Of a stretch of DNA of 46,606 nucleotides, positions 1 to 46,606 are shown piece after piece. The stretch is taken from contig JAEOTR010000033.1 of the NCBI GenBank assembly GCA_016839705.1, positions 1 to 46,606 on the forward strand. Direction: 5' to 3'. The stretch is from Promethearchaeota archaeon (GTDB lineage: Archaea; Asgardarchaeota; Lokiarchaeia; Sigyniarchaeales; SOKP01). How positions within the stretch are numbered: position 1 is the first letter of the stretch; the number at the start of each line of letters is the position of its first letter. The notes under the pieces are model-generated. The model was not told the origin of the DNA and did no database searches. It was given only the letters and a program-made list of their open reading frames with translations. The translations under genes and the position numbers were made by a program.

Positions 1-479
1 CTCCCACTGCTACAAAACCAGTGGCCCCTATCAAAGCTCCCTTACCTTCAAAATCATCTGATGTTGGTTCTGAATATGATGAAGCAGAACCTTTACCTTC
101 CATAAAACCTACAACAACCGCTACTAAACCTACAACAACCGCTACTAAACCTACAGCAACCGCTACTAAACCTATAGTATCCGCTACTATACCTGCCTCT
201 AAATCCACCCCTGCTATACATGTGTCTAAAACTAGCTTGGTTACTGACGCTAAGATTTCATTTGTCTTCAGCGCTATTTTAGAACATTTTGATGATATTT
301 GGATTTCAAAGAAGCCAGATGGTAATTTTTCTGTTGAAGAAATGGATGGACCAATCTGTACCTTTCATTTAAAAGAAGGGAACAAGATAAATTTTACTGC
401 GGATAGCTTTAATAATATTAATCCTAGCATAAAATTGGCAATACAGAAGAAATTTATTGAACTCTCAAAACTAATTTAA
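1..479 (+). CDS. Hypothetical protein, C-terminal part (5' partial), with a Pro/Thr/Ala/Lys-rich linker followed by a small globular domain
   Basis: The frame is open from position 3 (PTATKPVAP...), so the GTG at 21 is probably internal. Stop TAA at 477-479. Confidence 0.75.
   Translation, partial: PTATKPVAPIKAPLPSKSSDVGSEYDEAEPLPSIKPTTTATKPTTTATKPTATATKPIVSATIPASKSTPAIHVSKTSLVTDAKISFVFSAILEHFDDIWISKKPDGNFSVEEMDGPICTFHLKEGNKINFTADSFNNINPSIKLAIQKKFIELSKLI
105..188 (+). repeat. 21-bp coding tandem repeat, 4 copies (KPTTTAT, KPTTTAT, KPTATAT, KPIVSAT)
   Basis: AAACCTACAACAACCGCTACT is exact at 105-125 and 126-146, has 1 mismatch at 147-167 and is degenerate at 168-188. Confidence 0.95.
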
Positions 480-577
480 AAACTCTTAATACTAATATTT
501 TTTATTATTATCTTTTTTATTATTTATTAGTCTTTAGAAAAGAACTGAAACTATATTTTAGTATTCTATGATCAATT

Positions 578-2329
578 ATGAAATTCAATAGATTAGCACA
601 GTTGTTTTCAGAACTAGAGAATACCACGAAAAGGTTAGAAATGATTGATCTTTTATCAGACTTTTTTAGAAAAATCAAGGAAGAAGGAGAATTTGAAGAT
701 TTAAATAGCATAATTTATCTTTTACAAGGTCAATTAGTACCAAATATAAAACAATTTCCCAAAATGGGAATAGCTGAAAAAATGATAATCGAAGCATTAT
801 CAGTACACTCAGGAATAGAAAATAAAAAAATAAAGGAAGTCTTAGTAAAACAAGGAGATATAGGGGCAACAGCGGAATTAATTTTATCAAGAAAAAAGAC
901 ACAAAAATCTCTTTTTGACTACAACGAAACTATTACTATATCTTCAATAGAGCTTTCTGAATTATATTCAGAATTAAAAAAAATTGCTTTAACTGAAGGT
1001 TCAGGTTCGCATGATATCAAATTGGGTATATTAAGAGGACTAATGAGGAGAAGTTCACCTTTAGAAACTAAGTATTTACTACGCATCATAACATCTACCC
1101 TAAGAGTGGGCGTCCAATCACCAACGATAATTGAAGGCTTAGCATTAGCATTCACGGGTTCTAGAGATAGTAAAGAATTTATTGAAAGAGCTTATAGTTT
1201 ACATCCAGATTTGGGTGAAATTTCAAAAATATTGGCTGAACAGGGTTTAGACAAAGTAAAAAATATTGATATAGAGTATGGAACCCCAATTCTCAGTATG
1301 CTTGCCTCACGAGATATTTACACTGAGTTTGTTAATAGATTAGGGACACCTTTTATAGCAGAATATAAACTAGATGGGGAACGACTTCAAATTCATAAAA
1401 ATGGCGATTCAATAATGTTGTTTTCCCGACGTTTACTAGATGTTTCTGAACAGTATCCTGACGTTTGTGAAATTATTAATGAAAGTATTAAAGCAGATAA
1501 GGTTATATTTGAAGGAGAAGTAGTTGCAATGGATCATTTTTATGAAAAGATGCTCCCATTTCAAGTTTTAAGTAAAAGAAGGCGGAAATATGATGTAGAG
1601 GATATATCTAAAGACGTTCCTGTCTGCTTATTTATATTTGATCTTTTAAAATTTGGGGAAAAATCATTTGTAGATAAATCCTTGCCAAAACGTCGAGAGA
1701 AATTAGAGGAAATTATAAGAGAAAGGGATGAATTGCGTCTAGTTAAATCAGTTATGATAAATTCTACCGAGGAATTAGTAGATTTCTTTAAAAAAGCGAG
1801 ATCAGAGGGAAATGAAGGGATTATGGCAAAATCCATTCAAGATGATGCTATATATCAAGCGGGTAATCGCGGTTTCTTATGGTTAAAGTTAAAAAGCTTA
1901 GAGGGAGGTAAATTAAAAGATTCTGTAGATGTTGTTTTAGTGGGAGCTTTCTATGGCAAGGGTCGACGGACTGGTGTATTAGGGACATATATAGGTGCAG
2001 TATATGACCCAGAGACTGATAGATTCATTGCATTTACTCGTTTTTTCTCTGGTTTAACTGATGAATTGTCAGAATCTTTAACTAAAGAAATGGAAAAATA
2101 TAAGGTGGAAAGAAAGCCAGTTAATGTAATATGTGAAGATTCACCAGATATCTGGCTTAAACCAGAAATGGTTTTAGAAATCAGTGGTGATGAAATTACG
2201 ATTAGTGATAAATTTTCGACTTTAGGGTATTCAATGAGATTTCCTGTTTTCCAGAGAATTCGACCTGAAAAAAATGCAAAAGATATAACAACAATCGAAG
2301 AAATTAAAGAATTATATGATACACAATAA
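578..2329 (+). CDS. lig: ATP-dependent DNA ligase
   Basis: Adenylation motif EYKLDGER, plus EGIMAK, WLKLK, GAFYGKGRR and C-terminal MRFPVF.RIRPEK; 583 aa archaeal architecture. Confidence 0.97.
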   Translation: MKFNRLAQLFSELENTTKRLEMIDLLSDFFRKIKEEGEFEDLNSIIYLLQGQLVPNIKQFPKMGIAEKMIIEALSVHSGIENKKIKEVLVKQGDIGATAELILSRKKTQKSLFDYNETITISSIELSELYSELKKIALTEGSGSHDIKLGILRGLMRRSSPLETKYLLRIITSTLRVGVQSPTIIEGLALAFTGSRDSKEFIERAYSLHPDLGEISKILAEQGLDKVKNIDIEYGTPILSMLASRDIYTEFVNRLGTPFIAEYKLDGERLQIHKNGDSIMLFSRRLLDVSEQYPDVCEIINESIKADKVIFEGEVVAMDHFYEKMLPFQVLSKRRRKYDVEDISKDVPVCLFIFDLLKFGEKSFVDKSLPKRREKLEEIIRERDELRLVKSVMINSTEELVDFFKKARSEGNEGIMAKSIQDDAIYQAGNRGFLWLKLKSLEGGKLKDSVDVVLVGAFYGKGRRTGVLGTYIGAVYDPETDRFIAFTRFFSGLTDELSESLTKEMEKYKVERKPVNVICEDSPDIWLKPEMVLEISGDEITISDKFSTLGYSMRFPVFQRIRPEKNAKDITTIEEIKELYDTQ

Positions 2330-2339
2330 TCTTGAGTTA

Positions 2340-3698
2340 TCAATAATAAATCTTAACACCATTGTCTTCTAATTTTTTAATCTTTTTAGAAATAGATGAA
2401 AGTTTATTTTCGCCTAAATATAATTCTCGCAAAGAATTAAGTGAACTTATTGATTCTGGAAGGGAACTTAGCTCATTTCTTGATAAGTTTAAATATTGGA
2501 GAGAAGAAAGATTAGCAATATCACTTGGGAGTTTATCCAAGTTATTATCACTTAAATTTAAAAATTCTAAAGATGAAAGGGAACCCAGACTGTTTGGGAT
2601 ATCACTTAACTCATTCCTTTCTAAATCTAAAGATTTAAGTAAAGGAAGATCTCCTAAAGATACTGGTAATGTTTTAAGATGATTCCAACTCAAATTAAGA
2701 TACATTAATGATTTAAGATTTCCAATTAGTTCTGGGAGGGAAGTTAATTGATTATCGTGTAAGTTTAAATCTTGTAAAGATGACAAATTTACTAGAGTAG
2801 GTGGTAATGACTTAAGTTGATTTAGTCTTAAATTTAAAGTTTCTAGCTTTGATAAAGTACCAATTGTATTTGGGAGATGATCAAGTTCGTTCTTCCACAG
2901 AGATAGTTCTCGAAGAGAAGACAATGCACCTATAGAGGATGGTAAATCGTTTAAATTATTAACATTAATATTCAAGGTTTCTAAACAATTTAAAGACCCT
3001 ATCCAATCAGGAAGTTGGGTTAATTGATTATACCTTAGGATTAGAGTTTTTATATGAGATAAATATTTAAGGGATTCAGGAAGTCTTGTTAAACCTTTAA
3101 AAATAAAATCTAATTCTACAATTTTACAGTTTTTAATTTCATATTTTAATCTCCAGTATGATTTTTCTAAAAGTGTAATTGTCAAGTAGTTAATTAGAAT
3201 TTCTCCTAATTCCTTTATGCTTATATTTTCAATTTTTTTAGCATCACTTAATGCTTCGAATCCGAGTCTAAAGTCTTTCCTTCTAATATTTTTTACTTCT
3301 GTAAGTAATATTGATCTATTTAAAGAATTTTCTGTTCTAACTAAATTTTTAATAATTTCTATTAAAGTTGAATATGTGGTAGCTAGACAAGAAGGTGATT
3401 CTTCATGGATAAAAGCCCATTTCACTGGTTCTAATGCTTTATCGATAAAATTATTTCTCAAAACAATTGCAGCGGTATTTCTCATAGTTTCATTTGAATC
3501 AGAAATAAGTATATTCTCCAGAAGTTTGAAAACGCCTTCATCTTTAACCCCAATGTGATTTAACTTTTTAATACTCTCGACACGTACCTCTTCACGTTCA
3601 CTGCTTTCAATTAATGATAATAGCAGTTTAGTAGCCGAAAGTCTATCAATAATATTTTTAGAAAAATCTTCGTAGATTCTTTCAGGGGTTAATTCCAT
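2340..3698 (-). CDS. Leucine-rich repeat protein with N-terminal HEAT-like helical domain
   Basis: About 10 regular 23-aa repeats LxxLxLxxNxLxxLPxxIxxL. The helical N-terminus contains 'LLENILISDSNETMRNTAA'. Confidence 0.92.
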   Translation of the reverse strand: MELTPERIYEDFSKNIIDRLSATKLLLSLIESSEREEVRVESIKKLNHIGVKDEGVFKLLENILISDSNETMRNTAAIVLRNNFIDKALEPVKWAFIHEESPSCLATTYSTLIEIIKNLVRTENSLNRSILLTEVKNIRRKDFRLGFEALSDAKKIENISIKELGEILINYLTITLLEKSYWRLKYEIKNCKIVELDFIFKGLTRLPESLKYLSHIKTLILRYNQLTQLPDWIGSLNCLETLNINVNNLNDLPSSIGALSSLRELSLWKNELDHLPNTIGTLSKLETLNLRLNQLKSLPPTLVNLSSLQDLNLHDNQLTSLPELIGNLKSLMYLNLSWNHLKTLPVSLGDLPLLKSLDLERNELSDIPNSLGSLSSLEFLNLSDNNLDKLPSDIANLSSLQYLNLSRNELSSLPESISSLNSLRELYLGENKLSSISKKIKKLEDNGVKIYY

Positions 3699-3782
3699 TA
3701 CTCTAGAAAATTGATTTTGATTTTTTAAATTACTGTTTTTATTTTATTTATAGTATTTGAGAAGATTCTATGAAGTTAGGGT

Positions 3783-5273
3783 TTACAGTTTAATAATTAA
3801 CTCATTCTTTCTTTCTAATTCTCTTAGGGAAGGAGGGAGATATTCGATTTTGTTAAAATTTAAATCTAAAATTTTTAATGAAGAAAGTGAGGCAATTGAA
3901 TCGGGTAAAACTTCAAGTCGATTTCCCCATAGATTTAATTCTTCCAAATTTCTTAAAGATCCTATCCATTCTGGAAGAACCATAAAATTATTCCAGCTTA
4001 AATTTAAAATCTTAAGTGATCTTAAATTAATAAAAGAAGATGGAAGTCTCGTTAATTCATTATTTCTTAAATTTAATCTTTCTAACGACTTGAGTGAACC
4101 AATTGATTGTGGGACTTCAGATAGATTATTATCATATAAATCTAATTCTTTAAGCGAAAAATAATATCCCAACCATTCAGGTAACCTTGATAATTTATTT
4201 CCCCCTAATCCTAATTTTTCTAAGGATAAAAGAGGCTTTATATTACCTGGTATGGTTTTTAAATTATTCCAACCTAAATCTAACTCCTTAATTGATTTAT
4301 TCAAACTTATCGTTACATCGCTAAATTTATTTCCATGTAAATCCAGGGTTTTTAGGAAAGAAAGAGATTTAATTGATTCGGGGAGATGGTTTAAAACATT
4401 ATTTCTCAAATTAAGAACTTCTAATGAGGAAAGTGAACCAATAGAATTAGGAAGAGCTCTCAATCTATTTGATTTCAAATTTAAAGTTTTAATTATAGTG
4501 AAATTGTAAATATCAGGGAGTTTTACTAATTTGTTATAACTTAAATCTAAATATTCAAGTGAACTATTGAAATATTTAGGGATCGTTGTTAAATGATTAA
4601 AGCGCAAGTCACACTTTTTAAGATCTCTCAATGTAAATATTGATTCAAGAAAATTTTCAAGTTTATTTAGTCCAGAACTATATCTTTCAACATTTGATAA
4701 ATCCAACTCACTAATTAACCCTAGATTATTGATTCTATACTTAAAATAGCCAAATGTTTTTTTCAAAGATAAAATAACATGATAATTTATTAAAATTTCT
4801 GCAAGTTCATTTATAGACATAATACTGAGATGTTCTTTATCTCCTGAATCTTTCAGAAGGGAATTAAACTGTTTTTTCTGGAGCTTTCTTAATCTATTAA
4901 CCAAAACAGTTTTGGATTTGATATTTTCAATTTTGGCTATATTGGAAATAATTGTTATTATGCACTTTAAGGATTTTTCGTGCTCAAAAGCCCATATCAT
5001 TGGATCAAGGGCCTTCTCTTTATAATGGTTTTGTAAAACCTGACATGTCAGATTTCTAACATCCTCATTAATATCAGAAATTAATAAATGCTCTAAGAAT
5101 CTAAAAGTATTATCATCATCAAGGTGTATTTTATTTAATATTATTAGACTCTCTATTCGAGTGTCAGCATTTTCTGCATTATCAACTAATGCTAATAATA
5201 ATTCAATAGCCGAATTCTTGTCTAAATCCTTATTTTTTAAGTCTTGAAAAATTGCGTTAGGAGTTAGTGGCAT
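3783..5273 (-). CDS. Leucine-rich repeat protein with N-terminal HEAT-like helical domain (paralog of 2340-3698)
   Basis: About 12 LRRs. N-terminus MPLTP..IFQD...FLEHLLISDINEDVRN aligns with the neighbouring gene. Confidence 0.92.
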   Translation of the reverse strand: MPLTPNAIFQDLKNKDLDKNSAIELLLALVDNAENADTRIESLIILNKIHLDDDNTFRFLEHLLISDINEDVRNLTCQVLQNHYKEKALDPMIWAFEHEKSLKCIITIISNIAKIENIKSKTVLVNRLRKLQKKQFNSLLKDSGDKEHLSIMSINELAEILINYHVILSLKKTFGYFKYRINNLGLISELDLSNVERYSSGLNKLENFLESIFTLRDLKKCDLRFNHLTTIPKYFNSSLEYLDLSYNKLVKLPDIYNFTIIKTLNLKSNRLRALPNSIGSLSSLEVLNLRNNVLNHLPESIKSLSFLKTLDLHGNKFSDVTISLNKSIKELDLGWNNLKTIPGNIKPLLSLEKLGLGGNKLSRLPEWLGYYFSLKELDLYDNNLSEVPQSIGSLKSLERLNLRNNELTRLPSSFINLRSLKILNLSWNNFMVLPEWIGSLRNLEELNLWGNRLEVLPDSIASLSSLKILDLNFNKIEYLPPSLRELERKNELIIKL

Positions 5274-5297
5274 CTTTTTCAGTCAGATTTCCTTTCA

Positions 5298-6836
5298 TTA
5301 AACTTTTTCAATTACCATCCCACCCAGTCGTATAGGGCCCCCCGTTGCATTGTAGATTTTCTCTGCTTTTCTTAATTTAGATTCACTATGGGAATAAACC
5401 CTGAAGACAATATCCCCCTTCTTTATTTTCGCACCTTGCTTTTTTATAATTTCAACACCAGAGCTCTTGGAACTAGGACATCCCGCTGTTTTAGCAATCT
5501 GGTTGATAATAGAATTGTTTACTTCAACAATATAACCATCCTTATTTGCAAAAAATTCTTTAACATAGGGACCAATTTTAATATCTTCTGGCTTGATTTC
5601 TGGGTCTCCACCTTGAATTTCGATGATATTTTTCATCTTTTCATAAGCTTTACCGGAACGTAAAACCTCTTTCGCCAAATTTTGTCCTTCTCCTTTCTGA
5701 GCTTTTCCACTCATTTCTAGTATCATCCCCGCTAAGTCAGTAGCTTTTTCTATTAATGAATTTGGTCCGGCTGAATAATCTCTAAGTAAAGTCAAAGCTT
5801 CCCTAGCTTCTAAAGCTGGACCTACAGCATGACCAATGGGTTGGTGAGCTAACGTCAATGCACACTCTGTTTCAATACCTACATTCGAAGCGATCTCTTT
5901 AAATAAATAAGCGAATTGTTTTCCTTTATCAGTGCTAGGAAATTTTGTTCCGTCACCAACAGGTATGTCAAGTACGAGTTTTTTGACTCCTAATGAAAGT
6001 TTTTTAGTTAAAATTGAGGGAATCATAAGCCCTATGGGATCCATATGTAACGGTCTTTCAATTTCAATCAAAACATTATCTGCCGGAGCAGTTTCAAGTG
6101 CTCCACCCCAAATTATGCAAGCGTTTTCCTTAGATACAATATCGTTTAATTCTCTAGGAGTAAATGCAACTGGTGCTAACACTTCCATTGAATCAGCTGT
6201 TCCTGAAGGTGATGTTATAGCTCTTGTTGAAGATTTGGGAATTGTTAAACCAACCGCTGCGACAATGGGAACAATTATGAGAGAGACTTTATTGCCTGGA
6301 ACACCACCAGTACTATGTTTGTCATAAACGTCCATCCCAAAATAAAACATTTCTCCACTTCTGGTTTCAGCTAATGTTAAAGCCGTCATTTCTTCATTAT
6401 CCATTCCATTTATAGAAACGGCTGTAATAAATGCGGTGAGATCAATTCTAGACAATGATCCAGATACAGCATCAACAATAATACTATTGATTTCTTCACT
6501 TGATAATTTCAATCCTTTAATTTTTTTCTGAATGAACTTAAATGAATCCGGAGGTTCTGCTGGTTTAACTGAAACAATAGTCTCATTCTTTAGACTTTTT
6601 TTCTCTCGTAGTATATCTAAAAAGATTCCAATTTCTCCTGAATTTACAATTGTATTTGAATAATCTATTTGGATAATTGCTGTCCAAAATTTATCTTCTA
6701 GGGATCGAGATTTAGGATTTTTGATAAAAATACGTTCACCAGCTTTTTGTCCTAACTCTTGAGCGTCTTTAATATTCAGTACAACATCTTTGGTATTTCC
6801 CGTTTCAAAATTAATTTCTTTTACTTTAAGCTTCAT
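5298..6836 (-). CDS. AMP phosphorylase (thymidine phosphorylase family, archaeal type)
   Basis: Motifs DKHSTGGVPGNK, IPKSSTRAITSPSGTAD, QPIGHAVGPALEA. The N-terminal extension and 512 aa length are typical of archaeal AMPpase. Confidence 0.93.
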   Translation of the reverse strand: MKLKVKEINFETGNTKDVVLNIKDAQELGQKAGERIFIKNPKSRSLEDKFWTAIIQIDYSNTIVNSGEIGIFLDILREKKSLKNETIVSVKPAEPPDSFKFIQKKIKGLKLSSEEINSIIVDAVSGSLSRIDLTAFITAVSINGMDNEEMTALTLAETRSGEMFYFGMDVYDKHSTGGVPGNKVSLIIVPIVAAVGLTIPKSSTRAITSPSGTADSMEVLAPVAFTPRELNDIVSKENACIIWGGALETAPADNVLIEIERPLHMDPIGLMIPSILTKKLSLGVKKLVLDIPVGDGTKFPSTDKGKQFAYLFKEIASNVGIETECALTLAHQPIGHAVGPALEAREALTLLRDYSAGPNSLIEKATDLAGMILEMSGKAQKGEGQNLAKEVLRSGKAYEKMKNIIEIQGGDPEIKPEDIKIGPYVKEFFANKDGYIVEVNNSIINQIAKTAGCPSSKSSGVEIIKKQGAKIKKGDIVFRVYSHSESKLRKAEKIYNATGGPIRLGGMVIEKV

Positions 6837-7046
6837 ATTTTTATCTAACCTTTATACCATATACAGATATAAAGAAATAGTGATTAATAATTTTATTACT
6901 AATTCTTTAATTTGCTAAAAGAACACTCTTTACAAGGAAAGAGGTATTACAAAAATTTGGTTAATTTTTAAATGTGAAATCAAAATTAAATTATACTAAC
7001 TAACATTTTAATAAAAATAAGTAATGGAAATTTATTGGTTAAAAAT

Positions 7047-8186
7047 ATGAACAAATTCGAAAAATCCCAGACACTCTTAAAAGAATTGAATGGAGATGGT
7101 TGGTTAATAGTATGCAATGAAGGCAGTGATGTAAATTCTCGTTTTCTATTGGGTGTGGAATCTCATGCTCGGCATTACATTTATGTGGCAGTAAATGGGG
7201 AACATAGAGTTCTTGCTGTTGAGATGGAAGCACCAATGATTGAGAAATCCTTAAAAAATAATGGTGTTCACGCAAAAGTAGATTCATATAATTCATTAGA
7301 AGATCTTAAATCAAAGCTAAGTTTAATAGTCAACAAAAAAAGGATTGCTCTTAATTTTGGTGAAAATATTTTTAGCCAGAAAGGAACGAATTATGCTGAC
7401 TTTATACATGCCGGTGATTATTTTTCCTTAATAGATTTAGCTCCTAACACGGAATTTTTCTCAGCAGCTCCAATTATTTATGATCTAAGGTGTGTTAAAT
7501 CTCAAGAAGATTTAAAGGATCTACGTAATGTTTGCAAAGCAACAATAGAAATCTTAGAATCACTTCCAGATATCGTAAAATTAGGCATGACAGAAAGGGA
7601 GGTAAAGGCAGAGATTGAATATAGGTATATGAAACTAGGTCGACCTTCATTTCCAGCTATTGTAGGATCAGGAGCTAATGCTGCTGATCCCCATCATAAT
7701 ACATCAACAAAAAAAGTAGAACCTGGCGTTCTTTTAGTAGATACAGGATTACAAATTGATCAAATGTGCTCTGATATAACCTGGACTTTTTGGCTTGGAA
7801 ACAAGCCTTCTGATGAATTTCTTAAGGCGTATAATGCTCTTTATGAATCAAAAGAAATTGCGAATAAGTATTTAATTAACAATATTCCTAATTCTATCCC
7901 TGCAATAAAATGCCGTGAGTACTTAGCTGATGAGGGATATGATCATGAAAAATTATTTTTCCATGGTTTTGGTCATTCACTTGGTTTTGAAGCTCATGAT
8001 ATTGGTGCTAGAATTAGCTGGAAAGTCTCTGATGATTTTATTCTTAAAGAAAATATGGTTTATACTAGCGAACCGGGTTTATACTGGGAAGATAAATGGG
8101 GTGTTAGGTTGGAAGATGATATCGTTATAGGAAAAGAAAAGTGTGAGAAATTAACTTATAATCATAAAGATCCAATAACAATTTAA
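7047..8186 (+). CDS. M24 family Xaa-Pro aminopeptidase/prolidase
   Basis: Metal-binding motifs DTG...SDITWT, HGFGHSLGFEAHD, TSEPGLY, GVRLEDD. ATG at 7047 preferred over TTG at 7035. Confidence 0.92.
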   Translation: MNKFEKSQTLLKELNGDGWLIVCNEGSDVNSRFLLGVESHARHYIYVAVNGEHRVLAVEMEAPMIEKSLKNNGVHAKVDSYNSLEDLKSKLSLIVNKKRIALNFGENIFSQKGTNYADFIHAGDYFSLIDLAPNTEFFSAAPIIYDLRCVKSQEDLKDLRNVCKATIEILESLPDIVKLGMTEREVKAEIEYRYMKLGRPSFPAIVGSGANAADPHHNTSTKKVEPGVLLVDTGLQIDQMCSDITWTFWLGNKPSDEFLKAYNALYESKEIANKYLINNIPNSIPAIKCREYLADEGYDHEKLFFHGFGHSLGFEAHDIGARISWKVSDDFILKENMVYTSEPGLYWEDKWGVRLEDDIVIGKEKCEKLTYNHKDPITI

Positions 8187-8202
8187 TCTAAATCCCAATA
8201 AT

Positions 8203-9501
8203 TTACATTTTTATAGGGAGAGGAAATTCATTATCATTTTCAATAACATTCTGATCTGGATCATTAAATTTACTAGTGATTTTTATTACATATTCTCCTG
8301 CTTCAATAGGTTTAAGGCTTATTTCCCATCTGATATTTTCATTTGATCTTAGTGAGTATATCTGTTTCGTAAGAGTACCTCTCATTACTTTAATTTCTTC
8401 TGGAAATTCTATTTCAATATTAAGATTTAGAGCTTCACCTTCACTTTTATTCTCAATTAACACTTCAAGTGGAAAAGTTTGATCAATCAGAGGAGGTCTT
8501 AGATTCTTTATGGAAATATCTAATGACGGTAGAGGAGATATTAATTTTGGTTTTAAAAGTTGTAGAATTTCATATGTAAAAATTAAATTCCCATTTATTT
8601 CAAAGTCTAATGAAATTGGTCCAATAACGGAATTTTCCATTTGAAAGTGTGGTTTAATTAAGAAGTTGATTAGGTCTCTTTGATTTAATTCGAGTTTAAT
8701 TGGAAGTTCTGGTCTCTCTTGAGTAGTTAGGTTATCAGAAAGTGAAATCCCAATTTTATTTATTTTCAATTCTTTTATAGAATAATTATAAAACTCTTGC
8801 TTCGAAATATCTAATAAAGGATTAGAATCAATTTTCAAGGATAAATTCATCACTTCATTAGTAGTATACACATCTTTATCTAGACTTAACTTAATAATTA
8901 ACGATGTGTAGGTTTTTGCAATTACTAATGCTTGTTTTGCAAGGAGAATTTCAGCTTCTCGGAACTTACAGTTGTTAAAATCATTTTTAATTCTATCAAC
9001 ATATTTTTCATGTTTTTCTGTAGTAACCATAATCAAATTTGTGATAAGGTGAATTAATGGATTTTCTTTGAAATATTTATCGTCAACAAAATTTTTAATT
9101 TTTTTTACTAATTTCAAACCTTCTTCTTTCTCCCCATTAACAAAAAGACACAAAAATGATAAACATGAAAATAGTATAAAGTTTTGATTTCGATCGGAAG
9201 CACTTCTTAAATTAGGAATATAATTTACTGCTTCTCGAAAGAATTGATTTGCTTCCAAGATCTCGTTATTAAATAAGGATGCATTACCTGCCTTTCTGAG
9301 AAAATCTAAACCTATAACGTATTTATCTTCTTTCATAGAACACTTGGCAGCATCAAAATAGCAGTCTCTAGCAAGTTCAAAATTGCCTAACTTTGAATAT
9401 AAATCTCCAACAAAATCAAAAATCTTTGCAGCTCTTTTAAATTGCATTGCTTTATATAACTTCTCGGCTTTCCTGTATTGTTTTTCGATATCTTTTACCA
9501 T
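8203..9501 (-). CDS. Hypothetical protein: TPR/alpha-SNAP-like helical N-terminus plus C-terminal Ig-like beta-sandwich domains
   Basis: N-terminus KAEKLY...AAKIF..VGDLYSKLGNFELARDCYFDAAKC is TPR/SNAP-like. C-terminus LEVLIENKSEGEALNLNIEIEFP...WEISLKPIEAGEY is CARDB/Ig-like. Confidence 0.7.
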   Translation of the reverse strand: MVKDIEKQYRKAEKLYKAMQFKRAAKIFDFVGDLYSKLGNFELARDCYFDAAKCSMKEDKYVIGLDFLRKAGNASLFNNEILEANQFFREAVNYIPNLRSASDRNQNFILFSCLSFLCLFVNGEKEEGLKLVKKIKNFVDDKYFKENPLIHLITNLIMVTTEKHEKYVDRIKNDFNNCKFREAEILLAKQALVIAKTYTSLIIKLSLDKDVYTTNEVMNLSLKIDSNPLLDISKQEFYNYSIKELKINKIGISLSDNLTTQERPELPIKLELNQRDLINFLIKPHFQMENSVIGPISLDFEINGNLIFTYEILQLLKPKLISPLPSLDISIKNLRPPLIDQTFPLEVLIENKSEGEALNLNIEIEFPEEIKVMRGTLTKQIYSLRSNENIRWEISLKPIEAGEYVIKITSKFNDPDQNVIENDNEFPLPIKM

Positions 9502-9622
9502 TTTTAACTCACCAAGATAAATACTATTATTTTTAGTAATTAATTTTTAAATTAAAAATTAAGTAAAGAATTAGATTATGTGTCAGAAATAAATGAAAAA
9601 AAAATATAATTTAGTTTTTAAA

Positions 9623-10282
9623 TTATAAAGCAAGTAACATTAGAAGCCATCCAATCATAAGGATTATTCCGCCAAAACCTAACACAGGATACCCTGCTGC
9701 AAATGGGGAGACAAATGTATAGATTACAAATGCAATTATTAAAACACTCCACCAACCAAAGGGTATTTTAATATCTACTAAATCTAGTACAAGTATCAAA
9801 AGAATAATTGCTAAAATTAGACCAAAAATTGCATTTACAAGGATAATTTCAGCACCAGCAGTAAATCCTATGAAAATTGCGACACAATCCCAGAGAGCGA
9901 AAGCAATGCCGAATAAAAGCATAACTTTCGAACCATTCATATCTTTCTTACCCCTAACTAAATCTACTATTACCGCTAACAACACTAAAATAGCTGTAAA
10001 ATAATTTCCCCCTGCTAAATAATTGAAGATGATTAAAACAATACCGATGATAAGCATTAACCACCACCAGTACGTTAGTTTCACCGGGCCTAAACTAACA
10101 AGGTCTAATGATATAAAAATTAAGAATACAAATACTAGACCAATAATCCCGTAAAGAATCATCATAGCATCAATTGCAGCAACATAGAAATAACCCATCG
10201 CTTCAGCGAATATAAATAGCATCGCTATAAAAAGGGTTATTTTTGGAGCGGTAATTTCTTTACTCATACTTTCTTCACTCAT
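9623..10282 (-). CDS. Polytopic membrane protein of unknown function with internal duplication
   Basis: About 8 hydrophobic segments. Repeated motif 'GI.GL...L...LDLV...K..(Y/F).WW..LII' in both halves. Confidence 0.8.
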   Translation of the reverse strand: MSEESMSKEITAPKITLFIAMLFIFAEAMGYFYVAAIDAMMILYGIIGLVFVFLIFISLDLVSLGPVKLTYWWWLMLIIGIVLIIFNYLAGGNYFTAILVLLAVIVDLVRGKKDMNGSKVMLLFGIAFALWDCVAIFIGFTAGAEIILVNAIFGLILAIILLILVLDLVDIKIPFGWWSVLIIAFVIYTFVSPFAAGYPVLGFGGIILMIGWLLMLLAL

Positions 10283-10456
10283 ATCAGTTCACTACTTTTT
10301 TCTATTTTGTTATACTTGAATTGTTAATTCAATTCAATATTTACTTAGATAGCTAACTATATAAAATTTTAGAAATCTTTTAATATATTATTAATAGGTT
10401 TTAACTCTAAAGAGAAAAGACAATAAAAATTAGATTTTGTAATAAAATATTCATTG

Positions 10457-10523
10457 CCGAAGCCATTACACTATGGTTTGTCATCTTGCGACTAGTATTT
10501 TCTCACAAGATTCATCCCTTCGG
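10457..10523 (-). promoter_or_regulatory. SECIS element (eukaryote-like/lokiarchaeal type) in the 3' UTR of hdrA-mvhD
   Basis: Minus-strand RNA: CCGAAG GG AUGA AUCUUGUGA GAAAAUACUAG UCGCAAGAU GA CAAA CCAU AGUGUA AUGG CUUCGG. It has an AUGA/GA tandem sheared G.A core, a 9-bp upper helix, an AAAA-containing apical loop and a closing helix CCGAAG/CUUCGG. It starts 2 nt after the mvhD stop. Confidence 0.88.
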
Positions 10524-10524
10524 T

Positions 10525-10995
10525 TTATTTTTTCTTCTTATCCTCTGAGGCTCTTTTTTCTTGCTCAGATTTTAAATTTTCTTTAATAAGATTACTCCCT
10601 AAATCTGCGATTTCTTCTGATATTCTTATTGCTTCATTTTGGAACTTCTGACCTTCAGCAGCACTACAATTAAAAATCTGGACTCTTTCTGGTGAAATTC
10701 CAGTCGTTTTTAAAATCTCCTTGACATATTGTACGTTTCTTTCGGCAACTAAATTACCTGTTTCATAATCGCATTCTCCACGATATCAAGCCCCAAGAAC
10801 AACTCCATCAGCACCTTTTCCTATTGCTCGCATTATTAAAGAGGGGGTTACTCGTCCTGTACAGTTAATCCTCACTGGTCTAAATGTTGCAGGATATTGT
10901 GCTCGAATTGTGCCTGCCATATCTCCTGCACCGTATCCTCATTTCCAGCAAAGGAAAGCTAATATCTTTATATTCTCTACTGATTTGTTAGCCAT
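10525..10995 (-). CDS. mvhD: Hydrogenase iron-sulfur subunit MvhD/VhuD, selenoprotein with 2 Sec (156 aa); absent from the ORF track
   Basis: Manual translation: MANKSVENIKILAFLCWK-U-GYGAGDMAGTIRAQYP..RINCTGRV...GADGVVLGA-U-YRGECDYETGNL...ISPERV..FNCSAAEGQKF. TGA at 10939-10941 and 10786-10788 fall at conserved Cys positions. SD-like AAGGGGG upstream; stop TAA at 10525-10527. Confidence 0.95.
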
Positions 10996-11008
10996 TTTTT
11001 ATCCCCCT

Positions 11009-12991
11009 TTATAATTCTTCCAAGATTGCATCTATTTGTTTTTCATATTGAGGTTCTCTATAATACCTTAACGTGATTGCTTCTGATGGGCAATTTGCTA
11101 AACATGATCCACATCCCCTGCAAAGGATTTCATTCACTTCAGCACCATCATCCTGTACACTTATCGCATTATACGGACAATTCAGTTCACACAACCCACA
11201 TTTTGCACATTTTTCTTTGTCTTCAACAGCCGCCCGAATTAAGAGTATTCGATATTTATCTTTACCCATTAACCTGGCTAATGAAGATGCTGCAGCTCTT
11301 CCTTGAGCAATCGACTCTACAATTGATTTTGGTCCTTGACTTGCTCCAGCTAATGTGATTCCGGGAATTTTTGTATCGATCGGATTCAATCTAGCATGAA
11401 ATTCCTTAAAAAAGCCATCTTGACTCAATTCAAGTTTTAGGATTTTTTGGATGCTTTCAACACCTTTCGCCGGCACCATCGAAGCAGAGAGAACAACCAT
11501 ATCATATTCCAATTCCTTTAATCCACTTGAGCTCAATGTATTCTGCATAACAATCTTTAGGTTCTGAGTATCTGGATCTTCTTTTATCCTACTAATATTC
11601 GTTCTTATATATTTTATACCTTCCTTTCTAGAAGCTGTAAAATATTCTTCATAATCTTTTCCCGCAGCTCGCATATCCATGTAAGCAACCGTAATATCCG
11701 CATTAGGTGAGTGTTGTTTTATTAATTTTGAGTTTTTGATTGAAATCATGCAACATACTCCTGAGCTACAATAGGTATTCATTGTTAAATCTCTCGATCC
11801 TACACACTGGATAAATAGAATATTTTTTGGTACTTTACCATCAGAGGGTCGAACAAGGTGCCCGAGGGTAGGTCCATTTGGTGCAAGAATTCTTTCAAGT
11901 TTTAATTGTGTAATTACATTAGGATATTTATTGTATCCTAAGTATCCAGTAGGAGGTTCAAATTCATCCCAACCAGTTGCAACAACAATGGACCCTACTT
12001 TCAATTTTAGGATTTCATCTTTTTGATCAAAATCGATTGCATCTACTTCACATGCCGTCTTACAGAGCTCACATTTTATGCATCTATCCATGTCAATTTG
12101 AGCAAAAGCAGGAACAGCTTGTGCAAATGACGAATAAATAGCTTTTCTTGAATCTAATCCTTCATTGAATTCATTGTAACCATAAGCCGGGCATACTTCC
12201 CAACAGGCTCCACAACCGTTACAATCTTTATTTACATATCTCGCTTTTTTTCGAATGGTTACCGTAAAATTTCCTACAAATCCTTGTACATCTTCTACTT
12301 GACTATAAGTATATAAGTTAAGCCCTGGTGTTCTAGCTGATTGAAGCATAACGGGTCCTAATATTCATATACTGCAATCATCTGTAGGGAAAGTACGATC
12401 TAATTTTGCCATTTTGCCTCCTATTGTAGGTTGTGTCTCTACTAGATGTACTTCGAATCCTTCTTCTGCTAAGTCGATCCCTGCTGACAAACCTGCAACT
12501 CCTCCACCGATAATCAGAGCTTTTTTTGTTATATCAACTTCTTTGATTTGTATTATCTCTAACACCGCGGCTCTTGCTACGGCTGAACGAATGGCATCTT
12601 CAGCAACTCTTCGAGCACCCTCCATATCTTGTTTATGTACAAAACTTGAATGCTCACGTATATTAGCAAACTCTAAATATGATGCATCGATATTCATTGA
12701 TTCAAGTACGCTTTTAAAGACAGGTTCATGAGTTTTAGGAGTACACGAACCAACTACAAGTCTGTTCGCATTACTTTCAATCATCTTTTCTTTTATAAAT
12801 TCCGCTCCAGGTTCTGTTCATAAACTGATATAATCTAATGCCTCGACTACATTTGGAATAGTTTTTGAGAATTCTGCCAATTTTTTAGTGGCGATGATTT
12901 CTGCTATGTTTAAACCTCACTGACAAATAAATACAGCGATTCTTGGAACTTTTTCGTCGTCTTGAATAGTTTTTTCTTTAGTTTCTACCAT
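11009..12991 (-). CDS. hdrA: Heterodisulfide reductase subunit A, selenoprotein with 3 Sec (660 aa); split into fragments in the ORF track
   Basis: One frame from ATG 12991: RIAVFICQ-U-GLNI (TGA 12917-12919; cf. CHCG.NI), YISL-U-TEPG (12818-12820; cf. YMCSDPG), TFPTDDCSI-U-ILGP (12365-12367; cf. CSxCIL). Also FAD motif IIGGGVAG, QCVGSRD and two CxxCxxCxxxCP ferredoxin domains. Confidence 0.96.
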
Positions 12992-13070
12992 TGCATATAC
13001 TACCTTCCTAACTTTATAATTTCCTCCAATACATTTTATAGTTTTAATCCACTAAATGTTTAGTTCTAAT

Positions 13071-13102
13071 TAAATAAATTTAAAACTAAATAAATTTAAA
13101 AC
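13071..13102. repeat. Perfect 16-bp tandem direct repeat in the divergent promoter region upstream of hdrA
   Basis: TAAATAAATTTAAAAC at 13071-13086 and again at 13087-13102. Confidence 0.8.
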
Positions 13103-13195
13103 TTATATCTTTTATAATATAATCAGTAAAAAATCATTAGAATTATAAATTTCATTACTAACAAATAAATCTCCTTATTTTACTGAGTGATCTTC

Positions 13196-13618
13196 ATGTT
13201 TTTTCAGTTTCCAAGTATAGAAGAGATATTTCCCTTTATTATTGCAACAATAATAATCATAAGTGGCATACTATTATTTAAAATTGGTTTAGTGGTTACT
13301 AAAGCAGAATCCAAAACAAATTTTAAATGGGTTGCGGTAAGTTTTCTTCTTCAATATGGTGTAACCCTTTTTATTAGCGCTCCTATGTTGCTAGATATGG
13401 TATTGACTTTTATGACGGGTCCCACTTATAATTATCGGGGACCAGACCCAGGAATAATAGCAATGGTTGTTATTTTTTCAGCTTTTATTGTTGTAAATCT
13501 TATTAATATGATTCATAAACCGGGTATAAAACGATCAATTGTCATAACCTTGTTGATTTTAGGACCAATCATCGGGAGTAATTATCTAATCTTTAGTAGT
13601 TTAGGAAATGTAATGTAA
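13196..13618 (+). CDS. Hypothetical membrane protein (about 4 TM)
   Basis: Four hydrophobic segments. ATG at 13196; alternative GTG at 13187. Confidence 0.75.
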   Translation: MFFQFPSIEEIFPFIIATIIIISGILLFKIGLVVTKAESKTNFKWVAVSFLLQYGVTLFISAPMLLDMVLTFMTGPTYNYRGPDPGIIAMVVIFSAFIVVNLINMIHKPGIKRSIVITLLILGPIIGSNYLIFSSLGNVM

Positions 13619-13632
13619 AAGCAGAATTCATA

Positions 13633-14553
13633 TCATATACCAATTTGATTATTGATTTTTTTATTCATTTCAAGAATCACATCTTTAGCTGCCTTGCTAA
13701 AATCATATTGTGAGTAATTTTGATTCTTACTATAAGCATAAATAATTCCTCTCGAAGAATTTACTATGCCACCTAATCCGTTTTCATAAAAACCAGGTTT
13801 AATATCTTTTGCTTGGGCACCTTGTGCTCCGTATCCTGGAATTAAAAAGAAAGAATTTTTAACGATTTCTCTTATCATTTTAAGTTCATTCGGGTAAGTG
13901 GCACCAACTACAACCCCTAAATTAGTAAAATTCGAGAATTTTTGGAGATCAGATGCCCATTCTTTTACCAATTCAGCCATTAGGATATAATTTCTTTTTA
14001 AGATATGATTTGTAACTTTATACTCAGAAATCTCTTCAGAAATATCTGGGATCTTAGAACTGAACAAATTTTGAAAATCAGAACTGCTTGGATTTGATGT
14101 TTTAACCAGGACAAAGACTCCTTTTTCCTTATAATTCAGGAATGGCTTAATACCATCAATTCCGAGATAAGCATTTACTGTACAAGCATCTGAGCCATAG
14201 TTTTTAAACATTGAATGCGCATATGCTTCAGATGTCGATCCAATATCATTTCTCTTTGCATCTAAAATTACTAAAAGATCTTTTTTGTGAGCATACTTTA
14301 TTGTTTCTGTTAAAGCATTTAGAGCCTCATATTTCTCATAAAATGCGATTTGAGGCTTAATAACAGGAATCAAATCGAAAACTTCTTCAATAAGAGTTTT
14401 GTTAAATTCCAAAATTATTCTATCAGGGTGATCTAATTCTTCAATAAGATACTGGGGAATTTCTCCCTCTCTATCCATTCTAGGGTCTAAACCCATGGAT
14501 ATAACGCTTTGTTTTTCTTTTATTAATTGAATTAGTCGTTCAATAAAATTCAT
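13633..14553 (-). CDS. pyrF: Orotidine-5'-phosphate decarboxylase (type 2)
   Basis: Motifs GLDP, IKPQIAFYE, LDAKRNDIGST, VKTSNP, VVGAT, LIPGYGAQG, NSSRGII. Confidence 0.96.
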   Translation of the reverse strand: MNFIERLIQLIKEKQSVISMGLDPRMDREGEIPQYLIEELDHPDRIILEFNKTLIEEVFDLIPVIKPQIAFYEKYEALNALTETIKYAHKKDLLVILDAKRNDIGSTSEAYAHSMFKNYGSDACTVNAYLGIDGIKPFLNYKEKGVFVLVKTSNPSSSDFQNLFSSKIPDISEEISEYKVTNHILKRNYILMAELVKEWASDLQKFSNFTNLGVVVGATYPNELKMIREIVKNSFFLIPGYGAQGAQAKDIKPGFYENGLGGIVNSSRGIIYAYSKNQNYSQYDFSKAAKDVILEMNKKINNQIGI

Positions 14554-14606
14554 GATTTTTCTTACTATTATATCTTAAAAATAAAAATAAAACATTATCG
14601 GTTAAT

Positions 14607-15959
14607 TTATGATTTTCCAAATTCATCAATGATTAAGTATATTTCATCAATTAAATCATCAAAATAAACCGATTTTTGTTCTTCAGAAATCATATTTCTT
14701 ATCGTTACTTTATTTTCATCCATTTCTTCAATTCCGACAATTACGACAATGATAATACCAAGCTCACTAGCTCTTTTTAATTGATTTTTTAGATTTTTAA
14801 ATCGATAATCAACAATACATGCAAACTCTTCATCTCGTATAGTTCGAGAAAGTTCAATAGCATAAGTTGATACTTCTTTATTAATAGAGGCAATATAAAT
14901 AGTATCAGTATAATCTTTTTTACGGACTTCTTCTGGAATTAAGTTATAAGTTTTTAGAAAAAGTGAGAGCATTAGAACACCCATTCCAAATCCAATACCA
15001 GATACTTTTTCATCAGAAAATATGGATAGCAGATCGTCGTAACGCCCCCCCCCAAATATAGATCGAATATTTTCTTTTCCAGTATCAAAAACCTCAAAGA
15101 CTATGCCAGTATAATAATCGAGACCTCTTACAACGCTGGGGGAAAAAGTACAATAATCTGAAAGACCTGTTTCTGTTAATAAATTCTGAAAATCTACTAA
15201 TTCATTATAACCATCCGAATTATACAAATTTTCTGGGACGTTATCAAACTTATTTAACAAGTCTTTAACACTCTTGGAATCTTTTAGTTTAAAAATACCC
15301 TTAATAATAAACTCATCTTGAAAGATTTCTAAAACATATTTTTCGAATTCACTTTCTTCCATTTTATCAGATTTATCTAAGATCTTGTAAACCATCGGGA
15401 CTTTTTCTTGAGGGATATTTAGTAAAGATTCACAGACAACATCAATAAATCGACGGTTATTGTAGTAAATCTGAAACTGTTCTGAAGTTGCACCAAATTC
15501 AGTGAAAATGTCAACTATGATATTAAAAATTTCGAATTCTCCATATAAACTATTTTCACCTAAAATATCAAAGTTAAATTGCTTGAACATTCTACGTCTT
15601 CCTCTCTGAGGACGTTCATATCTAAAACATGTAGGATTTGAGAACCATCTGATAGGTTTTTTCAGTTCTTGGTTTTTTCTAGAGATCATTCTAGCTAAGG
15701 AGGGAGTGAGTTCTGGGATTAATATGAGTCTCTCCCCCTCTTTTTTCTCAATAATAAAGGATTGTTCATTTACAAGCTCATCAGAAGATTTAGCTGCAAA
15801 TATTTCAACGGGTTCTAATTGAGGACTTTCAAATTCATCATAACTGTATAATTCAGCAATATATTTTATATTATCAATTATCCAGTTCATCTCACGTAGA
15901 TCAGAAGGGTAATAATCTTTCATTCCCCTTAACGGTTCCTTAGAAAATTTCTTAGACAT
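14607..15959 (-). CDS. hisS: Histidine--tRNA ligase
   Basis: Motifs RGMKDY, LIPELTPS, FRYERPQRGR, VRGLDYYTG, GGGRYD and an anticodon-binding C-terminus. Start placed at ATG 15959 (MSKKF). Confidence 0.96.
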   Translation of the reverse strand: MSKKFSKEPLRGMKDYYPSDLREMNWIIDNIKYIAELYSYDEFESPQLEPVEIFAAKSSDELVNEQSFIIEKKEGERLILIPELTPSLARMISRKNQELKKPIRWFSNPTCFRYERPQRGRRRMFKQFNFDILGENSLYGEFEIFNIIVDIFTEFGATSEQFQIYYNNRRFIDVVCESLLNIPQEKVPMVYKILDKSDKMEESEFEKYVLEIFQDEFIIKGIFKLKDSKSVKDLLNKFDNVPENLYNSDGYNELVDFQNLLTETGLSDYCTFSPSVVRGLDYYTGIVFEVFDTGKENIRSIFGGGRYDDLLSIFSDEKVSGIGFGMGVLMLSLFLKTYNLIPEEVRKKDYTDTIYIASINKEVSTYAIELSRTIRDEEFACIVDYRFKNLKNQLKRASELGIIIVVIVGIEEMDENKVTIRNMISEEQKSVYFDDLIDEIYLIIDEFGKS

Positions 15960-16133
15960 TAAATCACTAGTGTGCTGGTTTGATTTGTTAATAAATAAAA
16001 AGTAGGTTAACAAATATTTTTTTCTATTCAACAATAAGGTTTTTCTTATTTCTTAGATGTAATTAAATAATATTTGTAATCGAAGTTAAAAAATATAAGC
16101 TATTGATTTAACTACATTTTAGGAGAGATATAT

Positions 16134-16781
16134 TTGTCTCAAGAACAGGTTTTTAAAACTATCATTGATTCTATCATTAATTTAGATGAAGAAAAAGCAA
16201 TAGAATTGGCCAGCAAAGCCATAAAAGAAAATTTGAATTTAGTTGATGTTATAGAAAAAGGGTATGCTGCAGGCATTCGAAGAGTGGGTGAACTATGGGA
16301 AGAGGGTGAATTTTTTCTGCCAGAATTAATGAGAGGGGCGCAAATTATGCAAAACTGTTTAGATTTAATTATTCCTCATCTTAAGAAAGGAGCAGAAGAA
16401 GTTTCAAAAGGTAAAGTAGTATTAGCTACAATAGAGGGAGACATTCATTCCATTGGAAAAACGATTGTTGGAACGATGTTGAGAGCGTATGGTTATGAAG
16501 TTTACGACTTAGGTGCCGATGTTCCAGCCGAGAAAATTGTTGATACCGCAATTGAAAAAAGTGCGAATATTATAGGAGTTTCAGCTTTATTAACGACTAC
16601 TATGTTTGGGCAAAAAAAAATAATTGATATCTTAAAGGAAAGGAATTTATTGGATAGGTTTAAAGTTATCTTAGGGGGAGCTCCCGTCACTAACGCATGG
16701 GTTGCTGAATGTAATGCTGATGGATTTGCCGAAAATGCTATAGATGCTGTAAAATTAGTTAGATCTTTATTAGAAAAATAA
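16134..16781 (+). CDS. Methyltransferase corrinoid (B12-binding) protein, MttC/MtbC family
   Basis: Cap domain VGELW..GEFFLPEL, B12 motif GDIHSIGK, SALLTTTM, GGAPV. TTG start after AGGAGAG. Confidence 0.95.
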   Translation: MSQEQVFKTIIDSIINLDEEKAIELASKAIKENLNLVDVIEKGYAAGIRRVGELWEEGEFFLPELMRGAQIMQNCLDLIIPHLKKGAEEVSKGKVVLATIEGDIHSIGKTIVGTMLRAYGYEVYDLGADVPAEKIVDTAIEKSANIIGVSALLTTTMFGQKKIIDILKERNLLDRFKVILGGAPVTNAWVAECNADGFAENAIDAVKLVRSLLEK

Positions 16782-16808
16782 TAAATTAATTATTGAGGTT
16801 TAAAATAT

Positions 16809-17687
16809 TTGAAATTTCAAGATTGGTTGAGGGATGATTCTAAAATTGTTTTATTCGATGGAGCAATGGGAACAGAATTAATTAAAAGAGGATTAGAACC
16901 CGGAAAGGTTCCAGATTTATTAAACATTGAAAATCCCGAAACCATAATCGAGATTCATAAATCCTATTATGATGCTGGTTCAGATATGTGCCAAACAAAC
17001 ACATTTGGTTCAACCCCATTAAATTTAAGACGATACAACCTTGAAGAGAGGATTGAAGACATAATAGGATGTGCTTTAGATAACATTCAAAAAGCTAATT
17101 CCTCTGGACGTTTAGTTGTTGGTGATATTGGACCAACTGGTGAATTTCGTCCTCCAGTAGGAGATGCTTCCAGTGAAGATTGGCATTCAAGTTTCAAAAT
17201 GCAGGCAAAATTATTGGAAAACGGAGTTAACCTCTACCATGTTGAAACTATTTCTGATCTTGAAGAAATCTTGACAGCAATCCGGGCAATTAAAGAAGTC
17301 TCAAGTAAACCAATTATTGCTTCCCTCACATATAAGAAGACAAAAAGAGGGTATTTCACAATCATGGGAGACTCATTAGAAAAATGTATTAGATCATTAG
17401 AAAGTGAAAATGTAGATGTAATTGGGGCAAATTGTACTATTGGATCAGGAGATATGCTAGATTTAGTTAAACAAGCTATTGATGTGACAAATGTCCCGAT
17501 TTCTGCAAAGCCTAATGCTGGACAACCTAGAGTAGAAGGTTTAAAGACTTTTTATGATCAACCAATTAAAGATTTTGTGAAGGATATCCAAGAAATGATA
17601 AATTTAGGAGTTAAAATAGTTGGTGGCTGCTGTGGTACATCCCCAATAACTATTAATGAAATTAGAAAAATAATAGATAAGATTTAG
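16809..17687 (+). CDS. Homocysteine S-methyltransferase domain protein (stand-alone MetH N-terminal module)
   Basis: Motifs DGAMGT, TNTFG, GDIGPTG, GANC, KPNAGQP and the Zn-binding GGCCGT. Confidence 0.94.
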   Translation: MKFQDWLRDDSKIVLFDGAMGTELIKRGLEPGKVPDLLNIENPETIIEIHKSYYDAGSDMCQTNTFGSTPLNLRRYNLEERIEDIIGCALDNIQKANSSGRLVVGDIGPTGEFRPPVGDASSEDWHSSFKMQAKLLENGVNLYHVETISDLEEILTAIRAIKEVSSKPIIASLTYKKTKRGYFTIMGDSLEKCIRSLESENVDVIGANCTIGSGDMLDLVKQAIDVTNVPISAKPNAGQPRVEGLKTFYDQPIKDFVKDIQEMINLGVKIVGGCCGTSPITINEIRKIIDKI

Positions 17688-17713
17688 ATTAGAAGGAAGG
17701 GTTTGAAATTTTT

Positions 17714-19138
17714 ATGGCGATATTAAGACCTAGGATTAACGTATTGGATGAAGAACACAAAGAACAAATATTAGAGGAAGCAAAAATTATATTAGAGACC
17801 CAAGGTATTTTCATTGAAAATCAAGAAGCGGTTGAATTATTTGATCAAAAAGGTTTAAATCATGAAGGTTTGCGGTATTTTTTTCCCCCAGATTTGATCA
17901 ATAAGTGCTTAGCTTCAGTCCCTTATGAAATCACTCTTTTCGATAGAGAGGGAAATGAATGTATTACATTAAAAGACAATGACGTTCATTTTGATCCTGG
18001 TTCCGCAGCCATTTTTATTCTTGATGAAAATACCAGAGAAATAAGAGAGGGCTTGTCAAAAGATTTTATCCGGTTCTCCAAAATCGTTGAACAATTAAAA
18101 TTTATTGAAGCACAAAGTACAGCTCTAATTTATCAAGATGTACCGAAAGAAGCTCAAGATTGGCATCGCCTATATTTAGCACTATCTAATTGTTATAAAC
18201 CGATAGTTACAGGAACATTTCGTAAAGAGAGTTTTTCTATTATGAAAGAAATTTTGCTAGCATGTAGAACATCAGAAGAGGATTTAGCTCGAAAACCACT
18301 GGCAATATTTGATGCTTGTCCTAGCCCTCCATTAAAATGGTCTGATCTTACAACACAATCACTTATTGATGCTGCAAAATCCATGATACCATCTGAATTT
18401 GTATCTATGCCATTAGCAGGGGCGAGTGCTCCAATTACTTTAATTGGCTCAATTACCCAACACTGTGCCGAGTGTCTTGCGGGAATTGTTATTGCTCAAT
18501 TAGCAAAAGAGGGTGCTCCATTAATTTGGGGAGGCTCTCCTGCGGTGTTTGATATGAAACATGGGACAACTCCAATGGGTGCAATTGAAACAATGATGAT
18601 TAACTTAGGAGATGTTGAGATGGGAAAATTTTTAAATCTCCCTACTCATGCCTATATGAGTTTAAGCGATTCTAAAATACCAGATGCTCAAGCGGGGTTT
18701 GAAGCAGGAATGGGAGCATTACTTGCAGGACTTGCGGGAGTTAATATGGTTTCTGGACCAGGGATGCTTGATTTTGAGTCTACTCAAAGTGTTGAAAAAC
18801 TAATAATTGATAATGAAATAGTAGGAATGGTAAAAAGATTAATTCGCGGTATTGAAGATTTTGGTACTCCTTTTGCTTCAGAAATATTGAAAGATTATGA
18901 AGATAAAGAAGAATTATTATCCCATCCATCAACTCTTAAATATTTTAGAAAGGAATTATTTCTTCCTAGTCAAATTATAGATAGAATGACAAGAGATTCA
19001 TGGAAGGAAAATGGTTCTAAATCAACAAGAAAAAGAGCATTAGATGTTGCTGAAAAGTTGTTACAAAAGCCTTCAATTAAACCTATTGATGGAAGCTTAG
19101 CGACAGAATTGGATAAGATTGCTGAAACGGCATTATAA
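17714..19138 (+). CDS. Trimethylamine methyltransferase (MttB) superfamily protein, non-pyrrolysine
   Basis: Motifs SPPLKW, MPLAGASAPITL.G, FDMKHG, SDSKIPDAQAGFE, GMLD, LIIDNEI. No in-frame TAG; TTA (Leu, 18662-18664) sits at the Pyl-equivalent position before SDSK. Confidence 0.93.
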   Translation: MAILRPRINVLDEEHKEQILEEAKIILETQGIFIENQEAVELFDQKGLNHEGLRYFFPPDLINKCLASVPYEITLFDREGNECITLKDNDVHFDPGSAAIFILDENTREIREGLSKDFIRFSKIVEQLKFIEAQSTALIYQDVPKEAQDWHRLYLALSNCYKPIVTGTFRKESFSIMKEILLACRTSEEDLARKPLAIFDACPSPPLKWSDLTTQSLIDAAKSMIPSEFVSMPLAGASAPITLIGSITQHCAECLAGIVIAQLAKEGAPLIWGGSPAVFDMKHGTTPMGAIETMMINLGDVEMGKFLNLPTHAYMSLSDSKIPDAQAGFEAGMGALLAGLAGVNMVSGPGMLDFESTQSVEKLIIDNEIVGMVKRLIRGIEDFGTPFASEILKDYEDKEELLSHPSTLKYFRKELFLPSQIIDRMTRDSWKENGSKSTRKRALDVAEKLLQKPSIKPIDGSLATELDKIAETAL

Positions 19139-19148
19139 TGATTTTTCA

Positions 19149-19898
19149 TTAAAAATTTTCTCTAAAAATTTTTCCTAAGTAACTTCCCATCTCCTCTTGA
19201 ATAATGAGTTCAAAAGACCATCCGGTTTCCTTTGCACATTCTTTTAGGGTTTGCGAATCAACATGTAAGAGGTTAAACTTTTCTCCAAACATCCCTTTAT
19301 ATTCAATTTGAAGACCGACAACTCCTATATATCTCCCCAATTGACCACTTCTCTCCTGATAAGCTAAATGATCTGGATCTGTAGTAGATCGTACATCTAG
19401 GGAATCTAATAAAATTTGACCTGTAGGCTTTAGTAAAATTTTACAAAATTCCAAAAATTTCTTCAACCCGGATAAATCTTCAGTAAATCCAATTGCTCGC
19501 CCCATTAACAGGATTGTATCAAAATTCCTCTCATCCAGTTCATAAACGTCTGCACATTTAACATTTTTAACACCTCTGTTTTTCATAATAGCACATGCAT
19601 GAGAGGAAATATCTAATGCATATACCTCTAATCCCATTTTTTGGAGCTCAAGACTGTGTGGTCCTACACCCGCACCAATATCTAATATTCTCCCATAACA
19701 TAAATCTATTGCCTGTTTTTCAATAGAAGAAAATTCTTTTTCACTCCTAAAACATTGAGAGACATAATAATCATAATTTAGTCCATCATCTCTATGAAAT
19801 ATTATTTTTGCTTGTTTGTTTCCTTCATAAAATTCTTCTAAAGCTAAACCAAAAGGCTCCATCGATTTAAGAAGCATAATATAAAGGTCAATATTCAA
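19149..19898 (-). CDS. Class I SAM-dependent methyltransferase (start uncertain)
   Basis: Motif I ILDIGAGVG, plus ALDIS, FDTILL and LKPTGQIL. Confidence 0.9.
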   Translation of the reverse strand: MNIDLYIMLLKSMEPFGLALEEFYEGNKQAKIIFHRDDGLNYDYYVSQCFRSEKEFSSIEKQAIDLCYGRILDIGAGVGPHSLELQKMGLEVYALDISSHACAIMKNRGVKNVKCADVYELDERNFDTILLMGRAIGFTEDLSGLKKFLEFCKILLKPTGQILLDSLDVRSTTDPDHLAYQERSGQLGRYIGVVGLQIEYKGMFGEKFNLLHVDSQTLKECAKETGWSFELIIQEEMGSYLGKIFRENF

Positions 19899-20042
19899 GA
19901 ATTTAAATCTTATTAACAGACAATCCTAATTTTTTATACATTATTTGGGAATCTCCAGAAACACTTACTACATATTTAACTGAAATTTATAATTATTGAA
20001 GTATTTTAAAAAATAATTAATCAATCAGAAGGTTGATAAAAA

Positions 20043-20315
20043 ATTCCAAAACTAATAGAGAATAAGGAAAAAAACTTCTCATTGTTTTTAAATAAGGGAA
20101 GGTGTGGAGGTTGCAGAGCTTGTATTGCAGTATGTCCTACAGGTATTTTGGAACTGAGTGACGAGTTGAATTATCGAATTGCATATATTCCAAAAGTTAA
20201 GGAAGGTAAAGAAAAATATTGTACTGCATGTCGTAGGTGCGAGTTCGCCTGTCCTGATTGGTGTATTTATGTATTAGATGAAGAAAAAGCGTCCAGTGAA
20301 AGGGCTAAAACTTAA
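20043..20315 (+). CDS. 2x[4Fe-4S] ferredoxin, delta subunit of 2-oxoacid:ferredoxin oxidoreductase (start at ATT 20043 or TTG 20082)
   Basis: CGGCRACIAVCP and CTACRRCEFACPD; first gene of the alpha/beta/gamma operon. Confidence 0.88.
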   Translation: MPKLIENKEKNFSLFLNKGRCGGCRACIAVCPTGILELSDELNYRIAYIPKVKEGKEKYCTACRRCEFACPDWCIYVLDEEKASSERAKT

Positions 20316-20328
20316 TGAGGTGTATTAA

Positions 20329-21498
20329 TTGGGAAATAATGATAAGAGATATTTACCAGAAGGAAAACAGGTAATGATGGGAAATATTGCAATGTCAGAA
20401 GGTGCTCTAGCAGCAGGTCTAAATTTCTTTGGAGGGTATCCGATTACTCCGAGTACTGAGGTTATTGAACATTTAGCTAGGAGGATGCCAGAAGTTGGAG
20501 GTGTATGTATGCAAATGGAAGATGAATTAGCATCAATAAACGCCGTAATGGGTGCTTCCTTAGTGGGTGCTAAAGCAATGACTGCAACGTCTGGTCCAGG
20601 ATTTTCATTGATGGTGGAAACTATAAGTATGGCTGCTTGTTTAGAAATACCATTTGTTTTTTGTGATGTTCAGAGAAATGGACCAGGTACTGGATTTGTT
20701 ACTGAACCTCATCATAATGATTTAGGTCTGATGCGCTTTGCGGGTAATGGAGAATTTGGAGTAATAGCATTAGCTCCAATGAATTGTCAAGAGCTATTCG
20801 ACCTAACAATTACCGCATTTAATTTTGCTGAGATTTATCGTTGTCCCGTTTTCATTGTCTCTGATGCCTATTTAGGACATCTTCATGAACCATTATTTAT
20901 ACCATCAAAAGAAGAAATTATTGAAAAAGTAATTCCTCGTGAATTACCTTCTGATCTGACACATAAATTTACTTATTTTGATAATAAAACAAATTCATAC
21001 GTTATCCCAAAACCACCAATAATGGGCACTGATTATGTACCTTTAATGTTTCTCCATCAAGCACATAACTCAGCAGGTATGTCTTCCCAAAGAGAGGCAC
21101 TTCCATTTACGAAGATGCTAACTGATAAACTTAAAACCAATATAGATAAGATATCTTTAACTGAAGAATATAAAATGGATGATGCTGAAATAATAATAAT
21201 TTCTTATGGTTTACCCGTCAGAACAAGTTATCGTGCTGTAGACATAGCACGTAAAGAAGGAATTAAAGTTGGGATTTTTAGATTGATAACATTGTGGCCA
21301 TTTCCGGATGAGAAAGTAAAGGATGTAGTGAAAGAAGCAAAAGCTATAATTGTACCTGAATTGAATTATACTGGTATTGTCGCAGAACAAGTTGAACGAG
21401 TAACAAAATTAGAAATACCTATAATAAAAATTCCTAAAATATGCGATTTTCATCACCCAGATGATATTTTAAAAGTAATAAGGGAGGTGGCAAAATAA
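20329..21498 (+). CDS. 2-oxoacid:ferredoxin oxidoreductase alpha subunit (KorA-like)
   Basis: Motifs GYPITPSTE, QMEDELAS, TATSGPGFSLM, VQRNGPGTG, LWPFP. Confidence 0.95.
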   Translation: MGNNDKRYLPEGKQVMMGNIAMSEGALAAGLNFFGGYPITPSTEVIEHLARRMPEVGGVCMQMEDELASINAVMGASLVGAKAMTATSGPGFSLMVETISMAACLEIPFVFCDVQRNGPGTGFVTEPHHNDLGLMRFAGNGEFGVIALAPMNCQELFDLTITAFNFAEIYRCPVFIVSDAYLGHLHEPLFIPSKEEIIEKVIPRELPSDLTHKFTYFDNKTNSYVIPKPPIMGTDYVPLMFLHQAHNSAGMSSQREALPFTKMLTDKLKTNIDKISLTEEYKMDDAEIIIISYGLPVRTSYRAVDIARKEGIKVGIFRLITLWPFPDEKVKDVVKEAKAIIVPELNYTGIVAEQVERVTKLEIPIIKIPKICDFHHPDDILKVIREVAK

Positions 21499-22403
21499 TG
21501 TCGATGTATCCAAGTGAACAGCCAGAACATCCATATCTTTCTATTTCAATGCCAGGAAAATTTTTTAAGAGATATTTTTCTCTTTTTTGTGCTGGATGTG
21601 GTTATGGAATAATTGGGCATCTCTTCAATCGCGTATTTGAAGATGAAAAAGTAGATCCTAAATTGCATCCGGTGGTTATTGGGATTGGATGTTATGGGCA
21701 AATATTATTAACGTTACATCATGCGACACAAAGAATATTAACTTTGCATGGTAGAGCACCAGCTTTAGCAACAGGAATGAAAATGGCTAACCCCAAAATG
21801 AAACCCATTATCTTTACTGGAGATGGTGATTGTTTAGGAATAGGAGGAAACCATTTTATGCACATTTGCCGCAGAAATCTTGATTGCGTAATACTTATTT
21901 TTAATAATAGTATCTACGCAATGACAGGGGGGCAAGGAGCACCAACAACTTTATTTGGTGCGATGAGTTCGACTACACCATATAAAATGTTTGAGAATAG
22001 AACCGATGGGGTAAAACTTGCACTTACTGCTGGTGCTTCTTATGTTGCAAGAACAACAGTTGCTCACCCTAGAACTTTAATGAAATACTTTAGGAAGGGT
22101 TTAAAACACAAAGGTACTGCTGTTATAGAAATAATAACTCCCTGTATTACCTATTTCGGAAGAAAAAATCTTGATAGTTTAGGTGATGAAAGTTCAGGTA
22201 TAAAAGGACAGAAAATGGATAATACTGGCATCATGATTGATTGGATAAAAAGAAATAGCTTACGTATTAATCAAGCGAAATTCATGACTGAAGAAGAATT
22301 ACTAAATAAGTATATCATTGGGGAATTTAGATATAATCCTGACACACCAGAATATTCCGAAGAGTATGAGAAAATTAAGAAAATAGCAATGGGGGAGAAA
22401 TAA
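21498..22403 (+). CDS. 2-oxoacid:ferredoxin oxidoreductase beta subunit (TPP-binding)
   Basis: Motifs FCAGCG, GIGC, TLHGRA, GDGD...NNSIYAMTGGQ, TPC. TAATG overlap with the alpha subunit gene. Confidence 0.95.
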   Translation: MSMYPSEQPEHPYLSISMPGKFFKRYFSLFCAGCGYGIIGHLFNRVFEDEKVDPKLHPVVIGIGCYGQILLTLHHATQRILTLHGRAPALATGMKMANPKMKPIIFTGDGDCLGIGGNHFMHICRRNLDCVILIFNNSIYAMTGGQGAPTTLFGAMSSTTPYKMFENRTDGVKLALTAGASYVARTTVAHPRTLMKYFRKGLKHKGTAVIEIITPCITYFGRKNLDSLGDESSGIKGQKMDNTGIMIDWIKRNSLRINQAKFMTEEELLNKYIIGEFRYNPDTPEYSEEYEKIKKIAMGEK

Positions 22404-22406
22404 AGA

Positions 22407-23003
22407 TTGGCACGATATGAAATACGTATCGCAGGATTTGGCGGTCAGGGTGTGATTTCGTTGTCAAAAATGATCATTACCGCTGCTTCGCTTTATGAAA
22501 ATTTAGCAGCCACTCAAACCGAAGCTTATAGTGCTTCTGCTCGCGGTGGTGCCTGTTGGGCAGAAGTAGTAGTCGAATTAGATAAAGATGTTAAAATTAT
22601 TGATTATCCTCAAGCTTTACAACCATACGATTTTTTAATAGTACTTTCTGGAGAATCAGCTGCCCGTATTAGCCCTAACCAATTTAAAAGTGGTGAAAAT
22701 ACAGGATATTTAATCTGGGATCCATCAACCATCAAGGATTTTAAAATAGCAGATCAGATTCAAAAATCATTACGTATTCCTGTTCAAAAATTAGCTGTTG
22801 AGAAATTTGGGAATATTGTATTCGGTAATTCAATTCTTTTTGGGGCTTTTACTATACTTTCTGGAATAATTTCAGAAGAATCTGCTCTTGAGACTCTTAA
22901 AAAATTTGTACCTAGCTCTACGTTAGAAAAAAACATGGAAGCATTTGAGCTTGGTAAAAAAGAAGCGCAGGATTTTGTTAAAAAATTAAAGGAGGACAAT
23001 TAG
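22407..23003 (+). CDS. 2-oxoacid:ferredoxin oxidoreductase gamma subunit
   Basis: Motifs EIRIAGFGGQG, YSASARGG, N.EAFELG. Confidence 0.94.
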   Translation: MARYEIRIAGFGGQGVISLSKMIITAASLYENLAATQTEAYSASARGGACWAEVVVELDKDVKIIDYPQALQPYDFLIVLSGESAARISPNQFKSGENTGYLIWDPSTIKDFKIADQIQKSLRIPVQKLAVEKFGNIVFGNSILFGAFTILSGIISEESALETLKKFVPSSTLEKNMEAFELGKKEAQDFVKKLKEDN

Positions 23004-23007
23004 AATT

Positions 23008-24825
23008 ATGTATGTTAGTAAGATCAAAAAAGGTTGGCGAGAACTTGATTCTGAAATTATACAAACTGGTAAATGTGTATATTGTGGAGCATGTGGGGCA
23101 TTTTGTGCTAATATAAAATTTGACACTCAAAAAGAAATTCCAATAGAAGATGGTTCATGTAAAGATAGTAACACTTGTAGAGATGGATTTGGTTTATGCT
23201 ATAATTTATGCCCAAAAACAGGAATAGAACAAATTCCAATGTCATTACTAGATCAATGGGTATTCGGAAAAGAGCATAACAAGATTTTAGGGCATTATTT
23301 AGATATAGTCACCGTACAACTCACAGATAAAGCTAGAGAGAAAGTACCTATTGAAGCAGGTCCAATCACAACTTTATTATTTACAGCAATGGAAGCAGGT
23401 TTAATTGATTGTTCAATAATAACCGATAAGGATGAAAACTTCATCCCTTTTCCTATAATTGCTGAAAATCAAAAAGAAATTTTCAAAGGGGTAGGATATA
23501 AACCAAGTCAAAGTCCTACAATATCTCTTGTAGGGGATGCAATTAATAGAGAACATAATGATATTGCAGTAGTTGGGACACCATGTCAAATTCAATCATT
23601 ACGGAAAATACAAAATCACCCAATATTTGATTTTGAGGCATATGATCTTATTACACTAGCAATTGGGACATTTTGTTTTGGAACTTATTATAACCAACTT
23701 ATCGCTCAATGTTTTAATGAATACGGTATTAATACTGAAGATATAATAAAAGTTGGTGCGGATAAAAATGAATTTAAAATGAAAGTATATTCGAATTCGG
23801 GATTAAAAGAAATTCCACTAAATTACATTTATGAAAAATCAATTCGAAATGCTTGTTTTTCGTGTTCGGATTATACCGCCTCATTTGCAGATATTTCTGT
23901 AGGTAATATTGGGAGTGAAGAGGGTTGGAAAACTTTAATCATTAGAACAGAAAGGGGGAAGGTGATATACGATTTAGCTATTGAAAAAGGATTTCTTAAA
24001 GCTAAATCTCTTCCAAAAATCAAGGAAGACTTAGTTTTAGATATCACTCGTTGTAAAACCGATATAGTTAAAATTGAATCCGTAGTAGAGCATTCATCAG
24101 ATATTAAGAGTATCATTCTGAGGAACGATAGGATAGCACAAATGTATAAACCAGGAATGTTTGTATTTTTGTGGCTTCCTGATATAGATTTTTTACCAAT
24201 GTCGATTTCGAAAGTAGAAGGAAATCGTATTGAAATTACAGTTCAAAAAATTGGGGACGGAACTGCTAAACTATTTGACCTTACAGTAGGAGATTCTATT
24301 GGAATAAGGGGACCATTTGGAAACCCATGGAGTTATGGGGATGCCGCCAATATTCTTATTGTCGGAGGGGGAATGGGAATCGCCGCAATCACATCGCTAA
24401 TTGAGTCACTAAAGAACACGAGTAATAATATCACTGTTGCTATAGGGGCAAAAGATAAAACCTCGTTGATCTTTGCTGATAGGTTAATAGAACTCATTCC
24501 TAATACAATGTGTACTACTGATGATGGTTCTTTTGGTAAAAAATGTTATGTAACAGACAGTATTGAAGAAATCATATCCGCTAACAATATAGATCTTATT
24601 CTTACATGTGGTCCAGAGGTTATGATGAAAAAAGTACTAGACATAGCTGAATCAAAAAATATTAAAGTTCAAGCTTCTCTTGAGAGAAAAATGAAATGCG
24701 GAGTAGGATTGTGTGGTTCTTGCTGCCTTGGAGAAAATAATGATATTTCTGTCTGTAAGGATGGTCCAATATTTAATTCAGAACAGCTGAAGAAATTTCC
24801 TCAGTTCGGAAGCTATTTCAAATAA
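23008..24825 (+). CDS. Fusion protein: F420 hydrogenase/dehydrogenase beta (FrhB/FdhB-like) domain + PyrK-like FAD/NAD/[2Fe-2S] electron-transfer domain
   Basis: Residues ~1-345: CVYCGACGAFC, VVGTPCQI, IGTFC, CFSCSDYTASFADISVG, IIRTERG. Residues ~350-605: IRGPFGN, VGGGMG, TDDGS, CGPEVMM, ERKMKCGVGLCGSC..VCKDGPIF. Confidence 0.9.
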   Translation: MYVSKIKKGWRELDSEIIQTGKCVYCGACGAFCANIKFDTQKEIPIEDGSCKDSNTCRDGFGLCYNLCPKTGIEQIPMSLLDQWVFGKEHNKILGHYLDIVTVQLTDKAREKVPIEAGPITTLLFTAMEAGLIDCSIITDKDENFIPFPIIAENQKEIFKGVGYKPSQSPTISLVGDAINREHNDIAVVGTPCQIQSLRKIQNHPIFDFEAYDLITLAIGTFCFGTYYNQLIAQCFNEYGINTEDIIKVGADKNEFKMKVYSNSGLKEIPLNYIYEKSIRNACFSCSDYTASFADISVGNIGSEEGWKTLIIRTERGKVIYDLAIEKGFLKAKSLPKIKEDLVLDITRCKTDIVKIESVVEHSSDIKSIILRNDRIAQMYKPGMFVFLWLPDIDFLPMSISKVEGNRIEITVQKIGDGTAKLFDLTVGDSIGIRGPFGNPWSYGDAANILIVGGGMGIAAITSLIESLKNTSNNITVAIGAKDKTSLIFADRLIELIPNTMCTTDDGSFGKKCYVTDSIEEIISANNIDLILTCGPEVMMKKVLDIAESKNIKVQASLERKMKCGVGLCGSCCLGENNDISVCKDGPIFNSEQLKKFPQFGSYFK

Positions 24826-24871
24826 AAATTTTTAAAAAAAAATATGCAGAAATCTCAGGAGGAAATTATCA

Positions 24872-26341
24872 ATGTCAAAAAAATTGTCTGATCTTACTTT
24901 TGTCTCTGCAATAGAAGTAGCAAGAGCTATCCAGAAAGGTGAAGTATCCTCTCTAGAACTCACTAAACATATTCTAGATCGTATTGAAAGATACAATCCA
25001 ACTCTCAATGCAGTTGTCACAATTCTTGCGGATGATGCCCTTAACCGAGCCCGTGCTGCAGATGAGGCTCTTGCAAAAGGGGAATTATGGGGACCACTAC
25101 ATGGCGTCCCATGCTCAGTGAAAGATACATTCGAAACAACTAATGTTTTAACAACTGCTGGAATACCTGCTTTAGCTAAATATATTCCAAAAAGAAATGC
25201 AGTTGCTGTTGAAAGATTGCTTGGAGCAGGTGCAATAATCATTGGCCACACCAATGTACCTTTTATGGCTTCTGACCTTCAGAGTTATAATGAGATATTT
25301 GGCACAACAAATAATCCTTGGGATCATGAACGTACCCCGGGTGGGTCAACAGGGGGTGGAGCCGCGGCACTTGCTGCGGGATTAAGCTATTTATCAATAG
25401 GAAGTGATATCGGGGGATCAATTCGCACCCCCTCTAATTTTTGTGGAGTATATGGTCATAAGCCTAGTCTAAATGTCATTCCAGAGCGAGGTCATATTCC
25501 ACCTCTCCCGAATATACTCGTACCTCCTGCAAATCTGTCTGTGATTGGTCCACTTGCACGAAGTGCAGCCGATCTCAAACTAGCACTTAAAATTTTGGGG
25601 GGACCAGATCCCAATGATGCTATCGCATACAGTTGGACTCTGCCACCATCGCGAGGAACTCGCTTATCTGATTATCGGATTGGTTATATATTGGATGATC
25701 TGCTTTGTCCAGTTATTTCTGAGGTGAAAGAAGTATTGTTTCAAGCAGTTAATGCACTTCGTAAGAAGGGAGCAGAATTAGAGAAAGGTTGGCCACCTGG
25801 TGTCAATCCTTCAAGTCAATATGAAACTTATCGTTTCCTATTGGAATCAACATATGCCTATCAGCTACAAGATGATTATATAGAGGAGGTTCGTGAATTC
25901 GCAACAAAAAAGGACGGAAGTGATGAAGCAAAAGCCGCCTGGGCTTGGACAGCCCCCCACAAACATTTTCAAATGGCTAACGTAGCACGAATGACAGCAA
26001 GAGCGGTATGGCAAGATTATTTTCTTACCCACGATGCATTTCTCCTCCCTACAACATTTATTCCAGCATTTCCTCATGACCATAGTGAGCCTATGATAAA
26101 ACGCCGTTTAGACACTCTTGAAGGTCCAAGACCCTACTTAGATATTTTATTCTGGATATCCTTTGCAACATTGACAGGTCTCCCAGCAACCACAGCGCCA
26201 ATAGGACTAACAAAAGATGGATTACCTGTAGGTATTCAAATTATAGGACCTTACTTAGAAGATGCCACCCCAATAGATCTTGCTGGTATTTTGACGGAGA
26301 TTATTGGGGGATTCCAACCACCCGAGGGTTACGAGGCGTAA
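24872..26341 (+). CDS. Amidase signature family enzyme
   Basis: HGVP.SVKD (catalytic Lys), PGGSTGG, GSDIGGSIR.P, GLPVGIQ. Confidence 0.95.
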   Translation: MSKKLSDLTFVSAIEVARAIQKGEVSSLELTKHILDRIERYNPTLNAVVTILADDALNRARAADEALAKGELWGPLHGVPCSVKDTFETTNVLTTAGIPALAKYIPKRNAVAVERLLGAGAIIIGHTNVPFMASDLQSYNEIFGTTNNPWDHERTPGGSTGGGAAALAAGLSYLSIGSDIGGSIRTPSNFCGVYGHKPSLNVIPERGHIPPLPNILVPPANLSVIGPLARSAADLKLALKILGGPDPNDAIAYSWTLPPSRGTRLSDYRIGYILDDLLCPVISEVKEVLFQAVNALRKKGAELEKGWPPGVNPSSQYETYRFLLESTYAYQLQDDYIEEVREFATKKDGSDEAKAAWAWTAPHKHFQMANVARMTARAVWQDYFLTHDAFLLPTTFIPAFPHDHSEPMIKRRLDTLEGPRPYLDILFWISFATLTGLPATTAPIGLTKDGLPVGIQIIGPYLEDATPIDLAGILTEIIGGFQPPEGYEA

Positions 26342-26365
26342 TACTAGATATTTTAGAGAGCAATT

Positions 26366-27196
26366 CTATTTGTCTTTCTTTCTTTTCTTGATTTTCTTCT
26401 TTTTGTCTTTTTTAGTGCTTCTCGGGACTTCTTCTCTCCATGCTAATAAATCCTCAATACGAGTTGCACCCATAATTTTAAGATAAGCATCCTCCAAATT
26501 TTCTGCTTCTGCAGACTCAATTATATCTTTTGGACTTCCTTCAATCTTTAAAATCCCATTATCAATAATTCCAATCAAATCACAGAGTTCTTCAGCAGCA
26601 TCAAGAAGATGAGTACAGATAAATATTGTTTTATCAGCCTTTTTCGTAAGATCAGAGATCAAATCTTTTACCATTCTTGCAGCTGCTGGATCAAGATTAG
26701 AAGTTGGTTCATCTAAAAATACTATCTTCGGATCTTGGATTAATGCGGCACATAGACATACCTTTTGCTTCATTCCTCGACTGTATCCTTCTAGGAGATC
26801 ATTCTCACGTCCTTCTAGGTCAAAAATACTGATTAATTCATCGATACGCGAGAAAATCACTTCTTTGGGTAGATAATATAACTCTCCGACAAACTCTAAA
26901 AATTCCTTTGCGGTTAATTTCTGATATAGGCCTGGTGTTTCTGGTAGAAATCCAGAATTAATCTTCACTTCCTTACTTTGAGTTATAGTATTATATCCAA
27001 CAACTTGAGCACTCCCTGAAGTTGGTGTGATAATTGAATTTAACATCCTCACGGTTGTAGTTTTCCCTGCCCCATTTGGACCAAGTAATCCATAGGTTAC
27101 TCCATATGGGATTTTTAGGTTTAAATTCTTTACAGCTATTACATTCCCGAATTCTTTTGAAAGATCATTTGTTAAAATCGCATAAGTTTCAGAAAC
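26366..27196 (-). CDS. ABC transporter ATP-binding protein (ABC-2/exporter type); the real N-terminus extends beyond the called ORF, non-canonical start
   Basis: In-frame sequence upstream of GTG 27052 reads VSETYAILTNDLSKEFGNVIAVKNLNLKIPYGVTYGLLGPNGAGKTT (Walker A). Signature YSRGMKQK, Walker B VFLDEPT and H-loop ICTH are present. Confidence 0.88.
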   Translation of the reverse strand, partial: VSETYAILTNDLSKEFGNVIAVKNLNLKIPYGVTYGLLGPNGAGKTTTVRMLNSIITPTSGSAQVVGYNTITQSKEVKINSGFLPETPGLYQKLTAKEFLEFVGELYYLPKEVIFSRIDELISIFDLEGRENDLLEGYSRGMKQKVCLCAALIQDPKIVFLDEPTSNLDPAAARMVKDLISDLTKKADKTIFICTHLLDAAEELCDLIGIIDNGILKIEGSPKDIIESAEAENLEDAYLKIMGATRIEDLLAWREEVPRSTKKDKKKKIKKRKKDK

Positions 27197-27307
27197 TTCA
27201 ATACACCTTCAGATCTTGCTATAATTAGTTATTTTTAAGGTAATTTTTACTGTTAATTTTCTTAGTTAAAAAAACTTTATGAAGAAAAATTTGTACGTTC
27301 TTAATTA

Positions 27308-28168
27308 TTAGGTATTTTTCTTTGGAATGCATGAAGAACAAGAAACTGACACTTGGCATAATCCACAGCCATATATATCAATCCCATAATTTTTTTTTAT
27401 GTAGGGGACGGTACTACCAACATGTAAAGAACATTTCTGCTTGTCATGACGGAGTTCAAATGAAATCGCACTAACTGGACATCTTTTAACGCAATCACCG
27501 CATTCCGTGCAAAACTCATATGGATCAGTTGGTCTTTTACTAGCATCAGAAGGTAATTTATAATCAACAATTATACTCCCACATCTCATCGCCTTACCCC
27601 GTGCATTGATAAAACCATCTGATAATCCAAATGAACCTAATCCAGAGGCAAATAACATATGTCTATGAGACCAAGTTGAAGCCCAAACTCCATTTTCATG
27701 TACTTTCAACACTTTGTATAAATACCTTTCGGTCATTGGAGCAACCGCATTTATCCCTTCATTCTTTAATTCCTGAACGAGAAATTTTTGTAATTTCTGA
27801 TTTGCTTGCTCCCCATAAAGTCTAGTGTGAGCCCATCTTTCAGATGGCATGGATTTAGAATATTCATAATTCTCTTTTTTTGTCTTTTCATTTATCGGGA
27901 GTACAAACCCAACAATTGATAAATCTTCTAGTGTCGAATTTAAATTATTTATCTCACAGAATTTACAAAAAGCCTCCTTTGGGGTTAGATGAAATTGCCC
28001 TATTATTTCTTTATACTCATCAAAAATGGGATCTTTTCCGGAAGAAAATCCCACAACTGTTTTTGGTTCAAAAATAAAGGAACTATCTACCCCTACCATC
28101 TTATTACTTACATCATTTCTTAGGAAATCATTAATTTTTCGAGTAAACCAATCTTTATCTATAACCAT
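27308..28168 (-). CDS. Epoxyqueuosine reductase (QueG)/reductive dehalogenase-like 2x[4Fe-4S] protein
   Basis: Motifs WSHRH...SGLGSFG, RCGSII, CTECGDCVKRCP, C...CGLCQ. Confidence 0.8.
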   Translation of the reverse strand: MVIDKDWFTRKINDFLRNDVSNKMVGVDSSFIFEPKTVVGFSSGKDPIFDEYKEIIGQFHLTPKEAFCKFCEINNLNSTLEDLSIVGFVLPINEKTKKENYEYSKSMPSERWAHTRLYGEQANQKLQKFLVQELKNEGINAVAPMTERYLYKVLKVHENGVWASTWSHRHMLFASGLGSFGLSDGFINARGKAMRCGSIIVDYKLPSDASKRPTDPYEFCTECGDCVKRCPVSAISFELRHDKQKCSLHVGSTVPYIKKNYGIDIYGCGLCQVSVSCSSCIPKKNT

Positions 28169-28219
28169 ATTAATGAAAAGAAAACATCGTTTTAAAATTC
28201 TAAAATTTTTAAAGTCTTA

Positions 28220-29191
28220 ATGTTTCTACTATATACCTTGAACATAAACACTAAGAAAGGACTTCTTTTTGGAGGATTGGGTGTAATTCTAGTGGGATTT
28301 CAGCCCATTATAGCAAATGCGAGACCACAATCTCTTGACGCCTTTATATTCGCTGCAATGACTTGTTTAGTTGAGGCAATCATGTTTTTTCCCCTGATGA
28401 TGATGGAGATAAAAAGAAATAAATCCAGTATAACTAATAACGGAAAAATGTCTAAAACTACTGTATGGCAAAATTGGAAAAAAAACATATGGCTCCTAAT
28501 TATAATTGGAATTATCTTTGGACTAAATCAGCTTCTATTTTTTATCGGATATAATTTAGCAGGTGCTATAAATGGTTCCTTAACCCAAAAGACCTCTGTA
28601 TTTTTTGGATTGGTATTCGGAGTTTTAATATTAAAGGAGAAAATTACGAAAACACAAGTCGTTTTTTCAATCCTCTTGTTCTTTGGTTTATTTTTAGCTA
28701 TAACACAAGGTTCTTTTACTACAGTTTATAACGTTGATGTTATATTCGGAGTTCTCATTTTACTCTTTATAACGTTCTTATGGATGTTAGGGCATACTTT
28801 AACAAAATCGATGTTTGATCGAAATGAAATGACACCAACTCAGATGGTATTTGTTAGGAATATTATGTCAGGCATAATTTTAATTATAATTTATTTTATT
28901 GTTTTTCCGATTGATAAATTAGCTTTATTCAATGATCCTGTTAATATATTTTTCTTTATTGCTATGGGTGTAGTATATGGATCAGGATTGTTTTGTTGGT
29001 ATAAAACTCTTTCATATTTAGATGTATCAAAAGCAACTATAGTAATCGCACCAACGCCCATCGTCACTTCAATTTTTGCGAGTTTTATTCTTGGAGAAAT
29101 ATTTACAGTTTTTCATCTAATCGGGACATTCCTTGTAATTATATCAATTATTGTGATTGTTAAACAAAAAGAAATCCTGAAAGACAAATAA
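28220..29191 (+). CDS. DMT/EamA family transporter
   Basis: About 10 TM segments in two repeats, with ILKEKIT and FILGEIF motifs. Confidence 0.9.
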   Translation: MFLLYTLNINTKKGLLFGGLGVILVGFQPIIANARPQSLDAFIFAAMTCLVEAIMFFPLMMMEIKRNKSSITNNGKMSKTTVWQNWKKNIWLLIIIGIIFGLNQLLFFIGYNLAGAINGSLTQKTSVFFGLVFGVLILKEKITKTQVVFSILLFFGLFLAITQGSFTTVYNVDVIFGVLILLFITFLWMLGHTLTKSMFDRNEMTPTQMVFVRNIMSGIILIIIYFIVFPIDKLALFNDPVNIFFFIAMGVVYGSGLFCWYKTLSYLDVSKATIVIAPTPIVTSIFASFILGEIFTVFHLIGTFLVIISIIVIVKQKEILKDK

Positions 29192-29396
29192 TTGTCTTAG
29201 GTTTAGGGCAACTTAGTATTTCAAAAAATATATATATCTATATATACCGATAAAACGCTAATTTTTCATAGATAAGATTATTGTCCTTATTGTTTATCAA
29301 GCATTCAAAACATTTAAATATAATATTATATGAGATTATATAAGAAAATATATGAAGATAAATTATAAGATTATTAACAAATTTTAATATATTAAC

Positions 29397-30191
29397 ATGT
29401 CTGATAATAAAATTGTAGAAGTTATTGGTTTAAAGAAATTTTTTGGGGATGTAAAAGCGGTAAATGGGATTTCATTTGACATCAATAAAGGAGAAGTTTT
29501 TGGATTATTAGGACCAAATGGTGCAGGGAAAACAACCACCATCAAACTTCTTCTAGGGTTACTTGAACCCAATGAAGGAGAGATGAGCGTATTTGGATTA
29601 AATCCTGAACGAAATGAAGTTGAAATTAAACACCGCATTGGTTATGTGTCTGAAGAGCCCTTAATTTTTAAATCTTTAACACCAAAAGACTTATTTAATT
29701 TCATTGCATCAATTCGAAATTTAGATGAGGAACGAACTACAAATCTCGCAAAAGAATATTTAGAAAACTTAGAGGCAATTGAATATTATGAACAACTAAT
29801 TGCTACTCTATCTCATGGAAATAAACAGAAATTACAAATTATCGCTGCTATTCTTCATGATCCTGATTTGCTTATTTTGGATGAACCCATCGCGGGGCTC
29901 GATGCTAAATCTGTAAGAGTTGTTAAAACTATTTTAGAACTCCATACTCAGCGAGGAGGTTCAGTACTTTTTTCTACGCATATTATGGAAATTGCACAAG
30001 AACTATGTGATCGCATTGGGATAATAAATAAAGGCAAAATTGTAGGAATAGGCACAATTGAGGAACTTCGCCTACAAGCCGATAAAGTTGGGGCAAGTTT
30101 AGAGGATGTATTTTTAAGATTAACTGAACAAGATACATCCGTTAATGAAATTATAGCAAAATTAAGAGCTTCTTTTAAAATGAAAAATTAA
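29397..30191 (+). CDS. ABC transporter ATP-binding protein
   Basis: Motifs GPNGAGKT, LSHGNKQK, LILDEP, FSTH. Confidence 0.96.
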   Translation: MSDNKIVEVIGLKKFFGDVKAVNGISFDINKGEVFGLLGPNGAGKTTTIKLLLGLLEPNEGEMSVFGLNPERNEVEIKHRIGYVSEEPLIFKSLTPKDLFNFIASIRNLDEERTTNLAKEYLENLEAIEYYEQLIATLSHGNKQKLQIIAAILHDPDLLILDEPIAGLDAKSVRVVKTILELHTQRGGSVLFSTHIMEIAQELCDRIGIINKGKIVGIGTIEELRLQADKVGASLEDVFLRLTEQDTSVNEIIAKLRASFKMKN

Positions 30192-32800
30192 TGGTGTTGA
30201 TGAGTATGAAAGAAAAAAAAAAAAGATCTTTCTATTCTTTAGCCAAATATCCTACTCACGAGATTTTAATGGAGAGCCAGATGGCTAGTGCAGGAGCACA
30301 TCAGGCAAAATTTGTTGAAAAACTAAAAAAGAATAAAAATTACATTAAAAATCAATCTCGAGCACTTAAATCTGTTTTTTCATTTCTTTTTCTTTTTTTA
30401 CCTCTATTACCGTTAGTTACCTACTTCCAGATTGCAGATAATTTAGGTGCGTATTCTATAAGTACAATTTTCTTCGTATCTTCTTTTCTATTTATGATAT
30501 TTTTAGGGATGGAACTCATGTATTTGCTTATGTTTGGAATGATCTCAACTGGATCTTTAATGTCAGGGAATGCTTTCAAGTGGTTGCAAACGCTTCCTTT
30601 TTCAAAAAAGAGTTTAAAAAAAATAGGTATAATGACAATTTTTCGCAATTTAGATATTCCCTTAATTATTTTAATATTGGGATTTCCTATAGTTATGCTT
30701 ATCGCAACTCAAGACATTATTATGTTTTTTATTTGTTTGTTAGCATCTATTGTGAACGTGATCTTCAGTTTTAGTATTCTGGTAATAATTGGGGAGAAAA
30801 TGAGTATTCTTTTTTCAGAATCGAAATCAAAATCAAAAAATGCGAATATAATTAGAACTGTAACGATGATAGGCTATTTTATCATCATGTTTGGTACTAG
30901 TTTTATATTCAGTTGGGGTATTAGTAGTGTCGAAAATATGTTTGTAGTTTTTAGTACTAATGAACCATCTTTCATTTTGATTATTATTCTAAGCCTAATT
31001 CCTTTTCTATTTGCCCCAGCATTCCTTGTGTCATTATATACTCTTCAATTTCAGATACATCCTATTTTAGTACTTACTACAATAACAGGGTTCGCATTAA
31101 GCATTGTATTAACGTGGGTAATGTTTACGATTGCCAAACGGGCTTTACATAGTGCAATTTCAACAGAAGTTAAAACAGAAAAGGTAGAAAAAAGAGAGAT
31201 TCAATTTGAAATAAAACAAACCTCACCAATTAAAGCATATATCCGAAAAGATCTAGTTTCTTCGACAAGAGATATTCAGTCTTTTATGTTTATATTCTTC
31301 CCTATTTTTTATCCATTGATAATGATTTTAACAATGTCGGGATTTTTCAATGAGATAACCATTTCAACTGAAACAATATTGTTTATTTGGTCTATTATAC
31401 TAATGGTGTATCTTTTCCTCCCAATAATGCTAATAGTAGGATTCCTAAATATGGACGAATCAGGTAGTTCAACTTTAGCTTCATTACCCCTTCTTCCACG
31501 GGATCAAGCAAAAGCAAAAATAATATTGATGTTGTCACTTCAAGGGATATCACTCATTATAACTTCAATAGTCCTTACTTTACTAACACAATCGATATTA
31601 GTGATTGTACTACTTCTAATAACTCTCCCGATAGCATGGATGTTGTTATTATTTATGTTTGTATTAAAAATCAAGTTCTTCGGACAAATGAAATACAAGT
31701 ACATTATTGAAGAATTACATAAGGAAAATAAGATTTTAAAATGGATCGCAATGATCTTAGCTGATGCTGGACTTTTTATGACAATTTTAATAACTGGAAA
31801 TATTTTGATATTTTTATTTGGTATTACTATAGGGTTATTAGTTTTGGGCGTAATCGGTATTCTTGGATTAGCACTGATGGTCTTTATTTTCAATAGGATG
31901 TTTCCTAAAGTCGAAAAGATGGCGGTTTATAAAACTGGGGGTTTTTTAAGAGAACATGTAAACGTAAGCACTTTAGTAATATTGATTTTATCATTTCTTA
32001 TTTTGTACTTACCAGCAATTATCGAGCTCTCTTTTCTTTCTGTTTTAATACAACAACCGTTCATAGTATATCTATTTATTGACTTCTTCTTGTTAATGGG
32101 TTCTTTAGCTCTTTTATACTTAATAATTATTCCTTTTGGGTTAAAACTTCCAAATGGTAAGGAATCTTTTAAACAATTTTCCACAACAATTGGACTTAAA
32201 CCATTTAGACCATTTTGGCGGAAACTTCTCATTGGAATTAGTGTTTTTCTAATATATGGCTTTATCAGCCTAATAATGGGCCTGTTACTTGGAAGCTATA
32301 ATTTTCAAGACAATATTAATGTTTTATTTAGTCCACCTAATCCATTGGTACCTGGTTTTTTAGCTATGGGATGGTTTAGAATAATCTATATGCTTAGACC
32401 GGGGATATGGGAAGAAGTAGCCTTTAGAGGTATTATTTTAAATATGCAAAAAAAGAGATATACTCAGACTACGGTGGTACTATTAAATGGGATAATTTTT
32501 GGTCTTTTCCATTATACTAATTTATTATCTTTTCCAGATCTTTTCTCCGTATCGCTACAGGTGTTTTTTGCGAGTTGTTTAGGAATCATGTTCTCTTATA
32601 TGTATTTCAAGACTAAAAGTATAATTCCTTGTATCATTCTTCATTTCCTAATAAATGCTTTCGGGATTCTATTTTATCCTACTTCTATTAGTCTGATAAA
32701 TTCAGTTTTATATCAAATAATAGGAATTAGTATTCTACCAATGATTTTTATAATGCTTTTTTTAAGAATTCTAATGAAGAATAATAGAAAGAATTCCTAA
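30191..32800 (+). CDS. Putative ABC exporter permease fused to a CPBP (Abi/CAAX-type) intramembrane metalloprotease
   Basis: Multi-TM N-terminal ~570 aa with permease-like motifs (WLQTLPF, IRKDL...RD, LASLP). C-terminal PGIWEEVAFRG, FGLFH, ILHFLIN. TAATG coupling to the ATPase gene; start may be a few codons later. Confidence 0.85.
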   Translation: MVLMSMKEKKKRSFYSLAKYPTHEILMESQMASAGAHQAKFVEKLKKNKNYIKNQSRALKSVFSFLFLFLPLLPLVTYFQIADNLGAYSISTIFFVSSFLFMIFLGMELMYLLMFGMISTGSLMSGNAFKWLQTLPFSKKSLKKIGIMTIFRNLDIPLIILILGFPIVMLIATQDIIMFFICLLASIVNVIFSFSILVIIGEKMSILFSESKSKSKNANIIRTVTMIGYFIIMFGTSFIFSWGISSVENMFVVFSTNEPSFILIIILSLIPFLFAPAFLVSLYTLQFQIHPILVLTTITGFALSIVLTWVMFTIAKRALHSAISTEVKTEKVEKREIQFEIKQTSPIKAYIRKDLVSSTRDIQSFMFIFFPIFYPLIMILTMSGFFNEITISTETILFIWSIILMVYLFLPIMLIVGFLNMDESGSSTLASLPLLPRDQAKAKIILMLSLQGISLIITSIVLTLLTQSILVIVLLLITLPIAWMLLLFMFVLKIKFFGQMKYKYIIEELHKENKILKWIAMILADAGLFMTILITGNILIFLFGITIGLLVLGVIGILGLALMVFIFNRMFPKVEKMAVYKTGGFLREHVNVSTLVILILSFLILYLPAIIELSFLSVLIQQPFIVYLFIDFFLLMGSLALLYLIIIPFGLKLPNGKESFKQFSTTIGLKPFRPFWRKLLIGISVFLIYGFISLIMGLLLGSYNFQDNINVLFSPPNPLVPGFLAMGWFRIIYMLRPGIWEEVAFRGIILNMQKKRYTQTTVVLLNGIIFGLFHYTNLLSFPDLFSVSLQVFFASCLGIMFSYMYFKTKSIIPCIILHFLINAFGILFYPTSISLINSVLYQIIGISILPMIFIMLFLRILMKNNRKNS

Positions 32801-32905
32801 TTCAATTTTTTTTTACTTATCTGTTAAGGAACTACCATTTATACAATATTTATAAGGATTTAAACTAAGCTTTATTAATAGACACAAGCATAGTTTATTT
32901 TTATA

Positions 32906-34546
32906 ATGAAAGAGGTTAAATCTAGCGTGAAAAGATTTTTAATCAAAAATGGTAAAATTATTGATGGAACGGGAAATCCATGGTTTAAGGCGGATATCCT
33001 GATTGACAATGGTAAGATTGCTGAAATTGCTCCAAGAATCGGAAATTCTAATGTTGAGGAAGTTTTAGACGTTTCGGGGCTCATTGTTACCCCTGGATTT
33101 ATAGATATCCATACTCACTCGGATTACAATATACTTAAAAGCCGTGGTGAAAACGTACTTACGCAAGGTGTAACTACTCATGTTATAGGGAATTGTGGAT
33201 TTTCAATGACACCTATAAATACAGAACTCGCCGATGATGAAATTTATGATATGTTTAGATCAATGCTCTCCTTTGATGATAAATACGGATTTTATAATAA
33301 TTTAACGGAATATCTCGAGGATCTTAAACAAAAAGGAATTCCAATTAATATTGCCCCTTTAGTAGGGCACTCGATGATTAGGATTATAGTTTTAGGGGTA
33401 GATAACAGAGCTCCGAATATAAATGAGTTGGTAGAGATGAAAAAAATACTGAGAGATTCTATGGAACAGGGAGCATTTGGCATGTCTACTGGATTAGACT
33501 ACCCTCCGGGTTCCTTTGCAAAAACTGATGAAATTATCGAACTATGTAAGGTTGTTAGCGAATATAAAGGAATATATACTACTCATTTCAGAGGGTTTTC
33601 TAGCGGATTGGTAAGGGCTACAAAAGAAGCTGTAAAAATAGCACGTTCAGGGATATCTGTCGAAATATCGCATTTTAAACCATTCGGTTTTTGGCCGGGA
33701 AATATTAGGAAAGCATGTAAAATTGTTGAACGAGCTCGTGAGGAAGGGTTAGATGTAACTTTCGATGTATTTCCGCATGCATCAAATTATACCTTCTTAT
33801 TTGCGTTAATTCCACCTTGGGTTTACCTTTCAAATGATAGAGTAGACATACCGAGTGCGATAAATACTTTGATTAATTCAAATAGTGATGCAGAACTAAG
33901 AGATAAGATATTGAGAGAAATGAGCACGATTGCCGCTAGTTTTTTAGATATTAAAGAAGATAAAGATTGGGTAAAGGTGTTTATAAATGCCCCGAATAGT
34001 GAAGACTATAACGGTAAGCATGTTTATCAAATCTCAACAGAAAAGCAGAAGGATCCGAGAGAAGTTATTATTGATATTTTAATAAATCAAAATGGTGCTG
34101 TAAATGCTACCTATCTATCAATTACTGATGAGGATAATATTGTAACCATAATACATCCCCTCTCCATGATTGCGTCTGATGGCCTAATAATACCAGAAAA
34201 ATCTGATATATTCCCAAATCCTTATTGTTATGGTACTTTCACACAAGTGTTAGGTCAATATGTGCGTGAGAAAAAGTTACTTACGTTACATGAGGCTATA
34301 AGAAAAATGACATCGTTTCCAGCTCAAAAATTAGGCCTAAAAGATCGAGGCCTGCTTAAAGAGGGTTTTTGGGCAGATATTACTATATTTGATGCAGAAA
34401 AAATAAAGGATAAAGCTACATATGAAAATCCCAGACTTCATTCAGAAGGAGTCGAATATGTTTTTGTAAACGGAGTTCTTGCGTTGAATAAAGGAAAATT
34501 TACTAACTTAAAGTCAGGAAAACCCTTGAGAAGACAAAATTCTTGA
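32906..34546 (+). CDS. N-acyl-D-amino-acid deacylase (D-aminoacylase family amidohydrolase)
   Basis: Motifs IIDGTG.P, PGFIDIHTHSD, QGVTT..GNCG, STGL.YPPG, EISHFK, ASDG, AIRKMTS.PA. Confidence 0.92.
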   Translation: MKEVKSSVKRFLIKNGKIIDGTGNPWFKADILIDNGKIAEIAPRIGNSNVEEVLDVSGLIVTPGFIDIHTHSDYNILKSRGENVLTQGVTTHVIGNCGFSMTPINTELADDEIYDMFRSMLSFDDKYGFYNNLTEYLEDLKQKGIPINIAPLVGHSMIRIIVLGVDNRAPNINELVEMKKILRDSMEQGAFGMSTGLDYPPGSFAKTDEIIELCKVVSEYKGIYTTHFRGFSSGLVRATKEAVKIARSGISVEISHFKPFGFWPGNIRKACKIVERAREEGLDVTFDVFPHASNYTFLFALIPPWVYLSNDRVDIPSAINTLINSNSDAELRDKILREMSTIAASFLDIKEDKDWVKVFINAPNSEDYNGKHVYQISTEKQKDPREVIIDILINQNGAVNATYLSITDEDNIVTIIHPLSMIASDGLIIPEKSDIFPNPYCYGTFTQVLGQYVREKKLLTLHEAIRKMTSFPAQKLGLKDRGLLKEGFWADITIFDAEKIKDKATYENPRLHSEGVEYVFVNGVLALNKGKFTNLKSGKPLRRQNS

Positions 34547-34702
34547 TTAATATGAATTGACAAAAACAAATTCTGCAATAATTTGATATATAACCTTCCA
34601 AAACTCTATTTTTTAAGTTGATTGAATAGGCAAATTTAGTTAATATTTTTATGTAGGGGTTACGAATAATTGTATAAGGGAATTAACTAATTTTTTTTTA
34701 TT

Positions 34703-35551
34703 ATGTTGGAGACTTTTAAAGTACTTGAGATTACATGCCCTACTTGCGGAGAAATGAAAAATATAAATGTTCCAGAATCAATTTTTTCCCAAAAAAAGTA
34801 TGGCACAATAAAAATTCAAGTACCACTTAATGCCGTGTGTTCTAAGCACCAATTCATTGTATTTGTAGACACAAAAGGAATTGTTAGGGGTTATGAAAAA
34901 ATTGACATACATATAGCATCTTTAACACAAGAATTTGAGAAGGAGACTGAGAGAATATTAAACCTTAGGAACTTAATACAAATATTTGGCATTTATGGTA
35001 TTTTTAACTTAATTCATGCTAAGATATTTAATTATCCAATATACATTTTAAAAGACGAAAGTTTTGAACTTGATGAAGACACCTTAAATTCAGTAGGAGA
35101 TATAATATTACCAGAGAGCTTTGGGGGTAGTAAAACACTTCATTTACTTGATGGCTCTGATCTAAGTCATTTAAAGATAAAAGATAAAGACACTTTAATA
35201 ATGGACACACAACAACATATTTTTCAAACTCCATGGGACACAAAATTAAAGTTCGAAGAAGGAATTCTAAAAAGAGCTTTAGATATAATAGATGAGAAAG
35301 AACAATTGAAGTTACTTCAGCAGGATATTTCCAGGTTGATAAATGAAGCGAAATTTGCCATACATGTAATTGAAAGCGTTAAAGAAATATATGAAGATGA
35401 TTTAATCACCCAAATATCTAAAGAGTTTAAAGTGAAAAAGATTAATAATTATCGTTTGAATTTGATAAAAGAATTTATTAGAAGAAACATCTCAAAGAAG
35501 CTCGTTTTAAAAATAAAAAGTAGAGTGGAAGAATTCTTGAGCAATATCTAA
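34703..35551 (+). CDS. Hypothetical protein with N-terminal Zn-ribbon
   Basis: CPTCG...C.KHQFIVFVDTKGIVRGYEKID, followed by a helical C-terminus. Confidence 0.75.
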   Translation: MLETFKVLEITCPTCGEMKNINVPESIFSQKKYGTIKIQVPLNAVCSKHQFIVFVDTKGIVRGYEKIDIHIASLTQEFEKETERILNLRNLIQIFGIYGIFNLIHAKIFNYPIYILKDESFELDEDTLNSVGDIILPESFGGSKTLHLLDGSDLSHLKIKDKDTLIMDTQQHIFQTPWDTKLKFEEGILKRALDIIDEKEQLKLLQQDISRLINEAKFAIHVIESVKEIYEDDLITQISKEFKVKKINNYRLNLIKEFIRRNISKKLVLKIKSRVEEFLSNI

Positions 35552-35663
35552 TTACTATTTATGCTGTTTTTCAATCTCCACTATAGTAAAAGTAAAATAA
35601 AGATCCTAAATTAATTTACTAAGTTAGATAATATCAAAAATTAATATAAAAAAGTGAATTAAT

Positions 35664-36446
35664 TTGGATTATGGAATGCAAAATAGATTATCACGGATAA
35701 TAAAACCAAAATCTGGTCATTGTGTAATGCTTGCGATCGACCACGGGTATTTCGGCAATATACCAGGTCAATTGAAATGTTTTGGAGATTTAAATCCATT
35801 ATTTGAATATGCTGATGCATTAATGCTAACACGTGGGATGTTAAGAAGTTGTGTTGACCCAAATATTGATGTTCCTATAGTGCTTAGGGTATCCGCAGGA
35901 GCTAGCATGCTTAAAGAACTTTCAAATGAAGAGATCAATGTAACAATTGAAGATGCTATAAGATTGAATGTTTCAGCAATTACATGTTCGATTTTTGTTG
36001 GGGGGGAATATGAGAAACAAAGTTTGATGAATTTATCAAAACTTGTTAATTGGGGTCAGGAATACGGTATACCAACATTAGCGGTAACCGCAGTTGGTCG
36101 AGAAATGGTAAGAGACGATAGATATTTAGGTATGGCTAGTAGAATGGCAGCAGAAATGGGTTCTACATTTGTAAAGACGTATTATTGCGATAATTTTGAA
36201 AATGTCACAAGCATTTGCCCCGTACCAATCGTGATCGCAGGTGGAAAGAAAACTCCAGAAAAAGATGCTCTCCAAATGGCGAGAAATGCAATTGATAAAG
36301 GAGCAGTCGGAGTAGATATGGGTCGAAATATTTTCCAGTCTGATAAACCAATTGGCATGATAAAGGCGGTTAGATCAATTGTTCACGAGAATGCATCTGT
36401 TGATGATGCATTTGAGATTTATAAACAAGGCCCTATAGGACTATAA
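35664..36446 (+). CDS. lsrF: LsrF-family thiolase/class I aldolase (3-hydroxy-5-phosphonooxypentane-2,4-dione thiolase-like)
   Basis: Motifs MDYGMQNRLSRI, MLAIDHGYF, LAVTAVG, VKTYYC, CPVPIVIAGGKK, GVDMGRNIFQS. TTG start. Confidence 0.92.
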   Translation: MDYGMQNRLSRIIKPKSGHCVMLAIDHGYFGNIPGQLKCFGDLNPLFEYADALMLTRGMLRSCVDPNIDVPIVLRVSAGASMLKELSNEEINVTIEDAIRLNVSAITCSIFVGGEYEKQSLMNLSKLVNWGQEYGIPTLAVTAVGREMVRDDRYLGMASRMAAEMGSTFVKTYYCDNFENVTSICPVPIVIAGGKKTPEKDALQMARNAIDKGAVGVDMGRNIFQSDKPIGMIKAVRSIVHENASVDDAFEIYKQGPIGL

Positions 36447-36587
36447 ACTTATTTTTATTTTCTTTTTATTAATTCAGGATTCATTTGAATTTACTAATTT
36501 AAATTGTAGAGAATTCAATATTTCTTATATACAATGAAAAATAATTTATCAACATAAATCTAAATCTAAAAGAAAGTGAATTATAAA

Positions 36588-37001
36588 ATGGCTGAAGAAA
36601 TTTTAAAATTTACAAAACTTACTTTTATTATCCACTCTATCATCGGACTTATTTTTTCAATTCTGTTTTTTATACCAGATCTCACAGTTCCAATATTTTT
36701 GGGATCACCCTCAGCACTTACATTGGAAACCCATATGATGAGTTTAACTATTGGATCTCTGTTTTTAGGACTTACAGTGAGTTCGATTCTCGGCATCTTA
36801 GCTAAAGAGTGGAAGCAAGTAAAAATTGTCGTAATCTGCGAAATAGTTTGGCTAATTGCTGGTATAGTCACCACCATTATCAGCTTCGCTGTTTTTGAGA
36901 TAGGTATGGGTGTATTAACAGTTATAGTTGATATAATCATGATAGCTCTATTTTGTCTTACGTTTTTGCAGCAAGAAGATAAATTGAAACCGTTGTTTTA
37001 G
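36588..37001 (+). CDS. Hypothetical membrane protein (about 4 TM)
   Basis: Four hydrophobic helices; ATG at 36588. Confidence 0.75.
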   Translation: MAEEILKFTKLTFIIHSIIGLIFSILFFIPDLTVPIFLGSPSALTLETHMMSLTIGSLFLGLTVSSILGILAKEWKQVKIVVICEIVWLIAGIVTTIISFAVFEIGMGVLTVIVDIIMIALFCLTFLQQEDKLKPLF

Positions 37002-37165
37002 TGGAAAAAAATTGAAAATCTAATGATTTATATATTAAATCTTTTTTTTCTTATTATTTAGTAGGGATTGTTAAAAGGACAACTATAACTTTCCATTTGT
37101 TAAAATCAACTTATTAAAGTTTCAATTATTTTGTAAAGCATTATTTATCACTAATAATTTCTTCG

Positions 37166-38134
37166 ATGACCCTTCCAAAGATAGATAACTTAGAAATCAA
37201 GAAAGTAACAGAAGATATTTTATTAGTTCAGCAAATCAAACACCCATTCTTTTTCTCTTGCTGTGACGGGCTCCTTATTTTAACGAGAAAAGGAAGAAAT
37301 AATAGTACCATCTCGCTTGATTTAAATATTGAACCAAAATACGTGAGACTGCTCAACAAATTCTATGGCCCTATTTCTGATTATATTTGCTCTCATGGAC
37401 ATCTTGATCATATATGTCATGTTCATTCTTGGGAAAAACTTGGGGCAACTATACATGCTCCTTATCCAGAATCTAATTTTTTAATAGATTTACATTACTT
37501 TTATAAAGGTTTTAATTGGGATGAAGGATTAGAGTATAAAACAGTTGAACATTTTGGGAAGTTAAATGGATACAAAAAATGTACTAAAGTTAATACCTTT
37601 TCACCAGGAGAGACTCTTAAATTTGAAGATTTTAGTATTGATACAATTTCACTTCCCGGACATTCTAAAGCGCATATTGGTTTTTTATTACCTAAAGAAA
37701 AAGTAATTCATATAAGTTGTCTTGGATTTGATAAACCAAATCCGGAAAAAGAAGGCTATGGTCCGTGGTATGGATTTAGGAATACCTCAATCTCGCAATA
37801 TTTAGAAGATATTGACAAATCAGAGGAAATTTTTCTTCAAAGAGCTAGATTTTTAACCTCAAGTCATTCCTATATTGTTGAAAATCCTGATTTGAGCCCG
37901 TTTGAATATATGAGAAAAAAAATTAGGAATAACCAAAAAAAAGTAGACAAAGCGCTAATACGTTGTAATTGCACTCAAGCTTCTGAAGATAGTGCGGTAA
38001 AGCTTTTACTCGAGATGGATTTATTCTTCCCAAAAAGCAAATTGAAAGGTGTGGTTTATGATATTTATAGATTTTGGGAATCATGGATAATAAGAAAGCA
38101 TATTCAACGGAGTAAGGTTTTCAGACCTTTATGA
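37166..38134 (+). CDS. Metallo-beta-lactamase fold hydrolase
   Basis: SHGHLDH, LPGHS..H and TSSH motifs. Confidence 0.88.
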   Translation: MTLPKIDNLEIKKVTEDILLVQQIKHPFFFSCCDGLLILTRKGRNNSTISLDLNIEPKYVRLLNKFYGPISDYICSHGHLDHICHVHSWEKLGATIHAPYPESNFLIDLHYFYKGFNWDEGLEYKTVEHFGKLNGYKKCTKVNTFSPGETLKFEDFSIDTISLPGHSKAHIGFLLPKEKVIHISCLGFDKPNPEKEGYGPWYGFRNTSISQYLEDIDKSEEIFLQRARFLTSSHSYIVENPDLSPFEYMRKKIRNNQKKVDKALIRCNCTQASEDSAVKLLLEMDLFFPKSKLKGVVYDIYRFWESWIIRKHIQRSKVFRPL

Positions 38135-38378
38135 TCTTAAATAACAAGATTCCAAATTTTATTAAATTCTAATTCAGTCTATATAGAAAAATTTAAAGAA
38201 AAACCTCATATTTTTAGGATCGTTTGTTAGTTTAAATACTATTTATAAAGCTAATCTTTAGGAGTAAGTCCAAACTCGACTTAATTTTCAGGTAGTCGAT
38301 TATAATATTTTGATAAAATCAGAAAACTTTTCATCCCAAATCTAAACCTTTTTTTATTAAAATTCAATGGGATTAATT

Positions 38379-39311
38379 ATGATAATAGATGTACATTACC
38401 ATCTTAGTCCCCAGAGAGAGATATCCCCTGAAACTGTTAAATATATGGTACCAGAATTATTAAGAATTGCAAAGATAATGGGAATCGAAATAAGTGAAGA
38501 AATAATTATAGAGAAATGCTGTGAAATATATGGTGGTTATAAAGATGGTAAAAAATTAATAAATCACATGAATAATGCAGGAATAGATGTTGCCGTAGTA
38601 TGCCATGTAGATAATGCAAATAACAAAATGCTGACTCCTGAAATCAATCAGTTAATTAATAAAGGAATTAGTGATATAGGAAAAACCTACCAGGATCGAT
38701 TAATAACTTTTGCAGGAGTTGATCCACGGCGACCAGGAGCTTTAGACATGTTGAAACAATGCTTTGAAGAATTTGGTATGAAAGGGTTAAAATACCATCC
38801 AGATAATGGTTTTGATCCAACCAGTCCTGAATCTTATCAATTATTAGAATACTTAGAAAAGAAAAATGGAATTTTGTTAACTCATACTGGTCCACTTACA
38901 AGAACTCGAAGTAAATTTTCAAATCCTCTGCTACTCTCTGATATTTTAATGGATTTTCCAAAACTAAAAATAATTGCTGCACATATGGGATCAATTAATT
39001 GGAGACCATGGGGGGCACTTGCAGCATTTCATCCAAACCTTTATGGAGATTTAGCGATGTGGGGACCCTATGCTTTTGGAAAATTCGAGTTGTTCTGTCG
39101 AGAGCTCAGAGATATAATTGATTATGCAGGAGTCGAATCAGTTTTATTTGGTTCTGATAGTCCGGTATTTGATCCGGTTTTACCGATTAAAAATTTTATA
39201 GATAAACTTAAAAATCTTCCAACACAAGCACCTAATGGAATTCGATTCACTAAAGAAGAGATAGATGCAATATTAGGTGGTAATGCTGAGAAATTATTAG
39301 GTTTGAGTTAA
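38379..39311 (+). CDS. Amidohydrolase family 2 protein
   Basis: Motifs IIDVHYH, KGLKYHP, THTG, IIAAHMG, VLFGSDSP, ILGGNA. Alternative start at 38367. Confidence 0.92.
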   Translation: MIIDVHYHLSPQREISPETVKYMVPELLRIAKIMGIEISEEIIIEKCCEIYGGYKDGKKLINHMNNAGIDVAVVCHVDNANNKMLTPEINQLINKGISDIGKTYQDRLITFAGVDPRRPGALDMLKQCFEEFGMKGLKYHPDNGFDPTSPESYQLLEYLEKKNGILLTHTGPLTRTRSKFSNPLLLSDILMDFPKLKIIAAHMGSINWRPWGALAAFHPNLYGDLAMWGPYAFGKFELFCRELRDIIDYAGVESVLFGSDSPVFDPVLPIKNFIDKLKNLPTQAPNGIRFTKEEIDAILGGNAEKLLGLS

Positions 39312-39312
39312 T

Positions 39313-40359
39313 TTATTTAGTGGGTTCTAGTACTACTTTCAAAGAATTACCTGCTTCACATACTACTTTAAAAGCTTTTTTAACCTTACTGAGCGGAAAT
39401 CGGTGTGTTATTAAACCTACCACATTAATTCTTTTAGATAATATCCAATTGTAAGCCTCGTCAAGATCTTGGGGTGCAGCGCCATAGGAAGTCATAAGCT
39501 TTATTTCTTTTCTCCAGTAATTATTAATAGGAACTTCGAGGTTTACACCCGGTTCTGGAACTGCAAAATATATAATCGTACTGCCTGATGCAGCACATTC
39601 TAAGGCTTGTTTTGCTGCAGAGGTGGCACCTGTACTTACAATAACTATATCTGCTAACCGATATTTATTAATTTCTTTAATTTTTTCAGATAGATAAGCA
39701 TTAGCATTAAACACTTCGTCAGCTCCAAACTCCTTTGCCTTTTGCATTCTATAATCATTAATATCAGTAGCAAACACTCTTTTTGCACCTTTAAGCTTTG
39801 CAAGTTGAATATGCAATAAACCAGAAGTGCCACATCCAAGAACTAAAACTGTTAATCCCTTCTTCACATCTGCTAATCGTTGAGCTCTGCAAACACAACC
39901 TAGTGGTTCTATGAAAACAGCTTCCTCATAAGAAACACTTGGATCTAAGACATAAACACCTTTTTTTTCGATGTTAATTTTTGGAATTCGCACAAATTCA
40001 GCAAAACCACCAGGATCAAAATTTGTATTATGTAGTAAATTACAAGCGGTGTGATGCCCCTGTTTACAATAGTGGCATTCAAAACATGGTACATGATGAG
40101 AAACAAAAACTCGATCTCCAACTTTTAGATGCTCAACAGTATCCTCCTTTTCCACTATGTCTCCCGCAATTTCATGGCCCAAAATTAATGAGTCTACACC
40201 TAATTTTTTCATTTTCGCAAAACGATAGTATTCAAGTATGTCTGACCCGCAAATTCCAGAACTTTTCACTTTAACTAAAATTTCTCCTTGATTGAGTGTG
40301 GGCTTAGCTATTTCATCTTCTCTTATATCTTGGTTATTGTAATAACGTGCGACTTTCAT
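39313..40359 (-). CDS. Zinc-dependent (MDR family) alcohol/sugar dehydrogenase
   Basis: Motifs GICGSD, GHE..G, CFECHYC...C (structural Zn), GCGTSG, ITHRFPL. ATGA overlap with the upstream gene. Confidence 0.94.
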   Translation of the reverse strand: MKVARYYNNQDIREDEIAKPTLNQGEILVKVKSSGICGSDILEYYRFAKMKKLGVDSLILGHEIAGDIVEKEDTVEHLKVGDRVFVSHHVPCFECHYCKQGHHTACNLLHNTNFDPGGFAEFVRIPKINIEKKGVYVLDPSVSYEEAVFIEPLGCVCRAQRLADVKKGLTVLVLGCGTSGLLHIQLAKLKGAKRVFATDINDYRMQKAKEFGADEVFNANAYLSEKIKEINKYRLADIVIVSTGATSAAKQALECAASGSTIIYFAVPEPGVNLEVPINNYWRKEIKLMTSYGAAPQDLDEAYNWILSKRINVVGLITHRFPLSKVKKAFKVVCEAGNSLKVVLEPTK

Positions 40360-41306
40360 ATTTTATCACCTAATGTCAAAATTTTGTTTAATTCTTCTTT
40401 TGAGATATTCAATAGATTCACTTCAGGTAATCTTTCTGTAAGTATCCTCCAATTATTATCAATGTTGAAAATTTCTTTAAATATTGGCATTGATTGCTCA
40501 AATCTTTTAATATTTGCCAGAGAAATTGCTGTCCAATATCTCATTTCAATATTATCAGGACATATTTCCCTTGCTGCGTTATATTCCTTTAAAGCTGCAT
40601 CTTCATCACCTTTCTCCATAGCAACGTCTCCTTTATCCATATTCTCATATGCCCTCCGAAGTTTTAGTAACCTAGTTAGTTCTTCCAAAGGTTCTGGATG
40701 ATCTTCTACCCGGATATCCATAAAAGGATCATCCCACTTGTTCTCTACAGGTTCTGTTTTTACAATCAATATTGCTGCTGATTGTTTACCCCTTATATCT
40801 CCTCCTTCTGACTCTGCTGCTTGCAATGTTTTAATAATTCTTTCTGGTAGGGCAAGATTTTTGTTTTCTTCAAATGTTTGTGCCATTGAAGGCCACACCG
40901 TATCTTTTAGCATCATATTTGCTTGAACTGAGAAATTATCCCCTATTTTATGTCCAGCATATTTTATACATTTTGATCCTGTATGGGTAGCTACCCTCCC
41001 CTGAGTATCAAGCAGAGCAACTTGCCTCACATTTTTTCCCTCGTCATCTGAGAGTAATATATTTAATGCTTCTTCTGGGGATTTTCCCTGTTTCATTAGT
41101 TCTAAACCTCTTAATCCGAAAGATTTATTTACAAATGATTGAGTCGCTACAACCCCAACACCAGAAGTACCCCAATCCACAACAGAACCTACTGAGAAAT
41201 AATGACTCTGAACTCCGACACCCATCTCTTTAGTTTCCGGATCTCTAGCAACAATAGAATAAGTATTAACTAATGGAAAAGTTCTGCAATATTTTGAGAT
41301 TTTCAT
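40356..41306 (-). CDS. DUF1028 (Ntn-hydrolase-like) protein with C-terminal TPR
   Basis: TYSIVARD...GVGVQSH.FSVG, ATQS, GGDIRGKQSAA, DIRVEDH.EP, then TPR-like helices. Confidence 0.9.
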   Translation of the reverse strand: MKISKYCRTFPLVNTYSIVARDPETKEMGVGVQSHYFSVGSVVDWGTSGVGVVATQSFVNKSFGLRGLELMKQGKSPEEALNILLSDDEGKNVRQVALLDTQGRVATHTGSKCIKYAGHKIGDNFSVQANMMLKDTVWPSMAQTFEENKNLALPERIIKTLQAAESEGGDIRGKQSAAILIVKTEPVENKWDDPFMDIRVEDHPEPLEELTRLLKLRRAYENMDKGDVAMEKGDEDAALKEYNAAREICPDNIEMRYWTAISLANIKRFEQSMPIFKEIFNIDNNWRILTERLPEVNLLNISKEELNKILTLGDKI

Positions 41307-41439
41307 AATTCTATACTTAAACCATTCTTATTAAATTATTCTTAAGAAGAAATTTATATCTTTCAAAAATGCTATTTGATTTTGATTTTGGAAGGAATAT
41401 TATTTTAAAAAATAATAAAAACCAAATATATTTGAAATC

Positions 41440-42078
41440 TCATTTTGATTTACGACGAGTTAATAATTTAAATGCTATATCTGTACCCATTCCTTGATTG
41501 TACGCTAATTCAATCCAAAGCATGGCAAGAGGTTCTGTAAGTCTAGCATTTTTGAGAGGACCTACATCTATAGCATCAAAACCAAGATCAATCGCTAATT
41601 GTTTTACCATTGATTTTGCTTCTAAATCGTCCCCACAAATGAATGTTGATGCTTTTTGTGTCCCAAACTCCAATTTATTTAGATTTTCAGAACCAATAGT
41701 ATGAAAAGCTTTAACTACTTTTGCACCCTCGACCCAAGTAGCGATCTCTTCTGCAGCAGATGTCGTGTGCCCAACTAATAAACCTCCTAAATGAGGTGCT
41801 ACAGCATTGGTACAATCTATAAGTATTTTTCCTCCCAGATCACCCGCAGCTTCGATAGATTCTTTTGCTGACGACCATGGAACTGCAAGAACCACAACCT
41901 CACCAAATTGAGCTGCATCAGCATATGTTCCTCCTGATACATTTGGTCCAAGTGAGTTGGCTAATTTTAGTACGTTTACGGGGTCACGAGACCCAAACAT
42001 TATTAGATGATTCTTAGCAACCCATAACCTTCCTAAAGCTTGTCCCATATTCCCCGTCCCGATTATTCCAATTTTCAT
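41440..42078 (-). CDS. NADPH-dependent F420 reductase family oxidoreductase
   Basis: Motifs IIGTGNMG, GSRDP, LAVPW, IDCTN, SAAE, VVKAF, ICGDD, DVGPL..AR..E. Confidence 0.88.
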   Translation of the reverse strand: MKIGIIGTGNMGQALGRLWVAKNHLIMFGSRDPVNVLKLANSLGPNVSGGTYADAAQFGEVVVLAVPWSSAKESIEAAGDLGGKILIDCTNAVAPHLGGLLVGHTTSAAEEIATWVEGAKVVKAFHTIGSENLNKLEFGTQKASTFICGDDLEAKSMVKQLAIDLGFDAIDVGPLKNARLTEPLAMLWIELAYNQGMGTDIAFKLLTRRKSK

Positions 42079-42200
42079 ATTTCTCTCACCAAATCTAAAA
42101 TTATTTAAAATAAAATTCTAAATCGCTTAAGTTTAATTGAAAATAAACTAGTCTGGTATTTATATATTAAGCTGTGTTGCTAATATTTGAAAATTGATAA

Positions 42201-42803
42201 TTATTCTTTTAATAAACTATTGAGTAGTTTAATCGCCCGAGAAGTATTAAAAATACCACATACACATGGTTTTGCTAATTTTTTTGCTGCTTTTTCAACT
42301 GTTAATTTTCCTTGTTGAACTAATTCAACAAAGTGTGTAATTGACTGTGGTGAGACAGTATGATGTCCACACATCGTAGTAATTTCTAAGATTTTCTCTT
42401 CCGGTAGCAATTCATTTCTTCCAAACGTTAAAGAACCTTTTGGTGTTAAAGAAAAATGTACTGTGTGAATATCTAAACCAACTTCTTTAAGCAAACGCTT
42501 TATTTCGGATATTAATCCACTAACCACGATTGAAATTCCTAAATCCTCTTTCTTTAGTTTAAGGATTAATTTTTTTACCGATTCAATATCATCATAAGTT
42601 GCTGTAATAGTGGCGGATACACTCCATCCTCTTTCAGACATAATGTTTACAGGATTATGTTCATTCATAATTTCTCCTATTCTTATTAATTTCTGTCTGG
42701 AATCGTTATAATTATCATTGAATCCTGCTGCAAACATAGCTAGTATGACATAATCTTGTTTTAATTCTTTTATCGTTCCTCTTCTGTGTAATGTATGAGT
42801 CAT
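42201..42803 (-). CDS. Conserved hypothetical protein (MTHTLHR family) with Cys motifs
   Basis: MTHTLHRRG, DLGISIVVSG, TTMCGH, PCVCGIFN. Preceded by SD AGGAGG. Confidence 0.8.
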   Translation of the reverse strand: MTHTLHRRGTIKELKQDYVILAMFAAGFNDNYNDSRQKLIRIGEIMNEHNPVNIMSERGWSVSATITATYDDIESVKKLILKLKKEDLGISIVVSGLISEIKRLLKEVGLDIHTVHFSLTPKGSLTFGRNELLPEEKILEITTMCGHHTVSPQSITHFVELVQQGKLTVEKAAKKLAKPCVCGIFNTSRAIKLLNSLLKE

Positions 42804-42821
42804 ATTTTTACCTCCTAAACC

Positions 42822-43523
42822 TCATAGCCTACCTATTCCTATATTTATTTTAGCATTAGGTCTTACTTCAAAACCTAATTTAGATATTCGATCAATAATA
42901 CTCTCCGTATTATTATTCTCTATTCTTGATACTATACCCACAGAAAATACAGTATCAATTACCTTCTCAACCTCACTAATCACTTTTAAAACTTGAGGTA
43001 ATTTTTCGGTTGGAACTTTAAATTCTATTATTGCAGAAAGAACACGTTCATCCTTAATATCTTCATTAATATAGCCGTTATCGTTTATTATTAGAGAAGT
43101 GACAGGACTTTTTTCTTCATATATCACCCCAATACCTGAGAACCTTGTTGTGAATAATTCGATGTTTCCTAGTTTTGTTCCCACTCCTGGACGTCCCAAT
43201 TCAATGGAAATTCCAACTTCTCCCAATCCATAGCGATTAGTCACATCGTTTGTTTTCATCTCTTCTGTTCCGCGTCCTCCAATACCTGTTACCTTATGTG
43301 TAGCAATTACATTACTAAAGGGAATCCGAACTTCTCTGGGCCATTTTAATTTTTTCATCTTGATTGCATTAACAGCGCAGTTAGCATCTCTATAACAAAC
43401 CGAACATTCAACACATTTTTCTTCATCGATAATAGCTTTCCTATCTATCATTTGTATTGCTTGAACTGGACAGATAAATATACATTGTCCGCAACCATTA
43501 CAAACTTCAATATCAATATCCAT
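42822..43523 (-). CDS. 4Fe-4S ferredoxin-domain protein with conserved C-terminal domain
   Basis: CNGCGQCIFICP and CVECSVC....C, then GRGTEEMKTNDVT and ELGRPGVG. Confidence 0.88.
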   Translation of the reverse strand: MDIDIEVCNGCGQCIFICPVQAIQMIDRKAIIDEEKCVECSVCYRDANCAVNAIKMKKLKWPREVRIPFSNVIATHKVTGIGGRGTEEMKTNDVTNRYGLGEVGISIELGRPGVGTKLGNIELFTTRFSGIGVIYEEKSPVTSLIINDNGYINEDIKDERVLSAIIEFKVPTEKLPQVLKVISEVEKVIDTVFSVGIVSRIENNNTESIIDRISKLGFEVRPNAKINIGIGRL

Positions 43524-43629
43524 AATAAATTCCCTAGTGGAGATTAATTTTATTTGGTTTAAATTTGTTTAGATTAAAACGATTCAATAATTCTTAATTT
43601 CCTAAAATAAAAAATGAAGAAAAAAAGGT

Positions 43630-43836
43630 TTAGTGATTAATCTTATTTTTTCTACTACGTATTAGCATTTTAAAACACTCATCATCAAGATCATTATACA
43701 TTTTTAACTCTTTCGCTAAGAAATCGTGAAGAGCCATTCTTATTGCTTCACTTCGAGAAGGTAAAATGCCCATATCATTTAGTATTTGGATAGCTTGTAA
43801 ATATTTCTCTGGTAAATTAATTGTTATGATCTTCAT
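43630..43836 (-). CDS. Ribbon-helix-helix (CopG-like) DNA-binding protein
   Basis: MKIITINLPEKYL..I..L...G..PSRSEAIR.AL. Confidence 0.88.
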   Translation of the reverse strand: MKIITINLPEKYLQAIQILNDMGILPSRSEAIRMALHDFLAKELKMYNDLDDECFKMLIRSRKNKINH

Positions 43837-44075
43837 TATTAATAACCCTTTTAACCTTGGAATATAACAAAATGTTATGAATTATTAGTCTACTTTATAA
43901 TTTTTGTCGGATGGTTTATAAATTGAATATATTAATCCTTTAATGGTGTTAACCGTTTAATTTCTAACGAATATAAGAAAAACTCTTATCTCATAAATGT
44001 CTATTATTAATAAGGAAACACTTGGGCTTTCTTAATTCCTAATTTTACAATAAAATAATAAGATTAGGAAAGAAT

Positions 44076-44834
44076 TTATGGTTCATTTAAGGATTTAATA
44101 TGTAATATCAGTGAAAAAGCCGATTTATAAATTTCAGCATGGCTAATTTCTTTGACTTCTTGAAGATAATCGATTTTATAATCCTCTTCGCGTTTGATGT
44201 ATGTAACTTCCCTTGTACTTTGTTTATCATCAATATAAACATCAATTTTTAATATTTTCTTATCAATAATACTCGGTATCTCTGGCATCATATTAAAAGT
44301 AAATAATATATCGGGTTCAGATTCATTTTTTCCGTCAATTACGAAAAGCAAATTTGGTTCAGCAACCGCAAGAAAACTTTCTAAAGAATGGAACAGATCA
44401 TCAATCTTAATAGTTATTTTTGAATTGTTATCTACGTAACAACTACTGCAATCACTAATTTTCGGTAGAAGAAATTTTTCTTTTCCTCGAAAGGCTAAAC
44501 TCATTTCGTTAGGATTTAAGAAGCTTTTAATTGTGGAATCATCTTTTTTGATTAGGAATTTTTCAGAGATCGGATTGCTTTTAACATAGATTATCAATGA
44601 ACCCGCGGATATCAGATTAATTTTTTGATAATAAATCTTCAAAATAGGATTGTAAGGTAGATTTATTACTTCTTTATTACCTCCTAAACCTATTTGCGCT
44701 AGAACGTTCATAGGAACCTGGCTAGTTAAAGTAAACAATAGAAACGACCTAAAATCAGGCAACTCGATGAAATTAGAAAAGTTTTCGAATTTACTTTTAA
44801 CCAAGTCAACTTTTTGGTTTAATTCTTCAGACAT
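44076..44834 (-). CDS. Hypothetical protein
   Basis: 252-aa ORF in AT-rich DNA with no recognised motif. Confidence 0.7.
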   Translation of the reverse strand: MSEELNQKVDLVKSKFENFSNFIELPDFRSFLLFTLTSQVPMNVLAQIGLGGNKEVINLPYNPILKIYYQKINLISAGSLIIYVKSNPISEKFLIKKDDSTIKSFLNPNEMSLAFRGKEKFLLPKISDCSSCYVDNNSKITIKIDDLFHSLESFLAVAEPNLLFVIDGKNESEPDILFTFNMMPEIPSIIDKKILKIDVYIDDKQSTREVTYIKREEDYKIDYLQEVKEISHAEIYKSAFSLILHIKSLNEP

Positions 44835-44882
44835 TTTAAATTCTTATTTAGGAATGAAATAAGTTAAATGCATCAATGAATC

Positions 44883-45302
44883 CTATTTTAAATATTTTGA
44901 GAGAAAATCTTCTAAGGATTCCTTTACATCTCGAGTAATATGGTGCTCTATTTCGCATGATAAATTTTCAATAATTTCTTTGTCTTCAATTTTTAGAACG
45001 TTAGCGAAAAATTGGTAAAGTAGGGCATGGGTTTCATCTAACTGCTGTGCAATTGATTTCCCTTTTTCAGTTAATCTTATTGATTTTCTCGGTTCCCAAT
45101 TGATTAACCCTTTATTTTTTAATTTTTCTAACATGCCTGACACTGAAGCGGGTTCTACTTTGAGACTCTCGGCAATTTCTTTATTTGTAACCCATCCTCC
45201 CTTCTTTTTTCTTGATATAATAAAGATCTCATCTAAATATCTCTGATAGCTTTCGGGTATATCTGAAATCTTAGATTTTTCATAAATGCTCTTTTTCGCC
45301 AT
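44883..45302 (-). CDS. DtxR/MntR family metal-dependent transcriptional regulator
   Basis: YL..IF, EIAESLKVEPASVSGML.KL, IRLTEKG, H.LL..FF, CEIEHHI. Start placed at ATG 45302 (MAKKS). Confidence 0.9.
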   Translation of the reverse strand: MAKKSIYEKSKISDIPESYQRYLDEIFIISRKKKGGWVTNKEIAESLKVEPASVSGMLEKLKNKGLINWEPRKSIRLTEKGKSIAQQLDETHALLYQFFANVLKIEDKEIIENLSCEIEHHITRDVKESLEDFLSKYLK

Positions 45303-45465
45303 TTTTAAATTAAAATGTGTGATAATTAAAAAAAAAATAAATTCTCTGTTAAGATTGATAACATCATTTTTACTTAAAATTCTTAGCAAATTTTTTTTGT
45401 AGACTTTAAATTTAAACTGGACCTAATTAGATTATTAGAGCAAATTTGTTAAAGAAAAAAAGTTA

Positions 45466-46041
45466 ATGACAAAAAAATTTCTTGGGACGTTATATTTAAT
45501 AGTAGGAAACTCTGGTTCTGGAAAAGATTCTATTATTTCAGGAATTATTGAAAAATACCCTTCAGATTTAATGCAAATTATTACCCCTAAAAGATATATT
45601 ACCAGACCTCCTTCTGAATTCGAAAGAAATATTTCAATAACACCAGAAGAATTTAAGGAAATGGAAAAGAAAGGAAAATTTGCTTTAAAATGGTATATAT
45701 ACGATTTACACTATGGCATTCCAATAGAAATTGAAAAATGGTTAGAAAAAGGGCATCCCGTTATTATCAATGTTAGTCGTACCATAGTAGAAGAAGCCAG
45801 AGAAAAATATAGTAATGTTAAGGTGATTTTTATCGAGGTTCCTTTCGAAATCACTTACCAACGGATTAAAGACAGAAAAAGAGAAACCGAGGATTTATTA
45901 AAAAAAAGAATCGAACGAGCACGGGAAAATCAAAAGTTTCCAGAAGCTGATTTTGTTATTGATAACTCTGGGAATTTAAATGATGCAATCACTGAATGCT
46001 TAAATTATCTAATCCAAGTAATAAGGCTTAAAAATAAGTAA
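45466..46041 (+). CDS. phnN: Ribose 1,5-bisphosphate phosphokinase PhnN-like (guanylate kinase fold)
   Basis: Motifs VGNSGSGKDS, RYITRP, FALKW...L.YGIP, INVSR, R.RE....KR..RA, IDNSG.L. Confidence 0.85.
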   Translation: MTKKFLGTLYLIVGNSGSGKDSIISGIIEKYPSDLMQIITPKRYITRPPSEFERNISITPEEFKEMEKKGKFALKWYIYDLHYGIPIEIEKWLEKGHPVIINVSRTIVEEAREKYSNVKVIFIEVPFEITYQRIKDRKRETEDLLKKRIERARENQKFPEADFVIDNSGNLNDAITECLNYLIQVIRLKNK

Positions 46042-46164
46042 AAATAAACAAAATTTTTTTAGAATTTTGGGAGTGTTTACAGATTTGCTGTGATTTTTTA
46101 TATTTAAATTTTGAATGATTAATAATGTCAAGTTTTCTTGAAACTGAAATTTTCATAAATATAG

Positions 46165-46606
46165 GGAGATTCTTGTTATCACTTCTATAAAGCTCGTGGA
46201 AGCCCTCTTTCAGAAGGGATAAAAACAGAAAAAGAGGGTGTTAATGAGAATGAAATTGACCTAACAACTGAAAAACTTCAAGCTATTTTATCTCAAATCA
46301 ATAACTCAGATTATAAATTAATTGCTAAATGTCAAGCTCTATTAGGATTAAGAATAAACGATGTATTGAAAGAACTAACAACTAAGGTTAAGGGTTCAGA
46401 AGCTCCTAAATATAAGATTGAGAAATATAAAGATACATATGTTATAAACAATTTCGAAACCTTTAAGGAACGAGTTAAGATAAAACATCTATATTTTCCA
46501 CGAGAATTAAGAGAAATGTTTGAAGCTACTTATCCTAACTTTAAGGATGATTTAACTCAAATCGATTTATCTAATGATATCTTTAGAACTTCAGAAAGAA
46601 GGGTTA
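46165..46606 (+). pseudogene. Tyrosine recombinase/integrase fragment with no start codon; runs off the window end; absent from the ORF track
   Basis: Open frame after TAG 46162-46164: ...FYKARGSPLS...DLTTEKLQAIL...YKLIAKCQALLGLRINDVL...FETFKERVK..LYFPREL. GLRIND matches Box I (GxRxxE/D). Confidence 0.7.

What the first reader, a model, noticed from the sequence alone, without database searches (positions are those of the whole stretch)
10457..12991. One 3' SECIS apparently serves five UGA codons across two cistrons
hdrA ends at 11009 and mvhD starts at 10995, a 13-nt gap filled by an SD, so there is no room for an hdrA-specific 3' UTR SECIS. The 5' region is unstructured AT-rich DNA, and I found no convincing AUGA/GA hairpin within mvhD. 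The only visible SECIS follows mvhD, about 2.4 kb from the first UGA. Inference: a eukaryote-type SECIS acts at long range on a prokaryote-type polycistronic mRNA, skipping a whole cistron. Both genes end in TAA, which avoids terminal readthrough.
Basis: partly seen in the sequence, partly recalled or inferred. Interest (0 to 1): 0.8.

Follow-up and report, generated by a model that had tools for sequence, protein, structure and literature searches.

The report
Shared SECIS of Asgard hdrA-mvhD pair
Two adjacent selenoprotein genes of a Loki-type Asgard archaeon (hdrA and mvhD, five in-frame UGA codons) have only one selenocysteine-insertion hairpin, after the second gene; the sequence confirms this, but the arrangement was already published in 2016 and is still untested at the bench.

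Summary
On the minus strand, hdrA (12991-11009, UGA at codons 25, 58, 209) and mvhD (10995-10525, UGA at codons 19, 70) are 13 nt apart. One eukaryote-like SECIS hairpin starts 10 nt after the mvhD stop (AUGA 10515-10512, 9-bp stem, 11-nt loop, GA 10482-10481).

I found no second SECIS in hdrA, mvhD or the 5' region. Two covariance models run without filters, two descriptor scans, Rfam, local folding and synonymous-site profiles all came back negative. The same layout, one SECIS after mvhD, occurs in all 3 Sec-type pairs of this genome and in 30 loci from related genomes. The two Cys-type pairs scanned (contigs C18, C1) have no SECIS.

The interpretation (one SECIS serves both cistrons on a polycistronic mRNA, up to 2.4 kb away) is the best reading. 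It is exactly what Mariotti et al. 2016 (PMC4989117) proposed for Lokiarchaeota HdrA-VhuD, and Huang et al. 2024 (PMC11227280) extended it to Asgard genomes. Co-transcription and function remain unproven.

Verdict: a real feature, already known, low novelty. One addition: the SECIS is a canonical K-turn set in a three-way junction, conserved across gene families.

The parts
11009..12991 (-). hdrA (heterodisulfide reductase subunit A-like), 660 aa, TAA stop. Sec codons (UGA) at 12919-12917, 12820-12818 and 12367-12365.
   Evidence: ORF under TGA=U. Pfam Fer4, Pyr_redox_2 and NAD_binding_8. Sec columns align with Cys in orthologues (codons 25, 58) and in the genome's own Cys paralogues (all three).
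10996..11008 (-). 13-nt intercistronic spacer with a Shine-Dalgarno-like GGGGG run. Too short to hold a SECIS.
   Evidence: Sequence. The gap is 7-21 nt, or an 11- or 23-nt overlap, in 31 further loci with both genes.
10525..10995 (-). mvhD/vhuD/frhD (hydrogenase delta subunit, FlpD family), 156 aa, TAA stop. Sec codons at 10941-10939 and 10788-10786.
   Evidence: Pfam PF02662 E=5.8e-41. Both UGA columns are invariant Sec in 33 loci and Cys in the C18 paralogue.
10481..10515 (-). SECIS core of the lokiSECIS type: AUGA (10515-10512), helix II 10511-10503 paired with 10491-10483, 11-nt A-rich loop 10502-10492 ending in AG, GA (10482-10481).
   Evidence: Fold. R2 57 bits, E=4e-11. Helix II has compensatory changes in 9 of 9 pairs; 96.6% of cells are paired against about 40% in slid controls.
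10457..10523 (-). Full SECIS structure, a three-way junction: lower helix 10523-10518 with 10462-10457, the K-turn hairpin (the core above), and a small 3' hairpin 10476-10473 with 10466-10463.
   Evidence: MFE fold. R1 81.6 bits. The junction is predicted in 26 of 32 related elements against 16% with shuffled flanks. Helices 1 and 3 carry compensatory changes.
10405..10447 (-). U-rich tract just after the SECIS (T5 run at 10429). Candidate archaeal transcription stop. This is an inference.
   Evidence: T-run list, sequence. Not tested.
12992..13186 (-). AT-rich upstream region of hdrA with TATA-like words. It holds no SECIS. A weak all-A/U AUGA..GA hairpin at 13103-13142 is judged to be chance.
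   Evidence: R2 10.2 bits, E=5. Descriptor hit with a mismatch. Fold z=-0.24. No counterpart in relatives.

Best explanation
hdrA and mvhD form a tightly coupled two-gene unit of a Lokiarchaeia-type Asgard archaeon, transcribed as one mRNA that ends shortly after the SECIS. The single eukaryote-like SECIS lies in the 3' untranslated region after mvhD. It is a K-turn hairpin with an A-rich loop, set in a three-way junction. It recruits the Sec-specific elongation factor carrying Sec-tRNA(Sec), directly or through a K-turn-binding protein, and delivers it to ribosomes paused at any of the five UGA codons. Three of these are in the upstream cistron (1.85-2.4 kb away) and two in the downstream cistron (273-426 nt away).

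Shown here: gene identities, the UGA/Cys correspondence, the uniqueness and conservation of the SECIS, and the presence of tRNA-Sec and SepSecS in the genome.

Inferred: co-transcription, action of the SECIS on hdrA, and the identity of the binding factor.
For: - One SECIS only: R1 81.6 bits and R2 57 bits at 10450-10527, and nothing else at E<=10 inside 10525-12991 with filters off. Descriptor scans for eukaryote-like and euryarchaeal-type SECIS were negative.
- Same layout in 3 of 3 Sec-type pairs of this genome and in 30 of 30 loci from related genomes. This includes seven loci held out of model training, which scored 34-54 bits.
- Negative control: the genome's own Cys-type hdrA-mvhD pairs on contigs C18 and C1 have no SECIS. 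The C18 hdrA ends in TGA.
- The five UGAs sit at Cys positions. hdrA is under purifying selection: 85-92% amino-acid identity in the nearest orthologues, while about 46% of pairwise comparisons at same-residue codons differ.
- No hidden RNA element: the synonymous-site profile is flat along both genes except at hdrA codons 1-15. Segments downstream of the UGAs fold no better than shuffles, apart from one case that shows no covariation.
- hdrA stops are TAA or TAG in 32 of 32 loci with hdrA, although about 14% of long ORFs in this genome end in TGA.
- Sec machinery is present: tRNA-Sec, SepSecS E=6.6e-114, and Sec-containing selD with its own SECIS.
- The literature reaches the same inference (PMC4989117; PMC11227280). 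In Methanococcus a 3' SECIS works with no strict distance limit (PMC9622424).
Against: - There are no transcript data, so co-transcription rests on the 13-nt gap and the SD-like spacer.
- One T6 run inside hdrA (11413) could cause partial termination.
- No SBP2 homologue is known in Archaea, and this genome shows only the two usual L7Ae-family genes, so the SECIS reader is unknown.
- A lokiarchaeal SECIS did not work in M. maripaludis (PMC11881835), so no lokiSECIS has yet been shown to be functional anywhere.
- A structurally unrelated recoding signal in hdrA would escape models trained on known SECIS types.
Confidence: 0.8

Rival explanations
1. hdrA has its own recoding signal that is not SECIS-like, such as a local element near each UGA (like bacterial SECIS or eukaryotic SRE) or a structure in the coding region. 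The 3' SECIS would then serve mvhD only.
For: The 70 nt starting at the first mvhD UGA fold somewhat better than shuffles (z=-2.06). Models trained on known SECIS types cannot see an unrelated signal.
Against: - The segments downstream of the three hdrA UGAs have z between -0.8 and +0.5.
- The mvhD hairpin comes from conserved Gly-Tyr and Tyr-Pro codons. Its wobble positions vary without covariation across 32 loci.
- Synonymous variation is flat along hdrA (0.33-0.63, mean 0.46), with no window of constraint except codons 1-15.
- Rfam bacterial SECIS models give nothing.
- Mariotti's RNAz scan of the coding sequences found nothing either.
Confidence: 0.07
2. The two genes are transcribed separately, with an internal promoter for mvhD and termination after hdrA. 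The hdrA UGAs would then be decoded inefficiently or in trans, or hdrA would be a decaying gene.
For: A TATA-like word overlaps the hdrA stop at 11015, and there is a T6 run inside hdrA. No transcript data exist.
Against: - The TATA-like word lies only about 16-20 nt before the mvhD ATG, too close for a leaderless start. It is not conserved, since many relatives have TAG stops there.
- The gap is 13 nt with an SD-like run, typical of internal cistrons.
- hdrA is intact and conserved, with UGA exactly at Cys columns in more than 30 genomes. That excludes a pseudogene.
- Fused hdrA-mvhD ORFs exist in the same genome on contigs C1 and C32, which shows how closely the two are linked.
Confidence: 0.08
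3. The hairpin is not a SECIS but a transcript-end or stability element, and UGA decoding in this lineage does not depend on it.
For: No lokiSECIS has been shown to function, and one failed in M. maripaludis.
Against: - In this genome the motif follows the five selenoprotein genes or gene pairs other than the C3 pair.
- The C3 pair carries a bulged variant that model R2 finds.
- The motif is absent after the Cys-type hdrA-mvhD pairs.
- It has the AUGA/GA K-turn core and the A-rich loop of eukaryotic SECIS, with strong covariation.
Confidence: 0.05

Closest known systems
Shared lokiSECIS of HdrA-VhuD gene pairs in Lokiarchaeota (Mariotti et al. 2016, Mol Biol Evol, PMC4989117), extended to Asgard genomes as hdrA-frhD (Huang et al. 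2024, ISME J, PMC11227280)
   Same: Same gene order, same very short gap and multi-Sec HdrA. A single SECIS lies only after the second gene, with a 9-bp stem, 11-nt loop, AUGA...GA core, A-rich loop start and a G at the loop end. hdrA never ends in UGA. The range is about 2 kb.
   Different: Nothing essential; this is another instance in another genome. Added here: filter-free covariance-model scans, a synonymous-site profile, and the three-way-junction and C-stem description.
Eukaryotic SECIS (Rfam RF00031), read by SBP2
   Same: 3' UTR location, AUGA/GA K-turn core, unpaired adenines in the apical loop, action over long distances, and one element able to serve several UGAs.
   Different: - The upper helix is shorter.
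- Rfam models give no hit at E<=10.
- The context is a polycistronic prokaryotic mRNA.
- No SBP2 is known in Archaea.
- Here the K-turn has a standard 3-nt bulge with a short C-stem, and a third helix in place of a simple internal loop.
Euryarchaeal (Methanococcus/Methanopyrus) SECIS with a GAA_A internal loop
   Same: Located in the untranslated region and distance-tolerant (PMC9622424). The same selenoproteins (HdrA, VhuD) and the same hdrA-vhuD synteny.
   Different: There is no GAA_A motif here. According to Mariotti et al., methanococcal hdrA keeps its own SECIS. A lokiSECIS is not functional in M. maripaludis (PMC11881835).
K-junction (a K-turn at a three-way junction; Wang et al. 2014, cited in PMC11227280)
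   Same: A G.A/A.G K-turn whose canonical side opens into a three-helix junction.
   Different: The resemblance rests on predicted secondary structure only, with no 3D evidence.

Membership tests
lokiSECIS (Mariotti 2016) | AUGA immediately 5' of the main stem and GA (or AA) immediately 3' of it | tested here: met
   AUGA 10515-10512, GA 10482-10481
lokiSECIS (Mariotti 2016) | 9-bp stem and 11-nt apical loop | tested here: met
   MFE fold. Covariation in 9 of 9 pairs over 29 sequences.
lokiSECIS (Mariotti 2016) | Adenine-rich first five loop bases; G at the last loop position, usually preceded by A | tested here: met
   The loop is GAAAAUACUAG. Three A columns and the final G of the loop are invariant in alignment A4.
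lokiSECIS (Mariotti 2016) | Lies just downstream of a selenoprotein coding sequence | tested here: met
   The AUGA starts 10 nt after the mvhD TAA.
lokiSECIS (Mariotti 2016) | Directs Sec insertion at UGA | not testable with these tools
   No experiment exists for any lokiSECIS. A heterologous test in M. maripaludis was negative.
Shared HdrA-VhuD SECIS arrangement | hdrA directly upstream of vhuD/mvhD on the same strand, with a very short gap or an overlap | tested here: met
   13-nt gap. Gaps of 7-21 nt, or overlaps, in 31 further loci with both genes.
Shared HdrA-VhuD SECIS arrangement | In-frame UGAs in both genes at positions that are Cys in homologues | tested here: met
Shared HdrA-VhuD SECIS arrangement | Only one SECIS, downstream of the second gene | tested here: met
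Shared HdrA-VhuD SECIS arrangement | The hdrA stop codon is not UGA | tested here: met
   TAA here. TAA or TAG in all 32 loci where hdrA is present.
Shared HdrA-VhuD SECIS arrangement | Both genes on one mRNA | not testable with these tools
   Inferred from the spacing only.
Eukaryotic SECIS (Rfam SECIS_1) | Match to the curated covariance model | tested here: not met
   No SECIS family hit at E<=10 in 9500-14000.
Euryarchaeal SECIS | GAA_A asymmetric internal loop between two G/C-clamped helices | tested here: not met
   The descriptor scan found none in 10400-13250.
Canonical K-turn | C-stem, 3-nt bulge, then tandem G.A/A.G pairs opening the NC helix | tested here: met
   With a 3-nt bulge (N-A-U), the -1 pair is standard in 32 of 32 elements and the -2 pair in 29 of 32, with several pair types. 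Other registers reach at most 20 of 32. In the window itself only the -1 pair (G-C) forms.

The most novel reading that the evidence does not exclude
The Asgard SECIS is larger and more orderly than the published hairpin. It would be a canonical K-turn (2-bp C-stem, 3-nt bulge, G.A/A.G) seated in a three-way junction with a conserved small 3' hairpin and a closing helix. This whole K-junction, perhaps read by ordinary L7Ae or by EFSec itself, would be the functional unit that allows action at 2.4 kb and across a cistron boundary. If so, the minimal hairpin would be insufficient. Whether that explains the failed heterologous test is pure speculation, because I did not see which construct was used.
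Probability: 0.4. Interest if true: 0.5.

Novelty: already known. Interest (0 to 1): 0.2.

Why it matters
A single 3' element reprogramming stop codons in two separate cistrons, over more than 2 kb, has been called unparalleled (Mariotti et al. 2016). It bears on how the eukaryotic SECIS/SBP2 system arose from an archaeal one. This window adds one more clean instance with tighter negative evidence against a second element, but the idea itself is published. The open question is experimental: no lokiSECIS has yet been shown to work, and the factor that reads it is unknown.

Tried and rejected
- **Rfam.** Gathering and E<=10 scans found no SECIS family near the genes, only chance hits (DapZ, snoRNAs). 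Rfam has no Asgard SECIS model.
- **Model R1.** It was built from the closest orthologues and proved too specific. It scored the paralogous C3-type SECIS at only 10-18 bits, so its silence inside hdrA was not enough. I replaced it with the general core model R2.
- **First MAFFT alignment.** The alignment of extended elements put the two paralogue types out of register and was discarded.
- **Hairpin at the first mvhD UGA** (z=-2.06). Rejected as a recoding element because its wobble positions vary without compensation.
- **All-A/U AUGA..GA hairpin at 13103-13142.** 10.2 bits, E=5, one mismatch, no counterpart in relatives. Judged to be chance.
- **Bacterial promoter and terminator scan**. Counts equal the shuffles, and the consensus does not apply to archaea.
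- **Phylum-wide mvhD search**. I had hoped to find Sec-hdrA paired with Cys-mvhD. Only the top 150 of more than 2,200 matches are listed, all with 2 TGA except one partial match with 1 TGA, so it did not answer the question.
- **L7Ae-domain search** for an SBP2-like extra paralogue. It found only two small genes, consistent with L7Ae and L30e, so there is no candidate.

Full report
**What is there.** The window is contig C15 of a 3.36-Mb, 31% G+C assembly. Its nearest relatives in the public genome collection are titled Promethearchaeota, the Loki-type Asgard archaea. On the minus strand, an ORF from 12991 to 11009 reads through three TGA codons (codons 25, 58, 209) and ends in TAA. It carries the ferredoxin-type 4Fe-4S and FAD/NAD-binding domains of HdrA. 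Thirteen bases later (10996-11008, purine-rich with a GGGGG run) a second ORF, 10995-10525, reads through two TGA codons (19 and 70) and ends in TAA. It matches Pfam FlpD/MvhD at E=5.8e-41.

Ten bases after that stop lies AUGA (10515-10512), then a perfect 9-bp helix, an 11-nt loop GAAAAUACUAG, and GA (10482-10481). The first UGA of hdrA is 2404 nt from the AUGA; the others are 2305, 1852, 426 and 273 nt away.

**Are the UGAs selenocysteine codons?** All five align with Cys in the genome's own Cys-type paralogues on contigs C18 and C1. Across eleven close orthologues, hdrA columns 25 and 58 alternate between Sec and Cys, while column 209 and both mvhD columns are always Sec. The nearest hdrA orthologues are 85-92% identical in protein, while about 46% of pairwise comparisons at codons encoding the same residue differ. 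The gene is therefore under purifying selection and is not decaying. The genome has a tRNA-Sec, SepSecS (E=6.6e-114) and a Sec-containing selD.

**Is there only one SECIS?** Rfam has no model that recognises this element, so I built my own.

- A pattern scan of the genome for AUGA, 9 bp, 11 nt, 9 bp, GA/AA gave clean hits after selD, a Prx-like gene, a Sec-Sec gene, and two hdrA-mvhD pairs.
- A search of one genome per species returned 30 related mvhD loci. All but one (a short contig, L019) also hold hdrA just upstream, with a gap of 7-17 nt or an overlap of 11 or 23 nt. In those loci hdrA always ends in TAA or TAG.
- Model R1 (77 positions, close orthologues) scores the window's element at 81.6 bits, with no other hit above 12.3 bits in the whole window, filters off. 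R1 barely sees the paralogous SECIS type (10-18 bits), so I did not rely on it.
- Model R2 (45 positions, 29 elements from four gene families and three mvhD paralogue types) gives 57 bits at 10476-10520. Nothing lies inside 10525-12991 at E<=10. The only neighbour is 13103-13142 at 10.2 bits, E=5.
- On 37 loci, R2 finds one strong hit for each Sec-type hdrA-mvhD pair, always just after mvhD, and one after each of the three other selenoprotein genes scanned. The mvhD hits include seven loci not used for training (34-54 bits). The two Cys-type pairs of this genome give none.
- A filter-free run over 12 loci (96 kb) gives the same picture.
- Descriptor scans with relaxed stem and loop lengths, and for the euryarchaeal GAA_A type, find nothing further.

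**Could a different kind of signal hide in hdrA?**

- Synonymous-site variation across eleven orthologues is flat along both genes (windows 0.33-0.63, mean 0.46). The only dip is at hdrA codons 1-15, as expected near a start codon.
- The 70-nt segments beginning at each UGA fold like shuffled sequence. The exception is the first mvhD UGA (z=-2.06).
- That hairpin is formed by conserved Gly-Tyr and Tyr-Pro codons. Its wobble positions change freely without compensation in 32 loci. It is a by-product of the protein sequence.
- The 5' region is unstructured (z=-0.24).

**Transcription.** This part is inference. The 13-nt spacer with an SD-like run is what an internal cistron looks like. A U-rich tract follows the SECIS (T5 at 10429). 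hdrA contains one T6 run (11413). A TATA-like word overlaps the hdrA stop, but it lies too close to the mvhD ATG for a leaderless start and is not conserved. The bacterial consensus scan is uninformative. The same genome also holds Cys-type hdrA-mvhD fusions in one ORF (contigs C1 and C32). That fits a history in which the pair behaves as a single unit with a single 3' signal.

**Comparison with what is known.** This is the arrangement published by Mariotti et al. 2016. They describe a lokiSECIS with AUGA, a 9-bp stem, an 11-nt loop starting with adenines and ending in G, and GA. They report that in all tandem HdrA-VhuD pairs only one lokiSECIS is found, downstream of VhuD. [quoted passage not shown] Huang et al. 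2024 repeat this for the Sec-using Asgard genomes they surveyed (227 organisms; PMC11227280).

No experiment has tested it. [quoted passage not shown] In Methanococcus a 3' SECIS tolerates varied distances (PMC9622424), which makes long-range action plausible. This genome has only two L7Ae-domain genes, so it offers no SBP2-like candidate.

**What I can add.** The element is larger than the hairpin. In the window, a lower helix (10523-10518 with 10462-10457) encloses both the K-turn hairpin and a small 3' hairpin (10476-10473 with 10466-10463). The same three-way junction is predicted in 26 of 32 elements from selD and three mvhD paralogue types, with unrelated helix sequences, against 16% when the flanks are shuffled. 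Four more elements show it with extra pairs. The Prx-like and Sec-Sec gene elements did not show it in this test.

Assuming a 3-nt bulge (N-A-U) before the G.A/A.G pairs, the two bases before the bulge pair with the two bases after GA. This holds in 32 of 32 elements for the first pair and 29 of 32 for the second, with G-C, U-A, C-G and A-U all represented. Other registers reach at most 20 of 32. That is the geometry of a standard K-turn. The papers I read model this region as an internal loop plus lower stem.

**Verdict.** The finding is already known, so interest is low, apart from the structural add-on.

Noticed in passing
window 10457-10523 (-); also L001-L005 and L008-L035: The SECIS sits in a three-way junction: a closing helix, the K-turn hairpin and a small 3' hairpin. 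It has a canonical K-turn register (2-bp C-stem, 3-nt bulge). The junction recurs in selD and the three mvhD paralogue types with covarying helices. The K-turn register holds in all 32 elements, including the Prx-like and Sec-Sec gene elements. The two Asgard SECIS papers I read do not describe it.
   Followed up: partly
window 18662-18761 (+): Rfam PYLIS_3 (the pyrrolysine insertion sequence of mttB) matches at 50.2 bits, E=1.8e-7. The same contig therefore carries both Sec-recoded and probably Pyl-recoded genes.
   Followed up: no
own genome contig C73 86871-87266 (+) = L005:2372-2767: An ORF of about 132 aa with two adjacent in-frame TGA codons, followed by a lokiSECIS (R2 45 bits). It has no Pfam family. 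The 36 homologous places found in 32 of 41 genomes searched (this genome included) all hold 2 TGA. Other agents of this scan have already followed up this Sec-Sec selenoprotein (e1-5576997, e1-5590285).
   Followed up: partly
own genome contigs C1 (55599-53569), C32 (10951-7466, 84219-87248) and C18 (57351-55495): Cys-type paralogues. hdrA and mvhD appear fused in one ORF on C1 and C32. On C18 the Cys-type hdrA ends in TGA and has no SECIS downstream, in contrast to the Sec-type pairs.
   Followed up: partly
L008, L010, L013, L015, L023 (mvhD 3' ends): In these relatives the first in-frame stop of mvhD appears to be a UGA. In L008 it lies directly 5' of the AUGA core. This fits a minimum-distance rule for SECIS action, as Mariotti et al. 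proposed.
   Followed up: partly
L016 5400-5480 (+): A weak SECIS-like hit about 0.9 kb downstream of mvhD (R1 19.5 bits, E=0.086; R2 13.7 bits). It could be a degenerate or divergent SECIS of a neighbouring gene.
   Followed up: no
L008-L037, hdrA stop codons: TAG is the commoner hdrA stop among relatives (about two thirds), although only about 17% of long ORFs in this genome end in TAG. This is in a lineage that probably also decodes TAG as pyrrolysine. I have no explanation.
   Followed up: no

Follow-up and report, generated by a model that had tools for sequence, protein, structure and literature searches.

The question raised by this locus is whether an extra hairpin beside a SECIS core belongs to the signal or only neighbors it. 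The element lies on the minus strand of the window, the 46,606-nucleotide stretch of archaeal DNA that was analyzed as a whole, directly behind the selenoprotein genes hdrA and mvhD. Asgard SECIS elements are the main evidence that the eukaryotic selenocysteine (Sec) system grew out of an archaeal one, and their recognition factor is a puzzle because SBP2 is missing. Our reading is that the element is the single SECIS of the hdrA–mvhD pair, that it belongs to the lokiSECIS class, and that it is a compact three-way junction of helices P1, P2, and P3 in which the third arm, P3, is an integral working part. We put the probability of this reading at about 80%.

The two genes are separated by 13 nt on the same strand (−). 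Pfam searches identify the hdrA product as an HdrA-type Fe-S flavoprotein with Fer4 clusters and FAD/NAD(P) domains, and the mvhD product as FlpD/MvhD (PF02662, E = 5.8e-41). The third UGA of hdrA encodes residue 209 and corresponds to the canonical HdrA Sec position of Mariotti 2016 (PMC4989117). The five UGA codons of the pair are located 273 to 2404 nt upstream of the AUGA of the SECIS. In four metatranscriptome libraries of one sediment study, contigs are identical to stretches of hdrA and mvhD within 10792–12409, and they leave 10100–10726, including the SECIS, uncovered. One 317-nt contig crosses the hdrA–mvhD junction (10864–11180), and contigs of this kind are no proof of a single transcript.

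Table 1 Features of the hdrA–mvhD locus and of its SECIS in the window.
Feature	Coordinates	Strand	Details
hdrA selenoprotein gene	11009..12991	−	660 codons; frame open with TGA = U; stop TAA 11011-11009
hdrA in-frame UGA (Sec) codons, n = 3	12919-12917, 12820-12818, 12367-12365	−	From the translation
mvhD/vhuD selenoprotein gene	10525..10995	−	156 codons; frame open with TGA = U; stop TAA 10527-10525
mvhD in-frame UGA (Sec) codons, n = 2	10941-10939, 10788-10786	−	From the translation
P1 5' strand, closing (lower) helix, CCGAAG	10518..10523	−	MFE fold; pairs with CUUCGG
Bulged kink-turn strand	10512..10517	−	G10517 (−1b):C10480; bulge G10516-A10515-U10514; AUGA at 10515-10512
G10513 and A10512, sheared G•A/A•G pairs with A10481 and G10482		−	Kink-turn signature in the sequence
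P2 5' strand, 9-bp upper stem, AUCUUGUGA	10503..10511	−	MFE fold; zero mismatches
Apical loop, 11 nt, GAAAAUACUAG	10492..10502	−	A-rich start, AG end
P2 3' strand, upper stem, UCGCAAGAU	10483..10491	−	Pairs with AUCUUGUGA
G10482 and A10481 (2n and 1n of the kink-turn), then C10480 (−1n)	10480..10482	−	C10480 pairs with G10517
AAA linker from kink-turn to third arm	10477..10479	−	Sole single-stranded junction strand; from the sequence
P3 third arm, CCAU 10476-10473 / AGUGUA 10472-10467 / AUGG 10466-10463	10463..10476	−	Loop holds G-U-A
P1 3' strand, closing helix, CUUCGG	10457..10462	−	MFE fold

On the minus strand, 10523 to 10457 form an AUGA/GA core with a stem of 9 bp and an A-rich loop of 11 nt; a side hairpin of 4 bp and a closing helix of 6 bp complete the fold, which starts 2 nt past the mvhD TAA stop. 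The initial annotation had listed these parts from the letters alone, and sequence inspection with RNAfold found each of them exactly at its stated position on the minus strand. The third arm adjoins the closing helix with 0 nt between them. Folding of 10535–10440 by RNAfold, a check that the annotation had proposed, returned the predicted three-way junction as both the MFE and the centroid structure at −19.7 kcal/mol. With a z-score of −2.31, the fold is equaled by 3 of 200 dinucleotide shuffles. These single-copy statistics give modest support alone, and the case for more than chance is comparative. U-rich runs follow the element at the 3' end of the operon. In the window copy the apical loop (UACU) could form a kissing interaction with the arm loop (AGUG); the idea was rejected because, on inspection by eye, the nearest orthologues do not retain it.

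The window element is a member of the published lokiSECIS class. The text of Mariotti 2016 (PMC4989117) describes lokiSECIS by an AUGA directly before a stem of 9 bp, a loop of 11 nt with an A-rich start and a terminal AG, and a GA or AA 3' of the stem, and it places one lokiSECIS behind vhuD that is common to the hdrA-vhuD pair. The window copy agrees with the published HdrA-VhuD element in the position of AUGA and GA, the stem and loop lengths, the loop composition, and the site behind the vhuD stop codon. Several UGA codons over ~2.4 kb per element are found in both, and the element itself is no different. Together with the FlpD match, these features bear out the proposal that a SECIS with a eukaryote-type AUGA/GA core stands behind mvhD. 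Rfam returned no family over the SECIS interval (10300–10700) at E values up to 10 and no SECIS match at the gathering score anywhere in the window, which is consistent with the remark in the text of Mariotti 2016 that lokiSECIS is missed by standard SECIS tools. A covariance model finds the element as its sole match in the 46.6-kb window.

The same class appears in Huang, Xiao and Zhang (2024, PMC11227280) as the Asgard type I "eSECIS-like" structure; the model in the text of that paper covers core, upper stem, and loop, and the remainder is called an "internal loop and lower stem". The third arm, the flush closing helix, the G-Y-R (G-pyrimidine-purine) arm loop, and the −1b:−1n pair described below are unmentioned in the main texts of Mariotti 2016 and Huang 2024, whose figures or supplements may draw the arm. 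They are likewise unmentioned in the main texts of Sun 2021 and a 2026 review (PMC13188914), and the main texts of papers that contain both "SECIS" and "three-way junction" make no mention of the third arm. The element is a refinement of a known signal and no new kind. To the published record the window contributes one more well-documented copy, the pair counts of the kink-turn C-stem, and evidence against a connection of the arm with multi-UGA decoding.

Three samples that were independent of the arm were inspected for it: mvhD orthologues, a core-only scan of the genome to which the window belongs, and other Asgard families. The arm and closing helix are present at the same place in all 30 orthologous mvhD loci that were collected by a protein search for mvhD. 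The orthologues form two clades. The window-like clade has the closing helix CCGAA/UUCGG and the arm CCAU/AUGG; clade B (L014–L030) has the closing helix AUGUGUU/AACACAU and the arm AUGG/CCAU, so that all four arm pairs are swapped. Within the closest mvhD orthologues alone, we did not detect arm covariation and found one-sided changes only. Alignment by MAFFT across the two clades was off by ~12 columns and was replaced by covariance-model alignment combined with an anchored parse. The window's genome also contains a second mvhD (G000:C3:1962-2387 (−)) that has two TGA codons, is 58% identical to the window mvhD, and is of the clade-B type. The SECIS in the ~120-nt region downstream of this gene has the closing helix AUGUGUU/ACACACAU and the arm AUGG/CCAU, again with all four pairs swapped.

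The core-only scan of the window's genome identified five real SECIS elements, behind the window mvhD, the second mvhD-type gene, selD, a gene for a small CxxU protein, and a gene for a UU-dipeptide protein. Arm and closing helix are present on each of the five, and the scan returned no armless SECIS. The same three helices, built from other sequences, follow the TGA-containing mvhD or selD of eight more Asgard families (f2, f7, f13, f16, f19, f30, f31, and f32), which brings the families in which the arm was seen to nine with the window's own. The arm is the rule in each examined Asgard family that has a Sec-type (in-frame TGA) mvhD or selD. Two elements, L128 and L161, had been candidates for a SECIS without an upper stem and were withdrawn when the model alignment revealed ordinary three-armed elements with a 5' half that overlaps the end of the ORF. 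In L128 (family f30), the UAG stop lies within the upper stem, the core reads AGGA, and the SECIS overlaps the ORF end. The L161 SECIS (f13) overlaps its ORF end as well, and in the f7 selD elements (L229–L232) the UGA stop is part of a GUGA core.

A covariance model (R1) that was built from close mvhD orthologues with the arm included gave ~140 full-length matches, with hits in each of the 25 genomes sampled from the window's family. Gene families with an armed element include mvhD, the UU-dipeptide proteins, Prx/Trx-like and hdrA-like proteins, selD, and small membrane proteins, and lokiSECIS elements with the arm are found behind at least seven unrelated gene families. The initial annotation had called the structure a SECIS variant; it is not one peculiar to this gene, given its presence on each of the genome's five SECIS elements and across these gene and Asgard families. 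The annotation had also tentatively linked the arm to multi-UGA decoding. That link is unsupported because single-Sec genes, namely selD, the small CxxU protein, and the small membrane proteins, carry the same arm.

Pairing statistics were derived from the 83 distinct elements of an 84-match alignment, which was collected with and fitted to the arm-containing model and so leans towards structure. The P3 arm is 89.4% paired with double changes in five of five pairs, the five modeled pairs of the P1 closing helix are 84.5% paired with double changes in all five, and the P2 upper stem is 92.9% paired with double changes in nine of nine. In the control, with partners slid by 1–3 columns, 33–55% of the cells pair. 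RNAalifold, run unaided, recovered P1, P2, and the two core pairs of P3. The three-way topology is present in 52 of 81 constrained MFE folds compared to 7% with shuffled flanks, and the thermodynamic optimum differs from the three-way junction in about one-third of the elements. A strict structural descriptor was satisfied by 58 of the 84 elements compared to 6.3% of shuffled flanks. A loose descriptor was dropped as a test because 57% of shuffled flanks satisfy it. The extra hairpin and closing helix of the initial annotation thus form a conserved, covarying three-way junction (83 elements, 30 of 30 mvhD orthologues).

The dimensions of the junction and the sequence of its loops are also constrained. 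The arm loop has G-Y in 80 of 81 elements compared to 46% in shuffles; counted by column, G occurs in 79/80, Y in 80/80, and R in 67/80. Arm and P1 are directly adjacent (0 nt) in 51 of 81 elements, and 66 of 81 have at most 1 nt between them. The linker from GA to the arm measures 1–4 nt in 74 of the 81 parsed elements. The upper stem has 9 bp in 78 of 84 relatives, and the apical loop has 11 nt in 72 of 84. Within that loop the three central A's are kept in 83, 82, and 83 of 83 elements, and the final G is kept in 82 of 83.

The core, as far as sequence can tell, is the signature of a standard kink-turn. The elements have a 3-nt bulge of the form R-A-U (N-A-U in its loosest form) followed by G•A and A•G, and column counts show that AUGA and the G and A positions of the kink-turn are near-invariant. 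The nucleotide two 5' of AUGA and the one directly after GA form the −1b:−1n pair in 98% of 119 distinct elements (G:C 96, U:A 12, A:U 5, wobble 4). The same pair in alignment A5 is GC in 77, AU in 4, and other in 1, and it is C:G in the f7 selD elements. The −2b:−2n pair is formed in 74% of elements by four pair types. The initial annotation had set a three-way junction here against the simple internal loop of eukaryotic SECIS elements. The branching stands; the loop is not loose, and the G10517:C10480 pair leaves a standard 3-nt kink-turn bulge. Standard kink-turns (Kt-7, box C/D) likewise consist of a C-stem, a 3-nt bulge, G•A/A•G pairs, and an NC stem, with a −1b:−1n pair that is mostly G:C. 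In contrast, the Asgard C-stem has just 1–3 bp (one pair in the window copy) and opens directly into the three-way junction.

This arrangement resembles the k-junction of DUF-3268 RNA and TPP riboswitches (Li et al. 2023, PMC10573300), and the first alternative to our reading is that the element is one. The arm would then sit on the non-bulged strand of an RNA that folds by itself in metal ions, it would block L7Ae-type proteins, and EFSec would read the RNA directly. The topology matches the definition, in that tandem G•A pairs are accompanied by an extra helix on the n strand that is attached through connecting nucleotides. The residue that follows GA forms a pair with the loop-proximal nucleotide of the bulged strand, as in the c1:L1 pair of the k-junction, where the first connecting nucleotide does the same. 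The arm adjoins P1 in most elements, which would allow a coaxial stack like that between the T and C helices, where the third helix is stackable on the C-side helix. The L7Ae of A. fulgidus does not fold k-junctions (PMC10573300), and a k-junction that blocks L7Ae would fit the missing SBP2. However, most Asgard elements have one or two more antiparallel C-stem pairs, usually giving a regular C-stem of 2–3 bp before the junction, which points to a standard kink-turn beside the junction that L7Ae could bind. In addition, the linker is 1–4 nt and not two. The Asgard element also differs from the known k-junctions in its function, translational recoding. A standard kink-turn beside a junction and a k-junction would fit the topology equally well, and on the balance of these points we consider the full k-junction account doubtful.

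A second alternative is that the arm and closing helix are a general 3'-end structure for transcript stability or termination that stands beside the SECIS and has no part in Sec decoding. The position of the element at the operon 3' end, the U-rich runs that follow, and the fact that P1 encloses the entire SECIS are consistent with this idea. It is nevertheless very unlikely. The arm keeps a fixed spacing to both the GA core and P1, the G-Y-R loop is kept behind unrelated genes, and the arm is retained where the 5' half of the SECIS overlaps a coding region or stop codon; moreover, the arm was seen on SECIS elements only, with no armless SECIS in the core-only genome scan. The idea that the side hairpin arose by chance or is neutral, without selected structure, could appeal to an arm of only 4 bp, to the window copy's z-score of just −2.3, and to the frequency with which shuffled flanks satisfy the loose descriptor, and it is hardly credible against double compensatory changes in each pair among 83 elements, a paralogue with all pairs swapped, an invariant arm loop motif, and an arm in nine Asgard families.

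SECIS elements of other lineages share some features with the Asgard element and differ in others. Eukaryotic type I SECIS elements likewise have an AUGA...GA kink-turn core, unpaired A's in the apical loop, and a 3' UTR site, and they likewise act at a distance on several UGA codons. Their stem is longer than the 9-bp upper stem of lokiSECIS, according to the text of Mariotti 2016 (PMC4989117). The eukaryotic element has a plain, unbranched internal loop and works with SBP2, whereas the Asgard element has a branched junction with an arm and no SBP2. Methanogen-type archaeal SECIS elements share the 3' UTR site and an archaeal-type EFSec. In contrast, the window element is without their GAA_A bulge and G-C clamps; direct reading of 10535–10440 found no GAA_A bulge between G-C clamps. 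The Methanococcales vhuD elements have, in the text of Mariotti 2016, AUGA and GAC/AAC flanking an extra stem.

A compact three-way junction with a working arm, the preferred reading, suggests how the element may operate. It presumably directs Sec insertion at the five UGA codons. P1 is the closing helix that begins just past the stop codon, P2 is a predicted canonical kink-turn continued by the 9-bp stem and the A-rich 11-nt loop, and P3 is a short third arm with a G-Y-R loop, set flush on P1 so that coaxial stacking of P1 and P3 is possible. We infer that the signal includes the arm as an integral working part. By stacking on the closing helix, the arm may hold the kink-turn in its geometry. 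The 3b:3n pair of the window copy is a Watson-Crick A-U, and according to Lilley's rule as given by McPhee et al. (PMC4382518), metal ions alone do not fold a kink-turn with this type of pair. Alternatively or additionally, the invariant arm loop may offer the recognition factor a second contact that is sequence-specific. The initial annotation had suggested that the arm could be a protein docking site. If the three-armed junction is the working unit, searches and models of the core, stem, and loop alone are incomplete, and constructs for functional tests should carry the arm and the closing helix. If the arm is read in a sequence-specific manner, its invariant loop gives a way to search for the archaeal recognition factor.

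Candidates for this factor are the archaeal-type EFSec and the two L7Ae-family proteins of the genome. SBP2 is not reported from these archaea in the parts of the literature that were consulted. The window's genome has only two genes with the L7Ae domain (PF01248), presumably the usual pair of L7Ae and L30e. In size and domain composition the EFSec of this genome is ordinary for archaea (472 aa; GTP_EFTU, D2, and aSelB_III), and Pfam detected no added known domain in it. The lack of SBP2, the two L7Ae-domain genes, and the ordinary EFSec suggest that EFSec or a general kink-turn protein could be the RNA reader. The EFSec gene (G000:C16, L198 5006-6899 (−)) is followed after 4 nt on the same strand by a gene for a 156-aa Roadblock/LC7-domain protein, and this pairing occurs in seven of seven EFSec loci of the window's family. 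A Roadblock gene beside EFSec was not found in families f7, f8, f13, f16, and f19. The Roadblock protein was rejected as a general partner of EFSec because it is syntenic within the window's own family only. A search for EFSec relatives by peptide patterns yielded four loci only.

These considerations can be extended to a tentative evolutionary scheme, possible but speculative, in which the pre-eukaryotic SECIS was a kink-turn three-way junction with an arm whose G-Y-R loop was read by archaeal EFSec, with or without L7Ae/L30e, instead of SBP2, and in which eukaryotes lost the arm once SBP2 arose. If the arm is such an EFSec-read determinant, the minimal lokiSECIS hairpin as published falls short of the functional unit, and this could partly explain a failed heterologous test. 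In the sole published functional test, the Loki vhuU.2 element was inactive in Methanococcus maripaludis (PMC11881835). The construct was "adapted from" Mariotti and had a predicted energy of −6.9 kcal/mol (PMC11881835), and it appears to have been a bare hairpin without the arm and closing helix.

Several additional features were observed. Within the window, the Rfam family PYLIS_3 (mttB pyrrolysine insertion sequence) matches 18662–18761 (+) with 50.2 bits, above the gathering score, inside the mttB-like ORF 17714–19138. This ORF is open under table 11 and has no in-frame TAG, and the match is probably coding homology in a non-Pyl MttB-family gene and no working PYLIS. The aIF2-gamma gene of the window's genome (G000:C97, L192 1150-2736 (+)) has an N-terminal extension of ~110 aa that consists of a helix-hairpin-helix-like part, with weak matches to the RadA and L32e N-terminal models, and a lysine-rich linker. 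A second, weaker match to the SECIS model (22 bits, E = 0.007) lies at L009 2902-2977 (+), ~900 nt downstream of the mvhD SECIS there, and may belong to a neighboring selenoprotein gene. One contig carries two SECIS matches at a distance of 1.8 kb, G000:C73:87264-87336 (+) and 89113-89184 (+) (L034, L036). The first of these follows a protein with a Sec-Sec dipeptide (…HADUUADV…), and nine relatives of this protein have the same kind of element. In the window's family, short ORFs of ~65–145 aa precede many three-armed SECIS elements (L057, L059, L076, L082, L088, L099, L104, L125, and L126). Each has a single hydrophobic stretch and, near the C terminus, a glycine-rich run with Sec at its end (GGGU, GGU, PSU), and they may form a family of small membrane selenoproteins.

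Follow-up and report, generated by a model that had tools for sequence, protein, structure and literature searches.

A predicted hdrA-vhuD selenoprotein operon with five in-frame UGA codons in a Lokiarchaeia-type Asgard archaeon

The minus strand of a 46,606-nucleotide stretch of Promethearchaeota DNA (contig JAEOTR010000033.1 of assembly GCA_016839705.1, hereafter the window) very probably carries a selenoprotein operon of two cistrons, hdrA and vhuD (mvhD), from a Lokiarchaeia-type Asgard archaeon, and the five UGA codons found in its two reading frames are almost certainly read as selenocysteine (Sec). This architecture has previously been reported from these archaea (Mariotti et al. 2016, PMC4989117; Huang et al. 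2024, PMC11227280). In the mechanism that we propose, archaeal SelB, as a SelB·GTP·Sec-tRNASec complex, would decode each of the five UGAs under the direction of one eukaryote-like kink-turn SECIS element located in the 3' untranslated region behind vhuD, which would have to bridge distances of 0.27 to 2.4 kb and reach beyond the boundary between the cistrons. The products would be the FAD/Fe-S electron-bifurcating subunit HdrA and the [2Fe-2S] adaptor VhuD.

An earlier sequence-only reading of this region had claimed that two apparently broken ORFs and an adjoining gap are two complete genes once five TGAs are read through, with no frameshift and no internal TAA or TAG. Under genetic code table 11, the region indeed displays one ORF of 139 aa (12365..12784) and one of 446 aa (11009..12349) on the minus strand, followed by about 725 bp (10283..11008) in which the longest ORF does not exceed 44 aa. 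When TGA is read as sense, a single 660-codon frame with exactly three in-frame TGAs and a single 156-codon frame with exactly two are obtained (Table 1). Neither contains a TAA, a TAG or a frameshift, and the claim thus holds in both of its parts. The two cistrons would be transcribed together, and the spacer between them is so short that a separate SECIS element does not fit there. It had also been anticipated that standard pipelines would take the locus for a pseudogene and miss mvhD altogether: in the public gene calls hdrA appears as two proteins of 446 and 139 aa, the pieces being named "4Fe-4S binding protein" and "FAD-dependent oxidoreductase" on this contig and in relatives, and no product was found there for the largest vhuD piece.

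Table 1. Coordinates of the predicted operon and of its recoding signals in the window
Feature	Position	Strand	Remarks
hdrA	11009..12991	-	660 codons, stop TAA; HdrA-type flavoprotein; full-length 5odc_A match
UGA-Sec codon 25 of hdrA (CQUG)	12917..12919	-	on Cys13 of 5odc_A; TGA in 79/79 orthologues
UGA-Sec codon 58 of hdrA (SLUTEPG)	12818..12820	-	on Cys46 of 5odc_A; TGA in 32, Cys codon in 48 orthologues
UGA-Sec codon 209 of hdrA (DDCSIUIL)	12365..12367	-	canonical HdrA Sec site; on Sec197 (X) of 9sfi_A and Cys197 of 5odc_A; TGA in 81/81
Intercistronic spacer	10996..11008	-	13 nt; GGGGGA ribosome-binding motif
mvhD/vhuD	10525..10995	-	156 codons, stop TAA; [2Fe-2S] electron-transfer subunit; Pfam FlpD, 5odc_D
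UGA-Sec codon 19 of vhuD (CWKUGYG)	10939..10941	-	on X (Sec) of 9sfi_K and Cys of 5odc_D; TGA in 76/77
UGA-Sec codon 70 of vhuD (GAUYRGEC)	10786..10788	-	on X (Sec) of 9sfi_K and Cys of 5odc_D; TGA in 77/77
lokiSECIS (Asgard type I eukaryote-like SECIS)	10457..10523	-	predicted from fold, covariation and covariance model R1

The two readthrough products match proteins of known structure from end to end, with identities of about 50%. Residues 15-657 of HdrA align collinearly with residues 3-650 of 5odc_A (E = 2e-199), and strong matches are also obtained with 9sfi_A (E = 2.9e-195) and 8rvu_a (E = 2e-184). The protein is laid out as an N-terminal Fe-S domain, a TrxR-like FAD domain and two ferredoxin domains, Pfam placing Pyr_redox_2 / NAD_binding_8 at 157-233 and Fer4 families at 255-316 and 589-641. 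VhuD covers positions 1-123 of the 123-position FlpD profile (PF02662; 139.8 bits for a gathering threshold of 22.3) and matches 5odc_D (E = 1.3e-31) and 9sfi_K (E = 2.4e-30). These matches exclude chance as the source of the readthrough frames. All five U positions fall on cysteines in 5odc, in agreement with the sequence-only reading, and in chains A and K of 9sfi the residues opposite U209, U19 and U70 are X (Sec).

On the other hand, HdrA scores below both NCBIfam equivalog cut-offs for methanogen HdrA, with 592.6 bits versus 1400 for one model and 759.5 bits versus 1100 for the HdrA2 model, which takes in a fused MvhD. As judged from its sequence, the 660-aa protein is thus a member of the HdrA family and not the methanogen equivalog. 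Since, in addition, mcrA was not found in this 93%-complete genome, a function as CoM-S-S-CoB reductase is not to be assumed.

We then compared the locus with its counterparts in independent Asgard MAGs of different studies, 80 orthologous loci that are 74-93% identical to it over the full length. Four of the five sites carry TGA in almost every orthologue, whereas at HdrA-58 TGA and Cys codons replace one another (Table 1), the tree requiring at least 7-10 switches. The order hdrA then vhuD is kept in 76/76 loci with enough DNA. The hdrA stop codon of the orthologues is TAG in 43 cases, TAA in 36 and TGA in none, as would follow from the model proposed in PMC4989117, in which any distant UGA is recoded by a SECIS lying downstream.

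One could wonder whether genuine recoding takes place inefficiently or under certain conditions, UGA 25 and UGA 58 acting for the most part as checkpoints that depend on selenium: complete HdrA would then be made only when selenium is plentiful, and Cys-only paralogues would be used otherwise. The genome does contain at least five more HdrA paralogues without TGA (contigs C18, C1 and C32), Methanococcus is known to exchange Sec and Cys isoenzymes with selenium supply (PMC11097638, PMC13518236), and Sec and Cys flip freely at site 58. However, the presence of TGA at site 25 in all 79 orthologues argues for a chemical role rather than for a dispensable checkpoint. We consider this possibility unlikely, and it would in any case be compatible with Sec insertion, to which it only adds regulation.

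Immediately behind vhuD, the minus strand can fold into a lokiSECIS, with an energy of -19.7 kcal/mol (z = -2.98). Its lower helix pairs CCGAAG (10523-10518) with CUUCGG (10462-10457), and its core is made of AUGA (10515-10512), which starts 9 nt past the vhuD TAA and lies directly 5' of the upper stem, and of GA (10482-10481) directly 3' of it. The upper stem contains 9 bp (10511-10503 with 10491-10483), all Watson-Crick or GU, and is capped by an A-rich apical loop of 11 nt that starts with adenines, GAAAAUACUAG (10502-10492). A side hairpin is formed by CCAU (10476-10473) and AUGG (10466-10463). This element does not figure in the sequence-only reading.

The same element is observed 3' of vhuD in 76/76 orthologous loci. 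A strict pattern requiring at least 8 of the 9 pairs gave 57 matches including that of the window itself, with an 11-nt loop in 51 of them; on inspection, 19 of the 20 loci that it missed contained this element too, with 7 of 9 pairs, and in the last one the contig ends inside the element. Over 75 sequences, the AUGA/GA core columns are invariant. All nine upper-stem pairs show compensatory changes on both sides. The covariation score is 0.528; shuffles give 0.215, slid partners do not exceed 0.154, and none of 500 shuffles reached the observed value. Covariance model R1 gives 78 bits to the lokiSECIS and no more than 17.5 bits to anything else in the window, in which a second SECIS was thus not detected. 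A gathering-threshold Rfam scan of the window did not find SECIS families either; its sole match, PYLIS_3, lies inside an intact mttB-like gene and was judged to be coding-sequence similarity. Since other elements are absent, we propose that the single 3' SECIS would serve both cistrons.

These data also bear on the possibility that the locus is a decayed pair of pseudogenes, in which the TGAs would be nonsense mutations and full-length protein would not be made. Public gene callers treat it in this way when they report fragments of 446 and 139 aa. However, decay would hardly produce five interruptions out of five that are TGA, none being a TAA, a TAG or a frameshift, nor place each of them on a Cys column; four of these sites moreover remain TGA in 76-81 independent orthologues with 74-93% identity, and a conserved and covarying SECIS lies downstream. 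This explanation is therefore highly improbable.

A search of the genome for the Sec machinery, as suggested in the sequence-only reading, recovered its proteins and a candidate tRNA. SepSecS (478.9 bits) and two selD genes, each with one TGA, score above their cut-offs. PSTK (146 bits, best PDB match 3adb) and a full-length archaeal SelB (best PDB match 4ac9, E = 1.5e-86) are below the NCBIfam equivalog cut-offs, whose models were trained on other lineages. A candidate tRNA-Sec is found where the ends of contigs C16 and C87 overlap. It reaches 40.4 bits with Rfam RF01852 (gathering 47) and displays a UCA anticodon, a 6-bp anticodon stem, a long variable arm and a 4-bp T stem, its D-arm region being unresolved; aragorn missed it, with or without introns. 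The tRNA-SeC called by aragorn on contig C18 has a weak acceptor stem with mismatches and many G-U pairs, and we did not rely on it. Further selenoprotein genes bearing a SECIS are present on contigs C81, C5, C13, C73 and C70. For a third Sec-containing hdrA-vhuD pair, on contig C3, model R1 did not find a SECIS; an AUGA is present there, with a perfect stem of only 6 bp.

The frames would likewise open if UGA coded throughout the genome for Trp, Gly, Cys or another standard amino acid instead of being recoded to Sec at specific sites. However, as the sequence-only reading had pointed out, TGA is a normal stop elsewhere: it terminates 7 of the 38 other long ORFs of the window, among them the LRR gene (2340) and pyrF (13633), and readthrough of the pyrF TGA adds 17 codons without any Pfam match. 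In-frame TGAs are also confined to known selenoprotein families with a SECIS behind, and the genome encodes a dedicated Sec pathway. We thus attribute a very small probability to reassignment. Finally, although the source is a MAG with 6.8% contamination, the TGAs cannot reasonably be taken for sequencing or assembly errors, the least probable explanation of all, since dozens of MAGs produced by different studies have identical codons at identical sites, the TGAs being conserved in up to 81 independent assemblies. Altogether, these results support the selenoprotein-operon interpretation of the sequence-only reading.

Concerning the function of the operon, HdrA and VhuD would most likely dock onto a VhuG-VhuA-VhuU [NiFeSe] hydrogenase and an HdrC-HdrB module, for which a vhuG-vhuA-vhuU-hdrC-hdrB cluster is found on contig C70. 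The resulting complex would be a flavin-based enzyme of the Mvh/Vhu-Hdr type, either bifurcating or confurcating.

A further hypothesis concerns the role of selenium in this complex. The [4Fe-4S] cluster A3 (or HA3) belongs to HdrA's mobile N-terminal domain, at the dimer interface, and acts as the gate to the low-potential branch of electron bifurcation. The chances appear even to us that the three Sec residues of HdrA share the coordination sphere of this one cluster. In the N-terminal domain, only four conserved Cys/Sec positions are available, namely C23, U25, U58 and C83, position 83 being itself Sec in four relatives. According to PMC9012536, which cites the 2017 crystal structure, Cys197, the equivalent of U209, ligates the N-terminal cluster of the partner protomer, and PMC13518236 describes at the Cys197-equivalent site a Sec-Cys pair between A3 and the FAD. 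If the remaining three ligands come from the N-terminal domain, U25, U58 or both would then have to ligate the cluster. PMC4989117, which is older than the 2017 structure, stated that the Sec sites of Loki proteins are not Fe-S ligands, whereas the later structural literature (PMC9012536) suggests that they can be. Should the hypothesis be true, it would reveal a natural Fe-S cluster with several selenolate ligands, contradict the 2016 statement and imply that a ligand position (58) has been toggled between Sec and Cys at least seven times. A BLASTP comparison of the HdrA N-terminal domain with VhuD (E = 0.056) places C23/U25, U58 and C83 opposite C16/U19, C45 and U70, an alignment that is suggestive, but no proof, of homology between the two.

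The discovery value of the locus is small, multi-Sec HdrA, two-Sec VhuD, their fixed tandem order and the shared SECIS being known from Lokiarchaeota since 2016 and from a 2024 catalogue covering Asgard archaea. The locus nevertheless offers a clean natural test case, both for the way in which one 3' SECIS could, without SBP2, serve five UGAs in two cistrons over a distance of 2.4 kb, and for the role of selenium at an Fe-S cluster gating electron bifurcation. To our knowledge, lokiSECIS-driven Sec insertion has not been demonstrated experimentally in any Asgard archaeon. Since public calls split hdrA, intact Hdr/Mvh modules would also be undercounted in metabolic reconstructions of Asgard archaea.

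The closest known systems are the HdrA-VhuD tandem selenoprotein genes of Lokiarchaeota with one shared lokiSECIS (PMC4989117), which the sequence-only reading had accurately mentioned as multi-Sec versions. They have in common with the present locus the gene order, a very short spacer, a multi-Sec HdrA always including a site near residue 200, a two-Sec VhuD, a sole SECIS behind vhuD (AUGA, 9-bp stem, 11-nt A-rich loop, GA) and an hdrA stop that is never UGA. We see no essential difference between them, the locus having 3+2 Sec where the published maximum for one pair is up to 6. The Asgard hdrA-frhD clusters with type I eSECIS-like elements, reported together with a table of 1439 selenoprotein sequences (PMC11227280), are similar in family, synteny and SECIS type, and the AUGA_AA core variants described there are also present in this genome, in the SECIS copies of contig C81 and of vhuU. 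The complex of Methanococcus maripaludis (9sfi) displays the same domain architecture and shares the three Sec sites U209, U19 and U70. However, methanococcal HdrA has one Sec, versus three here, and the methanococcal genes use archaeal-type SECIS elements, versus a lokiSECIS here. M. maripaludis is moreover a methanogen whose substrate is known, while mcrA was not found in the present genome. Finally, MvhAGD-HdrABC from Methanothermococcus thermolithotrophicus (5ODC) provides the best overall match for HdrA, with Cys at all of the Sec sites and neither selenocysteine nor SECIS.

Read with the standard code, the minus strand from 10525 to 12991 yields ORFs of 139 (12365..12784) and 446 amino acids (11009..12349), and after the latter come about 725 bp in which no ORF is longer than 44 amino acids. 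When TGA was read through, the region resolved into two complete genes, with exactly the coordinates and the five in-frame TGAs that the sequence-only reading had proposed. Neither readthrough frame contains an internal TAA or TAG or a frameshift, as it had also stated. The 13-nt spacer between the genes contains the ribosome-binding motif GGGGGA. A code-wide reassignment of UGA is ruled out, since TGA terminates 7 of the 38 other long ORFs in the window, including the LRR gene and pyrF, for which an ordinary TGA stop had been claimed. The public gene calls for this contig break hdrA into proteins of 446 and 139 amino acids, and the practical value of the finding thus lies in the right annotation.

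Selenoprotein features of the window and of its source genome (C, contigs of this genome; L, DNA loci examined; U, Sec)
Feature	Position	Strand	Description
hdrA	12991..11009	-	660 codons, U at 25, 58, 209; stop TAA (TGA read through)
mvhD/vhuD	10995..10525	-	156 codons, U at 19, 70; stop TAA (TGA read through)
lokiSECIS AUGA	10515-10512	-	9 nt past vhuD TAA
lokiSECIS stem	10511-10503 with 10491-10483	-	9 bp, follows AUGA
lokiSECIS apical loop		-	11 nt, GAAAAUACUAG
lokiSECIS GA	10482-10481	-	3' of stem
lokiSECIS 3' side hairpin	10476-10463	-	
Second Sec hdrA-vhuD pair	C81		2+2 UGA, AUGA_AA core
Third Sec hdrA-vhuD pair	C3:1944-4374 (L115)	-	hdrA 3 TGA, vhuD 2 TGA; SECIS divergent
selD	C5		
Prx-like protein	C13		
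Sec-Sec protein	C73:86871-87357 (L102 1109-1595)		132-codon ORF, two adjacent in-frame TGAs, HADUUADV
vhuU	C70		49 codons, Sec in DCULSCAAH
vhuG-vhuA-vhuU-hdrC-hdrB cluster	C70:35950-38950 (L122 3635-7954)	-	

The 660-codon product matched solved HdrA end to end (5odc_A, E 2e-199, residues 15-657 against 3-650), with further matches to 9sfi_A (2.9e-195) and 8rvu_a (2e-184), and has the FAD-binding and ferredoxin domains that an HdrA should have. The 156-codon product is MvhD/VhuD (Pfam FlpD, 139.8 bits, cut-off 22.3; 5odc_D, E 1.3e-31). The claim that the TGAs occupy Cys positions was borne out by the printed alignments: HdrA U25, U58 and U209 each lie opposite a Cys in the Methanothermococcus enzyme, an all-Cys version, U209 also stands opposite the X of 9sfi_A (DDCSIUIL in the window, DDCAMXIL in 9sfi_A), and VhuD U19 and U70 face both X residues of 9sfi_K. 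X in the 9sfi chains denotes the Sec positions of the published Methanococcus maripaludis Hdr-Vhu-Fwd assembly, in which Sec197 is modelled (PMC13518236).

Relatives were collected by a scan keeping one genome per species, which gave 210, and the best 80 were retained. All 80 are Asgard MAGs, labelled Promethearchaeota with a few Hod-, Thor-, Hermod- and Odinarchaeota, at 74-93% identity over the full length, and vhuD lies directly downstream of hdrA at 76/76 loci with enough DNA. Among these best 80 of 210, TGA is the only codon found at HdrA-25 (79/79), HdrA-209 (81/81) and VhuD-70 (77/77), and occupies VhuD-19 in 76 of 77 cases (one other codon). HdrA-58 is TGA in 32 and a Cys codon in 48, and HdrA-83, a Cys in the window, is TGA in 4 relatives. 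Such conservation across orthologues rules out chance, decay and error as the origin of the TGAs; the recurrence at the same sites in the relatives' MAGs also disposes of assembly errors. On a FastTree phylogeny of 81 HdrA proteins, HdrA-58 (window 12818-12820; orthologous loci L019-L098) requires about 10 switches between Sec and Cys, of which well-supported branches force at least 7, and HdrA-25 and HdrA-209 require none among these close orthologues. HdrA-58 is a natural Sec/Cys swap series at a probable Fe-S ligand position.

The SECIS behind vhuD has an MFE of -19.7 kcal/mol (z = -2.98). A strict pattern recovered the same element in 56 relatives; among the 20 others, 19 carry it with 7/9 pairs and in one the contig ends inside the element. 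In an alignment of 75 sequences, all nine stem pairs show two-sided changes, and the covariation score was 0.528 against 0.215 in shuffles (0/500 reach it) and at most 0.154 with the partners slid. A covariance model made from these 75 sequences found one SECIS in the window at 78 bits, a score that holds by construction because this element is part of the model's own alignment; the missing second match is informative. The runner-up reached 17.5 bits and no other match exceeded it, which argues against a separate signal for hdrA. A lower helix, CCGA(AG)/(CU)UCGG, closes the element in 70/75 MFE folds and the third pair of the side hairpin covaries (AU 35, UA 20, UG 9, CG 3), so that stem, lower helix and side hairpin give a three-armed shape at this locus. 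The lower helix CCGA/UCGG of the element (which spans window 10457-10523, minus strand) is near-invariant, and many relatives have it overlapping the final codons of vhuD (..AAA CCG AAU AG); RNA signal and C-terminal coding sequence are therefore jointly constrained.

The search for Sec machinery suggested earlier was positive. The source genome (3.36 Mb, 97 contigs, 31% GC, 93% complete, 6.8% contaminated) encodes SepSecS (478.9 bits, above cut-off), two tandem selD genes with one in-frame TGA each, a PSTK that is closest, among solved structures, to those of the M. jannaschii enzyme, and a 472-aa GTPase whose nearest solved relative is the archaeal SelB 4ac9 (E 1.5e-86, full length). The acceptor stem of the tRNA-SeC that aragorn called on C18 is poor. 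There is a better candidate between selB and SepSecS, where the ends of C16 and C87 overlap: its anticodon is UCA, its anticodon stem has 6 bp and its T stem 4 bp, its variable arm is long, and an acceptor stem of 9 bp is possible. Its score of 40.4 bits is below the gathering score of Rfam (47), and it shows no clear D-arm. Since the two contig ends (C16:22980-23079, C87:137400-137555) are the same sequence, selB, the candidate and SepSecS are probably neighbours. Some 35-40 extra nt separate the possible acceptor 5' strand (GGCCCUUGA) from the anticodon arm and could be an intron, placed unlike that of the published Loki tRNA-Sec, which reportedly sits in the T-loop.

The SECIS model and homology searches revealed further selenoprotein genes in the same genome (see table). 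The C3 HdrA is 51% identical to that of the window; behind its vhuD the covariance model found no SECIS, the sequence there offering AUGA and a 6-bp perfect stem only. The C73 ORF matches no Pfam family, and its stop is overlapped by a SECIS of 41 bits (E 1.7e-5). A second, degenerate SECIS-like copy, whose core reads UUGA, follows 1.8 kb downstream (C73:89112-89189). The UGA stop of vhuU doubles as the last three bases of AUGA in its own SECIS. This element, with a loop of 13 nt and AA as its 3' core, was missed by the covariance model.

The C70 cluster encodes, in one direction, the hydrogenase small subunit, the [NiFe] large subunit, vhuU, hdrC and hdrB, and lacks hdrA and vhuD. The window pair is thus one of three Sec-containing HdrA-VhuD modules, any of which could supply what is missing for a bifurcating or confurcating Vhu-Hdr complex. 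A search of this 93% complete genome found no mcrA, and the window HdrA falls below the NCBIfam methanogen HdrA cut-offs. The protein would work like HdrA, but the identity of its disulfide substrate should not be presumed. Elsewhere in the window (16134-19138, plus strand), genes for a corrinoid (B12-binding) protein, a homocysteine S-methyltransferase-family protein and an MttB-family methyltransferase stand in a row, probably a non-Pyl MttB-type module for methylamine or betaine demethylation. The sole Rfam match of the window, PYLIS_3 (18662-18761, 50.2 bits), falls inside the mttB-like gene (17714..19138, plus strand); it probably reflects coding similarity. This gene is uninterrupted and free of in-frame TAG, and aragorn found no tRNA-Pyl.

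According to the account of the 2017 crystal structure in Chadwick et al., the ligands of the N-terminal [4Fe-4S] cluster are N-domain cysteines and Cys197 of the other protomer (PMC9012536); in the 2026 cryo-EM structure, Sec197 and a Cys form a pair that lies between cluster A3 and the FAD (PMC13518236). The N-terminal domain of the window HdrA has exactly four Cys/Sec residues, C23, U25, U58 and C83, the sole N-domain positions that are Cys in both 5odc_A and 9sfi_A, and C23 is invariant in the 81-protein set (best 80 of 210 relatives). If three of these four are ligands, U25 and/or U58 would ligate the cluster, and all three HdrA Sec may converge on one [4Fe-4S] cluster. We infer this convergence, the sole point slightly past the published accounts consulted, and it is contrary to Mariotti et al., who stated before the structure that the Loki Sec sites are not cluster ligands (PMC4989117).

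In other respects the system agrees with what has been described. The window element shares with the published lokiSECIS its AUGA, 9-bp stem, 11-nt loop and location solely behind vhuD (PMC4989117). Mariotti et al. predicted that a distant SECIS recodes all upstream UGA, but not one directly adjacent (PMC4989117); accordingly, among the best 80 of 210 relatives, hdrA never stops at TGA (TAG 43, TAA 36), whereas vhuD does in 17 genes. Altogether, the hdrA-vhuD selenoprotein finding is real and its first interpretation right, including the statement that multi-Sec versions are known in Lokiarchaeota: the window pair is a further instance of an already published system (PMC4989117, PMC11227280).

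Follow-up and report, generated by a model that had tools for sequence, protein, structure and literature searches.

The structurally solved F420-reducing flavoproteins nearest, in sequence and in fold, to the N-terminal half of the protein described here (a ferredoxin domain followed by an FrhB domain) are the CODH/ACDS zeta subunit and the FwdI subunit of Ca. Ethanoperedens thermophilum (8RIU, chain B, and 8RJA, chain E, respectively; Lemaire, Wegener & Wagner 2024, PMC11493965). Both dock on their host enzyme through a ferredoxin domain, and their reduction of F420 was measured biochemically (PMC11493965). In ANME-1, the FrhB6 gene adjoins pyruvate:ferredoxin oxidoreductase genes, and a dedicated reduction of F420 from 2-oxoacids was proposed (Chadwick et al. 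2022, PMC9012536). On a metagenome contig (L085), a 371-aa FrhB-like gene follows an alpha-beta pair of a 2-oxoacid:ferredoxin oxidoreductase (OFOR) after a 4-nt gap. In agreement with the sequence-only reading of this DNA, which knew of no characterized enzyme with an FrhB-PyrK architecture, neither such an enzyme nor a published description of the architecture was found in the literature.

The window (the whole stretch of DNA that was analyzed, 46,606 nt) derives from an Asgard (Lokiarchaeia-type) archaeon and contains on its forward strand five consecutive open reading frames, those of OFOR delta, alpha, beta and gamma at 20082–23003 and a 605-aa frame at 23008–24825 (Table 1). The delta subunit with two [4Fe-4S] clusters, the alpha, the TPP-dependent beta and the gamma subunits, in the gene order D-A-B-C, correspond to a four-subunit OFOR of the Oor/Kor type. 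Two canonical cluster motifs, C8xxC11xxC14xxxC18P and C47xxC50xxC53xxxC57P, were read in delta. Alpha scored 397 bits with NCBIfam PRK08659, slightly below the cut-off of 411, and its nearest solved chains were 1yd7_A (P. furiosus 2-keto acid:ferredoxin oxidoreductase alpha) and 8ys5_A (2-oxoglutarate synthase alpha). The top NCBIfam match of beta was 2-oxoglutarate:ferredoxin oxidoreductase beta, with 191.7 bits against an equivalog cut-off of 364. Since both subunits remained below their equivalog cut-offs, substrate specificity was left without assignment; the nearest solved relatives of the OFOR are 2-oxoglutarate and 2-keto acid enzymes, and 2-oxoglutarate is the most likely substrate. 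The previously reported start of the region at 20043 lies 39 nt 5′ of the first ATG/GTG/TTG codon of delta (20082), a minor discrepancy, and the 4-nt gap reported between gamma and the 605-aa frame was confirmed, the TAG of gamma ending at 23003 and the ATG of the following gene starting at 23008. This layout, with a GGAGG at 22991–22995, suggests that translation of gamma and of the fusion may be coupled.

Table 1. Coordinates of the OFOR-fusion cassette and of the domains of the fusion protein in the window.
Feature	Position	Strand	Basis
OFOR delta, OorD-like, 77 aa	20082–20315	+	Pfam Fer4 dicluster; best NCBIfam match OorD
OFOR alpha, 389 aa	20329–21498	+	Pfam POR_N and PFOR_II; NCBIfam PRK08659
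OFOR beta, 301 aa, TPP-binding	21498–22403	+	Pfam TPP_enzyme_C; nearest solved chain 8ys5_C
OFOR gamma, 198 aa	22407–23003	+	Pfam POR; NCBIfam PRK08537 / OorC
Gamma-to-fusion junction	22991–23007	+	GGAGG within the gamma end, TAG stop, 4-nt spacer (sequence)
FrhB-PyrK fusion gene, 605 aa	23008–24825	+	Pfam, NCBIfam, AF2 model
N-terminal ferredoxin domain, residues ~20–75, 2×[4Fe-4S]	23065–23232	+	Eight invariant Cys
FrhB-type F420-reductase domain, residues ~92–345, predicted [4Fe-4S] and FAD	23281–24042	+	FrhB_FdhB_N, FrhB_FdhB_C
PyrK/NfnA-type module, residues ~352–605, predicted FAD, NAD(P) site and [2Fe-2S]	24061–24822	+	NCBIfam PyrK

The AF2 model of the 605-aa protein (mean pLDDT 92.1, pTM 0.91) showed a single compact body. 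Pfam detected FrhB_FdhB_N at residues 117–174 (33.7 bits, cut-off 22), FrhB_FdhB_C at 185–335 (124.3 bits, cut-off 23.3), and NAD_binding_1 (452–543) and DHODB_Fe-S_bind (559–594), the latter two also above their gathering scores. With NCBIfam, FrhB covered residues 92–355 and PyrK residues 352–603, in agreement with the sequence-only reading, in which two complete halves were proposed to be joined near nucleotide 24060. The PyrK model NF000796 scored 259.8 bits (cut-off 224), whereas the FrhB models remained below their cut-offs (182.8 against 269, and 161.6 against 331.5), and thus the protein is not an FrhB equivalog. The N-terminal ferredoxin domain, which had not been spelled out in the earlier reading, aligned with the ferredoxin domain (residues 1–83) of the CODH zeta subunit 8riu_B, and the whole N half matched this chain with E = 1.7e-54 and 32% identity (TM 0.83, rmsd 2.3 Å, 352 columns).

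All 16 cysteines assigned as Fe-S ligands were invariant across 53 fused sequences, with identities down to 42%: C23/26/29/33 and C51/57/64/68 in the ferredoxin domain, C193, C223, C283 and C286 in the FrhB domain, and C564/569/572/583 for the [2Fe-2S] cluster. The FrhB-domain cysteines aligned with the GTPCQ and C..C motifs of 8riu_B, 8rja_E, 9r51_B and 3zfs_C, and the motifs ADISVGxIGSxxGW and RTxxG were common to the fusion and its F420-reducing relatives. HCAR, a ferredoxin-dependent relative, gave only a weak match (E = 1.6e-9). In the C half, an FNR-like FAD/NAD module with a GGGMGIA motif precedes a C-terminal four-Cys [2Fe-2S] domain, as in PyrK.

More than 120 full-length homologues from independent assemblies rule out an assembly artefact, which the sequence-only reading had named as a possible source of the fusion. 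Wherever the contig reaches, the order delta-alpha-beta-gamma-fusion was constant with varying flanks (18 loci of the same GTDB family), and within this family all five genes are present or absent as a set. Alpha orthologues of at least 70% occurred in the very genomes that carry the fusion, apart from a single exception in a genome that is 87% complete. The identical five-gene order was found in the distantly related Ca. Sigynarchaeum springense, the fusion of which is 42% identical. All the fusions formed one group in the tree of either half, with a support of 100/100 for the N half and an SH-aLRT of 86 for the C half. The cassette is absent from about one third of the family genomes and from half of the genus; this patchy occurrence marks it as accessory and not central to metabolism. 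As judged from its genes, the organism is capable of both F420 synthesis and F420 use, since the same genome encodes CofH (452 bits, cut-off 374), CofD (320, cut-off 257) and CofE (268, cut-off 181), as well as the F420-dependent Mtd (349 bits).

The explanation preferred here, with a probability of roughly 55%, is that the fusion is a built-in output subunit, through which the electrons of 2-oxoacid oxidation would probably be sent straight to F420 and/or NAD(P). The five genes would then encode one enzyme of the OorDABC/Kor type, the fifth subunit of which takes the place of free ferredoxin as acceptor, with its N-terminal ferredoxin domain as the docking bridge to the OFOR. Electrons would pass from TPP via the [4Fe-4S] cluster of beta and the two clusters of delta to the two N-terminal clusters of the fusion, and from these via the FrhB [4Fe-4S] cluster to the FrhB FAD, where they could leave as hydride to F420. 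They could also continue from the FrhB FAD through the PyrK-type [2Fe-2S] cluster and the second FAD to NAD(P)+, with NAD+ likelier than NADP+ because of the homology to PyrK and NfnA. The predicted net reaction, 2-oxoacid + CoA + F420 or NAD(P)+ → acyl-CoA + CO2 + F420H2 or NAD(P)H, would be strongly exergonic and effectively one-way, and the F420H2 and NAD(P)H pools might be equilibrated as a side effect. A simple linear wire gives no reason to keep both an F420 and an NAD(P) port.

Two functions had been suggested for the fusion in the sequence-only reading, a single-chain F420H2:NAD(P)+ transhydrogenase and an enzyme coupled to 2-oxoacid oxidation. The evidence favours the latter, because the gene order does not vary, all five genes come and go as a unit, and the N half is similar to the docking-type reductases of 8RIU and 8RJA; free-standing transhydrogenation would be a side activity at best. 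An unlikely alternative is a soluble protein, co-expressed with the OFOR and unattached to it, that would transfer electrons from the free ferredoxin of the OFOR to F420, NAD(P) or both, or function as an F420H2:NAD(P)+ transhydrogenase, or combine the two roles. One chain does hold all the centres for independent work, and it matches proteins of the FpoF/FqoF type, which have the same ferredoxin and FrhB layout; soluble FpoF reportedly oxidizes ferredoxin with F420. In addition, no canonical Fno was found above the cut-off in the searches, the 211-aa F420_oxidored protein of the window reaching 93 bits against 149.8. However, the fusion is inherited strictly together with one particular OFOR across a deep divergence, which exceeds the needs of general ferredoxin recycling in a genome with five further OFOR alpha-type genes, and its nearest solved relatives occur docked to a host enzyme and not as free proteins.

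A further proposal, which we consider distinctly improbable, is flavin-based electron bifurcation or confurcation, with the fusion as an Nfn counterpart that depends on F420 and is tethered to the OFOR. The FrhB FAD would act as the bifurcating flavin of NfnB, with F420H2 replacing NADPH, one electron passing via the [2Fe-2S] cluster and the second FAD to NAD+ and the other along the three [4Fe-4S] clusters, ending at ferredoxin or entering the OFOR itself; with such direct entry, the reductive carboxylation of an acyl-CoA could even be powered by F420H2. The centres do mirror those of NfnAB, with a PyrK-like FAD/[2Fe-2S] arm and a flavin bearing a low-potential [4Fe-4S] chain (layout described in PMC8097209). 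The C half also scored slightly higher with NfnA (4ylf_A, 120 bits) than with PyrK (5ksw_B, 104 bits), and two hydride ports beside a low-potential wire stay unexplained if the wire is a simple one. On the other hand, the [2Fe-2S] site is all-Cys (MKCGVGLCGSC) as in PyrK and not Asp(Cys)3 (MVDGTGMCGAC), the ligation that gives the NfnA cluster its unusually high potential (PMC8097209). The cassette contains no GltD-like (NfnB) gene as an adjacent partner, the GltD-like genes being located elsewhere in the genome. To our knowledge, there is no case of bifurcation by an FrhB-family flavin, which also counts against the proposal. If true, this would be the first bifurcating flavin in the family, and, in the lineage of archaea most closely related to eukaryotes, it would provide either a direct drive for acyl-CoA reductive carboxylation or a balancing of three redox pools. 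The remaining interpretation, in which the fusion would be the PyrK electron-transfer subunit of a dihydroorotate dehydrogenase B linked to F420, is close to refuted. As predicted in the sequence-only reading, the public name of the protein is "dihydroorotate dehydrogenase electron transfer subunit", a name explained by its score above the NCBIfam PyrK equivalog cut-off, and pyrF, the OMP decarboxylase gene, is found on the opposite strand 6.5 kb upstream. Neither pyrD nor a hydrogenase large subunit gene adjoins the cassette, as had been stated from the letters; the sole pyrD was located on another contig (C25), where a pyrK of its own follows it immediately, and since this separate pair exists the fusion is not the pyrimidine PyrK. 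The genome's own PyrK is only 40% identical to the fusion, a PyrK is still present in complete, cassette-free genomes of the genus, and in none of 22 loci does pyrD adjoin the fusion gene, which is always preceded by the OFOR genes.

As compared with known systems, the C half has the fold of PyrK (1EP1–3 and 5KSW; TM 0.83–0.84, with 0.84 for 5ksw_B) and shares with it the all-Cys CX4CX2CX10C [2Fe-2S] site, the GGGxGxA NAD motif and the FAD motif PMSIS of archaeal PyrK type; unlike PyrK, the fusion carries an FrhB module, lacks the C-terminal tail of archaeal PyrK and is not encoded with pyrD. The best-scoring solved relatives of this half are NfnA/NfnI (4YLF and 5JCA, 120 and 118 bits; TM 0.81 with 5jca_S), in which the PyrK-type module is likewise teamed with a second flavin bearing a [4Fe-4S] chain. 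The first [2Fe-2S] ligand, however, is Cys in the fusion and Asp in 4ylf_A and 5jca_S, and the partner is FrhB-type and fused instead of GltD-type and separate. In Fsr (7NP8 and 7NPA) an N-terminal ferredoxin and FrhB part is also joined in a single chain to a second redox module, but this is an electron-consuming siroheme sulfite reductase and not a hydride-exchanging flavoprotein. The Azoarcus NADH-dependent phenylglyoxylate dehydrogenase PadEFGHI is an OFOR-type enzyme that carries an extra flavoprotein subunit and reduces NAD+ instead of free ferredoxin; that subunit belongs to another family and is not known to have an FrhB module or to use F420. ANME-1 FrhB6 and the FrhB-like protein of the metagenome contig L085 are likewise encoded directly 3′ of OFOR genes, but they are free-standing proteins without a PyrK module, 32% identical to the N half of the fusion, outside the clade of fused proteins in the tree, and their OFOR alpha subunits are only 28% identical. 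The zeta and FwdI subunits share with the fusion the 2×[4Fe-4S] ferredoxin domain followed by an FrhB-type [4Fe-4S]/FAD domain, and a gene position in the operon of a normally ferredoxin-reducing enzyme. They differ in that the host enzyme of the fusion is a 2-oxoacid oxidoreductase and not CODH or Fwd, in that a PyrK-type FAD/NAD(P)/[2Fe-2S] module of 255 residues replaces the C-terminal dimerization tail of zeta, and in that the fusion, known from sequence alone, belongs to an Asgard archaeon and not to an alkane oxidizer such as Ca. Ethanoperedens.

The OFOR genes of the window were assigned with Pfam and NCBIfam to the four-subunit Oor/Kor type, in D-A-B-C order, and are followed directly by the gene for a FrhB- and PyrK-containing protein, P0001 (hereafter the fusion). 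The TAG stop of the gamma gene, ending at 23003, is separated by 4 nt from the ATG of the fusion gene, and a GGAGG is located within the 3′ end of the gamma gene. The delta subunit contains two canonical CxxCxxCxxxCP motifs. The NCBIfam equivalog cut-offs were missed by the OFOR subunits, narrowly by some and clearly by others, and their nearest solved relatives were 1yd7 (P. furiosus 2-keto acid enzyme) and 8ys5 (2-oxoglutarate enzyme).

Table. Genes of the OFOR and fusion cassette.
Feature	Coordinates	Strand	Assignment
OFOR delta, 77 aa	20082-20315	+	Pfam + NCBIfam
OFOR alpha, 389 aa	20329-21498	+	POR_N + PFOR_II
OFOR beta, 301 aa	21498-22403	+	TPP-binding; Pfam + NCBIfam
OFOR gamma, 198 aa	22407-23003	+	POR
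Fusion gene, 605 aa	23008-24825	+	fifth, tightly packed ORF

The fusion starts with a 2×[4Fe-4S] ferredoxin domain (residues ~20–75, eight Cys in two cluster motifs), continues with FrhB_FdhB_N and FrhB_FdhB_C (Pfam, residues ~92–345), and ends in a stretch (residues ~352–605) matched by PyrK along its entire length, the NCBIfam PyrK equivalog scoring 259.8 bits (cut-off 224). These domain limits confirmed the FrhB-PyrK fusion, with a junction near nt 24060, put forward in the sequence-only reading. Across 53 aligned fused sequences, the 42% outliers among them, the [4Fe-4S] ligands C23/26/29/33 and C51/57/64/68, the FrhB [4Fe-4S] ligands C193/223/283/286 and the [2Fe-2S] ligands C564/569/572/583 were all invariant. 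A GGGxGxA nucleotide motif and a PMSIS flavin motif were also kept across the fused sequences, the latter being the motif of the same genome's own PyrK and of other archaeal PyrKs. The invariant ligands and conserved motifs thus indicate that both the N and the C halves are under selection as working redox modules. The AF2 model of the fusion had a pLDDT of 92.1 and a pTM of 0.91, its inter-domain geometry being gauged by pTM alone.

A search of 5.8 billion proteins gave more than 120 full-length homologues of 599–624 residues (69–93% identity) from independent sources (JGI, ENA, NCBI and Logan assemblies); nearly all the named ones belonged to Asgard archaea and were called "dihydroorotate dehydrogenase electron transfer subunit". 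Six-frame searches covered 301 genomes of the phylum; an uninterrupted match to essentially the whole query, without internal stops, was obtained for 36, and in 8 further genomes the fusion was found in pieces, broken at contig ends. All these whole and piecewise matches fell within the window's own GTDB family, and outside it the PyrK half alone was matched (~E = 1e-50). Filter-free HMMER searches of 1.84 billion representatives added only two full-length clusters, P0121 (68%) and P0123 (42%), the second being a member of another lineage which includes Ca. Sigynarchaeum springense; the remaining long matches either joined PyrK to PyrD or had a PyrK module extended in some other way. An assembly artefact, named in the sequence-only reading as a possible origin of the fusion, was rejected because independent assemblies carry the full-length homologues and the matches in 36 genomes are free of internal stops. 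The searches thus show a genuine and rare architecture, limited on present data to Asgard archaea. Among the homologue matches, no case was seen of an OFOR followed by FrhB and PyrK as two separate genes. The shorter matches P0122, P0124, P0125, P0126 and P0140 look like fragments in the part of the set that was checked (P0125 carries the label partial; the contig of P0122 is 3.5 kb long). A 532-residue protein, P0156, combines a C-terminal PyrK-type module with about 240 first residues that have no Pfam match, and the same arrangement was found in an open frame of 535 aa in the window's genus (G195:C4:1953-2804); by sequence, proteins of this type appear to be another PyrK fusion with a partner outside Pfam.

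The delta-alpha-beta-gamma-fusion order was constant wherever the contig reached (18 loci, same family), and the flanks varied. Alpha orthologues (at least 70% identity) were found in the same genomes as the fusion and were missing from genomes lacking it, including ones rated 97–100% complete, the sole exception being one 87%-complete genome. Given this shared presence and absence, the five genes are distributed as a single cassette, an accessory one carried by roughly two thirds of the family and half of the genus. No clear pattern of alternation was seen between the cassette and a paralogous Kor-type OFOR (alpha ~42% identical). The same five-gene order exists in Ca. Sigynarchaeum (56% GC versus 33% in the window's genome), with a fusion 42% identical and OFOR subunits 56–60% identical. 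Trees of each half placed every fused protein on one side of a branch, with the same internal split (fused-clade support 100/100 for the N half and SH-aLRT 86 for the C half), a pattern that fits a single fusion event, inherited or transferred along with the OFOR.

Other genes flank the cassette in the window. An amidase gene (24872-26341, +; NCBIfam PRK06170, 533 bits, over the cut-off) begins 46 nt past the fusion gene and is absent from this position in all 18 related loci. Directly upstream (16134-19138, +) are genes for a corrinoid (B12-binding) protein, a homocysteine S-methyltransferase-family protein and an MttB-family methyltransferase; genes of the last two families also stand upstream in three of the five own-genus loci, and in none of the loci of other genera.

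The best sequence match to residues 12-349 of the fusion (E = 1.7e-54) was 8RIU chain B, the CODH/ACDS zeta subunit of Ca. Ethanoperedens thermophilum, followed by 8RJA chain E, FwdI of the same organism; the ferredoxin plus FrhB layout is common to all three, and 8riu_B superposed on the AF2 model with a TM of 0.83 (rmsd 2.3 Å). The zeta subunit and FwdI attach to their host enzymes via the ferredoxin domain, and the purified CODH and Fwd complexes reduced F420 about 8 times faster than ferredoxin (PMC11493965). The modelled C half resembled PyrK (5ksw_B, TM 0.84), the NfnI small subunit (5jca_S, TM 0.81) and sulfhydrogenase gamma (9nf0_C, TM 0.76). A fold search with the AF2 model found no solved chain spanning both halves, the top query-normalised TM being 0.51. 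The N half was nearer to FrhB-like proteins from Archaeoglobus and "Methanomicrobia" MAGs (33–35%) than to the paralogues encoded in the window's genome (≤30%). In ANME-1, "FrhB6" is a free-standing FrhB-like gene adjoining OFOR genes (PMC9012536). A similar cluster was observed on the metagenome contig Ga0209986_10002750 (L085:3767-7032, +), where a free-standing FrhB-like gene (371 aa) begins 4 nt past the genes for OFOR alpha (395 aa) and beta (311 aa); its product grouped 100/100 with P0179 of a "Methanomicrobia" MAG, and the cluster is probably of the ANME-1 "FrhB6-PFOR" type. Unlike the fusion, both FrhB6 and this protein are without a PyrK module, and they lie outside the fused clade. 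On another metagenome contig, Ga0256407_10003756 (L087:4403-8576, +), a glutamate synthase cluster split into pieces (GATase, GXGXG, Glu_synthase) includes a 365-aa FrhB-like protein with its domains in permuted order (FrhB_C 4-148, Fer4, FrhB_N 284-349).

The public name of the fusion follows from its score above the PyrK equivalog cut-off, and bears out the mislabelling as a dihydroorotate dehydrogenase (DHOD) subunit predicted in the sequence-only reading, which had also called for pyrD to be located. The single pyrD lies elsewhere in the genome, on contig C25, with an ordinary 296-aa pyrK immediately downstream. The fusion was rejected as the pyrimidine PyrK in view of this separate pair, and its annotation as the PyrK of DHOD is close to refuted. 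The C half is 40% identical to the genome's own PyrK, and a PyrK-only match was found throughout the family, in all genomes that carry the cassette and all that lack it. The presence of pyrF (OMP decarboxylase; window 13633-14553, −) on the opposite strand, 6.5 kb ahead of the cassette, was taken as a coincidence.

The reading with the best support, to which we give a probability of about 0.55, makes the fusion an acceptor subunit built into the OFOR. Electrons would pass from the TPP-bound substrate via the clusters of beta and delta, and then the three [4Fe-4S] clusters of the fusion, to the FrhB FAD, where a hydride would be available to F420; an onward branch would lead through the [2Fe-2S] cluster and a second FAD to NAD(P)+. 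In DHODB the centres follow the order FMN/[2Fe-2S]/FAD. The order FrhB-FAD/[2Fe-2S]/FAD proposed here follows, by analogy, DHODB and the layout of centres in Nfn (PMC8097209). The effect would be to make a reaction that is reversible at about −500 mV into a one-way reduction of carriers at −340/−320 mV, as has been argued for the ethanotroph enzymes (PMC11493965). The inventory of centres would also suggest Nfn-like bifurcation, which we consider improbable, as the fusion [2Fe-2S] site (MKCGVGLCGSC) is all-Cys, like that of PyrK (MACGIGACYAC), whereas NfnA (MVDGTGMCGAC) has an Asp(Cys)3 site of unusually high potential, +80 mV (PMC8097209). A ferredoxin:F420/NAD(P) oxidoreductase or transhydrogenase that is soluble and not attached to the OFOR seems unlikely, and gives a poorer explanation of why the fusion is strictly co-inherited with a single OFOR alpha-type gene out of the genome's six.

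The organism is equipped for F420: CofH, CofD and CofE of the same genome scored above the NCBIfam cut-offs, an F420-dependent methylene-H4MPT dehydrogenase (Mtd) is encoded, and there are eight FrhB_C matches in all. A 211-aa F420_oxidored (PF03807) protein of the window (41440-42078, −) scored 93 bits for npdG/Fno against a cut-off of 149.8, and could represent a divergent F420H2:NADP+ oxidoreductase or some other NADP-binding enzyme with that fold. On contig C18 of the same genome (L053:4369-6837, −) an 823-aa ORF has a GltD/NfnB-like module inside FrhB halves (FrhB_FdhB_N 75-145, Fer4_20 and Pyr_redox_2 190-604, FrhB_FdhB_C 661-740), next to genes for a 411-aa Oxidored_q6-like and a 690-aa HdrA-like protein; it is another unusual F420/NAD(P) module combination. 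Contig C75, also of this genome (L051:3552-6215, −), encodes a protein of 888 aa that combines Fer2_4, NuoG-type Fe-S and partial molybdopterin domains with a C-terminal DHODB-type [2Fe-2S] domain (810-850); its gene is flanked by GltD-like (473-aa) and NuoF-like (577-aa) genes. A Flx-Hdr type cluster on the genome's contig C32 (L049:3409-15636, +) comprises an HdrB-like protein, a 374-aa ferredoxin+FrhB protein, HdrA pieces, an MvhD-HTH fusion, a 1009-aa double HdrA, MvhD, two Fe-S proteins and a 279-aa PyrK-fold FlxA-like protein.

Ferredoxin-dependent enzymes were earlier thought to pass electrons to free ferredoxin alone. In 2024, bolt-on F420 reductases were shown on CODH and formylmethanofuran dehydrogenase of ethane-oxidising archaea (PMC11493965). 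The cassette would carry this principle over to 2-oxoacid oxidoreductases and to Asgard archaea, and would add a second output module, for NAD(P), within the same chain. The 2-oxoacid oxidoreductases are central enzymes of amino-acid fermentation. If the acceptor-subunit reading is true, electrons enter at −340/−320 mV and not at about −500 mV, models of redox balance and energy yield for Lokiarchaeia-type Asgard archaea would have to be revised, and the misannotation of well over a hundred database entries would be corrected. FrhB and PyrK-type modules are usually alternatives, as in group 3a versus group 3b hydrogenases or Fsr versus AsrB, and their presence in one polypeptide is therefore unusual. 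Literature searches found no published description of both in a single OFOR-attached chain, and the chain is clearly a systematically mislabelled candidate enzyme of Asgard archaea. The parts and the principle are already known from bolt-on F420 reductases and from FrhB fusions such as Fsr, and OFORs with a dedicated NAD-reducing subunit are known as well.
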